A DNA stretch of 64,000 bases, from the NCBI GenBank assembly GCA_001938485.1, contig MQRK01231274.1, forward strand, positions 9,981 through 73,980, read 5' to 3'. This document shows positions 1-64,000 of this stretch, piece by piece (within the stretch, counting starts at the first letter, position 1; the number at the start of each line of letters is the position of its first letter). The DNA is from Girardia tigrina. Taxonomy: Eukaryota. A program made the translations under genes and the position numbers. Under the pieces are notes generated by a model. That model worked only from the letters and a program-made list of their open reading frames with translations. It had not been told where the DNA came from and did no database searches.

Positions 1-418
1 ATATATATATATATATATATTGTTCAAAATATATTCTGATATATATAATAGTTTACACTGATCTCTGAATATATTTTCAACCAATAAGAAATAGAAATAA
101 ATAAACTCTTTATTAATGTATGATTTGAATAGCAGATTATATCTATCAATTAATAAGTAAAATATAGATTTTCCTAAAAAAATTTTTAATTTTCAACCCC
201 ATCAATTCACAAATAATAAAGGCTTACAGATGCACTGTGTGTGAAAAAAATAAACAAAAACAAAATTACTTTGATTCTCCAGCCGAAAATTTGATAATTA
301 TTATAAATTCATAAATCCCAACAAATAAAAACTTTAAATTTTCGATCACAGTAATGTTTATTGTTTCTTAGATTTGTTTTTTTATTAATAAACAGTGAGA
401 AAAATTGGAGATTATAAT

Positions 419-1632
419 TTATGATGTAGGAATCGATAAATCTTCACAATAACCAAAAATAAAATCAACAAACACAAGCAAATAAAGACAGTAAAGTTTT
501 AAAACGTTTGCTAGGCAAAAATCATAAAATATTAAATTGAAATTTTTAATCTCTTCAGTTGATATTGATGGCGGTGAGGTTGTAGGATTAACAGCTGAGT
601 TTAGATTGATTCCATGTTTAGCTTGAAGATGGGTAAACAATCCTTTTGTCGAACAACCCTTCGTAGAGATAGAGGTGCTACATTTGATACATTTGGCTTC
701 CTCCTTAGAAGTATTGTAAAAGTATTTCCATGTTTTTGACATTTCTAAAATATGAAAAATAAATACATCAAAGGAATCATAAACTTACTTGCTCGAATAT
801 TGCAGAATCAGATCGAAATTGGCGTTTTATTACAAACAAGTTTTAACAAATTTATTGTTTATTAATTTCATTTTTTTCATTTTATAAATGTAATTGTTTT
901 TTTAATTTTCAATTTAATAATGCATTCTTTTAAGTTAAAATTATTTTAATGGATATTGTAGGCATAATTAACGCCTACTTATTTAAATTAAATTGAATAA
1001 ATTAATTAAAATAAAAGATTAAAAATTATGTTTTTTAAATGTACTGTTTTAAACAAAAATACAAAATTTAAAAAAGTTTCTAAGTCTTCAATTTATTCAG
1101 TCAATTATATTATTCAATGAGTTCAAATAATCCAACTGAAGATGGAATGCCCCACAGATATAAAAAAATCTTGACTTTTTACAACTTTTTACTATACTCT
1201 TTCAAAGAATAACGATTGTATTTCATTTTCGTAAATTCTATTTCAAAAATAAAAGCAATTGTATTTTAATGAATAAAAATTGTATTTCATTTTTAAATTA
1301 TGATTCACTGTATTACCCTGTAAAAAATGCAAACCAAGGTAAAAATTCAATGGTAAAAGATATTTCAAAGTTTGAAAGTCAAACGCCTTGTTTTATGCAA
1401 ACAAATATAACGCACAAATATACGTAACCATTTTCAATTAAATTAATTATTGACAGATGTTTTTTTATTGTTGATATAAAGAAAACTCCTAAACACATAA
1501 AAAAGTACATAAATGTGTAAAAAAACAAAGAAAAAAAATCATAACTGAATAATGGGATCCCGATAGTCTAATCCAGGTTTAAAATCACGATAAAATATGC
1601 GGAATCCTGGGATTCCGGGATTGAATTCCGTA
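419..1632 (-). mobile_element. 5' portion of a decayed hAT transposon with BED zinc-finger exon
   Basis: ORF 419-742 (WKYF...CIKC...STKGLFTHLQAKH) is a BED finger. GGGAT/ATCCC-type subterminal repeats at about 1555-1630 resemble hAT ends. Confidence 0.7.
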
Positions 1633-1667
1633 GTCTGCTTTTTTTGTGTTTACTACCATTATTATTT

Positions 1668-1984
1668 TTATAGATTAAAACACATGCCAGTTGCTAAAAG
1701 AGTGGGTTGTGCAGTGGTTAGTGGCCACGACACTCCGATGTCGGTGGGAATCTTGGGTCGATGGGTGCAAATTATCAATCCAACCTCATCCGGTAGCATT
1801 TCCACTCGTACGTCATTCATTGAATTGAGAATGGTAACATCGTTCACTTGTGCTAATACAAACAAGGAAATTTCCATATCTAAGTGTACAGATATGCGGA
1901 AGTAGATTCACCATGTAACATTGAATATGAACTTACAGGTATTAATAACAGCGCAGATATTCCAGTCATTCAAACAGTAACTCC
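1668..1984 (-). pseudogene. Two-exon fragment of an unidentified host-type gene
   Basis: A GTAAGT...TTAG intron (about 1880-1937) joins SYCLNDWNICAVINT(Y) in frame to MEISLFVLAQVND...; no family recognised. Confidence 0.3.
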
Positions 1985-3735
1985 TGTAAAGATTATAACT
2001 CGTGTGACTTCTAACTCATATTGATGGAAAAACTCTTAACAGTTTCTTGTTAATTTTTCGTAACTTTGCTACTCTAAATATTTCAGAAGCAGAAAAGAAA
2101 TCTTTATCAAATAAACAAAATTAGCAAGGCAATCGTATGCAAAAAATAGGACTGTATCGACGTAAAGCTCAATTGCTGGTTGTTAACTTTCGCACTAAAT
2201 GGATTAATAATCCTTCATATTTCAAAATTATTTTTGCTTTTGCAATTTGAGATCGGAATTCCATTTTCTCGAAAAACATCAATTAAATGCTCATAACTCA
2301 TATTTTTCTGTTTCAAATTCCGTTTCTCTTTGCTGTTTTTTTTGTTTTTTACTTTGTAATAAAGCTTTTAAATTAAGAAGTGGAAAACGTTTTCCGTATT
2401 GCAAATTCCAATTAACAATAGTGGATGTAAGAATTATTCATTAAAAAATCGAAACTAGAAGAAATATTTATTTCCAATCAAAATTAAATTATGCGCGAAA
2501 TTTATAATTACTTTGATTGACTCAAACAATTTCAGGAGTCTATATAATCATATAATGGATCCTATATATATTTATAAATAGAGATATGAATTTAAATATA
2601 AATATGTATTGATATTAATTTAATTATCCTAGCAGTGGATATCATAAATTTTCTGAATTTGGATTCAATGGAATTTGCTTTACAATTTCGACAAACTTAT
2701 ATCAATTTTCCCATAGATTTCTGAAGTAATTTAAGAAAAGGTAATCGAAATTGATCGAATTTGTGAAATAATCGATCGATTAATTGAAACAATTTCATCC
2801 GATGAATTATCGGTTTGGATTCCAATTTCAATTTGAACGTAAACAAAATATATTTTTTACATAAGACAGAATGAAACGCACCAAAGTCTTTATTTTCCTC
2901 AATTCAAAACAAACCATCATTCAGATTAAATCAGTTTGATTAAACAAACAGTACAAAATTCATTCGATCGATCCCAATTCGATTTCTCATTCGATCAATT
3001 CAAAAAAACCACAGCCAAAATACAAAATTCGAATCGTTTCACATTAACAAAAAAATTTTGTATCAAAAAATTATGACTTTTTTCACAAAATTAACATTAA
3101 TTGATTTTTTTTAAATCACAAAAAAATTGGTTGTAAATTTCATTGAGTTATAAATTAAATTCATAGCAATCGACGAATTCCCGTCCTCGATTCCACAATG
3201 ATAACTAAAAATATGTTTTCCAATTTCATCAAGCGAATTCTAAGAAAAATAAACACGAATTTGACAATTGTATTTTTTTCTCAAATTTCCGATAATCGCA
3301 ATCGATTTGTTAAATGAAAAACGAATTCTTTTGGTCTAAACTTTGAATTTCCAATGACGAATTATTATCAATTTCCGATGAAAGCGATTTGCGAATCTCG
3401 TCGCCGTTTTTAATTGATTTTACTATCTGAAAAATTATTATAAATTATTCAATTTCGATTTGATTTCATCGGTGAAATGTTGAATTGATTGAATGATTTT
3501 TTTTATTCTTGGGAGAATCTATTCGACACATCAATGAGATTATAGAACTCGGATTCTTTGACAAAACGCTCGCTTATGAAAGACTCTGGAAGCTCAAACG
3601 AGGTCTTCATATCTGTTGGATGTTTTTGTAATTGGCAATGATATCTTGCGAATTCTCTCTATCTTCAACATTCGTTTTTCTCCCCTTCCATGGTGGAAAA
3701 TGCACCTAATTAAAATTTATCGCGAAACTATATAC

Positions 3736-4720
3736 AGTAGAATTTGCATATTAGCAAGTTGGAAAAGTCAGAAAAAAACTTGTTATTAGACGAAATTGCT
3801 ATTAGACAAATTTACACTTTGAAGTTCGCATTCTCAAAATACCGTTTCAGTTAACAAATTTAATTGTTTTCTAAAGGACCTTTTAGTGTTCACAACACTT
3901 GTTTGTTGTTTCAATGCTTTTTTACCCCAGCAAATAGTGGCATGTTAGATACGAAGGGGCAAGATGATTTATTTGACCCGTTTTTGTTCTTACAAAAAAG
4001 ATTTTATAGAATAAAATCTCCGCTCAAATTTCTGAATTTTTGAACTAGTTAAGGATAATGTTGAATCGATTATTTCTCGAATCAGTTAAAATTAAATCAA
4101 TTATTTTTAAATCAATTAAATTTAAATCAATCGATAACACAAGACTGTTATAAAAATTTTTTATTAAAAGTATTTAAAACAATATACACAATTACAATTA
4201 GAATTAGCAAAATATAAGAGTAATATCCCTGTGTATCTTGTCGGATATTATGTGACTGGGAAACTTCCGTTCGTCAGTCTCGATTGTTTGAAAAAAGGTA
4301 TATTTAAAGATTATTATTTAATATACTAAGTATACTATAGTTATTTTAGTAAAATTCATTAATTAAATTTATTTTAATATAATAAAAATAATTTCAATTT
4401 TGCTAACCGATAAATCAAGAAATTCCTCCAAAATTTAAATATCCTTCCTTTCTCCAAATATGACCGTTACAAATCACGATGGATACAATAATTAATTACC
4501 GTTTAACCTCTTTAATCCGGCAACCTGTCTAATCCGGCAGGTCCGAAAATCCCCATTTTCAATCACGGTATTTGTTCTGACTCTCTATTCCGGCAAACTG
4601 TATATTCCGGTAGATTTTGAAATCCCCTGCCATGCTGGAATAGCCAGGTTTCTGTAATCGGCTAAAGGAATTTATAGAGATAACTGATTGCTAGGCGAGA
4701 ATCAATTTCTTCAAAATCGA
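3736..4720. mobile_element. pogo/Tigger-like non-autonomous remnants
   Basis: TA|CAGTAGAA start at 3736 and clustered (TAA)TCCGGCA subterminal repeats at 4510-4650. Confidence 0.35.
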
Positions 4721-4814
4721 CTGGATGGTAAATAATTCAATATCTTCCACGACTATTTAGTTCTTCTTAAGACGCTTGGTTAAAAATTATTAATTTAAAT
4801 CAGAATATTATTAT

Positions 4815-5113
4815 TGTAGTGAGTTTATATATAAAAACGCGTAGCTGCAAAAATATAAAGGACAAAAGGGTAAAAATACGTAGCTAACAATAGTTACGCT
4901 TATAGATAAAAAAATAAGATAAAAATGCGTCGTTAATGCTTGTACGCAGAAAATAAAATATAAGATGCGTGGCCGAGAAATTACGCGATGCAGAACGCGT
5001 ATCTTATGCGTTTTAATTATTTTCAATAAATAATAAATGTATTAAAAGGTTATAAATATAAACATATATTTACTTTTTAATTTAAAACATAAATATTTAT
5101 ATGTATATAGACA
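4815..5113 (+). mobile_element. Probable solo LTR (299 bp)
   Basis: TGT...ACA termini, 4-bp TTAT direct repeat on both sides, internal AATAAA, CG-richer than the flanks. Confidence 0.45.
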
Positions 5114-5351
5114 TTATATAACATCCTCATGTTATAAAAAACAACAAAAATATGAAAACATATTAAATTATATTCGTGATTGTGAGTAGTGATTGAAACA
5201 TCTAAATAAGAATTCATTTTTTAACACCAAAATTTATTAATATGACAACAATTCACATATTTAAACAAATTTTCCTGTTAATTTAATTATCTCGCCACAT
5301 ATTAATCGATTGAATTTTTTCGATTCAATTTTTAAAATCTTGCAAATTTAT

Positions 5352-5789
5352 TGTGAGGAATATTTTGAATGTTTGATGTTTTGTGTTTGAATGTGTATGT
5401 TAATTTGGGAATGTGTCTCTCCTACCTAGATGGATGATTAATATTTGAATTCTTATTATCTAAAAATATTTTATGTTTAAATTTATTTTTAATTTCAAAT
5501 AATTTTAACATTTTAAATAAGTTAATTAATTTTTATAATATTAATAAATAAATCAAATTAATATTTTTTAAATAATTAATAACCATTTTAATTATTATCC
5601 AATAAGTTTTGAGTAAATATTTTATTAATATATTTATTTCTCCATTTGCTAAAAAATAATAAGAATTAATTTATTAATCAATTTAGTTTAGAATGCAAAC
5701 GTACGAAAGCTTTGACAAAGATTGTCTTACGGACGATCAAAATTGTTGTTTAAATAAAAATATGAAAATTCAAATTGGTGTTCTTAATA
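5352..5789 (+). repeat. 5' LTR of Gypsy copy A
   Basis: Starts TGTGAGGAATA and ends TTCTTAATA directly before the PBS. Homologous to 57338-57799, 6218 onward, 31276 onward and 32146-32647. Confidence 0.85.
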
Positions 5790-7540
5790 TGGCGACACAC
5801 GACCACATGACTCCGAATATCAAAGGTCCAGAAACATTCGACGGATCTGAAACAAAATTTATAAAAAATTTCAACAGATACGCGAAGATAATTGGATTTT
5901 CGGAGGAAAGAAAAATCCTTTTAGTCATGCCATACATGACTCCGGAGGCAATAATTAAGTATGAAACAGCACCTGGTGAAACATGTGAAGAAAAATTAAG
6001 AGCAGCGTTCTCCAAGGAAAAAACCGTACTAGATTTAATGAAAGAAATGTTAGATTTGAGAATTGGCTCCAGCAATCCCACAATAATATTTAGAAAGGCA
6101 AACGAACTAATAGAGAAATTGGTAGAGAAAAAGCTGGGTAAGAAAGAACTATCGAATTTAGTATACGCTAACTTGATAGATGATGATGATGTACAAAAGC
6201 AAATAGCCATTCAAGGTTGTAAGGAATATTTTAAATTTGGTATGTTGAAATTGGTTTTTTGAATTTTTTATGTTGAGTTTAGTATTTGGAAATGTGTTTC
6301 TCCCACCCAGATGGAAAATTGATATTTTGGATGTTCACGATAAATAATTATTCGAGTATAATTTGAATTTTAAAGTACAGCATAAGATATTTAAAAAACT
6401 TTAAAAATATTAAATCGTTTCAAATTTTCATATTAAAAATTTAAATAAAGAAAATAGCTTTAACTAAGTTTTGAATTAAATAAATGTTCTTTCTTTACAT
6501 AAAATCATCTTTTAAATAAAATTAATAATGAGGAATTAATAAATAAAATTAATGAGGAGAGGTGATCAGTGTACTTCATTAGAAAGTCAATGTAGATGTA
6601 TGTTTGATTGTACATATGAATGTATGTGTGATTGTATGTTTGATTGCATGTATGAAAATATCCCTCTAGAAATGTGTGAATTAGATAGTTTGAAAAAAAA
6701 TTATGAACAATGTGATTATTACGGAAGCGAGCTGATAAGACCTAAGGATTTTATCAACTCGGTTACGTAACAACGTATTTAACACAATAAATAAAATGAA
6801 ATAGAAGAAAATAGTCCAAATAATAAAACTATAATGATATATAACAATTAACAGAAAGACTGTAAGTATGAGACAAGAGCTATTAAATCACCAAGATATA
6901 CGAGAGACAAAATCAAATAAAACGGATATCACGATGATAATTACCGTAAAAATAGACGATCGTTATGTCGGAATACAGACTTCGATTGGTTTAAAAAGTC
7001 GTGCCTCAGGACTGTTGAAGAGACTGAGTTGTATCGCAAATTCTATCCCGACCGGGAATCCGCGCTATTCGATCTATCGTACTCGATTGATTGGACGTTG
7101 TCCAGAGTAAAAAGGTTCGTGTATTAATATTGAATGTTCCCGTACTCGTGAAATAATCCGTTTAATCAACCTATTCAACAGACGTCGGATTCGAGACGGA
7201 AGATTGCTTTAGTTGGCTGGGGATGCCACTTTTCTTTAGACGATAATTGTAGCCAAAGGCGAATTTTAATTTAAAGTATATTATATTTGTGATCAATCTT
7301 TAATTGATCATTTTTTAAATTTAATATTGCCAGTGGCAATTATAATTATTATTATGTGGTTACCATTAATAATAAATTTGTCATGCAAATCTCGGGATAA
7401 ATTGCACAATAAACTGTCAGTGGATTGTTTATTCAAGTTTTATACTTTCTATATCTTATTTTGAGATGCAATATTGTCACTAATGCCACGAAATAAAAGA
7501 TATTTTAAGTAAATAAATTGATGAATAAATCGCTTGTTGT

Positions 7541-7628
7541 TGTAATTTGTGCTCTCCCGTGCTAGGATGACGAAACAATTCCACTTTGATTGACACTTCA
7601 CCTACATTGTCTTCGTAGGTATAGGTAT
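7541..7628 (-). pseudogene. unc-13: Captured unc-13/Munc13 exon fragment (start of the C-terminal C2 domain)
   Basis: EDNVGEVSIKVELFRHPSTGEHK matches the Munc13 motif I recall as [23 protein letters not shown]. It is preceded by intron-like sequence with an AG acceptor. Confidence 0.75.
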
Positions 7629-9707
7629 CTATTAACTGTACTGAAATAAAAATAAGTAAAAAAATATAACACACATACACTAGGGACTGCTTGTGACACA
7701 CACAAAAAAAATAAATGATGTGAAAAAAACAAGTACAAGTCCCTAAAAGAATAAAAATATACACGATCTGATTCAAAATTCACAATAGTGTAAAGAAAAA
7801 AATCAAAGTCCGCAACAGTGATAGCATGGATTTTGAAAAAGAAAGAAAGGAAAGAAATATTACAACAGCTATATTAAAAATAGCAAAATTTGACATAAAT
7901 TATAAAAAATTGAAAGGACGGCCAAGTGTAGAATTTCGTATAAAAGATAAAAATGTTCAGTGCCTTTTAGATACAGGAGCCCGAGTGAATGTCATTAAAG
8001 CGGATTTAATCAAAGGTATGAAAAATATTCAGATAAAGGAAACAAGAAAGCATATTTACTGTGCGAATGACTCAGAACTTGTAAACTATGGGACTGTACA
8101 ATTAAAGATGATAATAGAAAGGGTACAGAAAACAATAGAGTTTTATGTTGTCAAATAAATAGATCCGGAAATGATTGCTGGTATAGATTTTTTTGATAAG
8201 TTTGGAATAAAACTGAAGAAAGAAGCATCAAATATCGATAGGATATTGACCATTAGAGATAGCCCTTCTGATGAAGATAGATTAAAAAGAATAAGAGAAT
8301 CGTACAACACTATAAGTGAAAATGAGCTAATGGAACTTTTAACAAAGTACAGGTCAATATTCATGGCTGATAAATGGGATATTGGAAAAACTTCGTTAAC
8401 CAAACACAAGATAGAAACACATGGAGAACTAGTACTGGTAAAACCGTATAGACAACCGAAACATTTTGAAGAGAAACTAGTTGATATTATAAAACACTGA
8501 AGAAAACGATATTATCGAAAAGTGAAGTTCTCCTTGGAACTTTCCTTTAGTATGCGTTTGAAAAAAAGAAAAATATGCAAAAAAAAAAAATGCAAAATAT
8601 TCGAGTATGTGTAGATTTTCGTCAGTTAAATAAAATAACCGTCCGACCAGCGTTTCCAATGCCAAATGTAGATGATATGTTGAATACACTAAATGGGGCA
8701 AAATACTTTAGTACTATCGATTTGGGAAACGCTTACCATCAAGTAGAATTATAAGATGAATCAAAGATTAAGACGGCATTCTCAACAAAGTACGGTCAAT
8801 ACTGTTTCAAGAGAATGCATTTTGGAATTGCTGCGGCCCCAGCAACTTTTCAGGAGTTAATGGTGAAAGTTTTGGGAGATTTGAATTGGAAAGAAGCAGT
8901 CGTATATTCGGATGGTATTTTGATTTTGGAAAAGATAAGAAAGAACAATCTTCAAAGAGTAAATAACGTATTTGAGAAGATTAAACAATCAGGTTTGAGA
9001 ATAAATCCGGAGAAATGACAATTTTTAGTAGAAAAGACTAAATTTTTAGTATATATCAAAATTAAAGATGGCATTGAAACAGATAAATCAAAGATTGACG
9101 CGATAAGCAAGTTTCAGAGCCCATCATGCATTAAACATTTACGAAGCTTTTTGGGCTTGACAAATTACTACAGAAAATTTATAAATGATTACGCAAGATA
9201 TGCTAAAGTATTGGAAGGTTTATGTGGTAAAAATAAGGATAAGAAACTGATTTGGACTAAAGAATGTGATGAAGCTTTTCAAAAACTAAAAGACAGAATG
9301 ATTACAAGTCCAATTTTGGAATATTCTGATTTTGCCAAAGACTTCATGCTTGATACAGATTCATTTTAAAATATAAGAAACACAAAAACGAAAATAATCA
9401 ATACCAACTATGTTAAACAACAGCAATCTTACTCTATACAGCTCTTCATAAATGATCTTTCGGGGTCTTCTTTCATTTTCAATTGATCTTCTTAGAATTA
9501 TTGTCGTTTTTGTGTTTCTTATGTTTTAAAATGCTTTAAGAGTGATTATCTACAAAACTTACATAGTCAAACCCGTAAATTAAATGATTTAAGAAAATTT
9601 TTGGTGTGATGAAGTTTAATTTCAATAACACGTTTATTAATAAATCAGATTTAGAATTATCAAAATCAGAAATTAATGTTTTAAAATTTGGATTTAATAA
9701 CGGTATT

Positions 9708-10771
9708 AAATGAATGGAAAATAAAATGTAAAGTTGAGTCTATTTAATAATATTAGTAATGACGATATTATTTATTCGCCATTTGTTAAATAGACATTTA
9801 TTTTTCATGACAATTAATTTCGACGGTATAACCGTCATCGTCAGGTCTCAAGAAAAAAAATGAATTTTAAATCTGCTTATATAGGCAAGCAGTGATTACG
9901 TCATCAATGGATTATTATGTCATCTAAACACGCTCAATAGGGTTTTCGAGAGACCCGTTTGCACATTAATCTTAGGATCTAAAGATCTGATATAAAGTGC
10001 TTCACAGGCCACCCTCTCCCAATAGTTTTTAAAACGAGAACAGAATTTTTAAAATCATTTATGTTTATGTTTTCATTTGACTTACAACCCTTTCTGTGTT
10101 CTTCAATATTACTCCCACCTACATTTCGACCATGTTATTGGATTCTCTTAGAAAGATGACGGGACGTCTCTCCAATGTATGTGGCATTACACCCATTACA
10201 TGTAAATTTATATACGAGATCCGAACATAACCCAAATGGGGTTGGAGATTTATTACAAAACACATTTTGGATTTTATATGTTTGTGATATTATTTTTAAA
10301 TTAAAGGCATTGTTTACGCATTTTAAAATTGAACGTTTAAATTGACCAAATCCCTCTGAATATGGAATGCTTAAAACGTATTTTAAAGTTGTTGAGTCTT
10401 CTTTATCATTTTTAATCGGTTTAATAATTAATTTATCAATTGTTTCTTTGGTCAATTTCTCAACAATTGATTTTGAGTAACCATTTTTATTCAATAGTTT
10501 AGTTAATTGATTAATGATATCACAACTTTTTGTATAAGTTGATGATAATGACCAAGATCGAAAAATTAGTGCTCTAATCATATTATATTTGTATCGAGAT
10601 TCACAAAAACTGTTTGGCGTTGTATATAACCCAGTATCAGTTTTCTTTCTGTGAATCTCAGTCTCATAAACATCTCTTTTCCTTTCAATCAGTAAATCTA
10701 GGAAAGATATTTTACCATTATTCTCTGTTTCTGTTGTAAACTTAATATTTGGATGCAAAGAATTTTAGTAT
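9708..10771 (-). mobile_element. 3' fragment of a second Penelope-like element nested in the first
   Basis: ORF 10135-10758 (HPNIKFTTE...HRKKTDTG...LVYKFTC..C.ATYIGETSRHL). Removing it rejoins the host Penelope frame (NNGI|PKNGFVNLIIENKK). Confidence 0.9.
9809..9847 (-). ncRNA. Minimal type I hammerhead ribozyme in the Penelope 3' repeat
   Basis: Minus strand reads GAC-CTGACGA-T-GACGG(TTATA)CCGTC-GAAA-TTAA-TT-GTC: intact core, 5-bp stem II, palindromic stem III, 3-bp stem I. Confidence 0.8.
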
Positions 10772-12700
10772 CCTAAAAATGGATTTGTCAATTTGATTAT
10801 CGAAAATAAGAAGAATGTCATCATCAATAAGTTGCCATCATTTTTTAATTTTTTAGATGTTATTTATAATGAAAATTTAAAAGCTGATTTAAGACGTGCA
10901 ACAGATAAGTATATTTCAAAAAATAGAAAATTGAAATTAAATGATGAAAAATTACTTTTAAAATTAAAGAAGCATGAAATTTGCATTTCAAAATTCGATA
11001 AAGGAAATGGTGTATTTATTCAAAATAAGTCTGATTATTTGAATAAAATGTATTCTATATTGAATACGAATAAATTTAGTGTTATTGATAACAAGAGGAA
11101 AATGGTTTACCAATTCCTATTAAAGATGAAAAAAATATTAATTTAATGATAAACAATTTTATAAAAAGTAATGATTCAAATTCTAATCTTAAAAACAATT
11201 TACTAGCTCAAGGGTCACAACCTTCTAAGTCATACGGTCTTCCAAAAGTACAAAAAATGAACATCCCGATGAGGCCTGTGTAGTCAATGATTGGAAGTGC
11301 ACAATATAATGTTGCTAAGACTCTTGTTAAATTATTAAAACCATTATTAAATAATTCTTTAGAATGTAAGGATAGTTTTGAATTCGTAGAAAAGATTATA
11401 AATTTAGAAGTTAATTCGGAAAGTGAAACTATGGTTTCATTTGATGGGGTAAATCTTTTCACTAATATCCCAGTAGAGGAGGCGATTCAGTTATGTGTTG
11501 ATCTTTCGGATGAATTGGTTGAAGATAAATCAAAATCAATGAGTACTAAAGCCCTGAAAGCCTTACTTGAATTCAGCACTAAGAATGTTCCCTAATTGTT
11601 TAATGATGATTGGTATATTGATGGAGTTGCAATGGGTTCTCCATTCTTACAAAATTTGGAGCAAAAATTTAAAATTTTTCCGGGTGAATTACCAATCTTC
11701 TATACCAGGTATGTAGATGATACTTTTCTGATATTTAAAAAGAAGGAAGATTTGAATAGCTTTTTAAACTATATAAACAATTTACATCCAAACATTAATT
11801 TTACTTGTGAAAGTGAAAGTAATAAAAAATATCGTTTTTGGATGTCTTGATTGAAAAGAAGCAGAATAGATTCATAACAGGGGTTTACAGAAAACCAACG
11901 GATACTGGTCTTTACAATACTCCGAATAGTTTCTGTGACCCAAAATATAATAGAAATATGATTAAGGGTCTAGTGCATAGAGTTTGGAGTTTAACTTCTT
12001 CTTTTGAAATTTTTGATAAAGAAATTGATATTCTCCATAATAGACTTAGTAATGATGGTTATAATAAGAAATATTTAAACAATATCATTAAAAATACTGT
12101 GGAGTCAATTTATTTAAAATCAAAAGACAAAATTAATTAAAATTTGAATACAACTGATGAAGTGATTAATTCAAAAAAATTTTATTTAAAAATTCCATAT
12201 TCCGAAGGTGCTAGCGATTTTAAACGAATTTTAGAAAAACAGGCCCTAGTAGGTTTTACAATTAAAGTATTGTTCCTAACTAATAAAACTTCTAATTACT
12301 TCTCAAATAAATCTAAAACACAATTGAGTATGAAAGCAAATTTAGTTTACCAATATAAATGTCACAAGTGTGAATCCTTGTACATTGGAGAGACAAATCG
12401 TCACCTCCGTACTAGAATTGCAGAACATACCCAATCAAGTAGAAAAAGCTCAATTTTGGACCACATACTGAAATGTCATGGAACTCAAAGGAGGGTATTT
12501 GATAATGATTTTCGGGTTTTGATTAGTAACTTTGATCACAATTATGAAAGAACAGTTACTGAAGCACTCTTGATAAAGTTTTTTAAACCTAGTCTAAATG
12601 TGTAAAGTGATTCGTCCAATCATATTAGAGTATTTTGACGTAACACACTGTGACGTAATGGTTATCTTTCCATATAAACAATAACTTTCTAATTAAATAC

Positions 12701-12739
12701 AGAACTGAAGATGCCACAAAAGTGACGAAACATCTTTCC
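12701..12739 (+). ncRNA. Degenerate minimal hammerhead ribozyme in the Penelope 3' repeat
   Basis: AGAA-CTGAAGA-T-GCCAC(AAAA)GTGAC-GAAA-CATC-TT-TCC. Same architecture and same position after the stop codon as the minus-strand copy, with mismatches in the stems. Confidence 0.6.
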
Positions 12740-12824
12740 GAATAAAAATTTAAATTTAAAATGGGATTATTTGTGTTTAATTACTAAATTATCATTTGAT
12801 TTAAAGAATATATATATATATATA

Positions 12825-13140
12825 TATTAGTGACTAGTAACTACAAGTATAGGGAAGCTAACACAATTGACTAAATTATATGAAACTGCCGACAAAGCTA
12901 TATCATAAGGATAATAATTGTTTGCAGCAAAACGGACGGATTGGTTTTGTGGCTGCGGCGCTTTGGCACTGGGGGGTGGACTGCGGGACGGGAGGGGTAT
13001 AGACACAATAATGGCTCACCCAGAGAACGCATCGACTCGCCGCACGAGTAACAACTTCAATCTCCTCTTTTTTCATCGCCACCTTTTGTGAAACTTGATT
13101 GAAACGCAAATTACTTTTCATTCAAATCAAACAACTAATA
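12825..13140. mobile_element. GC-rich solo-LTR-like or MITE-like insertion next to a (TA)n tract
   Basis: TATTAGT...ACTAATA terminal inverted repeat around a GC-rich core. Confidence 0.3.
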
Positions 13141-14189
13141 TAGCGCTTTAATTTTATAATAATAACAATTTAATTTATAATAATAATGTATTGAATGATC
13201 GAAACTTTAATAGAAGGATTTTAAAAAATGTTTCACGGATCACAATAACGAGAATTGTGAGTTAAGAAGTATCAAACGGTAATAAGTTAAGTTACTTTGT
13301 CTTTTCGTCCGGTTATTACGAATCAAAATTTGATGATTTCGATAAAATAGAAATTGATATATCTTCTAATTTTCCCTCAAAATTGGGTTTCTTTCCAGTT
13401 TAATGTTTTATTTTCTTTTTGTAGTTGTAGATTGTTAAATCTATTCGGACTTTAAATAAATATTATCGAGTGATTCTGATTCAATCTGAATTGGCGGGGG
13501 TTCACAACTTCAAATAAATTCGAGGATATATTCAGTTTAATGTCTTTACTTTATTTTTTTTGTTTAAACTTGGATGGATAAGTTATCGCCAACTTTCTTT
13601 TATTTTTTCTTAGAATAAGAGAAAGCAATTCAATTTTCTTGGTACAAAAAATAGTTTTAGTCGCTCAAACCAGTGAGTATAAATTATTATTGGATTCAAT
13701 ATTTCTGAATAAATATCATTTTAAAATTTTTAATTTGTATTATCCCATGGACAATTGTTCATGGGATAATTATTATAGGTGAGTTTTAATAATTATTAAT
13801 AAAAAAATCATGGATAATAATAATACTGATTAAATTATAATAAAGAATAACAGTAGAAACACTGCTAATAATAGGTGATTAGAAAAATAAAATAAGAAAA
13901 AAAATATAAATATAATATAGATAAAAAATTATTAAATTATATCTACATTATCCTTAAAATATACATAACTAATAGTAATTAGTATTTTCAACTGGCGTAA
14001 AAAAGACAAGTAATACATTAAACCACCTCTTCGAACGAACCTACCTTGGTGACTGTCGCCTCGTTTGTTAGCCTGGTGACACTCGCGACTCATGTGACCA
14101 GCCTCTCCGCAACTGTTATCTGTCAGTTATCTAAAACATACACTTAAAGAACGAAGGAAGTATCACTTGACTTAGTATCTCAGCACCCC

Positions 14190-15110
14190 TTAGATGATAT
14201 TTATAAAGATTTTTTTTATCAAAGTGAGAGTGCCAGTATCTTTTCTCGGGATGATTCTATTCATTATTTTTTTCGCAGCGTTGAGCATGATCGATTTATC
14301 GTTGAAACACGCTTTCACGTATTCGATCCGCGATTTCCGAGAGATTTTCTCACAATGAATTTCGGTCGGAACGATAAACTTAAAGCCGAAGAATGCCATA
14401 TTTGGTTCGATCGATTTGATTATGCCGACGAGTTGGTCAGGGTAAATCATTCGATTAGCGAGGAAATTCCCGATAAATTTTCAAACAGATTTTATCGATC
14501 TTTCGCGACTACTTAAGGAACAGCCGGACGGAAGGATGATCAACAGTTACAGTAAATGCTTTATCGATTCTGTTGAGTTGTTGTTGTTATTGACGATTGA
14601 TATCAATTGTTTTTCGAGAGAATAGATATAATAATCTTAAATGAGAAATACGATGATCGATAACTGATTGACTAATTCCCGTCACTCGACATGACGATCT
14701 TGGCCAGTCGATAAAAGCGCATCGTAAATCATCGATCAATTCATTCGGATGCCAACTGTGAAGACAATCGATCATTTGCGAAATGTTCTACCGAGACTCT
14801 TCACTGAAATCTCCGAAGACAATCGATCCAAGACCTGTCAGAAATTGCCCGGTGTCCTCACTGGAAAATGAACCGAACTCTGACTACACAAATGCATGCG
14901 ATAATGCCGACTCATTGAACCAATTGCAGAGAGAATTTTCCTCGATTGATTTTCGAGTAACGCTCACAATAACTTTTGAAAATTCAAATTTAATTTCAAA
15001 ATCTAGAGCAAAATCCTCTTCTATTTTTATATTTATTCATTAGTGAGCTAAACGAACAATGAAGGTCTTCAGCTGATTTAAGGTTTTTCAAAAATTTAGA
15101 GATTGGCATT
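14190..15110 (-). pseudogene. Decayed coding-like segment, unidentified
   Basis: Stop-poor frames and higher GC than the flanks (ORFs 14190-14450 and 14587-14775); no motif recognised. Confidence 0.25.
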
Positions 15111-15871
15111 TAAGTAGAAAAGTTATCTGAGTTTTGTTCGATCAAATATTTTTATCACGTATTTTCGATGTTCGTTCGAGAAAAAAAATTATACTTTTAT
15201 TCACACTAAAAATATATTTCAAAGTATTTCAATTTACATTCCACAAAGGTAATTCTCATTCAATTTTTTTTCAATAAAGCCACACCCTGGGCAGCAAAAT
15301 TTTTTACACTCAAAAAAACACAAAGGCCTAAAGATCACAAAAAATTTGAATCGTCCAATCACCCGAGAGAGAACTTTTAATACTGGCCAATTAGAAAAGC
15401 CTCAAAAATTACAATTAAATTACAATTAAACAACTAAGATGTGGTGGTTTAATTTCAGAAAATTTCTCATTTTCAATTTTTAGGCCATCATGCCATTTTT
15501 TATATATTAATTTGATTTTGTCTTATAATATTTATTTTATGTCTTATTCTACTATTTTTACTTTATTTACGTTTAATGAAATGAAAAAATATCTGATTTG
15601 AATCAAAATTATCAGCACAAAAATCATTTTCAAGATCGTCTATTTTGATACAACACGGAATTACGAACATTTGATAGTTCTTCTTCACTCATCTTTTCCA
15701 TCAATCAAGAACGAAAATTTGTAGAGAATATCAATAAAAGACAAAAAGTTTTTTTCTCATAAGATTTTTTGGTGTTTTTTTAAAGAAAAAAAAATAAAAA
15801 ATGTTTAATCATATCACTAATGAGACGATTGATTGCGTCATTGAAAAGTATTGCACATTTCGTTGATAAAC

Positions 15872-16430
15872 TAGGATGGGGCCTGGCCCGCTCCCGAGCT
15901 CGTAGCCCGTATAGAATTTTACACCCGTACCCATGCCCGCGCCCGTCCTTTGGTACCCGGCCCGAAGACAGACCTAAAATATATAAGTTGTTTAGCATTT
16001 CATATTACATAAACATAACAGACCAGTATATAGAGCCACTTGGAGGCCCAGGTCAGGTAATATATGTGCCCCCGATGTTCAGAAAAAAATAAATAAACTT
16101 TGTACGTTTTTATTAATCAAAAATTTATTTACCAAAATACATAAAATAAAAATATGATTCAAAATATCCAAACACGAAAACTAAATCTAATGAATAAAAA
16201 TTACAAAAGTACTTTTCGAGCCTTTAGAGCTGCGAAAGAATTTATTAAAAGAGAATAATCCACATTTCTCGCTATATCCAAATTAATATTCCGTGTTGTC
16301 AGACCATTTACACGATCCTGAGCCATTGTTGATCTAAAATAATTTATAATTCGTTTGACAGCGCTTAAACTTCTCTCTGTCATTGCTACGCTTACTGGAA
16401 TGGTTAAAAATATTCTAAGGGCAATTATTG
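15872..16430 (-). mobile_element. hAT remnants: CCCG-rich terminus and C-terminal dimerisation domain
   Basis: IALRIFLTIPVSVAMTERSLS...YFRSTMAQDRVNGL...KARKV; TAGGATG followed by repeated CCCG motifs at 15872-15965. Confidence 0.8.
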
Positions 16431-19400
16431 CCCTTGTTCGCATATTACGTAACGCAAAAGGGGGGGAGGGGTCAAAGACTTTGTTACGTTTTGTTACNGG
16501 GAGGGGGGGGAGGTGGGCGAGATTTTGTTACATAACATTTAATTCATATTCATGGCACTTGGAAGACTTTTAGATAAGTGTCATATTTAGGATGGCTACA
16601 CTTTGAATTTTTCTGTCAATTCAGTACCAAATAAAAAGTCACCTAATTTAAAGTTATTCGAAAATCTTTTGAAATTAATTCTCCAACTATATATAAAATA
16701 TTTATTACTTTAATATTGTTTCGTCTTTTCAATATTTTATATTCAATAATTTTATATTCTATAATGGATTTATGACAACATATCCACAAAAATCAAAGCA
16801 AGAAAAACAGAAGATGTGCTATGATTATTGGAATTCAATTAAGGCTAATGATAATTTCATTCAATTATTTGATGAAAAATTGAGCGAGTTGAAAGATGTT
16901 AAAAGGCAAAGCAAAGAATCATTAAAAAAATGTTTTAACTTTGCAGTCAAAAGCTTCAACATCAAAGTGCGAACCATCAACCTCTGTTTTATCACAATTA
17001 TTGACTACTCAAAATACAATTGCTACAATCTATTCAGCTTCTAGTTCTGTAACATCAGTTGAAAGCGTGATGAAATGTCCAAAGCAGGTCGAAATCAACA
17101 ATAAAATAAAAATAGTCTACAATGATTTACGTGATAAAGCAAACATGTTAACTTTGGATGAAAGAGAAAAACTTAAAGCTTTAGAAAAAGAAAAGGCTTC
17201 CTTAAAAAACAGATAAAAGATCTTCAAAACAACCAAAAAAGACAAAAAGATTTCCGCCTTCAAAGAAAACGAAAAAATGAAGAAATTTTACTCTCCAAAC
17301 CGGAATTGGCATCCCAATTTAAAATTCATCCCAAGAAAGGTAAGCCTCTCATTTCGGAGGAATATCCAGAATTGTTGTCAACCATAATAAAAATTGCAAC
17401 GCATGGAGCTGCAGCAGATGAAAAAAAACGCTGTGAGAATTTACGTACCATGAAAACGTTGAATGATTTTACAAAAGATTTACAAAATGAAGGTTTTGAT
17501 ATAGGAAGATCAACTGTTTACTACCATTTACAACCAAAAAATGTATGAACAATCGATGGAAAGAAACATATTACGACTGTTCCGGTAAAGCTTATTAAGG
17601 CAGAAAAAAGATCAACACAAGTCTCATCCAGACTTAATGTTTTGTACCGAAACCATCAATAATTTAATTGAACTGGCTTCTTTGCTTGGACCTGGTGAAG
17701 TTACAATAATAAGCCATGATGATAAAGCAAAAGTTCATATTGGAATTTCAGCAGCAAATTGTCAAGCACCTGTACTAATAAACTTGTAATACCGTTTTAA
17801 GTTACCAGATCATAACTGGATTGTTGCTGAAAACCATAAATTGATACCTTCAGTGTACGCAGCACTCATGTTGGAATCTGAAGGATATGGTGATAGAAAA
17901 TGGATTCAATATTCAGGACCAACTTATATTGCAACAAGGTCTGGTATGTAAAAACTACTCACATGCCCGAGACTTTGAAAGACTTTATGAAATTGATAGC
18001 TTCAAGCCTTTTTTGTTTAATTTGGAAGGGGATTGTAAGCCTATAGTAATTTTAGTGGTTGACGGTGGTCCCGATGAGAATCCAAGATACCAAAAACCAT
18101 TGAAATTGGAATCATTTTATAAAACGAAATTTAGATGCCTTGTTTATAGCAACAAATACACCTCATAGATCTGCCTTTAATCCTGTAGAGAGACGCATGG
18201 CACCTCTATCAAGACAATTATCAGGTTTGGTTTTACCTTTTGATCATTTTGGATCTCATTTGGATAATCGTGGCAGAACAACAGATTTAGCTTTGGAATA
18301 TGAAAATTTTAAGTTTGCAGGTGAGATTTTAAGTGAAGTTTTTGGAAAAGTTGTTATTGACGGATTTGACACCTTTGGTGAATTTATTGAGGAAGAATAT
18401 TCAGAGGTCAAAAGGTCAAACATTATTCAAAAATCTCAAGGTTGGATTTCTAATCATCTTAGGTCTACTCAGTACATGACTCAAATTGTAAAATGCAAAA
18501 ATAGTTCCTGTTGTGCATCTATACGAGGAAATTATGTAAAAGTAATTAATAATCAGTTTTTACCTGCTCCTATTCCTCTCGGTTATTCTCCAAAGATTGA
18601 ATTTGTGACTGCTTCAAAAGAGAAATTCAAATATTAATCTTTGTTTCAAAGTTTACATTTTGAGTCAAATGACATGGCGTATGACACACATTGTGCAACA
18701 TTAAAAGATAAAATAGATGAACGAACTTGTAAGATATGCAGTATTTACTTTGCTTCACTGACATTGTTAAAACAGCATCGAATTGTGCACTCCCTAAAAG
18801 AAAATCATGGCACAGCTGAATTGAAACCAAAAAGGATTCTTAAACGTCGTAATAGGGAGGTACTTGCAGTCTTTGAAGAGACAAAAGGTTTTGAAAATGT
18901 CGAATGGATAGATGCAGGGCCGCCGCGTGGGTAAGAGGCGCCTTTGTGCCAGATTATTTTCAGCACCCTTCCCCGAACTGAACCCCCATGTCAAAAACTA
19001 TGACTTGTTATGAATTTAATCATTAGAATATTTCCTATGAATACTTTTATTTTATAAAATAATTACAGGTTATATAATACGATAATATACAGGCATGGGT
19101 TATATACATACAATATATAATACTAAATCTAAGCAATCAATAAAATTTGCTTGTCTCAAACATATATTAAGAATTAGATTACTTTATAATTATTCATCAC
19201 TCAAAAATCAAAATACTTTTTACATATTTACTCTTCTAGCTTTAGCAGCTACAAAGTTTTTTATGAGATGGTTAATATCTATGGAATCCAAAATATCGCT
19301 TTCTATAGATATTATGGATAAGTCCGTTAATCGTTCTTCTTTCATGGTAGACCGTAAATAGTTTTTAATTAGTTTTAACTTAGAGAAACTTCTTTCTCCA

Positions 19401-22256
19401 GAAGCAACTGACACAGGTAATGTTAAAAAAATGCGTAATACAATAGTTATATTCGGGAAGATCTCATTTAATGTATTTTTATAAATGTAATTTAAAACTT
19501 CGTGAGGAGACAAGTCAGATTTTATAAAAATTGAATGGTTTTTAATTCTTCGTTTAGAGCTATACCATCAATATCTTCATCGTTTAAGTTTGTACCGTTG
19601 GTTAATTTTATATGCAAATCTTTGCAGTGTTTCAATAAATCCTCATTATCCCATTGTTTTAGTTGGTTGATGTTGTGTATTATTTTAAAATCTTCGTAGT
19701 GTTGTTGCAATTGTTGAAATCGTTCTGAAATTGACTATATAGTGGTGTCCAGAATCGCGAAGTAGAAATTAATTTTAATCGTTCACTGTATCATCTGATG
19801 CTTCGTAATCGAATAACTTCCTTTTTTTCGCTTTCGAGTTTCAGGGAAATCAGGCTCAATATCAAGTTCTCTAGCTTTAGCTATTTCAGACGTCATAAGT
19901 TCTTCAAATTTTTCATCAGTTCTAAGACTTTTTAAGTTGTTCAAAATTGAATTAAGATTTTCTGTTACTAATTGTAAATTTAGTAATTAGTAACATTTAC
20001 TAATTGTTACTAAATGTGGTCTTTTGCATTATTTTGCTGACAATATTGACAAGATTCAATATATCATACCAAATTGAGACGGAACACAAAAATTTAAAAG
20101 AACAAATTTTTGAAATTATATTATTTGCTTGAGCTCTAGAACCCATGTCTTTTGTCTGGTCATTAGTGATATCTAATAGAGCTTGATAAATTTCTGACAT
20201 ATATATTTTCAGAGGTTTCAGGGCTTCTATCCGACTTTCCATCTAGTTGCAGAAAGTGGTTTTAGGGTTAAGTTTTTAACGTATTTTTTAATACATCCCA
20301 CCGTTTCACACTAACTGAAAAATAATTATATAGTTCTTGAATCACACTAAAAAAATTTATTATGTCTCCCACGCATATTAGCTCCGTTATCGTACGACTG
20401 TCCACGTAAATCTGATATATTAATGTTCATTAATTTCAAATGGTTAATGATGAACTCGAATAAACCTACACCGGTTGTGTCAGTTACACTTTGGAATCCT
20501 AAAAAATGCTCACGAATTTCTGCAACATTTCTCGATTTATTGTGATAAACAAATCTTATGACAATGGTTAACTGTTCAGTATGGCGTATGTCTGGTGTTG
20601 TATCAAGAATGATTGAATAATATTTTGAAGAGTGGAGCATTTCTAAAATATTTTTTTCTAGCATCATTTATAATGCTAATTATTTCGTTTTGAATCTGAT
20701 CACCTAAATAATGACTAATATTCTTTTTCTCAGACGTTTGAACGCGACGTAAATGTTCAGACATTATTGGATCGAATTTAGCTATGGTTTCTATTAATTT
20801 CAAAAAGTTTCCGTTGTCGTTTTAAAAAAGATTTTTAGATAACCTCTAAATGCCAAGCATTGTCTTGATAAATACTGTATTATATGAATAATTCGTTCCA
20901 CGACCGATCGCCAATATTTTTTTTCGGTTTCGTAAAGTCGTTGTTGCCTTGCATCAATTGTACAATTTTTTTAGTGACATTCTCAATTCGCTATATTTTG
21001 AACTGTTTTTTATGTGCCCAACACTAGTTTCGTGATCTTTTAATATGTGGCTTAAGTGTTGCCAATCATTACAACCACTAGTAAGTTGTGTCAGACATTA
21101 ATTTGCAAAAGTAACAAAATATTGAATTTTGAGTTTTCGAATAAAGCAAATAACTCCTGCAATTTTTTTCCCCGTTGATAAATTTCGATAATAATAATTA
21201 TCAGAAAATTTACGTCAAGACTCATTTTTGGGAAGTCTTTCAAAATTAATTGCTTAGGATCATTTTCTATTAAACAATCTCTTAATTTTATATTAATTTG
21301 TTTTGACCAAGTAGCCGGATCGTTAAAATCATTTTTTTCGGAATCGGAATCGATTTTATTACTTTCTTTCGATTCGTTTTCCATTGTAGAGTTTGTGGAT
21401 ACACCAGAAGAACTTTGTGTTTCGAGATTCAGGTCTTGATTGTCTTCCGTTGCAGTCGTAGTAGGATTAATAGTTTTAATAGTGAATTTATCTAAAGAAC
21501 CTGATAGCTTTTGTCGAGCGTCTTCTCGCTGAAGTCTATTTTTCTTATTTTGCGCGCCTGATAATTTTGATTTTTTCCGATTCCAGACATCTAAGTATTT
21601 TAAGTTAAAATTTATTATACATTGTAATTATTTAATATTGTTATTCAATATATAATTAGTTATTTAATATTGTAAATTATACTTACGTTGAAATTTTATA
21701 ATGAATGCCTGATGAAAATCAATAAATATTTGATTTACACAGAAGACAAATGCAGTGGTGGTCTTGACTAGTCGTAAATTTGTGTAAACTTGACCAAACG
21801 TAAACTTGACTAGACGTAAATGTGAAATGCCGCGCGTCGCGGTGACGCCTTTATCGAACGAAGTTGAGCGATCTACACCGACCGCATCGCACGAAGTCAC
21901 TAGTGCGCTTTCATAGCATGGTAGAATAAGGTATACGTTGCGCCCGCGTTTCCAGTATCTCTCTAATAAATCCATATTTGTCACTTTTTTTTATCATTTA
22001 ATTTTTTTATATTTCATTTTAATTTTTTTTTATTTCATGAGGTGGCGCCGAGTGAAAGAGGCGCCTTTTTCACTCGGCGCCTTTGTGCAGGGCACAATAT
22101 GAACAATCGTACGCGGTGGCCCTGGATAGATGATAATGAAGTTCAAGATGTTTGGATGGAACCAGCAGAAGAAGAATTGACACATTTTCCTATAATAAGC
22201 ATCGAAAAGCACCTAAAAAATGATTTTTACGCGTTACGTATAATGTGAACGAGCCC
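16430..22256 (+). mobile_element. Zator DNA transposon, decayed, interrupted by a hAT
   Basis: Transposase motifs SHDDKAKV, LPDHNW...HKLIPSVY, VDGGPDENPRY, SAFNPVERRMAPLS and a C2H2 finger. Imperfect TIRs TTGTTCGCATATTACGTAACGC / GCGTTACGTATAATGTGAACGAGCCC. The frame resumes across the hAT (EWID|DNEVQD). Confidence 0.75.
18915..22124 (-). mobile_element. Full-length decayed hAT transposon (ZMYM1/DUF4371-type transposase, about 21590-19220)
   Basis: 14-bp TIRs CAGGGCC(G/A)CCGCGT; perfect 8-bp TSD GATAGATG (18907-18914 and 22125-22132); motifs LDTTPDIRHTEQL, GQSYDNGANM, TRWESR, PVSVASGERSFSKLK. Confidence 0.96.
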
Positions 22257-22289
22257 TAAGGAAAATATGGTGATGATATCTTAGGCGGA

Positions 22290-23720
22290 AATAATTTGCT
22301 CGCTTCCCAATAGTTTTACCTACTCACATTTCTACGACATCTATATAGCAGGTAATTCAGCCTCCTGCAAGATGTGTAACATGCGAAAAATCAGTACCAG
22401 CAGTCTAAAACTGCATCTGGATAGCAAACATCAAAAGATATCCCTAGCAAAGGAAAAGGGAAAAATGAAAACAAACAAGCTAACTCTTGTGTCGACAGTA
22501 TTTATAGACTCTACATCAAAGAAGTAGATTTATTTGATCGCAGTACATAAATGTAAGTTAACACTTGCGTGCAGCCGACACATTCTGCCTCTTTAATTCT
22601 TCTAGGACCCTTTGATTTCACAAGAATTTGGTTTGGCAACCCTAAATTATTGTTATGTCCGCGGTCATCTTCGCCACATGACTATCGCTATCAAAGACTA
22701 TTTGGTGGAAAACCACATGGGGTCTAGGACAAAATTGCTTTTGATGGATGGAAAAACGCAGTGGCACTACCAAAACATCTGCCTATTATTTTTTTCTTCT
22801 CTCGGGAACCATCTAAGACTATATTCATGCACAGTTTTGTGTTAACTGACACAACAGCGGCATCTATTTCGCACTGCATCTTTGATATCTCACTTAACTG
22901 TACAATTTTCAAATCACCGTTGTTTGTAACTTTATGGATAATGTCAGATGCATGGTTTTTGCCATGACAAAGGTTTTTAAAAAGTAATCCATTGTCTTTT
23001 CCCTTCAGTGTACGACCCAAGTGAGGAACTTTTTTATCCGCGATGCCCTCAACAACGTTGAATTCCTGAAAACATCGTTCCCTATTCAAGTAAAGTATAT
23101 TTTAAAGGGTGTTGCACAACGTTAAGGCTAGATTCGGTGAATAGTATTTTTGATCGACTTACCGACCTAAAGAAGTACTTTTGCATGATCAATAGCTCCG
23201 ATAAACTTTCCCTGTTAAACCGCGTGGCCAATATCATTGTGGCACCATCTCTATTCAACAAAGACTTGAACCTCGCATAAAACAAAATGCAGTAAGTGGT
23301 CCTATGTCTACAAAGAGTTTTATAATGATGTTGTTACTGCTGCTGAAATTGGTCGATACAAAGTGGTTGCTGTGGCTGAGAACCACCGCAATCTTCTGCT
23401 GAATCATCTTGTATTCTTCGACCGTTTGTGAAACAAGAGGTATCTATGACTGAAATATGTGAGAAATGTCTTTTAAAGTGGATGATGCTCTGCACATTTC
23501 CGATTTCAAGCAATTCGTTGCCGACCACAAATTGCATTCTGTTATTTTGATTTCACGACGATTGTTACTATTTTCTGAGCATGAAGTAAAGGCAATCAGT
23601 GTGAGTGAGGTAGCAGTTGAAAGATGTTTAGTTTGCCAAAACTAATTCACTAACTACTGTGATCATCTCTATCTAATGATCTTGTTGATTATATTCTCTT
23701 CATTCCTTATAATCATGTGT
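22290..23720 (+). mobile_element. Highly decayed hAT-like transposase
   Basis: BED-like CKMC...STSSLKLHLDSKH near 22365-22432 and SEVAVERCF near 23604-23630. Confidence 0.55.
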
Positions 23721-24487
23721 TTAAATATGATTTTTTCGGTCAACAGACCTGTGTAGATGATTACATCAATCCTGATCCAGTTATGACTTAACTGAATTAC
23801 TAGTGACATTCCTTCTTTCATGGCTTTTAAAATTGATTCATGAGTGAACATATGTTTTACAATAAAGGCAAATGCATACATCAGCCCTCCAGCAGCTATA
23901 TAAGAAAGTGAAATGTATTACGTTAAAAAAACACTGGACGTCCTTTTTCGTCCAACTACAAAACATACATAAAGCTTTTTTATTATCACAAGAACTTTAG
24001 TTTCTAAAGTATGTTTTAATGATTATGGCTAAATAAATATTAGTGTTTAAGACACATGGTGGGCTCTTATTCTGTGTGTTATAGGCCTTCTACGGATAGT
24101 TTTGCATACAGCAAAGGCTGACACTGTTCTCTATATGTCATATAGGTTTAATGGTATGGATTTTTACTTTTTCTCTAATATAATTTTCTAAATGAATACT
24201 TTAGTAAATTAAATTTTATTAAAAAGGCAGAAGCTGGTGTCAGATTCATTGTGTTTTAAAATATCGAAATGTGGATGTTTTGCGCCTATATCACTTTTAT
24301 AAATCAATTTAAAAATGTCAAAACGCCAAAGTTCGTTGTGGAATTTTTTTACCACACCAGTAAAAAGGACACTCATTGAAGTTTTTTTTTATAAAAAATT
24401 TATAATTTTTGCTATAAAATTCTCTTTACTACTTCGTTATTTTTTCAATTCACTATCTGTACCTTATTGATAGTTATAATAAATGTA

Positions 24488-25011
24488 CTTTATCACAAAT
24501 TTTAACTAAACATTTTGCATACTTAAGTGTGAATGGTGCTACAGCTTCTATACTGTGCACTGAGTCTTCATCTTCACAAGTTCAATAGTCATCAGAATTG
24601 TAAGTTTTTCTGTAATAGTCTTTTTGATTTCAAACTAATAGTTTTTTTTTTATTCTGTGTCGTATTACAATGAAATCACTTATCATTTATTAAGACAATG
24701 TGTGTCACCTTGGAAGCCCCTTTTCAACATACTTCAGAGAACATATTGAAAGACACCTGCTGAGATTGTGGAAAAGGTTCTGAAGTGACGAGAGTCACCG
24801 ATATCGATCACGTAAATTATCGCGTCCGCCCGCTCAAACGTGTCACCCAAGGACTCCGACTGTTCGATAATTTCAATTTCGATTTGAACGAATTTGAACT
24901 GTTTCGTTAAAACGAGTTTATTCGGTATATTTTCATATCCGCATTTCGGATCGGGAAATTCCGAATAAAGTGGCAGATCTTTCGCTTGTACTTTCATGCG
25001 AGGTCGTTCTC
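24488..25011 (-). pseudogene. Spliced, disabled atypical Ras-superfamily GTPase-like gene fragment
   Basis: FERADAIIYVIDIGD, a frameshift into SSLQNL, a 54-nt GT-AG intron, then LLV*NQKD (G4-like, probably GGA>TGA). No P-loop seen. Confidence 0.45.
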
Positions 25012-25329
25012 TGTCGAAATCAATTGGAATTCGAAAATAAAAAATGTGAGAATCAATTTGTGCAATAAAAAAATTCAAAAGATATCAATTAATTTATTTT
25101 CCGCTTAAATTTTCCGTACAAAGCTTCTATTATTAAAACAACACAAAATTATCTATTAACAGTTTTCGATCATTAAAAAATCAATTTTTAAATTTTTAAT
25201 TGAATTAAAAAGAATTTTTTTAATGTAAATCTGGATTTTTCTCAGCTCAAAGATTTCAGGGGTCGCAAATCCAATTGAGGCATTTTTAATAATTAAAAAT
25301 AAAAAAAATAAGTTAAATATCACATAGGA

Positions 25330-27045
25330 AAACTCTTAATTGGTTGCTGCTGCTCATACAATTTAGTGAATACTACATCAGCCCCCTTTTTGAGATGCGG
25401 TGACATCATGGTTATACGCTGTAGGCTTAATAGGAATGGCAAAAGAGGTATCAGATATTTGAACCCAAGGTGCGAATGTGACACTGCGTTTCGCTATATG
25501 ATTGACAGGAATGTCGCAGTTGTCATCATCAACGCCGTAACGGAAGTGGAAGATGCAAGTGGGGACGATTTCCAATTTGGATTTGTCGCACCTCCACTCG
25601 CAGCCTGGCTGATACTTGTGTGAGTCTTTACCAAATTTCTTGTGGAACCAGCACACCTTGCTGTTTGCGCTTTGTGATCGGTTCCGTCCTGGCGATTTAT
25701 TTCTGCTCGATGATCTGGCTTTATGATTGCTGGTGGATCCGTTCTTCTCGATGTTTTCGAGCCGCGTCTGCAAACTGGATAGTATTAACGTAATACTCGC
25801 AATCTGCGTGAGCATGTCTGCATTTTGTGTTTCAGGTGCGCGTACTGTGACAGAGCTCGGAACAGGCTGGGTGCTGACCTGAAAACAACTGCTCTCATTC
25901 GATTACTGAGTAAGCCAGATGTTGTCGGCTACGAGTGCCAGAGTCGGAAACTCCTGATTTTCCATGCCAGCCAAGATAGCTTGAGTAATTGGTGGCAATG
26001 ATTTGAGGAAAAATGTCGACAGGATTTTGTTCGTGGGGTCCTGTGCTAATCCAGATTGGATCTTCTCCAATTCATTGGTGACCCGATTCAGGAACTTAGA
26101 TGACTTATTTGGACCGAGGACTTGCGTCTTGAACTACGCCGCAAATGTGTCCTCGAAAGACGGCTCATGGGCGGCCAGAATGATCCGGCGAAGTTTTTCA
26201 TATGGCTTCTGATGCTGGTACAAATGATCGGTGTGCCTGTGCCCCACTTGCATTAGTTACGCCGGTAAGATCACCAGAGTATTGAGGAAGAGAGTTGACT
26301 GTGCAGTGATGCGCTGCATTTTGAACCGCATGTCGACCACACTCAACCATTCCTTCGGTGATCCATCACTGTCACTGAAATACGCCGGTGGGGAATATTC
26401 GCAGTGATCGCACTGATACTCGGCTCTGAATCGTCGACGGGAGGTGGATATATCCCTGTATTCGATCCCCGCGAAGATTCATGTGCACGATGACACATGC
26501 ATGATCTCCTACCCTTTAAACACAAAACTATTTGGGGCGTTGATCCGTTTTGGGTGTTGTAGTCACCGAGACATCTCCGGTCCTCTAACTGCTTCCTCCG
26601 AAGATGAGTCGTTGTTGGCTTGGTGGAATGCCTTCTTTGATCTGGATCTTCGCCTTGACGTCCACGATTGAATTGTCAGGATCCACATATAGCGTGATCG
26701 CCTTCCCCGATAGTGTTCTGATAAAGAACTTCCGGATATGGCCGGACTCTGATCCGTGCTCTGAGTGTATGTTGTTTGAAATTCGACTTTCATTTTTATT
26801 TTTATTTTGGAATTTTGAATATGTGAACCCGACAAACAGACTCCCGCCAAACAATTTCCAGCCAGACTCACATACATATGCAACATTTAACGAACCTTGC
26901 GGGGTGAGTCGCTCCCGGGTGCTGGGTCCATTCTTTGAACGGGCGACCCGTCACTCAACACTCGCAAAGATTATTTATACAACTGTGATGCAAGAGCGTG
27001 TGCAGCGCGGCTGCAGCACCCTGTAGTCGGGGGAATAAAAAACTA
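25330..27045 (-). mobile_element. pol-less Gypsy-type LTR element encoding a decayed ubiquitin-Gag fusion
   Basis: On the minus strand: LTR end ...GACTACA at 27022, PBS-like GGTGCTG, ubiquitin domain 26734-26508, then Gag (PKEWL...F...IT, PYEKLR, VLGPNKSS, FLKSLP...QAILA, LVADNI, knuckle CWFHKKFG...GC). PPT AAAAAGGGGG follows, then the 3' LTR start TGTAGT at 25377. Confidence 0.85.
26508..26734 (-). pseudogene. Diverged ubiquitin domain (76 codons, one 1-nt deletion)
   Basis: [76 protein letters not shown]; 47/76 identical to ubiquitin by manual alignment. Confidence 0.93.
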
Positions 27046-27052
27046 TCTAACT

Positions 27053-27720
27053 CTATAAATTTTCTAGAGCTGCTGATGATCGATCCACGGCTCCTTCACA
27101 TTCACAATAGACCCATATTTCATTGGGAATTCCATTTTGCATCCGCCATACTGGAGCTTTTTCTATATTTTCGATAGCTTTAATAGATGTTTGAAGCATT
27201 TCCGTATTAACTTTAAGCATTGATCTATTTAAAGAGCGCATCATTAATAAAGTAGAAAATCCTTCCGCTAATCCATGAGAATTTATCCGCTCATTAAATT
27301 GGTTGGCACTAATCATCCAATCAACTAAATTTAATATCATTCTTGAAAAATAGCAGCTGGCCACAGAAATTCTAATCAGTCCCGAAGGAGTTTGTACAGA
27401 CTCACTAATTGCCGCAAAAACAAAAAAAACGTCTGTCTGTTTTCAAAATGTGATTCGATAGTAAGCAAATGAGTGATCAAAAGATCGATCCAAAATGTAA
27501 AAAGCTGTTTAGGTAGATCAAACAATGACCATAATACAGACGGTACTTCTATCCATCCTGCAGCATGATGGTTGAAATTTATAACAACAAATAGATCTGC
27601 TAGAATATCTGAGACTACTTTTGGTAAAACTACGCAAACACTGACTATTTTGTACAGTTCGTCATAAATTTTTTCGTACAGTGAGTGAATTAAAAGGAAT
27701 AAAATATTTAATATCACTTC
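27053..27720 (-). pseudogene. Unidentified helical-protein coding fragment with a probable frameshift
   Basis: Adjacent ORFs 27376-27774 and 27053-27364; possible TTTAG acceptor near 27721. Confidence 0.3.
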
Positions 27721-28934
27721 ACTAAATTTACAATGATCAATGTATAAGTAATATGTTAAAGCGAAGATAAACATTTGAAACTTCTAATTAATCAACATAA
27801 AAACAGAATGTTTATATAATGTGTCAAATTATTTCGTAGACACAAAATATTGAAATTAAGAGGCACTGTAAAATTAATATTTGATTCGATCTGTTCTACT
27901 ACAGATTACGACTGCAGAGTTTCATTATAGGTAATGCTTTGTTTTTCATTATTTCAATATATTTTTCAGAATTTAGTCGTCCTTTAATAAATTCATATGA
28001 CATCAGACCGTTTGATAACACCATAGCCCAAATCATTAATCCAGGAGATTTCAAAATTTTTTTAATTCACCTCGGACTGCTTCCAATGGTCTTCCAACAA
28101 TAAAAAGAGTCCCAACAATTTGTTGGGACCAGTGAGTTTTTCCTTCACATTAGCCTCGGGCCTATTCATTGCACCGGCACCGAGGCAGGCGAAGGAAAAA
28201 CTCCCTAAATCTAACAAACGAAAAATAAAATATTATAATGATAATTTATAATTAATTAATTAAAAAATAGAAACTTTTAATTGGTTTTGACCCTTGGATC
28301 CTGTCGATTTGAATATTTTCTTGTGAGAATTTGATGGCCTGATTTGCTGACGTGGGTTTGATCGGAATTTTGGTCATCTCCGGGTTGTTTCTATCTGAGG
28401 ACTGTTGACTTAGTGATGGATGATTGAAGGTTGACTGTGAGAATTGTCTGCTTGCTGGTTCTGTGAGTTTTTGTGACAAAAGATTGATATAAATTCATCT
28501 GAATTTGTGCACTTGATCAGACTTTTTTTCTTTGAATAAATTTTATTTAAAGTACCCTTGTTTTGTACTTAGGTAATTTTTGGATTTTATTTCCTTTTTT
28601 TGAAGTTGATGGAGGTTGGGGAGCATCCTCAAGGCTGCCGATCTGTCGATAGATAACAGTAGGGGCTTATAGTTCCTGCCGAGACTATTGACGATCAGGT
28701 AGGGAATATGAACAGGTTGTGAGGTAATTTGATGGCTGCCGATCCGTTAATATATTAACGACAGGTGCTTATAGTGCCTGCCGAGACTATTGACGATCTG
28801 GAAGTTTGAGAAAGTCCTTGCCAAGTTTCATTTCTAGAAGAGAATTCGTTTCTCTCAGCCTCCATCAATTATTTTTTTTGCTTGTTTTCTTTTTAATTTT
28901 TTTATTTGTAATCTACTCATCGTCCATATTTAGC

Positions 28935-29519
28935 ATGAATAGAAAATATAACGAAAGCAAAGAGCAACAAAGAGAACTACTGTTGGAGTTGCAGAAATGG
29001 AAAGGAGAATGTGCCAAGCTGAATGACGAATTGGCGAAGAGGACAACCGAATTTGAGGACTACAGAAATCATTCGGTTCCTCTATCAATTCATAAACCGG
29101 TTGTGGACAAATATTTGTTAGGACAACAAAAAATAAAGGCCTTGCAAAACGAGGTCACCGAGATGAGAATTCAGCAAAATATGTCCAACTACTACAAGAA
29201 GGTGATCGAAAAGGTCTCAGAAGAGCAACCGGAAATAATTCTAGTAACAGCAAGCAAGATTCGATCAAATACGGAAAAGAAACCTCTGATGACGAATCCA
29301 AACATTTATGGGTCAATTATGAAAGAGGATATGGCATCATCTTCCTCTGGGGTGCTCAGCAGATCTCAGAAGCGACGGGAACAGAGGAAGCGAAAGGCTC
29401 AAATGTTTCAACAGGCCAAGAATAAGCTGCAAGCTGTTTTTAAAACCAGTCGTATTGAGGTTGACGTCCAAGATGGAAAGACGGTAATCAGAAATGATAC
29501 CAGTCAAAGAGAGTTCTGA
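28935..29519 (+). CDS. Orphan 194-aa coiled-coil protein with an Arg-rich motif (SRSQKRREQRKRK)
   Basis: Uninterrupted ORF; the ATG sits directly after a polypyrimidine tract and TTTAG|C acceptor. Confidence 0.7.
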   Translation: MNRKYNESKEQQRELLLELQKWKGECAKLNDELAKRTTEFEDYRNHSVPLSIHKPVVDKYLLGQQKIKALQNEVTEMRIQQNMSNYYKKVIEKVSEEQPEIILVTASKIRSNTEKKPLMTNPNIYGSIMKEDMASSSSGVLSRSQKRREQRKRKAQMFQQAKNKLQAVFKTSRIEVDVQDGKTVIRNDTSQREF

Positions 29520-29733
29520 TTTCGATACCTCGCATCAAATTTGTTGTTTTTTTCAAACAAATAATTTCCAAGAGACTATGGAACAACAAGAATGGCTGGA
29601 CTTTAAGTCAAAACTTAAATTCAGAAGGAGAATCGTGACCGCCTACAGTTCCGCTCTATCAAAACTGGTAAAGAGTTTGTCAATCTATCAGATTTGGATG
29701 ATTAGAGACGATGAGTGGATTGCCTTTGATTAG
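29494..29733 (+). CDS. Orphan 79-aa protein overlapping ORF1 by 26 nt
   Basis: Uninterrupted ORF followed by AATAAA at about 29755 and a T-rich downstream element. Confidence 0.5.
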   Translation: MIPVKESSDFDTSHQICCFFQTNNFQETMEQQEWLDFKSKLKFRRRIVTAYSSALSKLVKSLSIYQIWMIRDDEWIAFD

Positions 29734-31275
29734 CATTTTCTTTTGTTATATTTTAATAAAACAATGTCAGCGTATAATTTGTTCATGTTCTTTTAACTTT
29801 AATCTCTGATATGAAAATGATAAACTCATAATATAGTAATCAAATAAAAAAAGACATGTTGATGAAAACATAAGATAATCAGTAATTAAATAGAAGTAGC
29901 ATAAGCCAACTTTCATAGACTTAATATATTTAAATATTATGTAGAACCAAATAGGTACTTCATCAACTTCACTGGCGAGATCAAAGGGCCAGATGGGGTT
30001 GATGGGGTACGATATGGATCTCTAATAAGTGTTAGTTAGAGACACTTTTAGCGGAGAGACATATCTAAATAATATGTTGGGTCAAAATAAACTCAGATGC
30101 TAAAGCATACCATGAAACACATAAATTTAAATTAATAAAATTAAGATAATAGTATAAAATCCAGTACTAATAATATCACACCCAACAAATTTAAAGTGAA
30201 CATTTTCTCATCGGAAAATATGACATTAACCGAATTCATACTTGACAGAAGATGTTCTTTGGCAATGCTTTTTCTTAATGATTTCGTATTATGTGGCAAA
30301 TAAAACTTTCGTTTCACATTTTCATAACTATAATCTACAGACCTTAGGTATCTGCTAACTGTTGCTTTGGATGCTTTTAAGTGAAGCGTCTTAATTAAAT
30401 CCATTGATGAACACTTTTCATTTGCGTCAGTGTCTTTGAAGTTCGGTTATCATATGACGTCCATCATTTTTGGTAATTTTTGGTTTTGGTACTGACTTCT
30501 TCGGTTTGCCTTTATTTTTCACCATGTATTCTATAGTTGATTGTTGAATTTTATTTTTTTTGCTAATTTCTCTTAATGTCATACCCCTTTATCTGTTTTT
30601 TAAAATGCTGCATTTTTAGATTTCGTCATACTAAAAATGTTATAAAAAATTATTTATTTAACTTTAATAATAAAAATTCATACTATATTTTGATATTTTG
30701 TATATATAACTTAAAAAATTATAAATGTATGAAAAAATTTGTTACACTTATTTAAATTATTTGAAAATTTGAATATTGGTAACATTAAATAGTCAAAGTG
30801 ATGTATTTAAACAAATACATATTTTTAAAGGTTTTTATATTTAATGTTTGTTTGTTTAAAATTGGAGCGGTTGTTTGTTGAACGTACGAATATATAATCC
30901 CGATTAGAAAACTTGTCACTGCGAAGTTATAGGTGAAGATCTGTGCTTCGACTGGCAAATCGAGAACCAAGCAAAGACCAGGAAGATTAGCAATTCCATA
31001 AGGCAAGGCCAACACTTGTTTGGACATTAAATCAAAATATTGAACGAAGATCCACCACAGACAATATTTAAGAGGTAGAATTAGAACAATCGAGGCACTT
31101 TTGAATTGTGAATAAATTGGATAAAGTCAACCCAATAAATCTCCATCGGCTCACGTAAGATTGATTATCAAAATTAGAAAGAACTCACTTTGATGAAATT
31201 ATTTCGACATTCGAATTTGAAAAATTGTCAGCTTCGTTTAATCTTAGCAAAATTAAAAGATATTGGTTATATCCC

Positions 31276-32647
31276 TGTGAGGAATATTTGAATGTTTGAT
31301 GTTTTGTGTTTGAAGGTTTTTATATTTAATTGGTTTTTATTTAATTAATTAGTTTTTTATTTAAATGGCATATCCTGATTTTGCCAAAGACTTCATTCTT
31401 GATACAGATGCAAGTTTTGATACGATAGGGGCGGTGTTATCACAGAAAGACGAATGTGGACGAGAAAGGGTGATTGCGTATGGATCACATAAAATGAATA
31501 AACATGAACTAGGTTATTGCATTACAAGGAAAGAACTACTTGCAATTTATTATTTCACACTGCATTTTAAACATTTCTTGTATGGAAAAAGATTTTTGTT
31601 GCGAACAGATCATAAATCTATTACGTTTATGATGACTACAAAGAACCCTATCACACCACAGTTCCAAACATGGATAAATTTTCTGAGTAGTCTTAACATG
31701 AAAATGGAATATCGAAAAGGTGAAAAACATTCAAATGCTGATGCAATGTCAAGAAATTCGTGCGAACTATGCAATCAGTGTCAAACAATGCATGAAGAGA
31801 CCAAGAAAGGAAAGATTAAAACAAGAATACTGGCATTAAGTGAAGAATCAGATGGTTTTAAATGGCAGAAGAATAAGAATGAAATAAAACAAATAATCGA
31901 GGACATAAGTAAAGGTAAAACAAGAAAATGGGCATTAAAGAATGATATCGTCATAAATCAAGATAATAAGTACTGGATCCCAAAGGCAGAACGAGAAAAT
32001 TTTATTGAAGAAATGCACAAATTGTTGTGTCATGCAGGTTGTAAAAAGGTCTATAACTACCTCCGAGATGATTTTGACATGGAAAATATGAGAATTTATA
32101 AAAGACATAGTTCAAAGTTGCATAAATTTTAAATAAATTTTTTATTTTAAATTTGGTATGTTGAAATTGGTTTGTTGAATTTTGTATGCTAAGTTTAGTA
32201 TTTGGAAATGTGTTTCTCGCACCCAGATGGAAAATTGATATTTTGGATGTTCACGATCGATAATTATTCGAATATAATTTACATTTTAAAGTACAGCATA
32301 AGATATTTAAAAACACTAAAAATATTAAATCATTTCAAATTTTCATATTAAAATTTAAATAAAATAAATAGTTTTAACTAAGTTTTGAATTAAATAAATG
32401 TTCCTTTTTTCAATAAAATATTTTTTAAATAAAATTAATACTAAAATTACCAAATTTGAACTGTAAAAATAAAATCTGAAAATAATGAAAAATTTGTTTG
32501 AATAATTGTTTATTAACAAACATTAACAAAAAAGTTATCAATTTAGAACGATGTCGAATTACGAGATTTTTGCTGAGAATTGTCCAAAAGACAATTCTGA
32601 CTGTATTGAAAATAAAAGTTTGAAAACCCATGTTGGTGTTCTTAATA
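31276..32647 (+). mobile_element. Internally deleted Gypsy copy B (LTR stub, RNase H/integrase start, 3' LTR)
   Basis: LTR start TGTGAGGAATA; ORF 31365-32132 (LDTDASFDTIGAVLSQ, RKELLAI, RTDHK, NADAMSR, H....H.G); LTR about 32146-32647 ending GGTGTTCTTAATA. Confidence 0.92.
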
Positions 32648-34239
32648 CTGATTATTCAAAAATTTGAATAATGATTGTTTGATTTTTGAAAATTTAGACA
32701 AAAAAGATGGCGAATTTCAAAACCATTAAAAAAATTCGCGCCAAAATTCTTTACTTTAATTCGAATAAACAAATGAAAAAAATTCAATACAATTTTTTAA
32801 CATTCGATCGATTAATACTTCGGTCAATTAGAGCAGGTCATGACTCGAATCGTAAAAATTAATTAGTTTTTTTTGCATTTATTTGGCTCGATTGCTTTTT
32901 ATTTTTTTAATTTTTTTGAATAATAGTTTTATATTATATAGTGATATCAAACTGAGCATAGCACAGAACAATTCACCACATTTACACAATATATTCATTT
33001 CGAAAGATATTATCATAATCAAGAAAACGAGAATCAACAGAAAAGATTAAAATAGATTATAGTGAAATGGAATCACATTCAATGTAATTTGCAACACATT
33101 AAAGTTTCACATAAAAAAAATAAAAAGAACATAAAAAAAAGTTTCACATAAAATTGAGCGTTCTGAAACCGAGAATCTGAGACGGATTCGAGGATTTCTG
33201 AGCATTCTGCTATTCCCACGGATACTGAAATACTCGATTACTGATCTTGCGAACTTCGAATCATTTGTTTTTTCTTTAGCAGCTCTCGAACGTTTTAACA
33301 TTTGAAGATTACAATGGAGATGATGATTTTTCAATAGGAGAAATGCTCGATAATAAATTTTCAATATCGATCGAATTTGTCGGAGGTTTCAATTTTGGAT
33401 CATCTTGTTTTGTTAGTTTTCTTAATGTTCTTTCGGTAACTTTAGCCAGTTTCATATTTTCTTTGTCTTGTCGTTTCACTTTGACAATATTTGATGGAAA
33501 CGTTATGTTCGGTTTAGATGATATATCTTGATTTGAAAATTATTCGATGATATCAGATATACAACACTGGCAATAGCCGATGGCGTCAGAAGTATTTTGA
33601 CTAGAATTTCTCATTATCTCCAATATTATCCCAATACAATGCATTAATCACCCTCTTCAGGTCTTTCAGGGTGGAACAATCAAAATTTATCGTAAAACAT
33701 CCTTCCTCTTCTGATCATTTATGATCAGACAATCATTCATACGTCCCAACAAACAACAGCTCCAATTTTAAACAAACAAACATGCAACAAACAGTCAATT
33801 AAATTAACTTAAACACTCAAACAACAAACAAACAATTTCAATTTTAAATTTTTTATATCGATATTTCTGCATTAATTTTTTGATATATGTTACGAACAGC
33901 TTTCAGATATCTTTGCACTGTTCAAGTTGAACAATTTAAATAGCATTCTGCAATCAATTTGGACGAATTATTTTTTCGAAAATTTGACAGCAAATGTTGT
34001 GTTGTTCTATAATCTTCTAGAAATCTCTGAATATCTCAACCCTTCTGTTTTCCACTTCCTTGTCAAATGTCTTTCAAAATAACTTCTCATTTCTATCTAG
34101 AATTTAAGAATATATTTGTATATTTATTAATAATAACAATTAAATTGGATGAATCTTTAAATAATACAAAAATATCTTTCTGATTTAAAAAGTATGTCGA
34201 ATTTGAATTTAAACGTAAGTAATGTGTTTGCACAAATCC

Positions 34240-34900
34240 TCTGATCTTTTGATTTATGCACTTCCGTGGTGCTTCGATTCTGTGGTGGTAATTCATCACT
34301 AAGTCACAGGCGATTATTCTATTTCTATTTTAGGATCCATCGCTTGATTTAGCGTAAGTTTTAAATTACTTCTCTAATTTTTATTAATTCTTTTCAATTT
34401 TTTAGGAATAGCTTTCTTGGAGCTCGGATGTTCGGATGGATATTCAAGGCATGGATTTGGATGTATCTCGCTGAGGGTTCTTCAAAGAAGATCTGGTAAT
34501 CAATTTCGTCTATGGATATACGCAACATGTGCTTCTTTAATTTTTATATAAATATAATATGGTAATTTTAACATGCACGACGATAAGGATTCAAATCCTA
34601 CAGTGGCAGGGATTATCCCAACAATGGATGCCATCGGGATTCTCTCTTCGGATGTTTTTTTCAAGTTGTTTTATTAAAAGTATATTTTATTAAACGGAGT
34701 TCATTTTATGCATTCATTATTATTTGTTGCATATATAATAGGTTTTGGATTGTGATTGGAGAATTAAATTCAATTTTGTTCGAACTCTCAACTCAGACCG
34801 CAACATAACTGTTCAAAATTACTATATGTACACTCGATTCTCTTTTTACATGGAAGATGCATTTTTCAGAAATTCGTGAACATGTTGGTGTATGGAGGTG
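34240..34900 (+). pseudogene. Possible multi-exon host gene fragment, unidentified
   Basis: Short GT-AG introns allow one frame LIYALPWCFDSVV|DPSLDLA|NSFLGARMFGW...|GRDYPNNGCHRD...|VLDCDWRIK; start and end are unresolved. Confidence 0.3.
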
Positions 34901-35929
34901 ATTTATAAAAATATAAAAATGAAACGTAAAAGACTGAGATTTTTATAAAAATATTTATTATTTTTATAAAAATATTTACATCAATAATTTTAATAAAAGC
35001 TTAACCCTAGAATGATTTTAGAATTTTGTTAAAGTGAGAAGATAATTCTCTTAGTCAATTTATTTTAGGATATATAAAAATATAATTACTAAAATATATA
35101 ATTATATAGTTGCTTAGTACTTTTAATAATAATATTAGAGCACTCCCATGCTTCTGATTTCTCTGATTATTCCTCCTTTTCTCAGATAAGCTTTCTTGCT
35201 TTTATACTGATCAAAACGATTATAAATTTAATCAACGGTCCGCTCTGTTTGAACAGCTAATCACAAATTTAAGCGGTTGATATTCCTGGTTTAATAATCA
35301 ATCTGCTGTTTGTTCCAGGCAATCAGTAAATGTATAATCTTTTGTAGTTTATTCCCCTTGACCTTTTAAAATAAAATAAATTTTTTGTTTACCCTTCTTT
35401 TAAAAACTCTTCTTTTTATACTCTTCTTTTTAATATAATTCTCTTTTATTTATTTTTTAAAATAAAATACTTTTCTTTTCAAGATAAACATTCCTCTATT
35501 TTATCGATTTTGTTTATTTTCTAATAAAATTTTAATTCAGTTATTTATATATAATTTATATTTAATATAGTACATTGATAAATAACTTCTTATTATATCT
35601 ATTAATTAAAACAAAATTTATTTGTAATACTTTTATTATTTATAATCTCAACATATAAAACAATGCAAAAATAGTCAACACATAGTAAATATGAAGATAT
35701 ATTCCCATTTTCAAAAGAAATTTGTAAGACCTAAAAAAACTTTAAAAGAAGAAAATATGAAATCAAAGAATCATTTATTAATATCATTTACTATCATTAC
35801 TATCACTATTACTATCATTATTTACTATCATTTTCTGTTTGAAAAGGTCGTGAAAACGAGTTGCAAAAAAGGTAAAAATAAATAGGGTTTGTTTGTCTGT
35901 TCATGATTTGATTATTGCAGAACGAATGA

Positions 35930-36640
35930 AACTAATTCTTTCAGTTATTGCTGGAATTGTAATAAAGCTAAATGCCCTAGAACAGTCCAATGCTGTTAAT
36001 TACGTTTTTCCTCCTACGTTGTTCTAAGATCTGGCAAATAATCAAGCTCAATTGCTTATGGTCTGGAATATGAGAATTTACTTCAAATTCCTGAATTCAA
36101 TAGCATCACAAAATTTAAGACTGTGTTAAGTCAATTATTGTCACCATTGTTGAGGGAGACCCTGATGAAAATCAAAGGTACCAAAATGTCATTGGTGTAT
36201 CAGTTCACCATTTTTTGCAGCATGACTTGGATGTAATGTATGTGGCAACAAATGCATCACGTGTAAGTGCATTTAGCAGAGTGGAACGCGGAATGGCACT
36301 GCTGTTAAAAGAGCTTGCTAGTATAATATTACCACTTGATCACTTTTGAACTAATCTGGATTCCAAAGGTCGCACTATTGACTTAGACTTGGAGAAATTA
36401 AACTTTGAGAATCCAGGGAAAATGCTTTTAGAAATCTGGTCTAATATATTATTTTATGGATACCCAAATGTGTCAGAGTATATTCAATTTAATGTGTCTA
36501 AATTGAAAACCAATGACTTGATCAACAAGTCATCTAATTGTTTCGCTAAGCATGTTCGTACAAGCCAATATTTTATACAAATCATGAAATGTACAGAAGA
36601 TAATTGTTTCTTAAAATTTAGAAGTGATTATATTGTTTAC
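35930..36640 (+). mobile_element. Second Zator transposase remnant
   Basis: EGDPDENQRY...VATNA...SAFSRVERGMA...LPLDHF*TNLDSKGRT...HVRTSQY, paralogous to 18050-18520. Confidence 0.8.
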
Positions 36641-37529
36641 AACAACAATCTTTTGGGAGTGTGGTCAGTGCACATAAATACTGAAACTTAAGATACTGAA
36701 ATCTTAATACTGATAAATTGATTTTTAAAATACTGAGAAATCAATTTAAAATATACTGAGAGTTTTATTTTTTTTACTGAGCCAAAAAAATAGTCGTGAT
36801 GCTTAATTTCAAGCAATAAAATTACTAACAAATATTTTTAAAGAATCTTTCGATGCCAAATTGATTCGAATAATTCGATAAAATTTATCAATCCATCAAA
36901 ACGAATAGATTTTTGTTAATGATTGTCCTGAGAACAATTCAACTAGTAATATTATTTAAAATATAAGAAATATATTTATATTCTTAATAGAAGTTTATCT
37001 AAATTTTTTTTTAATATTTTATTAATAACTTCTTTATTTATTAAATTCCCAAATAAAATTCGTTGTAATTTTCGTCTTTCATAATTTTCGTCATTAGTTT
37101 TCATAAACCATTTTCAGTTACATATTATTTGTCGCTATACGATTTGATACATAAGAAATGGTTTTATTTGAAATCAAATTTAATATTTTGCTTTCGATTG
37201 GTGTTAAATGAGCACGTGAAAGAGTTTTTGTGAATCCGTTTGTGTCAACGTATACAGACGGCACCCGTGAAACATTCAATCTATCAATAAAATTGATTGA
37301 ATATGCACACACAGACGATTGGCAAATGCACAGTGCAGCACACGACACACTGTGCCAACTGACATTGTCAAGCACAGTTCAACGGACAACTGAAACTGCT
37401 GATTATCTGTATTAAAATAGAGTTAATCAATCGGAGCACATTACTTTTTTTGACTCAGTGTTGATTGTTCTGCCTTTTGCATAGTTTGATCGAAAACGAA
37501 ATATTCATTATTCACAAATTGAGTAAGCC

Positions 37530-40500
37530 ATGTCTCGGTTGGTCGTTATGGAAGGATGGATTAAGCAAAAAGTTAAAGATGTGAGTTCGATTTTATTACA
37601 TTGATGTAACGTTAAGATGAGATTTGGTATAATAATTCTTGAAATTAAAATAACAAAATTTATATATTAAATAGTAAAATTTGATCTTTTTTAAAAAATT
37701 TTAAAATATATTTAGATTATGAAAATATTAAATTAAAATTGAATATTTTTTTGATTATTTAAATTAATTTTGAGAAAATTTTTATTTTTTTATATTTCTT
37801 ATTATTTATTAATTTTATTTGTAAAATATTTTAATTTTAATTCGATTTATTTCAAATAATATCAATCTGTTTTTACTGTATATTAATACTCAATAATAAT
37901 TTCAAAGGAAATAATAATTTTTTATTTTGTATTAAATTTATCTAAATGATAAAATGATTATTAAAAATGATAGAAAGATGTCCGTAATTTATTTTGTTAC
38001 TTACGTACATTGTGTATTAACGCCACCGCAGCAAAAAATAGTTAAATACGCTAATACAAACCTAAAATTTTGGCAACAAAACATAGAATAGAAAACTTTA
38101 TTTAAAAAACTGTTATTTATAAAAATTAGTCGATCGGATTTCGGTGGAAAATGGGCCGATATAGAATTTAACATAGATTTTAAACGGTCTCTATTTTTTT
38201 ACACATGATGCTTTCGCCATATGAACTCTTATAAATAAGATTCTGAAGATCTCTCGCAGTCCCCCATGTTTCGTGTTCCTCCATTTGACATTGTCCTACG
38301 TTCTCTCAACTATTTGTCTATAAACTCCTGTATCAGGATTAATACAATTGTATTTATGATTAACCTTAGCATGTATGAATCCTTCTATTACTGTTCTATT
38401 TTTTGGTAACCTTTCCAATTTTCAGAATAAACTGTGCTGCCATATGCATTGTTTTCAATAATTTTATCAAGAATGGTAGAGTCAATTCTATTAAGAACAA
38501 GATTAATAGATTTTTTGCTACGGTGGCGTTAACACGTAAGTACCGTTATAAATTTATTTTATATCTTTTTAAATGGTGATAAATTAATGTTCACGATACT
38601 TGAAGTTAGGTGGCACTTGTACATTTACAAACTTCTCTTTCTCAAGACTCTCTATTCTGTTGTGATTTTAAATTTATTTCCTATAACTATCACTTAAATA
38701 TCCCAAAGAAACTTTTACTAACAAATCATCTGCTTTTGAATGTATACATAATAAAATAAAATAATTAAATGCATTCTTACTTCAACCTTACATAAAGTAA
38801 ATTATTTGTTATCAGACACTACAACAATCTAATTAATTCAAAAAATTGGAAAAGTAAAGTATCCTCAATAATAAACTAATTTATAAAAAATAATACAGAA
38901 AAATATTAAAATTTTCATCCAGTAAAATTAATCATGAAATTGTTTCTTTATTCTTTTATGTATTGTATTTCTCTTAAAAAGTAAAATAATTAATTTCTGA
39001 GAATCGAAACATGTGCAACAAAAATTTTTTAAAATATGATTTGCAAATATTTATTCAAATAATATCTTATTATATAATAATATCCAATATATATTATTCT
39101 TGTTTTATACACCTTACAAACATTAGTTTTTTATACTTTATAAATTCTCATGACATTAATTAACTTTAACTTATATCATAATCATACAATATATATCATA
39201 ACTAATAAAAATAATATTTTTAATAAACGATTATTTTACGTAATATAATTTTTAATATTGCTTAGAATCGTTAAACCAAACTTGAAACTCTTTATACAGT
39301 ATAAATGTATGTTGATGTCATTTATATAATTTAACCTTATACTTTTTTGTCTGAATTATTTATTTCTATATCCTCAATTTTTTATTGCTATAATTGCATA
39401 AAAATATGAAGCATGAACAACACTAAGTTTAATTTACAAATCTTATCTTATAAAAGCCCAAGTCACTCACTGCTTGCCTCACAGCCTCACTAACGCTGTA
39501 AGGTAAATTTTTGAAATGATTTTATAATCAATAAAGAAATGATTGTATATTAATAAATAAATATTAGACTGATATTAGAATGAATGCGATTTTTGTAACC
39601 GTNNNNNNNNNNNNNNNNNNNNNNNNNNNNNNNNNNNNNNNNNNNNNNNNNNTGTCTCGAGATATGATTTTCAAACTTTGCATTAAACAGAAATAAAAAC
39701 TTTTGTTATACGATTTTTTATACTCGAAACACTGAAATTTTCAATAAAAATGCTTTCAGAAAAAAAGTCGCTTGATCTAATAACATTGAACCCCCGGCAA
39801 GAGAGGGCCGCGAAGCGGGCCGAGCGCGCTAGTACAAAAATAAACAAGAAGTTTATTTTATTTCAAAAAGTGCTAAAAGTTTTTAGTTTTTCCTTGCTGA
39901 ATCTGCAAATGATTGTAAAATGGGCGAATCTGCACTGAATAACTCTGATTATCAGACTGTGAAATCTTACGAATGTCTTCAATAAAAGTTCTGGACTTTG
40001 AGTTCGCAAACAACGATACCTGAATTTTATCAAACTAAAAACTTAGTCGATTGCATTCAACTGAGCATAACAACGGGCAAAAAAACTTATTCCCAGAGGT
40101 TCTTGAAATTGAATATTTATTTCTTTTTAAGCAAATACATTGTCTTGAATTGATATTAAATGATATAAAAATGATTATATTAAATGATATATAATCATTG
40201 TAATTTATTTCCAGACATATAATAATAACTAATAAATTAGCAATATTGTGGTGGTTTTTAAAATTTTTTTCTCGATCAATTCTATATGGAGCATAAAATT
40301 TTCAAACATAATAAATCTTTTGAGGGGTCGGTTTGAATAGAAATTACGCTTGTAGTGGACACGTCCGAGTCGTCGTCATATTATGCGACTTATAAGTGAT
40401 ACATAATTATATTATATAGAAATTTTTCGTTTTTAAAAAATTTAAAACTTTTCATTTAGAGATGTTTTTGTAAAATAAGCAAATATAATAGAAATAAACA

Positions 40501-43500
40501 TGAGAGTCTTCCAGTAAAAGATGTGTTGATGCATGAGATATTTGTTTAGTAGAATTCCGATAGACCTACGTGAAAGTTAGAAATTCTGAAGAAAGGAAAT
40601 ACAAAATCAGTAATAAAAATTTTGATGCTCTGTTTTAGTTTACCTAATGAACCAATATAATGTCTTTATATATTTTTAGAACGGTTAAATCAAACTTGAA
40701 CTTTTCTAAAGTCAAAAATATACTATAGTCAGAAACAGTCATAGACGAATGGTTGATTCTGACTTTTATTGAAAGACATAGTTAAATTCTTATATCTTGT
40801 GCAAGGAAGAGTGTTGTCATTTACCTCATAAAGTGTTTCAATCTTCAAAAAATTTACTTCGTCGCATCTGTTGTCAAATTTGATTTTAAATTATTAATTT
40901 GACAAGTCGTCTCTGAATTAAAAATTAATTGATTATTTACTTTAGAGTATTCAAATATGATGATCGTTTCTTTTAATTCTTAGCAAACAAATGTTTACTG
41001 ATGTACCCTATGAAAACCATTGGCCTAGGAAACAGAAAGCCATTTATTTCATTATCATTTACTAACGTGGTGCCTTTAATAAGTACAAGACCTATGGTAA
41101 AAAAATGTAATAGCAAATTTTAGTTCTTTTTTAAGATTAAATCAATTAATATCCGATTTAATTGCAATAATAGATTTATTTTATCAAACGCAATAAATTC
41201 TCGCAATCTCCCCCTCCTTCTAAAAAAGCGTAACAAAATCTTAAACTCCCCTTCCTCCATAGATTTACGTAGTGATAGTTTTTATTGACCTCATATGGAC
41301 TTAGCCAATTACTCTTTTTCCAGTAGCATTCTTTGCTACTTTGAGTTTTACACATTTTTCTAAATGTTCAGGTGTTAGAAAACGTTTTTTAGACTTATTA
41401 TGGCTTTTACGAGAAAGAAAATTTGCTTACATGAATAAGTTGAACCAAAAGCCGAAAGAATAATCAAAATAAAATCATTTTTTTAAACAGATGAAAGATC
41501 ACTGGAGAGATATATTACATTTGTGTCCATATTTTTGAATATCTAAATTCAATCTTCTGCATTTCAAAATCACAAATGTCCATAGAACTAAAAAGTTCCA
41601 ATTGAATACTTGTCAAGTCATGCATGTCAGACTTAATGATGTATAAAAATAAGGTTTCATAAATGTGAAAGTCTTGAATCGAGCTTTTTTATGTGAAAGC
41701 AAGAAATGTATTTATTGTCGGCCACTAAGTAACTTTTAAAAATGAATGGATTTGTCAAAAGTTCTAAAATAATAGAAAAAAAGTAATTTTGCTTACATGT
41801 CACTAAGTGATAGAAGACTGTTAAATGTGAACAAAGGTACTTCTTCGATTTGTTTTTTAGACTATTGATAAATTCATTTATTTTTCAAAGCTATTTTGTG
41901 TTTGACGTACATAAATTTCTTGTTTTTACATAAATTAAATTCTATGAACCTCTGTGAAACGCTTTTAAAACGATTTCTGGGTCTTCTTTTATTTAACCTT
42001 TAATAACCTAGAGTTTCAATTTTGATACCAATCTTTTAAACCGAATGTTCGCATTACTATTAGTTTTTTTTATAGGTTGGCTGTACGTATTTTACTGTTG
42101 TATAATATTCTTTCCAACGAAATTAAAAAAAATCAAATGTCATTATTGTTTTATTTTATCTCAAGCAAACATAGTAATATTAAAAATAAATCACTTTCGT
42201 AAATCAGGCTACTAAAGGTTAATGTGTAATTGTTTTTAGAAGAATCTCAGGATTTTATATTTACTAAACGCTTTATTGATAATTTAATTCACAAGATTTT
42301 GAAGCGTTTTCCCATTGATTTGATCGGCCTATTTAATTATAAAAGACATTGAATTAAACTTTCTATAAGTTAATAAATGATCGACAAAATTGTAATACTC
42401 GGAAATCCTTTATTGAGTTATAATTGTAAAATTAGAAAAAATAATTTAATACTTCTCAAAATCAAATTAAAAACTTTTGAAAAGTGAAAAAAGGAAGTGT
42501 TAATTAATATATGAGAATTTTCACTTAATGCATTCGCAAACATTTTAGAATATCAGTTTCATTTTTTTTCATTATTGATAGAAAATCAAACTTTTAAGTA
42601 GGAAACTAGTAAACCTTAATGGACCTGATGACTGCTCGAGTTTTCGTTCTCTCTATAAAGTAAATTTGATACACGGTTTAACCCGTCATAACCTTCAAAG
42701 GAGACGCAAAACTAAGGGTTATAACTGTACCATCCTCGAATATATTTCATATTATCAAGTTAAAAATTAATTATTCACAAAAATCTAGTTTTATTCAATA
42801 AAAAACATTTGAATTTTAAATTCAAATTTAAAATATTTTTATTTCAGGAATTTACTGAAGTTTACGTCGTTCTAACGGAAATGCAATTAAAAGTTTATAA
42901 GACGCAAATAATGTACAAAACACGTCCCAATGAGACAATAAAATGCCTCGATTTGTCAGATGCTTATAACATTTTGCCAATCACATTCAATAAGGATTTT
43001 CAATTCAGTATTTTCGTAAGTAGATCAAATTGTGTATTTCGTGTATCAAAACTTATTCATAGATATTTTCAAATATAATTTGATTCACAATGGCTACCGT
43101 GTTTTGTATTATTATGTAAATTGCATATATTAATTAACTGAATGAACAAAATGAAGAACGGTGTGGATTGTTTGTTTACTAATATCTTTGTTTACTGACG
43201 AATATTCATTAATATTAAACACAGAAACATCAGTCACGCAGACGCTCTTGTATTGAGTTATATTGATTATGACTCAGTTGGTTTTGATTGGTCGATTAGT
43301 TTTCATGGTTACAAAACGTCGTTTTTTCTACACTCGAATGAAGAGATCTTTTTTACATATTTTGAATGTTCTATTCTATTTAAACCAGAAATAATTAAAA
43401 TTTTTATTAAGATTTACTGTATGTTTATTAACATTTACTGTATGTTTATTAAAGTATTTTAAATTTATGATCTTTTTATACCATTTATTACCGGTTGTGA

Positions 43501-46500
43501 CTATTTCATCACGTTTCAAATTAAAATCTTTTGAGTTTAGAGATAAAAACATTTTTATAAGGAATAAGGTATTCTAGCAAAAAAGGGTTCCTTTATTTTT
43601 CAAGGAAAGATTTAGAATATCCATTTTGATTCATGGAATTTCGTTTATCAATACTGTTCAAAGATTTTATAAAATATATTCTGGAAATGCAAGGTTAATA
43701 TAATATAATCCAGTGGTCTTGAACCTCGAAGCATAGAGCATAGAATTACGTGTGAAAGTTGTGATTTATACTATTGACGAATAAACGCTGATTAAACTAT
43801 ATTTATAGTTTATTAAACTTTAATAATTTATGATTTTTATAATTTATTCATTATTGATAGATAAGATAATTTTTGATGCATTATCCATGCTTATTATCCA
43901 CAACATTTCCAAAAATTTGTTACCTTTGAAAGCGAAACAGTATCAAAATCCTAAATAAATTGAGAAATAAGTCGCCATGGAAAAAAGTTGAGAATTGCAC
44001 ATTATATTATAACCGTTAAAAATGACTATATATATTTTAATTATGTTTTGTTCATTTTTAAATTCAATCTTATTAGGTTGTTCGATATGAAACGGGTCAA
44101 ACTTCACACCTTACATTTCAATCGCGTATAACTTAACTTTGAACTATCGTATGAAAATAAATAAGGTATTTCTTGACAGATATANNNNNNNNNNNNNNNN
44201 NNNNNNNNNNNNNNNNNNNNNNNNNNNNNNNNNNNNNNNNNNNNNNNNNNNNNNNNNNNNNNNNNNNNNNNNNNNNNNNNNNNNNNNNNNNNNNNNNNNN
44301 NNNNNNNNNNNNNNNNNNNNNNNNNNNNNNNNNNNNNNNNNNNNNNNNNNNNNNNNNNNNNNNNNNNNNNNNNNNNNNNNNNNNNNNNNNNNNNNNNNNN
44401 NNNNNNNNNNNNNNNNNNNNNNNNNNNNNNNNNNNNNNNNNNNNNNNNNNNNNNNNNNNNNNNNNNNNNNNNNNNNNNNNNNNNNNNNNNNNNNNNNNNN
44501 NNNNNNNNNNNNNNNNNNNNNNNNNNNNNNNNNNNNNNNNNNNNNNNNNNNNNNNNNNNNNNNNNNNNNNNNNNNNNNNNNNNNNNNNNNNNNNNNNNNN
44601 NNNNNNNNNNNNNNNNNNNNNNNNNNNNNNNNNNNNNNNNNNNNNNNNNNNNNNNNNNNNNNNNNNNNNNNNNNNNNNNNNNNNNNNNNNNNNNNNNNNN
44701 NNNNNNNNNNNNNNNNNNNNNNNNNNNNNNNNNNNNNNNNNNNNNNNNNNNNNNNNNNNNNNNNNNNNNNNNNNNNNNNNNNNNNNNNNNNNNNNNNNNN
44801 NNNNNNNNNNNNNNNNNNNNNNNNNNNNNNNNNNNNNNNNNNNNNNNNNNNNNNNNNNNNNNNNNNNNNNNNNNNNNNNNNNNNNNNNNNNNNNNNNNNN
44901 NNNNNNNNNNNNNNNNNNNNNNNNNNNNNNNNNNNNNNNNNNNNNNNNNNNNNNNNNNNNNNNNNNNNNNNNNNNNNNNNNNNNNNNNNNNNTTTTATAC
45001 TAAAGGGTTAAATGTGTTACCATTGAAATGGCAACAGTGTGTTGACAACATGGGGGATATTTTGATTAAAAATAAAATGTTATTATTTAAAAAAAATCGA
45101 TTTACATTTTATTTTAATTTTGACCCGTTTCATATCGAACAACCTAATATTTTACTCTGTCACTGGAGTCTATTGAATAATATTCATGACAATGACATTT
45201 AAATATATCAGATTTATAAGATATATTTACATATGAAAGATCATGTGAAGGAAGCTATTACAAGTGTGCAGTATACTTATGTATAGAATATACATTAAGT
45301 AAACAGTACTTTTCGGTATCGAAATTCGAGAAAGCACTGTATCAACTGATGATTATTATATTACATGAAATCCAAGTCTATCTACCCCTGGAAAATTGGA
45401 ACGCTATTTCAGAGTGCATTATTACACAAAATATTTCCCAGCAACATAGGCTTTATAAAAATGAATTTTTGATAAGAGGAAATTTTATAATATTCATTCT
45501 CGCTTTTGATTACTTTACGAATCCATTTTCGTTCTGAAAGGATGTGAAATATCTGATTTGCATTCTTGAAATTTCTATCTTTAGTTCCAATATCCGAAGA
45601 TATCACCGTAAAATTTTCCGAGACTAAATATTTTTATTCGAATCATGTGAGGTTTTGGGGGTCTCTCATTTCAGACAACTAATTTCAACTATATTAAACA
45701 ATCCAGTGTTTCTTATTTTTCTATTTTGTAGGAACTGACATTGCTTCTTTTATCGTAATCATTAGACGAGACGCTGTATTATTGAATATTTAATCATATC
45801 TTACTGGATATTTAAAAGTCTCCAAATCATCTAAATAAGTCCAAATACACGTTACTACTTTTGTAATCACATTAGGTGTAGAGTGTTATACACTTCTTAT
45901 GTAGGCGAACAACTGCGCAAGTAACATTGATTATAGTGTTTATTATATTTTTTGTGTATAATATTAGGTTGGTCGAAAAATAATGGCGGTTTTGGGATAC
46001 AAACTTCAAAGAAGTGCAAATTCACAGAAATAAAAGTTTATTAATCAAAGTATGAACCGTTGGCATCAATACATTTTTGACAACGAGAAACAAGTTGTTT
46101 TATTCCATCAGCATAAAATGCATCGGTTCTCGAAGCGACGAATTCTTGGANNNNNNNNNNNNNNNNNNNNNNNNNNNNNNNNNNNNNNNNNNNNNNNNNN
46201 NNNNNNNNNNNNNNNNNNNNNNNNNNNNNNNNNNNNNNNNNNNNNNNNNNNNNNNNNNNNNNNNNNNNNNNNNNNNNNNNNNNNNNNNNNNNNNNNNNNN
46301 NNNNNNNNNNNNNNNNNNNNNNNNNNNNNNNNNNNNNNNNNNNNNNNNNNNNNNNNNNNNNNNNNNNNNNNNNNNNNNNNNNNNNNNNNNNNNNNNNNNN
46401 NNNNNNNNNNNNNNNNNNNNNNNNNNNNNNNNNNNNNNNNNNNNNNNNNNNNNNNNNNNNNNNNNNNNNNNNNNNNNNNNNNNNNNNNNNNNNNNNNNNN

Positions 46501-49500
46501 NNNNNNNNNNNNNNNNNNNNNNNNNNNNNNNNNNNNNNNNNNNNNNNNNNNNNNNNNNNNNNNNNNNNNNNNNNNNNNNNNNNNNNNNNNNNNNNNNNNN
46601 NNNNNNNNNNNNNNNNNNNNNNNNNNNNNNNNNNNNNNNNNNNNNNNNNNNNNNNNNNNNNNNNNNNNNNNAGCGTCGGTTCTTTTGATTTTCATTCAAA
46701 TAATGTGGAACCCATTTATCAAGTTTCTTGATTTTTCCAAGTTGTTTTAAATGATCCAGGACTGTTGAATGACTAATGCCCAACCCATCTTCCAGTTCTC
46801 TGATTGTTGTACGGGGATCTGTTTCCACCATTGTCCTCAAATTGTCGTTGTTCACAGAAACTGGACGACCACGACCTTCTTCATCTTCAAGGTTTTCATC
46901 TCCATCAGAAAATTTTCGGTACCATCGTTGCACTGTGCGCTCAGAGGCTGTTCCCTTACCAAATGCTTTTTTGATATTGCGAGCCGTTTCTGCTGCTTTA
47001 CGACCCAGTTTAAATTCGTACAAGAATTTTGCTCGAATTTTAATTTTTTTCCATCATTAATTTAGCACTGTAAATATTCTAAAAAATAACAGCAATATGT
47101 TAATAATGGCTATAGGAATATACAGCTAGGCATAAGATTTCAAATAATATCTAACACTAATGCATTTAAACTTATATACATATCAAAGTAGATAAACAAA
47201 GTATAAAGCTCAAAAACCACCATTATTTTTCGACCAACCTAATATAAATTTCATTTAAAATTGTAAAACACGATTCTTGTCGGATATTTATTCAAAATCC
47301 CGTTGATATTGCCGTTATTGTCGCTATACCTCCCGGATATATTCAAAGTAACAATAACCTTCAAAAACCGTAAACATTAATCTTTGTCTTCGTCTCCAGT
47401 AATGATAGCAGATAAAACATGGGTTATTCATTGAAGTGTGTACTTATTGTTTGGGAGTTGTCTTTAAGTTATTCATATCAAAATGCTGATTTGATCTACT
47501 TTTGTTTTGTACATTTAATTAGCAAGATCAGTTAATTAAATGAAGATTGCAGAATATGGTTTAATTATATATTTTATTGCAATGGTTTTTTTAAGTGGCA
47601 TCAGTTTTATTTTGAAGTGGTTCTTCATTGAAGTATTTTATTGTTTCACGAAGAATGTCATTTATATATTTTATTGTTAGTTTTGCCAGTTGTCTGGATC
47701 AAGTATTGATTCTGTAAACGATGTTATTTTATTAAATTGGATATTTGGTTGATTCGCAGATCTATTTTATTGGTATAACTACATATATATCATTTGATTA
47801 CTTTCAAAAATTTTAATCATATTTTAATAATAAAGTATTACTTTCTGAGATTTTTATTAATGTTAACTAGGACATCATATCTGTAGTAGAAGGTTATAAT
47901 ACCTTAAGAATTGTAAAATGTTCTTCTTATTTTCCAATTTTCCTTTCAAAAAAGTAAATATATGTATTTATGGGAATCAGGTTTTATCATATTTACAACC
48001 AGATCATTTAAAATGTGATCAAATATTCGTTGTCTCCGGACGTCTGAAGTTACTTTATAGTCATTGATCTTCTTTAGATAGATGGATGTTCAAGAAAATG
48101 TTCTGAAAAGTCATAACTTCAAAAGGTAGTAGTAAAACTAAAGGATTGTAATGGAACAGAATGAATGGGTAAATATTTCAACACCACCTAATGAATACCA
48201 TAAACGAAATATTATTTGATTACTATGGAAAAATCTGATTTTATATTATAAATATTTATTTATTTCAGAAAAAAGGAGAGAAGGCCCAGGACCGATTGTT
48301 TTTGCAAGCCGCATCGCAAATTGATTATGATAGTTGGGTTAATAATATTGAGAGTATTATTACTTCTAAAAGTAAAAGGACTGAGGTTGTATTGTATTTT
48401 ATTTATTTATTAAATTTATATTCTATCATGTAGTCTAATAAAGTGACTGATGACAAAAAGACGAACGATTCCAAAGGTTCTCCAAGTCCAACCGTTAAGA
48501 TTACTGAAGAAAAAAGGACGAACGATTCTAAAGTTACTCCAAGTCCAACAGTTAAAAGCCCTCCGTATAGATCTTCATTTAAAATTGTAATCATTAATTT
48601 GAATAATATAATTACTTTTTATGAATAATTATTTTAATTGGAATCATTACAGTGCCGTGTATATATATATTTAATATATCTATCTGTATCTATGTAAAAC
48701 ACGTCTTTTATCTTAAAACACAAATTATCTTAATGATTATTAGTTTTGTCTTTTAAGAGGATGACACGAAAAACATTTCCTATCAAAATTCTAGTTGACA
48801 TATACTCACACAAGACTTTTCGAAAGGTAATTTCGTATCACTGACTTCTTATTTTTGTGATCCAACTTTGGTTTTTTTTAAAAAAATAAAGATAACTGGT
48901 GTTGTCATAATGGGCTATGTTAAAAGCACTGGTACAATTACAATGCAAACATTTAATAATATCACATTCATAGTCACAACAACTCTCGGAAATTCTTTCA
49001 CCATTTGTCATCTTTCTGAATTTTTAATAATAATTATTCGAAGAAATTTCCTAATTTTCAGTAACATTAATTTTTAATTTAATTTTAAAATATTTTATAT
49101 AATTATAAAAATAATTAAACTAATTTAAGAAAAATTTTCAAATCTCTAAAAAATATTAAACTGGATTTATCGTGCATAATTGTTAAAGAAGACTGCTGAC
49201 TAATTTTGACCCCTTTTTCTATGAAACGAATATATACCTATGTATTGGATGTTGTGCCTTGGTTGACACCATGAAAGTTCATTGTCACAATTACATGAAT
49301 TTTTTATCGGCAATTATACATCTAATTTATGGCGGCTGGTGATGATTTTCCTTTTCTGACTTAGGGATGGAATAAATCCACTTCTCATCTGTAGCAACAA
49401 CCCTTCCGTTCAGCTTCTTCAAAATTTTCTGCGCACCTTTTACTTGTGCTCTCTTCTGACTTTCATGCTTTCATTTAAGGTATGAGCTTCTTCAAAATTT

Positions 49501-52190
49501 TCTGCGCACCTTTTACTTGTGCTCTCTTCTGACTTTCATACTTTCATTTAAGGTATGAGGCACTCCACTGGTGTAAACATTCTGTTTCTGTAATTCATCC
49601 ATCAGAATTCTTTGAACTATTGACCAGATTAATCCCGTAATATCAGAAAGCGCATTTAAGCTTACCATTTGATCATTCTCCAGCAAGTATAGTACATGAT
49701 TGATATTTTTTCTGTTCTTGCATCTCTCGGTCTTCTGGATCCTTGAACTCTTGTTAATTCTTCTATTTCTTTACAATCATATTTTTTGGAGATGGTTTGG
49801 ACTCATTTCAACGATAAAACATTCTTTTCAACCCATGCAGCAACTAACGGTGAATGTCTTTCTGTAGCTTTATTATCACTCTTATGAAGAAATGCATGTT
49901 TTTCGTGGTAGGTTCCATAATTGCACTCAATATAGAAATTATAAGCAAACAATTAAAAAGAACAACGCCAATACAAATAAATAACTTATTACCTAAATAA
50001 TTTGTCAATTAATTGAAAACATTTTACAGAGACTTTGATCTATATTGTTTTTAAATAAATTTTAATTAAGTTTTAAATTTTAAATAAATAAATTGAAATT
50101 CGTAGAGCAATTCTTCAAGCAATGAACCGCCCGAATTGAAAGATCTTCAAGATAAATATTCTAAATTAAAAGGTTATTTTTCAATAATATTTTTTATAAT
50201 TAAAACTGATCTAATTTGCAGATGAACTGGAAAAAACCAAAGCAGAAAACGCAAATTTAATAAAAGAAAATAAAGATTTAAAAACGCATTTAACGATTTG
50301 TCAAGATGATTTGAAGAAGTCGATTGAGAACAATTCGAAAAACGAAAAAGAAACAGTAAATTTAGCAAAAAAGAATTCCGAAAACGAAAGACAAATAGTG
50401 AAGATCAATGAAGAAATTCGAAAACTCAAATTGGAAAAACAAAATTTAAAAGATAAAAACTTGTCTTTGGAAAAGGAAATTGAAAATTGTAAAGTTTCGT
50501 CTAGTAAAAACAATGAGTAATTTTTTATTATTATTATATTCTTAAGCGCTTGATTCAAATAAGAGTTTTTCACTTCAAAGATAGAGCAAAAGAAGACACA
50601 GAAAATGCTCTCCACAATTGGAAATAATGTTCTTATGTTTAAAAGCTTTTTGGTTCTGAAATTAACTCTAGTGCTTTCATTAGAACTCTCATTCATCTAA
50701 ACTTTGATAGAATATTTAAAGTATTTTACTTTCCATTATAAAACTCTAAGGACCTTTGAAAACACAACGAATCTATTTCGAAATACATTTTTAAAGACAG
50801 TATATTTCTACGGATCAACCTTCATCGACAAGTCACTTACTAATTATTTGATTCACCTGTATATAATGGGAAAATGAACTGAACAAAATTTGAAACATTG
50901 ATAATTAGGTTATATTCGCTTAATATCAATGTTCCAACGGCTGGCGCAGCACTGCCGATTAAGAAGTTTTGATTAGCATGATTTCATTCATTAGATTACA
51001 TGCAACTTCGTTTTGCATTTATATACAAGCTAATGAATAATTTAGTCAGCTACAGGACGATTTTGAAAAATATTGTCATTAGAAAATGATATTTTGAAAT
51101 AAATGACTTGTGTTTTAATAAAATATTTTCATTCAGCTTTAGGGTCTATATCGCTATTTATTTCTATTTTTACACCTTATAACTTTTGGATATGGGGAAG
51201 TTCTTTTCTGGTTTGTTTTATCAAAATTCAATGCTTATTCTGTTTACGTTCTACATTTAGACAATGTTTTCCAAATTAATAGACTTCTTTTTTCAAGAGA
51301 TATTTCTGAAAACAATAACCGTTTATACCCTTTATCTAATGACAGTCTTAATATGCATCAATCACTATTTAAGGGTTAAAACTTTATAACATAAAGATCA
51401 TTATTTATATTCTGCTGTTACGTTTTAGAAACAGTCTTTTAAGTCTACTTTTTCATGATAGATGGCAGTATTTGTTCTAGGCCGATGAATTTTGGAAGGA
51501 AGAAAGCTATTTTCGAACGGACAATTTGTTAAGTAGTTCATAATAAAGTAGATAAAGAGATAATCAATTAAGTGATTTAGGGTCATTTAATAAACCTATT
51601 GATAAGAATATTGTGACATCCTTTTATACAGGAGAAATTTAATTATATTATATATTTATTTTTAAATTAATTATCCAATATTTTATGAGTACAGATTGGA
51701 AGAGAAACAAATTACTAGAATAGTTACTGATCTCAGTAAAAGTATTAAATCAGCCGGAATGGATCTATCATCATATATGTACTGTGTTGATCGTTTACAT
51801 GAATCAAATAAATCATCAATGATCATGGAACGTCTTCTTCCACAACAACTAATAAACCTTATCCATTATTGTTCAATTGATCTCAACACAACCAAGACCA
51901 TTTTAGATTATCTCACCGTCCATATTGATCTCTCTCAAGATTTTGTCATTGTTTTTGTCTCAAGATTGCTGACAGTTCTCTCAAATTATATTAGCCTATC
52001 TTCAGTCTCAAAGTGTGATCCTGATCCTGACTTGATATCAGCTGTCAGAAGTGTTGTTATCATGACAAAACCCTCCAAGAAAATGGATAAAGCGCTCAGT
52101 TTTCATCAGACTTTATTGGAAATTGCGTATTTATTATCGAAGAAGATCAATTTGAAAGCGAAAATTTCAAACGGCATTTCAGAAGAGTGA
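37530..52190 (+). CDS. Host gene: N-terminal PH domain + Ser/Thr/Pro linker + coiled coil + helical C-terminus, 448 aa
   Basis: Exons 37530-37580, 42848-43015, 48269-48385, 48434-48586, 50106-50172, 50222-50516 and 51695-52190. All introns are GT-AG and phase-compatible; total 1347 nt. PH motifs MEGWIKQK, YVVLT...LKVYK, LFLQAASQIDYDSWVNNI. Confidence 0.85.
37998..38542 (-). mobile_element. Merlin/IS1016-like transposase remnant between inverted repeats
   Basis: NHKYNCINPDTGVYRQIVERT*...SYL*EFIWRK; inverted repeat TTAACGCCACCG(C/T)AGCAAAAAA at both ends. Confidence 0.7.
39441..39832 (+). mobile_element. Non-autonomous Helitron-like element (contains a gap)
   Basis: A|TC start with TCAC repeats; GC-rich hairpin GGCCGC-GAA-GCGGGCC, then CTAG|T end. 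Confidence 0.7.
39969..40782. mobile_element. Old mariner-like deletion derivative
   Basis: Imperfect inverted ends ATGTCTTCAATAAAAGT / ACTTTTATTGAAAGACAT. Confidence 0.4.
41180..41800 (-). mobile_element. Zator-like terminus and Charlie-type hAT C-terminal remnant
   Basis: 41190-41270 resembles the reverse complement of 16445-16535; SAFGSTYSC motif near 41430-41460. Confidence 0.5.
44073..45147 (+). mobile_element. mariner transposon (interior in a gap)
   Basis: Perfect TIRs of about 29 bp (TTAGGTTGTTCGATATGAAACGGGTCAAA), TA TSD, C-terminal LPLKWQQCVDNMG. Confidence 0.93.
45964..47242 (-). mobile_element. mariner transposon, Hsmar1/cecropia-like (partly in a gap)
   Basis: TIRs TTAGGTTGGTCGAAAAATAATGG, TA TSD; YEFKLGRKAAETARNI...KLDKWVPH; ends QKCIDANGSYFD-TAA; apparent frameshift in the A-run after the ATG. 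Confidence 0.95.
49130..50020 (-). mobile_element. Decayed mariner-like remnant with an internal tandem duplication of about 73 bp (49412-49559)
   Basis: Transposase-like fragments (VATDEK, R.PR); two near-identical adjacent copies. Confidence 0.55.
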
Positions 52191-52285
52191 GATTTATTAA
52201 TTCTTTATTTCAAATTACAAATCAAATAATAAAAGTTTTAAATATAAATAAAATGTTTGTAGAATAAATAAAATTTTATCATAGA

Positions 52286-52480
52286 CCAGGAGTCAACAAT
52301 CTTTTTCGCACTGATGACCAAATAGGTATGTAAGATAAATCGAAAGGGCCTCACATGTATTATAACACCCCCTTCCTGTTCTTAGTTTAGAAATAAGTGA
52401 TAATGACAATATAATGAAAACATATGAAAATTAAAGGGTCGAATTAAAGAACCCAAAAGGCAGCAGATTTCCGACCTATG
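52286..52480. mobile_element. Charlie-type hAT MITE remnant
   Basis: CAGGAGTC...GACCTATG ends with internal AAAGGG(C/T)C repeats, between TAGA-containing flanks. Confidence 0.4.
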
Positions 52481-53342
52481 ATATAGAGGATCGCAATACT
52501 TTCCTATAAATACTTCATTAGTAATTCGAAACTTGTAAATATATATTTAAGATCGCATTTCGAATTTGAATTTTAAGTTATTTTGAAAAATATTCAAATA
52601 TAAATTGTTATTGATAAGTTAATTATTTTAACTTTTTCGTTAGTTTGATTTATAATGACGTATGAGTTTAAAAAAAAAAGAAAAAGGGATACGTAAATCC
52701 AAAACGTTTAAGAACCTTTGCCCTATCACAAAAAGTCTTGGTACAGGATGATAAGAAGGAAAAATATTATTAATCAAACTCTCATTTGCTGCTCAGATAC
52801 AGAATGAACTTCCCGTCTCACTTACCATTACTGCGAAAAAGGTCTGAAGTTTGGTCTTTAGTAAAGGACTTCCTGTTAAAAGCAGTCTCTATGTACAGAC
52901 CCTATTAATGAACCAATACTAAGTTTCTTTATACATCCGAAAGTGAAGCATCGATTAGAAGTTATGTTTTGGAATGCTCTTCCTTGGGTGGATCTTGTCA
53001 TTTACATGTCAGTAGATGGTCCATTAACTCCGAACTTGCAACAAAAATGTTTAATTCTGCAGGCTCATAAGTCATACACAGGACAATAGTGGGTTTTATA
53101 GCAAAACAATACGACCTGTCAAGTTTATTTAGTAACAAAGAAGTTTTTGCTGGATTCAAACATTTAATACATCAATTTTGAAAGTTAATCAAATCATGTG
53201 AATCAAATTGAGAACTTTTTGGGAGCCTTAAGACAAGGTTTTATTGAAACAATACTAAATGTTTTGTTTCATGGTGTGAAAATGATAGATTTATACAAAA
53301 CGTTTGTTGATGTAACGTTCAATTGAGTGAAGGAACTTTATA

Positions 53343-53582
53343 TAAACTAGTAAATCAAAAAATTAAATTTTTTATATCCATTCTTTAAGCAGACAGAACT
53401 CTACTTTGTCAACAAAGATTTTAAAATTTAAAAAATTTCGATTAAAAAAACATTAAAAATTAATATAAACTACTTATATTTTATAAATAGATTTCTTGCA
53501 ATTAATATTTTTCGATAACTCCGAATTTACCGTTTTTCCAATTTTTGGATCTTAAAAAGATTTTTTTGATAAAATTTTTGCA
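53343..53582 (+). repeat. Direct repeat of about 240 bp, copy 1 (copy 2 at about 56042-56322)
   Basis: Both begin AACTAGTAAATCAAAAAATTAAATTTTTT and stay alignable to GGATCTTAAAAAG. Confidence 0.8.
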
Positions 53583-55760
53583 TAATTATCAGACTCTGCA
53601 ATGCTCTGCACAGTCATCTGTAAAGCGCTGGATTTCTTCTGGAAATAAATGTCGTGTTATTTTCACTCCTGCCTTAATAAATACTTCCAGTTCTGCTGCT
53701 TTCAAAAGAGCCAACATATCTTTGACTACTTCTTGTTCAACATCAAGCCGCTCTCCAAGATAATTTTGCGATGATTGTACAATTTTGTGGCGCACCGCAT
53801 CCTGAGTCCTTGTGGTGGGTACATGTGTTAACAGCTCTTAAAGTGCAATCTCTGTTTCTTGTGGGCTGTAGTTTCTCTTCCTCTCCACCAGGATAGGGGG
53901 CTATGGATAAAAGGTCTAATTTACGAAGAGCTGAATCCCTATTGCTTTAATCACGCTTTAGCTGTTTTTGCAAATCACGAAATATTTTCAAAACATCAAC
54001 CATGAGACTGGTAAGCCAAACTTGCTGCGATTCATATGCCCATATCTTCAAATATCCCCGGACTGTTGCTCTCTCTGTTTTCGATTCGCCTTCCACTTCT
54101 AAAAACTTTCAAACTTCCCTGCAGCCGTAAAGATTATGAAGAATAGCCGTTATAAGGTTGACTATATGCTCCGCAAATCGAACTTCATAATGAGCAGGGA
54201 AATGTTTCACCGTCGGTAGAAATCGATGCAGGAGTTTTTTTGCCTTTTTAGACGTCCTGAAGAAGGTAGCTAGAGAGTTGGCATTAGTAATCCATATACG
54301 CACCTCTGAAACGCCTCCTTCAATGCTTTTAAAAGTAAGATCACTTCTGTGAACAGCACACCAGAACGTCAATAGATCACGATGCAACCAATTCTTCATA
54401 AGCTTCTAGAGCCCCCTTGTTGTTCCGGTATTCACGCTTTCGCCATTTGTTGTTACACCAACCAGCTTTGAAGTTGGAGCAACAGACGGTATTAATGGCA
54501 TGCTGAGTGACTTCTAGTAGTTCAAGGGCTCCAATCAGTTGAGGTTCGGTGAAGGCTAAGAAGACGTTCTTTACTTCATGCTCTTTTGTTACTATTCTCG
54601 CAGAGACGTACTTGTAATCCACCATTTGTCGATTGATGCTGCTATCAACTTGTACTGCGTAAGCAACACAATCAAGTAGCTCACACATGAGTTTCTTCTG
54701 AACTTCTCCAGTAACAATAAGTAGCATTTCTTGATAGCAATTTGGGTCTCTGTAATGTAAAGTCGATGAGGGAGGTTGAAATTTCTCTAATGGAGAAGTC
54801 ATTCCATTCTCGTGAAAGCTATTAGTAATTTTCGAGCTGTGTACTTGAGCTAGAGACCTTGATGGTCAGCTGTTGGCAGAAAGAGTACCTATCAGTCTGT
54901 AATTATAAACGTCCACGGCTAGTAAGATAAGAAACTCCACAATTTCCGCACAGTACTTGTGCAAACATTTCAGCCAAGGGTGATGAGAGGACTGAATTTT
55001 CCATTGCAATTCTAAATCTTCATGTCGCACTGATTCTTTATGGGAAATTGATTCCAGGTGATCAATTACAGCCTTCACTTTTTCAGTTGTATCTGCACGG
55101 CAGCCATGAGCCAGGTAAACAGTGTCATTGCGAGTAAACTTGCAAGCTACACTCTCAAACTTTTCACACGTCTTACATTTTACATATTGTCTTTTTGCAA
55201 ATCACGAAATATTTTCAAAACATCAACCATGAGACTGGTAAGCCAAACTTGCTGCGATTCATATGCCCATATCTTCAAATATCCCCGGACTGTTGCTCTC
55301 TCTGTTTTCGATTCGCCTTCCACTTCTAAAAACTTTCAAACTTCCCTGCAGCCGTAAAGATTATGAAGAATAGCCGTCTTCCCTTCAGCAGGTGCATTAA
55401 AGCGATTACTACTATTTTCCACTAACCATTTTACATTCACTTTCCTGCGTTTGTACCATTCCAAAGTATCGTGAGAAGTGCTGATAGTGGATTCTTCAGG
55501 ACTTATTACAAATGTAGCATCTGTTGTAGTAGTGTCAATCTTAGAGGAATCAGATTCGGCTGCAGCTGTGAGAGAAGTACTTGTGGGAGCTGATGACAAG
55601 GCTATTGCTGACGACTGAACAATAAAGCACTTTGTAATTTCACCATAGTTGGCATGATTCTTCTTTTGTTTACTTATTACAGGTGTCTGTAAAAGAGAAT
55701 ATGACGAAATCTCCAAATTATGATAAGGTACTATAGAGCATTTCATTATAAACACGACTC
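53540..55760 (-). mobile_element. Decayed hAT-family (ZNF862-like) transposase
   Basis: C..C...H....H finger, AVQVDSS, WCAVHRSDL, EVRFAEH motifs across frameshifted ORFs. Confidence 0.7.
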
Positions 55761-57337
55761 ACGAATAGTATAATGTTCTCATTATGCACAAGTTCATTAT
55801 ATTGATGCTTTTTGTTTGTGATGAAACACTCTGAAGTTAGTACACGTTTAAATATTGTAGTAGGGTAGTGAACTTTCTTCATACAGAACAAACGGGATTA
55901 TGGTATTCAATTTAATTAATCTGGTATTAGATATTCGTCAATTTTGCCTAATGCTCATCCATTCGGTTATTATAATTTTTTGAGAAATGAGAAATCGTTT
56001 AAAAATATAAAATTGATATTGACGTAAAAAACAGAATAGATAACTAGTAAATCAAAAAATTAAATTTTTTATTTCCATTCTTTATACAGACAAAACTTTA
56101 CTTTGCCAACAAAGTATTTATTAAATTATTAAAAAAAATAAAAATTATTATTAATAAAAATTATTATAAATTATTAAAAAAAAATAATTTAAAAAAAACA
56201 CAATAAAAATTATATAAACTACCTATAATTTATAAGTAGATCTTTTTATTGTTCATGAACTCGTAATTTTCCGTTTTTATACCATTTTGGGATCTTAAAA
56301 AGTTTTTTCGATCAAATTTTCACAGCATCATTTATTGTAATCGAGAATGAGTAAGTGTGTTTAATGTGTTTAATAAGTGTAAGTAATGTGAATTTCACAT
56401 TTGAAAATTAAGAAATTCTAGTTAAAATTTAAAATATTTAATAACTTTAAAATTAAATGTAATTATTTGATCTTCATACTAATGACCCTTTTGCTCTTTG
56501 GCTTGACTCTTACAAAAGTATCTGTCCAGCCTTTCTTTCTGAGACAACCAGTCCGCCTACTTCGAAAATATTTTCAAAAATTATTATTAAACAGTTATGA
56601 TATTTATTATATTTGTTAAATATCATCTGAAAAGTCAACTCAACATATACTCAAGTCTAAAATAAGTTTGTAAATAACAGTCTGATATGACTTTTTATAC
56701 GAAACAAATAACAATATTTATTTATGTGATACAGGAATCATTGTATTAAAGAATTTCATTGAATGTCTACAACGAAATGAAAAGAATAATAATTATTATG
56801 TTGACGTTTTTCACAAAAATAAATTATCGATGGTGGTTAAAAAGGAATTTTAAGGTAATGAGTACGGACATCGAGTTGACCTAACATGTTGAGATTATTA
56901 CTAGATATTTGGTACCTCTGTTTACTCTTATATGAGAGTCATTGAGATCAAAATGTTACGGTATAACATATACGATTGACGTGAATTTGTATGAGATTCT
57001 TGAAATATTTAATGTTAAGTATAGTTTCTATTTGTTATATCTAAAAATATAAATAGTTTTTCTTTGAGTCAGAAAATTGCCTTAAAGTTACTTCATCTAT
57101 TTTCACAGGAAGCTTGGAAAATACTTTAGTAAAAATGTTAACATAGTATAGTTACGAACTTCATAGAATGGCTGATTAAGGTACAAGAAGACATGAAAAC
57201 ATATCTTGTAATAATTTCATTGAAAATATTTGATTAATTTATTTTTTTGATAATATTATAATTGAGGGCTTCATTTATGTTTCATCACTTTTTTGATGTT
57301 CATTTGGGAGCCTACGTTGAAAAATATATTTGATATG

Positions 57338-59645
57338 TGTGAGGAATATTTGGTGTGTGGATGTTTTTGTGTAGTTTTTGTATGTCCAAATGTTTTATGT
57401 TGATTTGGGATTGTGCCTCTCCTAACCAGATGGATTATCAATATTTAATTTTTATAATCTGAAACTAATTTATTTAAAGTTAGATTTAATATTCAAATTT
57501 TTAGTTTTTATTATTACACGTTTTAAATAATTTTAATGATTTTATTTTTGTAAATTTTTAAATAATTAAAATCAAATTAATGTTTAAAAATAACTATAAA
57601 AATATTTTATTTCAGCCAATAAAATTTAAAGGAAATATCTTTAAATAAAATAAATTTCTCAAGTTAGTTCAGATTATGATGGGAGATATTGAAAATTGAT
57701 TGATGGATTCTAGTGAAAGCATTACTGTTAATCATCATAAAGATGATAAAAATTGTGAATATAATAAATGTTCTGTCAAATGTGTGAGTTCTCTTAACAT
57801 GGCGACTTCGCACCACGTGACTCCGAACATCAAAGATCCAGAAACATTCGATGGATCCGAGCACAAGTTAGAAGAATTCTTAATAAGTTTTAACAGGTAT
57901 TCAAAGATTATGGGATTATCAAAGGAGAGAAAAATCCTACTGGTAACACCCTACCTGACTCCAGATGCGATTCTGAGATACGAGAAGGCCCCAGGGAGTA
58001 CNNNNNNNNNNNNNNNNNNNNNNNNNNNNNNNNNNNNNNNNNNNNNNNNNNNNNNNNNNNNNNNNNNNNNNNNNNNNNNNNNNNNNNNNNNNNNNNNNNN
58101 NNNNNNNNNNNNNNNNNNNNNNNNNNNNNNNNNNNNNNNNNNNNNNNNNNNNNNNNNNNNNNNNNNNNNNNNNNNNNNNNNNNNNNNNNNNNNNNNNNNN
58201 NNNNNNNNNNNNNNNNNNNNNNNNNNNNNNNNNNNNNNNNNNNNNNNNNNNNNNNNNNNNNNNNNNNNNNNNNNNNNNNNNNNNNNNNNNNNNNNNNNNN
58301 NNNNNNNNNNNNNNNNNNNNNNNNNNNNNNNNNNNNNNNNNNNNNNNNNNNNNNNNNNNNNNNNNNNNNNNNNNNNNNNNNNNNNNNNNNNNNNNNNNNN
58401 NNNNNNNNNNNNNNNNNNNNNNNNNNNNNNNNNNNNNNNNNNNNNNNNNNNNNNNNNNNNNNNNNNNNNNNNNNNNNNNNNNNNNNNNNNNNNNNNNNNN
58501 NNNNNNNNNNNNNNNNNNNNNNNNNNNNNNNNNNNNNNNNNNNNNNNNNNNNNNNNNNNNNNNNNNNNNNNNNNNNNNNNNNNNNNNNNNNNNNNNNNNN
58601 NNNNNNNNNNNNNNNNNNNNNNNNNNNNNNNNNNNNNNNNNNNNNNNNNNNNNNNNNNNNNNNNNNNNNNNNNNNNNNNNNNNNNNNNNNNNNNNNNNNN
58701 NNNNNNNNNNNNNNNNNNNNNNNNNNNNNNNNNNNNNNNNNNNNNNNNNNNNNNNNNNNNNNNNNNNNNNNNNNNNNNNNNNNNNTCATTAGAAACCCAA
58801 TGTAAATGTATGTTTGATTGTATGTATGATTGTGTGTGTGATTGTATGTTTGATTTTACGGATGGAAATATTCCTCAAGAGATGTGCGAACTTGAATGCG
58901 AAGAAATTGTAAATCGAGAACAGTGTAATAGTATAACAACTCAAGATGATAAGAAACAAAATGGTAAAACGGAAATATTGAAGACATCAAAGTTTAAGAT
59001 AAATTATAAAGAATTGAAAGGACGTCCATGTGTGGATTTTTACGTGAAAGATAGAAAAGTTCATTGCCTTTTGGACACTGGAGCAAGAGTAAATGTAATT
59101 AAAGNNNNNNNNNNNNNNNNNNNNNNNNNNNNNNNNNNNNNNNNNNNNNAAAAAACGTATCCATTGCGCAAATGATTCAGAACTGATCAATTATGGAATC
59201 GTTCAATTAAATGTGGCTATTGAGGGAACACAAAAGTTAATAGAATTTTATGTGGTTAAAGAACTAGATTCTAAACAACTAAATTCTAAACAACTAGATT
59301 CTATGCCATGCTGGTAGTAAAAAGGTTTATAACTATTTGAAAGATGATTTTGATATGGTTAATATGAGAGAGATAATTAAGGAAATTATAAAATGTTGCA
59401 TAAACTGTCAAAAAAGAAAGACTTTAACNNNNNNNNNNNNNNNNNNNNNNNNNNNNNNNNNNNNNGATGAACCATTTCAAAAACTGTATATGGATTTTTG
59501 CGGACCATTTAAAAAGACTTTAAATGGATATCAATATATATTAGCTATAATTGATCAATTTAGCAGGTATATAAGTCTAAATGCTGTAATTCATCAAGAT
59601 GAGAAAACTACTCGGAAGGTACTACTGGACAGATGGATTTGGACC
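57338..59645 (+). mobile_element. Gypsy copy C: LTR, gag, protease, then integrase (RT/RNase H deleted; gaps)
   Basis: LTR 57338-57799 (TG...CA), PBS TGGCGAC, gag, LLDTGA, integrase CHAG...C..CQK...PFQKLYMDFCGP...IDQFSRY. Confidence 0.92.
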
Positions 59646-60147
59646 AAAATATTCTTAATCTAATATTCTTCTTTATTTCTTTTCAAATTTCTATTTTTAT
59701 TTAATATTAAAAAATTCAAATTTATTGAAAAAAAAGAAATTTAAAAAATCTAATTATTGGAAATTAGATAAATTTAAAAAAATTTTTAGAAAGTTATATT
59801 TTTAAAATTTTGAAATTCTGTAATAATAAAATAAATTATAATTAGTCTGCGGTGAAAATCAAATTTATAAAAATTTTGGATTGTTGATGATTATATTATT
59901 TGAATTCAAATCCAGACAAGGACTTCATTGTCTTGAGTTGTCGTGTGTGTGTGAATTCTTTGCCGAGCCATCGTACAGGTAAATAAGAATTATGAGTCGA
60001 CTGGCATGCTCTGATTGGTGAACGAAACAGAGCGAGTTAAAATTATCAAGTGATTTTTAAATGAACAGTTTTTAAACTGAATTTTTTAAACAGTTTTGGA
60101 CACTGAAGTTTGCGACCAATTTGTTTGGAATTAACGATTTAAAAAAG

Positions 60148-63053
60148 ATGATGAGACAAACTAATAATAATGTTCTAATAAAAATTGATAAATTCGCCCA
60201 GCACCCAACACAGTAAAGCCATGACTGTGTTACCGTCGGTCAGTCTCTAATGCAACTTTGGAACTGCACCAAACAAATGTTATATAAAATTTGTGTTGAT
60301 TTTATTAAACATTTATTTTTTTCAAAAAAATTCCTATGAATCTTTTTTAGTGAATGTAAATTTAGGTTTCTGCATAGATTATCTTCAGATAAAAGTCATT
60401 TGTTTTATACAAAATATTCTTCAACAAAGAATTGCTGTGATTTTAATCTCAGTTTCTGTAATGATGCAAAATAACTGTAATATATACTTTAGTTTACAGA
60501 TTCGTTTGAAAAATAGTTAATGATTAAGATGATAATTACTGGTAAAATCTTTCATTGAAAGTTCAAAACCGTTGTAGCTAAGCTGGCAAAATGTCATCAG
60601 TATTTATAATTGTTATCTAATTGTTATATAATCTCTTGAAAAGTTTTGCATTCTTAGGTCTTCTGACGTTCAAATTGGTAACAGAAAATAAATAAATGAA
60701 AAAGCAATTATCATAGTTATATATAAGTATCATTGTCTTAGAATGATGATGACCCCTCTGAGAGTTACAAGATAGTTCAAGTCTTTTATTTGGGATGAAT
60801 TTCTTTCAATATGTTTTATATGTTTTATATTTCGTCATTGAAAAGACATATAAAGTTCATTATGACTTCCGTTCATTTAACAATAGTAATTATTTATTTC
60901 TAAATAATTTACTAATTATAAATTAATTAATTTATCGGTGCTGAAAAAAAACAATTACATGAATACACCATATGCAATAATAATTTTTTATAAAATTGAA
61001 TTTTTAAAACAAATTTTGGCTGTCTCAGAAGAAGAAGAATGAGAAGATTAATAATATTTTCTTAAAATAAATTGAAGGAAAAAAATTAATGAGACATATT
61101 TTTAACGTTTTGCATATTTCAAGATAGATTTAAGAAGTAAATATTAATTTATAAAAATAATAAATTTTGTATTGAAAATTAAACAGTAAATATTTTTATT
61201 TAAACAGTTAAATTTTACTGAATTATTATTGGTTTAAATTACTGAATTTTTTCTTTTAATTATTATTTTTAAGACACTGGGTATATTTTATTAAAAATTA
61301 TTTAATTCATTTTAAATAATCAGAATATTTAACACATCAATTAATCAAACTTGTGAGAACGACATTCAGTGAAAAAAGTGACATATAATACAAAATGCAC
61401 AATTCGAACAAATTATATTAATTTTTAAGGAATATTTTTTTGAAACTTAAAAATTGATAAATTAATTGTAGATTGTCAATAAATTTTTAAATGGATGAGT
61501 TTTGTTACTCATAGAAAATTATCATCCTGTTTTCATTTTACCAATAATTTTAGATAATATATTATTTTTAGAAAAAATAATTATATAAAATTTTGTTTTA
61601 TTTTAGTCTGTTCAAAACCATTGACAGTCAATATGAAACTTGTATGAAAATGTATAAATTGGATACGAAAAAAATAATGCTTCTTGAGCTGGGCGAACAA
61701 ATGAAGGAAAATTTTAAAAGCAGAACTGAAAATAAAGAAAAGTTGGTGATATATTTTTGGAATTATTTTGATTTGAATATTTAACAAATGATGATGGAAA
61801 TATTATTATTTCAATGATCTATTTAAGCTTTACTAATTACTCTGTAAACGAGTTCGCTTATATAGGGCGGTAAGAGGATTGGAAAAATTGTAAATGTCAC
61901 TTGAATATAAATGATTTCAAAATTATGTGCAAACATTTTAGAAATTATTGAGAAAGTGTCGTGTAAAACATTGTTAATAAAATCTCATGATACAAAAATC
62001 AATGTTCAAAGCTGAATGATTTTTAGAAGCGATTCTTTGTGATTTTTAAGACTGATAATCTGACTTGAAGAATGGCTAAATGTTTTTTGACTATCACCAA
62101 ATATTCCTTTGTTAATCTAGTAGCAAGTTTTAATTTCTAAGTCCATCAGAAATTAAAATTACTTCTTATAAAGTAATTGAATAAACGAAATGAGTTTTTT
62201 CCAGGAAGGAATGAAACATCAAAGATATAAATCAAAAGTTTTTAACATGGTAAAAGAGATATTATACAATTTCTGCCACAATCTACTTTTTATTTTATTG
62301 TCTTTGAAAATTAGCTTTCAAGAATTTAAATGTTCTGGACTTCTTGGTCTGGAGCTTATTATTAATGAAGACACAAAAATATAAAACAGAACGTGATAAA
62401 TAGTGGAATGTCATTCTACCAGTTATACTTTGCAATGTTGGACTTCTTGATTTGGACGTAGCATGAAGTACAAAGAGGACATTTTGAACGCCTGTGAATA
62501 TTAATATTGTATCAATCCTTATGATATTTTACTGCTTGATTCATAAATCTTTCAAAATAAAATAGTATTTTATGAATTCGCCACTTTTGTATTTAACAGA
62601 TTATAAAAAAAGACTTTCAACAAAACAAACAAAAAGAGAATTTGCGACTTCAAATAATTTTGAAAATCTTTTTTTATTAAATTCGAGTTTCAATATTATT
62701 TATTTGAAGTTTAAGTGAAAAGTAATGATTTAAAGAAGGATATTTTTTCCTATTTTCTTTTTTCTATACTTTATTTCATTCACTATTAATAATATTTATT
62801 TATTTTTTTCAGTTTAGAAACAAAAGACGTTTCTCCACAGGTAACCATTACCTTTTTAAGGATATTTTGATTTTGTAAAATATGGTTCTTAGTCTTCCAT
62901 GATTATTAAATCGTTTGTTGAAAAGAAATGGGATGACACTCTTCAAAAGCTGCAGCAAAAGGAAAAGGAGATTCAAGATTTACTTATCACTATTGAACAA
63001 ATGTCCAACAGGATAAATATCCTGGAAACCGAAAATGGTCATTCGCAGTTCAA
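60148..63053 (+). CDS. 5' part of a host coiled-coil protein gene (probably continues past the window)
   Basis: Exons 60148-60212, 61607-61741, 62813-62840 and 62893-63053; GT-AG introns, phase-compatible, no stops. Confidence 0.7.
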
Positions 63054-64000
63054 GTATTTTATAAATATTATTTTAATAATACGTATTAAGTTTAGCAAGA
63101 TAAAAATTATTAAGTATACAAATAATAAAAAAATAAAGTATGGGGCCCGTAAAACCGATTTAAAACATGTTTTTCAACATAAATAAACATTTTATGCTAA
63201 GCAATAATCTTTATCAGTGTTGTTAATGAAAACATTGTATATAGTAATAGATCGAAAAAAACCATAGTAATTTGGGTTCAAAAGCCTTATTTAAGAGATC
63301 TAAATAATTTTAAGTTTGACTTTGCCAAAATATTTAAATTTTAATGTGAAGAATTTTTTTCTTTTTACTTCAAAATTTCTTCATGAGTAAACATTCAAAT
63401 AACATTTATGTATTATCAGTAAACAAAACGAACAAAACATATTTTCTCGTGAAATCTTTTTTTAAATAAATACAAGTATAACAAATAAGTTATTAAATTA
63501 CAAATTGTTTGATAGACAAGTGTAAATTGGTCATTATAATAATTTAAAGGGTACATAGTTTATTATTAACACCAAATTAATCAATAAATCAATATTAAAA
63601 AAAACTCAACTACTAGCACAGTGATGGTTACAGCCTCAACTTTGAAATTTAAAATTATCTCTTCTCTGGTCGAGTCTCTTTGTTTTTTTTTAAATCGACT
63701 TTTGGATGAGTTAACTCGTTAACAACCGCGACGTAAGAAGTAACTAGAAAAAAATGCTCTTCTTGAAGTAAGTAATAAGATACATTTTTAGGAAGGAAGT
63801 CGCTATTTGTAGTATAATCTTTATTCTCTGGTATCAAAAAGGATTAAGTATGTGATTGTAGCCATTCTCGGAGCGACACGAACTTTCTAAATTACCCTAC
63901 CACCAGCAATATAATTGGATAATCAATCGCACACAATCAGTCATATATCGATGTGTGCACATGCACCGTATTTCTCAGTGTATACGTCTCACATATTTAT

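Follow-up and report, generated by a model that had tools for sequence, protein, structure and literature searches.

Ubiquitin fused in frame before Gag in BEL/Pao retrotransposons of Girardia tigrina, and a one-off chimera with a Gypsy gag

Introduction

Ubiquitin is among the most invariant of proteins, and the cleavage of ubiquitin fusions by deubiquitinases after Gly-Gly is established. In cytopathic pestiviruses (BVDV Osloss, CP1 and CP Rit), captured host ubiquitin lies directly before a polyprotein product and acts as a processing signal, functional even without its first three residues and with Met1 dispensable; host hydrolases yield the exact N-terminus, and this cleavage has been shown (PMC8310069). 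The arrangement described here from BEL/Pao retrotransposons of Girardia tigrina is similar, a predicted folded ubiquitin that ends in Gly-Gly standing in frame directly before the product, yet its cleavage is deduced from sequence. Moreover, the pestivirus insertions are sporadic recombinants that free NS3 in an RNA virus (PMC8310069), whereas here the fusion is fixed across deeply diverged endogenous lineages.

Engineered retroviral Gag-ubiquitin fusions also join ubiquitin to Gag, but these are artificial and meant to stay attached (PMC3751857), while the natural fusion precedes Gag and keeps the cleavage motif. The giant element Burro of planarians is likewise an LTR element with host-like polyprotein domains, one of them Ubi2/SUMO-like (PF11976); it differs in being a Gypsy element of 25-30 kb whose domain is internal, behind an N-terminal Gag, and the available text of that report states no cleavage role (PMC6431247). 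In LTR-mediated retroposition, pieces of spliced host mRNA are joined to LTR elements, with template switching in the model, and the host piece takes the place of internal coding sequence (Tan et al. 2016; PMC5131818); here, host pieces lie inside the LTR, in both LTRs, and spread with it. In general, the fixation of extra domains has been called rare (PMC9289625).

With other BEL/Pao elements (Belpaoviridae), the family shares the domain order DUF1759-DUF1758-RT-Peptidase_A17-integrase-DUF5641, TG..CA LTRs and 5-bp duplications, a placement based on domains, their order and LTRs, the tree being one of Gag with unnamed library proteins. It differs from them in the ubiquitin-Gly-Gly in frame before Gag, in a frame that is open through U5 and the primer site, and in LTRs that hold 5′ pieces of host mRNAs. 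No report of a ubiquitin-Gag BEL/Pao fusion was found in the literature consulted, in part as excerpts (outside Repbase, Dfam, GyDB, most subscription papers and supplements); the fusion is apparently undescribed, although prior annotation is possible.

Results

The locus examined lies in a 64,000-nt stretch of G. tigrina DNA (the window; its positions are prefixed w), for which an initial annotation had described an LTR retroelement with ubiquitin fused to a Gypsy Gag. The locus is almost certainly a dead chimera, in which a Gypsy gag has been joined, as a one-off, to the 5′ portion of a BEL/Pao element (Table 1). The full 76-codon ubiquitin unit of that annotation is indeed present on the minus strand (w26734-26508), with a Pfam ubiquitin match of E 7e-13 for its first piece and 46/76 identities (29/47 plus 17/29) to this genome's own ubiquitin. 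Its tail reads VLCLKGR as first seen, with no Gly-Gly; the proposed derivation from VLRLRGG by three transitions falls away, since CLK also occurs in Pao copies L003-L005, which represent a single sequence found in three contigs, and the Pao/Gypsy junction falls within the last codon. The position w27022, formerly read as an LTR end with a PBS-like site, is inside the U5 of a Pao LTR ending at w26986 (U5 assigned by comparison with Pao copies), and a search allowing up to four substitutions found no Pao primer site in the shortened leader. The downstream part of this LTR matches 10 loci at 82-93%, five of which reach the same U5 end without a primer site, and its open frames match no Pfam family above cut-off; the upstream part is continuous with it at w27654 in L128-L137 and is here parted from it by a later insertion.

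Table 1. Parts of the window locus, with positions in the window.
Feature	Position	Strand	Remarks
Pao LTR, upstream part	30891..31275	-	86-91% match to LTR copies L128-L137
Other repeats between the two Pao LTR parts	27655..30890	.	about 3.2 kb; TA at both sides
Pao LTR, downstream part	26986..27654	-	host-like open frames, then conserved U5; CA end at w26986
Shortened Pao leader	26735..26985	-	70-88% matches to Pao copies
Diverged Pao ubiquitin unit	26512..26734	-	without Met1; frame break near w26595
Pao/Gypsy junction	26507..26511	-	about 3 nt common to both families
Gypsy leader end and gag	25529..26509	-	89-93% identity to 29 sisters
Gypsy internal 3′ end with polypurine tract (inferred), after pol deletion	25378..25528	-	
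Incomplete Gypsy LTR, with no relation to the Pao LTR at the 5′ side	24778..25377	-	matches the sisters' 5′ LTR

On the Gypsy side, the supposed linker of about 30 aa is the family's own leader and Gag start. The gag has its ATG at w26482, a frame break near w26390 and stops at w26259, 26136 and 25905; its CWFH..FG knuckle is present at w25653, with the third Cys lost, as is the PPT/LTR start (w25391-25373), and the PPAY motif, already seen to overlap a generic Gag motif, is a native Gypsy Gag motif. DUF7041 is weak (E 0.039 in the window; E 4.5e-4, below cut-off, in sister L036). At w25529 pol is deleted: the sisters run on into protease and RT, and the window jumps to the PPT, through a 3′ end that has no match among the fetched loci and a high summed depth in DNA runs X1 and X2. 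Beyond the two 1-nt corrections once thought to restore one frame, there are also three stops and the pol deletion, and a single frame needs a spacing unlike that of 19/27 sisters. No repeat joins the two ends of the locus, which in itself is ordinary repeat debris. Further Pao 3′-end pieces (from the region before the PPT) lie in opposite orientations at w33690-33847 and w30824-30891, and other retroelement- or transposase-like remnants were seen by eye at w5687-11146, 31365-32132, 46100-47053 and 57700-59663.

At least 40 scored relatives of the window gag were found at 86-93% identity. Among the 29 Gypsy sisters fetched, 28 begin matching at w26505-26511 and one at w26477, upstream of which the sisters have their own leader and LTR, and a ubiquitin motif occurs in none of the 29. 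When searched with 161 nt spanning the junction, only the window gave a full match (1 of 40 scored matches, from 84 candidates); the other 39 cover one side only, ending or beginning at the junction, with an overlap at query positions 92-94. Thus, at the sensitivity of this search, which scored 40 of 84 candidates, the assembly contains no ubiquitin-Gypsy family, and the Gypsy family first proposed gives way to a unique junction. With the spacing of 19/27 sisters, the ubiquitin frame and that of the Gypsy ATG, which lies 43 nt from the L71 codon, do not coincide; the first spacing difference needed for a single frame sets the window apart from 19/27 sisters and is shared with 6/27.

Single contigs bridge the junction in X1 (w26358-27030) and X2 (w26467-27023), which come from one study, possibly the assembly's source, and are not independent samples; run X3 gave one read. 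An assembly artefact at the junction is unlikely on this count, the bridging contigs perhaps being the source data. A ubiquitin retrocopy with poly(A) or a target duplication of its own was also rejected, the flank being Pao leader and LTR. Reverse transcription gives matching LTRs, and the LTRs here are mismatched (Pao at the 5′ side, Gypsy at the 3′ side); a DNA deletion between nested or neighbouring elements is thus the likely origin of the join. A CX2HX9CX3C knuckle, found in 27/29 sisters, is that of CsRn1-like Gypsy elements (PMC2582038); unlike CsRn1, this family lacks a tRNA-Trp-type primer motif (0/29 sisters; another TGG motif in 20/29), so it is called CsRn1-like only, and it lacks ubiquitin. 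Sister L037 carries a CUX1_N piece in its LTR region (858-1253; E 7e-20); host 5′ capture is therefore not limited to the Pao family.

In untruncated loci matching the window ubiquitin, the sequence passes from Gly-Gly into a helical region and then into DUF1759. With one natural ubiquitin-Gag piece as the query, 2282 first-look candidates were obtained, and nearly all of the 150 matches listed cover both parts. Ubiquitin and DUF1759 share one stop-free frame in 10 of the 29 frames scanned, from loci picked for long frames, and L224 has a 1178-aa frame that runs from an HSP90 piece through ubiquitin and Gag into RT. DUF1759, DUF1758 and Peptidase_A17 belong to the features of BEL/Pao elements; here, DUF1759 Gag, DUF1758 protease, RT, Peptidase_A17, integrase and DUF5641 were found in order, and the order Gag-PR-RT-RH-IN was seen in L108, L155 and L159, open end to end in no copy. 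Paired TG..CA LTRs, a primer site, a PPT and 5-bp target duplications are present in L159, with the whole plan LTR-PBS-Ub-DUF1759-CCHC-RT-Peptidase_A17-rve-PPT-LTR, and in L248, which supplies a second LTR pair. The BEL/Pao ubiquitin-Gag fusion is genuine and under selection.

One zf-CCHC knuckle was seen in L159 and CCCH fingers in other lineages. The primer site was present in 61 of 98 copies examined, mostly 570-1050 nt before Gly-Gly; its primer is presumably the initiator-Met tRNA, a label based on a consensus, and ARAGORN found no tRNA gene in 15 loci that carry the primer complement. In L149, the primer complement lies after a tRNA-like stretch with a CAT anticodon and before CCA and the U5 end, an arrangement that would suit over-copying of the primer. 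In further Gag lineages Met directly follows Gly-Gly, suggesting that ubiquitin was joined to Gag at the point where Gag originally began. Some Pao copies (L155, L204 and L206; L108-L117) hold two ubiquitin units, or a unit tail ending in GS or GN before a full unit, as would be expected if the source was a polyubiquitin. Ser19, a residue also found in near-host element copies, is present in many host di- and tri-ubiquitin genes (L193-L212). In L209 and L210, a Gag-like stretch with a CCHC knuckle, from another retroelement, is fused to ubiquitin plus a partial diverged unit; in L122, the Pao Gag breaks off early, and an aminopeptidase M1 piece and then U5 follow.

A quick Gag tree of 168 rows places all 29 ubiquitin-labelled rows in one 34-row clade (SH-aLRT 99), the label of P0125 resting on a ubiquitin tail remnant only. 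The five unlabelled rows of the clade start inside Gag and so cannot show ubiquitin, and the six label changes counted are owing to them; ubiquitin was found in none of the 134 Gag rows outside the clade. The tree left out 8 of 31 picked loci (no unbroken piece). A single old capture of ubiquitin is likely on this topology. Among the 151 library proteins, six match ubiquitin and four have both Pfam domains; P0122, P0123 and P0124 resemble families in this genome, and P0128 reaches no more than 43% identity with any of the 150 places scored here. A protein search with ubiquitin included was dominated by polyubiquitins, a search of longer proteins with Gag alone yielded a single Pao protein, which lacks ubiquitin, and DUF1759 clusters at 0.79 in the ESM Atlas are a lead only.

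Across 38 copies, the dN/dS of ubiquitin is 0.15-0.40, similar to that of Gag, and the ratio of non-synonymous to synonymous changes is 128/116 for variants shared by at least two copies and 161/26 for singletons (p 4e-14); together these indicate purifying selection on ubiquitin. In the Cys74 lineage the shared (4/5) and singleton (23/21) ratios do not differ. The earlier proposal that the ubiquitin evolved under selection inside its element therefore stands for BEL/Pao, where selection is purifying and the unit is in frame to Gag, and fails for Gypsy. By subfamily, with tail residues playing no part in the picking of copies, the residues kept were G75 and G76 (13/13 each), L73 and R72 (12/13 each), R74 and K63 (8/13 each), H68 (7/13), K6 (5/12) and M1 (2/12); in the binding patch, L8 is kept in 8/12 and I44 and V70 in 9/13 each, the changes being mostly hydrophobic. 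Met1 is present in near-host subfamilies (25 of 60 copies). R74 is replaced by C in one large subfamily and by Q, K, P or N in others, and one whole lineage has the tail LRLCGG. The residue after Gly-Gly is S in seven, M in four and I in two subfamilies.

Both Gly codons are nearly always GGA, that of G75 in 88 of 102 copies, while other Gly codons vary; homogenisation at the DNA level may thus add to the invariance of Gly-Gly. The element ubiquitin has drifted to about half identity (about 40/76). For a diverged copy, structure prediction gave a ubiquitin fold at 1.1 A from 1UBQ and, before three predicted helices, a low-confidence linker at residues 74-84 across Gly-Gly. Synonymous sites are saturated against the host di-ubiquitin gene L193 (pS 0.81-0.95), the sole host copy compared, which rules out that the element ubiquitin was refreshed from it recently.

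As most subfamilies have lost Met1, translation would have to begin further upstream. Of 52 copies, 27 have the primer site in the reading frame of ubiquitin (p 0.004), and 21 of 42 do when long-frame picks are removed (p 0.019); among position-picked copies alone the count is not significant (11 of 24, p 0.14). After the primer site, 122 stops were counted in the ubiquitin frame, as against 290 and 314 in the other two. Overall this signal is modest: frames agree in four of five subfamilies with a clear majority, and the ubiquitin-matching frame is the majority in 19 of 34 LTR clusters; in three large subfamilies one common frame is kept although leaders range from 512 to 719 nt. Several leaders have in-frame Met codons a short distance before ubiquitin. 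In 16 matched pairs (non-independent, with leaders selected for an open frame), pN/pS is 0.94 for the leader and 0.49 for both ubiquitin and Gag, at equal pS for leader and ubiquitin. A frame that is kept while its sequence is free is as expected of a translated, discarded leader. The leader-ubiquitin module has been swapped between Gag lineages (L089/L173 and L108/L109), with leaders 93-96% identical and Gag pS of 0.82 and 0.49. An HSP90 fragment lies in frame in the leader before ubiquitin in L224, L226, L228 and L120.

Upstream of a short conserved U5 the LTRs differ, often with host-like frames that start at Met. By Pfam, these pieces resemble phosphatase, PRS7, Vac14, PRMT, MAP65, cyclophilin, coatomer epsilon, DCB, tubulin, HR1 and 14-3-3, in the LTRs of L103, L108, L109, L111, L124, L125, L158, L162, L164, L171, L174, L233 and L236, some with two. 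A PP1-like piece is present in both LTRs of L159, and a host piece in both of L190. The Vac14-like piece matches the host gene at 91-96% without its two GT..AG introns and so derives from a spliced host mRNA (splicing being shown for this one piece); it has spread with the LTR (40 candidates scored). No amino-acid constraint was found in the captured PP1-like (pN/pS 0.97) and tubulin-like (0.81) frames, and one pair of the Vac14-like piece gave 0.36. The L248 LTR pair has no evident host piece, and the Gypsy LTR piece comes without ubiquitin; capture and ubiquitin are thus not strictly coupled.

Discussion

The reading favoured here, to which we give a probability of about two in three, is that a BEL/Pao family carries host ubiquitin in frame before Gag-Pol, that deubiquitinases likely cut after its Gly-Gly, and that the window holds a one-off join. 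Translation of the element RNA would begin at an AUG further upstream, in many cases one taken from a host mRNA and lying in the LTR, and would continue through leader and ubiquitin into Gag-Pol; host USP/UCH deubiquitinases would then cut after Gly-Gly and free a Gag with a fixed Ser or Met start. The leader would be translated, disposable, variable and partly host-derived, the benefit being a tolerance of constant change in LTR and leader, and host pieces would plausibly enter LTRs by template switching. Cleavage by host deubiquitinases is quite probably the selected function of the ubiquitin; the odds that translation starts in the LTR are common appear about even. More tentatively, the lineage may have handed translation initiation to its host, its LTRs capturing the 5′ ends of spliced mRNAs for a borrowed AUG, with ubiquitin as a universal cut mark that frees an invariant Gag-Pol and the ubiquitin-Gag boundary as a swap point.

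Of the three roles offered in the initial annotation, the cleavable leader fits best and ESCRT recruitment poorly, because conservation is stronger at the cut site than in the binding patch and neither env nor a late-domain motif is present. A ubiquitin that stays attached to Gag and draws in ESCRT, or else further ubiquitin-binding proteins, to aid assembly or release has a precedent in engineered Gag-ubiquitin fusions, which restore HIV-1 and EIAV release (PMC3751857), and it would agree with the hydrophobic patch residues retained in most subfamilies. It is nevertheless improbable: Gly-Gly is kept in all 13 subfamilies, better than the patch or H68, and five Pao copies reaching the PPT have no room for env; PPxY, PTAP and YPxL occur in 0/60 Pao copies (first 110 Gag codons), and it is established that deubiquitinases cut at an intact Gly-Gly within a flexible linker. 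The ubiquitin might instead be cleaved but chiefly help initiation or folding, much as it does when fused to ribosomal proteins, with translation starting at or just before it and the open leader incidental. The near-host subfamilies with Met1, the in-frame Met codons shortly upstream and the weak frame signal in unbiased picks would suit this version, which we consider unlikely, though less so than the ESCRT role, given that Met1 persists in so few subfamilies (2/12) and that one frame is depleted of stops from the primer site on, despite the differing leader lengths in three large subfamilies.

Were the ubiquitin a passenger kept by repeated template switching, its junction conserved as DNA or RNA and not as protein, the near-invariant GGA GGA codons and the exchange of modules at the ubiquitin-Gag boundary would be accounted for; the reading is very improbable, as an amino-acid constraint like Gag's (the dN/dS largely refutes it) and the synonymous saturation against L193, which excludes recent refresh from that gene, both stand against it. 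Scarcely credible is a Gypsy family with ubiquitin-fused Gag that was active as such. Its join does exist in DNA and sits at the end of a ubiquitin unit, and the first spacing difference needed for a single frame occurs in six of 27 sisters, but no second copy was found among the matches scored, the 29 sisters are devoid of ubiquitin, and the locus has mismatched LTRs and lacks a primer site, pol and Gly-Gly.

With the cleavable leader as the favoured role, an element ubiquitin at about half identity, under selection in many independent lineages, amounts to a natural scan of what deubiquitinases need of a substrate: Gly-Gly and the core must stay, and Met1, Arg74, Lys63 and Lys6 may go. If this is true, the family would be the retrotransposon parallel to the pestivirus insertions, fixed where those are sporadic, and maturation of the element would require a host protease besides its own. 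By way of the LTR captures, the 5′ ends and start codons of host genes could be duplicated and shuffled en masse. In the U3 of L111, L116, L117 and L155, common GGCGCAAAAA-type and CCAAT motifs, which we liken to cell-cycle promoter sites, lie upstream of the host pieces.

What the first reader, a model, noticed from the sequence alone, without database searches (positions are those of the whole stretch)
28121..30187. 2-kb TG...CA insertion that is a self-contained expression cassette for two intact orphan proteins
Seen: 7-bp terminal inverted repeat and AATT TSD; excision restores the Tc1 frame. This is the signature of a retroviral-type integrase, yet the insert has no gag, pol or transposase and no long direct repeats. 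It contains a TATA-like TATAAA (about 28488), splice donors (28573, 28699, 28724) and a strong acceptor (28933) immediately before the ATG of a 194-aa ORF. That ORF has a coiled coil and an Arg-rich SRSQKRREQRKRK. An overlapping 79-aa ORF and AATAAA (about 29755) follow. Both ORFs are intact while neighbouring TE ORFs are broken. Established: LTR-encoded genes occur in complex retroviruses (MMTV sag, HIV nef) but are unusual in retrotransposons. Inference: a protein-coding giant solo LTR, or an undescribed integrase-mobilised gene cassette.
Basis: partly seen in the sequence, partly recalled or inferred. Interest (0 to 1): 0.82.

Follow-up and report, generated by a model that had tools for sequence, protein, structure and literature searches.

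The report
Retrotransposon end-repeat carrying a spliced gene
This 2-kb insert is a decayed, left-behind end repeat (solo LTR) of a large virus-like jumping gene whose end repeat itself holds a spliced, evolutionarily conserved protein gene, which likely acts as a switch that lets the element's unspliced full-length RNA be made and exported.

Summary
The ends (TGTTGGG…CCCAACA), AATT duplication and Tc1 host site are real. The insert is a solo LTR, not a free cassette. 17 of 21 full copies have their own 4-bp duplication. 21 LTR ends abut a tRNA-Lys primer site, and other copies follow the integrase of an env-bearing, Burro-like gypsy element. The 'two intact ORFs' are wrong: they are pieces of one 259-aa gene, frameshifted twice here. 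That gene is real at family level. Variants shared by five or more copies give pN/pS 0.13 against 0.80 for private ones, and three LTR families keep it at 37-50% identity with saturated synonymous sites. Three genomic copies, in two clades, lack exactly the intron 28573-28933, which shows splicing. Two families share U3 and U5 but differ from the TATA box to the poly(A) site, so the gene likely fills the R region. The intron holds a conserved RNA hairpin. The protein has a coiled coil, an Arg-rich helix and a SUMO-binding-like tail, with no known homologue or fold. Best guess: a Rev/CERV-like splice-export switch (about 0.45). No RNA reads could be laid.

The parts
28117..28120 (+). left target-site duplication AATT
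   Evidence: 17 of 21 full copies have their own 4-bp duplication
28121..30187 (+). solo LTR (2067 bp, TGTTGGG...CCCAACA) of a Burro-like env-bearing Ty3/gypsy element, LTR type A
28121..28510 (+). predicted U3 (promoter part); about 5% different between LTR types A and B
   Evidence: left change point LTR 365-393; boundary inferred
28488..28493 (+). TATA box, at the matching place in types A, B and C
   Evidence: function inferred
28515..28572 (+). short non-coding exon 1 (start inferred from the TATA box; end shown)
   Evidence: joined to 28934 in three intron-less genomic copies
28573..28933 (+). 361-nt GT-AG intron
   Evidence: lost exactly in L112, L178 and L179
28633..28703 (+). conserved intron hairpin, copy 1 (two helices around a purine-rich internal loop)
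   Evidence: fold z -3.0; kept in types A, B, C
28733..28806 (+). conserved intron hairpin, copy 2
   Evidence: fold z -3.4
28935..29705 (+). the family's single 259-codon LTR gene (coiled coil, Arg-rich helix, SIM-like C-terminus); frameshifted twice in this copy
29358..29396 (+). Arg/Lys-rich motif; KRREQRKRK is invariant in all 7 rows of the A/B/C alignment
29755..29760 (+). poly(A) signal AATAAA; the A/B exchange boundary lies about 16-37 nt downstream (29776-29797)
   Evidence: cleavage site inferred
29778..30187 (+). predicted U5; 6-7% different between types A and B; abuts the primer site in 5' LTR copies
30188..30191 (+). right target-site duplication AATT
30192..30582 (-). 5' part of the interrupted, independently decayed Tc1-like transposase
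27850..28116 (-). 3' part of the Tc1-like transposase (own stops)

Best explanation
The insert is a decayed solo LTR of a roughly 18-kb (estimated) env-bearing, Burro-like Ty3/gypsy retrotransposon whose LTR carries one spliced, conserved 259-aa gene, likely filling the R region and likely encoding a Rev/Rex/CERV-like switch protein. SHOWN: LTR identity and internal genes; one ORF under purifying selection; splicing of 28573-28933; breakage of this copy. INFERRED (about 0.9): the solo state arose by LTR-LTR recombination after integrase inserted a full element into a Tc1 copy. INFERRED (about 0.75): transcription starts just after the TATA box, and splicing defines a terminal exon that is polyadenylated near 29777, giving a ~0.9-kb LTR-only mRNA from any LTR. 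INFERRED (about 0.45): the protein oligomerises through its coiled coil and binds the intron hairpins with its Arg-rich helix. It would then favour unspliced RNA that reads through the 5' poly(A) site and leaves the nucleus as gag-env-pol/genomic RNA. The SIM-like tail would tie it to SUMO-marked nuclear sites.
For: LTR: 21 LTR-end/primer-site junctions against 0 in the reversed-pattern control; the site matches host tRNA-Lys(CUU); gag, env and pol lie on one contig (C40812); 3' LTRs follow integrase (type A in C231843 and C228438, B in C186489 and C238385, C in C247769). Selection: in 30 copies picked by DNA, private pN/pS is 0.80 (23 stops) and variants shared by 5 or more copies give 0.13 (0 stops), Fisher p 2e-5; four of the five other frames give 1.4-1.9 and the mirror frame 0.20; between types pS is 0.74-0.86 with dN 0.38-0.58. 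Splicing: L112, L179 and L178 lack LTR 453-813 exactly; L112 and L179 keep both ends and their own duplications; L178 falls in another clade. R model: types A and B differ 5-7% outside and 34-42% inside a block running from LTR 365-393 to 1656-1677, in 3 of 3 gap-free B copies; the TATA-exon-donor-hairpin-acceptor-ATG-AATAAA layout recurs in type C, whose U3 and U5 gave no blastn match to A. Switch model: the hairpin is the best-kept non-coding element, 97.9% of cells paired, and it lies only in unspliced RNA; the basic motif is invariant; a gypsy precedent exists in CERV (PMC10309623).
Against: No RNA reads were laid, so start, end and level of the mRNA are not shown. Intron loss alone cannot tell R from U3. 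The junction has 2-4 nt of microhomology, so DNA-level deletion is possible. No intron-less type-B copy was found (one pattern). The shared-versus-private contrast is not significant in B (p 0.43) or C (p 0.14). Hairpin covariation is weak: only 2 of 22 pairs change on both sides, and 374 of 500 shuffles do as well on that measure. No export-signal motif is shared by the three types. There is no sequence or fold link to Rev, Rex or CERV (model pTM 0.22). No full-length element lies on one contig, and none of the five 3' LTRs has a polypurine tract.
Confidence: 0.5

Rival explanations
1. Same LTR gene, but the protein is a transcription or silencing regulator (Tat/Tas/Naf-like, or an antagonist of SUMO-dependent silencing). 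The hairpin would be a packaging/dimer signal or a TAR-like site, and solo LTRs could supply the protein in trans as copy-number control.
For: The C-termini FVNLSDLDD, FIVLSDSEN and FVVSSDSDD resemble the Daxx SIM IIVLSDSD (PMC8616421). A coiled coil plus a basic helix also fits a DNA-binding or nuclear-localised regulator. The MMTV LTR ORF gives Naf, a repressor (PMC9412291). Packaging signals usually lie in the first intron (own knowledge).
Against: The SIM core is imperfect in types A and C, and that review warns that many consensus matches are not real SIMs. SUMO binding was not tested. The basic region lies C-terminal to the coiled coil, unlike a bZIP (own knowledge).
Confidence: 0.3
2. 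The gene lies in U3, like MMTV sag. It is read from a subgenomic RNA ending in the 3' LTR, R is short, and solo LTRs are not expression units.
For: The intron could equally be spliced at the 3' end of genomic RNA and give intron-less LTRs. Type C has a TATA-like run downstream of its AATAAA. LTR ORFs known in print lie in U3.
Against: The A/B exchange block starts just after the upstream TATA box and ends just after AATAAA. The donor lies inside the LTR, about 80 nt after that TATA box, in all three types.
Confidence: 0.2
3. An independent integrase-mobilised gene cassette, moving without a parent element.
For: Most copies seen are solitary; first-look candidates were 3199 for the LTR and 179 for a 1-kb pol stretch (not copy numbers).
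Against: The same sequence serves as 5' LTR and as 3' LTR of a gag-env-pol element. An LTR-only RNA has no primer site and could not rebuild both ends. High solo:full ratios are normal (own knowledge).
Confidence: 0.02

Closest known systems
Burro / GYPSM1 giant gypsy-like retrotransposons of planarians (read in PMC6431247, section 7; Grohme 2018 not held)
   Same: Gag with CCHC knuckles, long accessory stretch with a coiled coil, mononegaviral-type fusion env placed between gag and pol in frame with protease, an insert between protease and RT, long LTRs, many copies, AT-rich genome
   Different: Internal region about 14 kb (estimate) against up to 25 kb; no BIR, BCL2, MATH, ankyrin or SUMO-like Pfam hit in the pieces scanned; the section read mentions no gene inside the LTR; the RT could not be placed against Burro
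CERV of the C. elegans gypsy element Cer1 (PMC10309623, abstract and passages)
   Same: Novel nuclear protein from a spliced mRNA of a gypsy element, with a zipper and a basic motif; needed for export of unspliced genomic RNA (the role proposed here)
   Different: [quoted passage not shown]
MMTV LTR ORF (Sag/Naf) and Rem (PMC9412291, passages); HIV Rev/RRE, HTLV Rex/RxRE, HERV-K Rec (recalled, no call)
   Same: ORF within an LTR (sag); Arg-rich regulator from a spliced RNA with a structured response element (Rev class)
   Different: sag lies in U3; Rev-class genes lie outside the LTR. Here promoter, intron, hairpins, ORF and poly(A) signal all lie within one LTR, in a retrotransposon of an invertebrate-type genome

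Membership tests
Ty3/gypsy LTR retrotransposon (solo LTR) | TG...CA termini with 4-6-bp target-site duplication | tested here: met
   17 of 21 full type-A copies have a 4-bp duplication
Ty3/gypsy LTR retrotransposon (solo LTR) | tRNA primer-binding site after the 5' LTR | tested here: met
   21 junctions, control 0; host tRNA-Lys(CUU)
Ty3/gypsy LTR retrotransposon (solo LTR) | gag, then PR-RT-RH-IN order, followed by the 3' LTR | tested here: met
   Pfam on pieces; LTR after integrase in 5 contigs with an intact LTR start
Ty3/gypsy LTR retrotransposon (solo LTR) | both LTRs around a complete internal region on one contig | tested here: inconclusive
   none complete among the contigs fetched; the assembly is fragmented and copies are deleted
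Ty3/gypsy LTR retrotransposon (solo LTR) | polypurine tract before the 3' LTR | tested here: not met
   0 of 5; last 20 nt are 40-50% purine with a C-run; pattern search 0. A usual feature, not counted as overriding the domain evidence
Burro | mononegaviral-type env between gag and pol, in frame with protease | tested here: met
   PF24664 E 3e-40 in a 665-aa frame that runs into the protease motif; order gag-env-pol on C40812
Burro | dUTPase-like domain between protease and RT | tested here: inconclusive
   a ~170-aa insert is there, but Pfam gives no dUTPase hit; likeness by eye only
Burro | giant size (internal region up to 25 kb, total over 30 kb) | tested here: not met
   about 14 kb internal by landmarks in separate contigs; deleted parts could be missed
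Burro | BIR, BCL2, MATH, ankyrin, SUMO-like accessory domains | tested here: not met
   no such hit in the 21 + 12 pieces scanned; pieces under about 95 aa were not scanned
Burro | RT falls in the Burro clade; dugesiid host | not testable with these tools
   no Burro sequence held; homologue search of the protease-RT piece gave nothing at E 1e-20; host not determined
Rev/Rex/CERV-type export factor | encoded by a spliced RNA of the element | tested here: met
   three intron-less genomic copies
Rev/Rex/CERV-type export factor | Arg-rich RNA-binding helix and oligomerisation region | tested here: inconclusive
   invariant basic motif in a predicted helix, long N-terminal helices; binding untested
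Rev/Rex/CERV-type export factor | structured response element present only in unspliced RNA | tested here: inconclusive
   conserved intron hairpin, weak covariation, no Rfam family at threshold
Rev/Rex/CERV-type export factor | leucine-rich export signal; needed for export of genomic RNA | not testable with these tools
   pattern matches differ between types; needs experiments

The most novel reading that the evidence does not exclude
The R region of this LTR is a complete, exchangeable gene with its own intron, response element and poly(A) site. Every solo LTR was born as a working transcription unit for the element's own splice/export switch, and whole R 'alleles' (only about 45% identical in protein) are swapped between lineages when reverse transcriptase copies the short LTR-only mRNA. 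Hundreds to thousands of solo LTRs could then regulate full-length elements in trans.
Probability: 0.3. Interest if true: 0.85.

Novelty: new variant of a known kind. Interest (0 to 1): 0.68.

Why it matters
Solo LTRs are normally treated as non-coding promoter remnants. Here the LTR is itself a spliced gene kept under selection across deeply split lineages, so recombination leaves whole gene copies behind. If it is a Rev-like switch, it is a very compact complex-retrovirus circuit (regulator and target inside one repeat) in an env-bearing invertebrate retrotransposon. It offers a direct test of how a long-R element avoids polyadenylating in its 5' LTR. The intron-less genomic copies act as fossil cDNAs. 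The window copy itself is ordinary decaying DNA.

Tried and rejected
RNA: 15 of 18 listed runs hold part of the stretch (share at most 0.30; 2 on record as RNA), but no reads were laid, so this is no evidence. A scan of metagenome contigs found 591 pattern hits and none confirmed. Database homologues sit on 0.6-3-kb contigs of unknown kind and were not used as transcript evidence.

Homology and fold: Pfam gave nothing credible for the LTR protein. Sequence searches gave 5 and 7 proteins; those examined belong to these LTR types or are close variants. The Atlas top score was 0.85 with low recognition. The AlphaFold model is helices without a packed fold (pLDDT 58, pTM 0.22), and Foldseek gave no hit at E <= 0.001 in PDB or BFVD. 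The 'SacC' name on P0001 has no Pfam support and is treated as a mislabel.

False leads: a 1760-aa open frame over a type-B hit is an N-gap artefact. The gag-pol 8 kb after L012 belongs to another element. The often-open +2 frame of 104-122 codons has no start codon in most copies, and the shifted frames show no constraint. Donors 28699 and 28724 gave no intron-less copies. Rfam gave only sub-threshold matches. A search for a host SUMO returned ubiquitin domains of other elements, so no complex was predicted. No earlier finding of this scan matched.

Rows dropped: one duplicate type-C copy; L088 (wrong ORF picked, its rows ignored); type-B copies with Ns or missing ends (3 of 15 used, against 10 of 21 type-A copies). 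The 13 extra A copies and all B and C copies were found by protein search and so lean towards unbroken ORFs; only the 30 DNA-picked copies are free of that bias.

Full report
OBSERVATION. The 2067-bp insert at 28121-30187 starts TGTTGGG, ends CCCAACA and is flanked by AATT on both sides. It sits in a Tc1-like transposase on the minus strand. That frame is in register across the site but has stops of its own. The TATA-like box, three GT sites, the acceptor, both ORFs and AATAAA are at the stated coordinates.

IT IS AN LTR. The own genome (1.43 Gb) gave 3199 first-look candidates, of which 40 were scored, at 87-94% identity apart from the window copy itself. Of 21 full-length copies, 17 have a perfect 4-bp duplication of their own. 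One of the four exceptions (L012) is followed by a primer-binding site. A pattern search found 21 such LTR/primer junctions and 0 for the reversed control. The site is complementary to host tRNA-Lys(CUU) genes. A ~3.1-kb leader leads to gag (Retrotrans_gag and zf-CCHC hits). C40812 carries gag, a coiled stretch, about 800-1000 residues without a Pfam family, env, protease, RT, RNase H and integrase in that order. In C180126 a Monjiviricetes-type fusion protein (E 3e-40) runs into the protease motif in one 665-aa frame. The LTR follows integrase in five contigs with an intact LTR start. By landmarks in separate contigs the internal region is about 14 kb and the element about 18 kb (hand estimate); no complete copy lay on one contig. 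None of the five 3' LTRs has a polypurine tract. The window copy is therefore a solo LTR; its origin by LTR-LTR recombination is inferred from established knowledge.

ONE GENE, BROKEN HERE. Across copies the region is a single 259-codon ORF. It is uninterrupted in 6 of the 30 copies picked by DNA likeness. The window copy has two frameshifting deletions, near 29514 and 29617, and an in-frame loss near 29670. The '194 + 79 aa' pair is thus decay.

SELECTION. Column-wise counts on the 30 copies gave pN/pS 0.80 for private variants (284 non-synonymous, 23 stops, 97 synonymous), 0.49 for variants in two copies, 0.35 in three to four, and 0.13 in five or more (9, 0, 17; Fisher p 2e-5). Adding 13 copies found by protein search gave 0.16. 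For shared variants the other frames give 1.4-1.9, except the mirror frame at 0.20. Copies thus decay near-neutrally after insertion, while the replicating lineages kept the protein. Two further LTR types carry the gene: B, and C (1.9 kb, own 4-bp duplications, pol about 79% identical). Between types, protein identity is 37-50%, pS 0.74-0.86 and dN 0.38-0.58 (L088 rows ignored). Within B and C the shared-versus-private contrast was not significant (p 0.43 and 0.14; 15 and 14 copies).

SPLICING. L112 matched the LTR as 1-452 plus 810-2067. Its junction joins the base before GT 28573 to the base after AG 28933. A junction search found two more copies. L112 and L179 keep TG...CA ends and their own duplications; L178 is truncated. 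In a tree of 21 full copies plus these three, L112 and L179 group with L021 (support 1.0), and L178 lies in the clade of the window copy (0.89-0.92). That implies at least two independent losses at one GT-AG junction, whereas the other internal deletions seen fall at different places. Microhomology of 2-4 nt leaves a DNA-deletion route open. Donors 28699 and 28724 and a type-B junction gave 0 matches. No reads were laid.

WHERE IN THE LTR. Types A and B follow closely related pol sequences (89-96% to one query). They differ 5-7% outside and 34-42% inside a block whose ends fall at LTR 365-393 and 1656-1677, in 3 of 3 gap-free B copies. That is just after the TATA box (368) and just after AATAAA (1635). 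Type C, whose U3 and U5 gave no blastn match to A, repeats the layout: TATA-like box, short AT-rich exon, GT donor, hairpin, AG within about 11 nt of an ATG, ORF, AATAAA. I infer that the gene fills R and gives a ~0.9-kb LTR-only mRNA (about 0.75). The U3 reading stays open (about 0.2).

MECHANISM. The intron holds a ~65-nt hairpin, twice in A and B and once in C. It folds with z -3.0 and -3.4, and 97.9% of cells pair across 22 copies, mostly through G-U-tolerated changes. Only 2 of 22 pairs change on both sides, and Rfam names nothing. The protein is predicted as long N-terminal helices, a basic helix (143-171) and a C-terminal helix, with no packed fold. KRREQRKRK is invariant. The tail resembles the Daxx SIM IIVLSDSD (PMC8616421 passages). 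Sequence, Atlas and fold searches found nothing known. A regulator made from the spliced RNA, with a conserved structure found only in the unspliced RNA, is the logic of Rev/RRE and Rex/RxRE (recalled) and of CERV in Cer1 (PMC10309623, abstract and passages). I commit to this at about 0.45. The rival is a transcription or silencing regulator, at about 0.3.

COMPARISON AND NOVELTY. The element works like Burro: env in frame between gag and pol was described as the first such case (PMC6431247, section 7 read whole). It is not filed as a Burro, because the size and accessory-domain tests were not met and the RT clade and host were not tested. A triclad flatworm host is only a guess from this likeness and the AT-rich genome. 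An ORF in an LTR is known for MMTV U3 (PMC9412291 passages). PMC8532177 and PMC11410931 (passages) mention Burro without an LTR gene in what I saw. Searches (listings only) showed no retrotransposon with a complete spliced gene inside its LTR. Grohme 2018 and its supplements were not held and may bear on this.

VERDICT. The window copy is a dead solo LTR. The family-level feature is real and unusual: a new variant of a known kind, interest 0.68.

Noticed in passing
60 nt before the 3' LTR in G000 C228438, C231843, C186489, C238385, C247769: No polypurine tract. A conserved pair of small inverted repeats with a C-run abuts the LTR in types A, B and C; how the plus strand is primed is unexplained.
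   Followed up: partly
L031-L051: The primer site lies 8-9 nt from the 5' LTR end, further than usual (usual distance recalled).
   Followed up: no
C223149, C232276 and C118803 just after the primer site; C228438 (L149:1332-1724): LTR-primer-site copies are followed by what look like host-gene fragments (nodal-modulator-like and laminin-like; names by eye, no call): possible gene capture by non-autonomous derivatives.
   Followed up: no
L170-L175: Ubiquitin-like domains fused to gag-like or coiled-coil frames of other retroelements (BEL/Pao-like by eye), often behind an Hsp90-like fragment; 2210 first-look candidates for PF11976, 150 scored.
   Followed up: no
L153:1-1858 and L152:9704-10000 (C231843): A proteasome AAA-ATPase subunit gene in long open frames lies just upstream of a truncated env-pol-LTR copy.
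   Followed up: no
window 28127-28210: An inverted repeat at the very start of the LTR; weak Rfam miRNA-precursor match (E 0.023, far below threshold).
   Followed up: no
leader in C123169, C180126, C241823: A 60-bp tandem array (2-5 copies) about 1 kb before gag in the ~3.1-kb leader.
   Followed up: partly
window 28111-28120: The target sequence left of the insert ends like the element's own right end for 6 nt; other copies do not show this, so probably chance.
   Followed up: partly
window 31365-32129: RNase H and integrase zinc-finger fragment of a gypsy element, apparently of another family.
   Followed up: no
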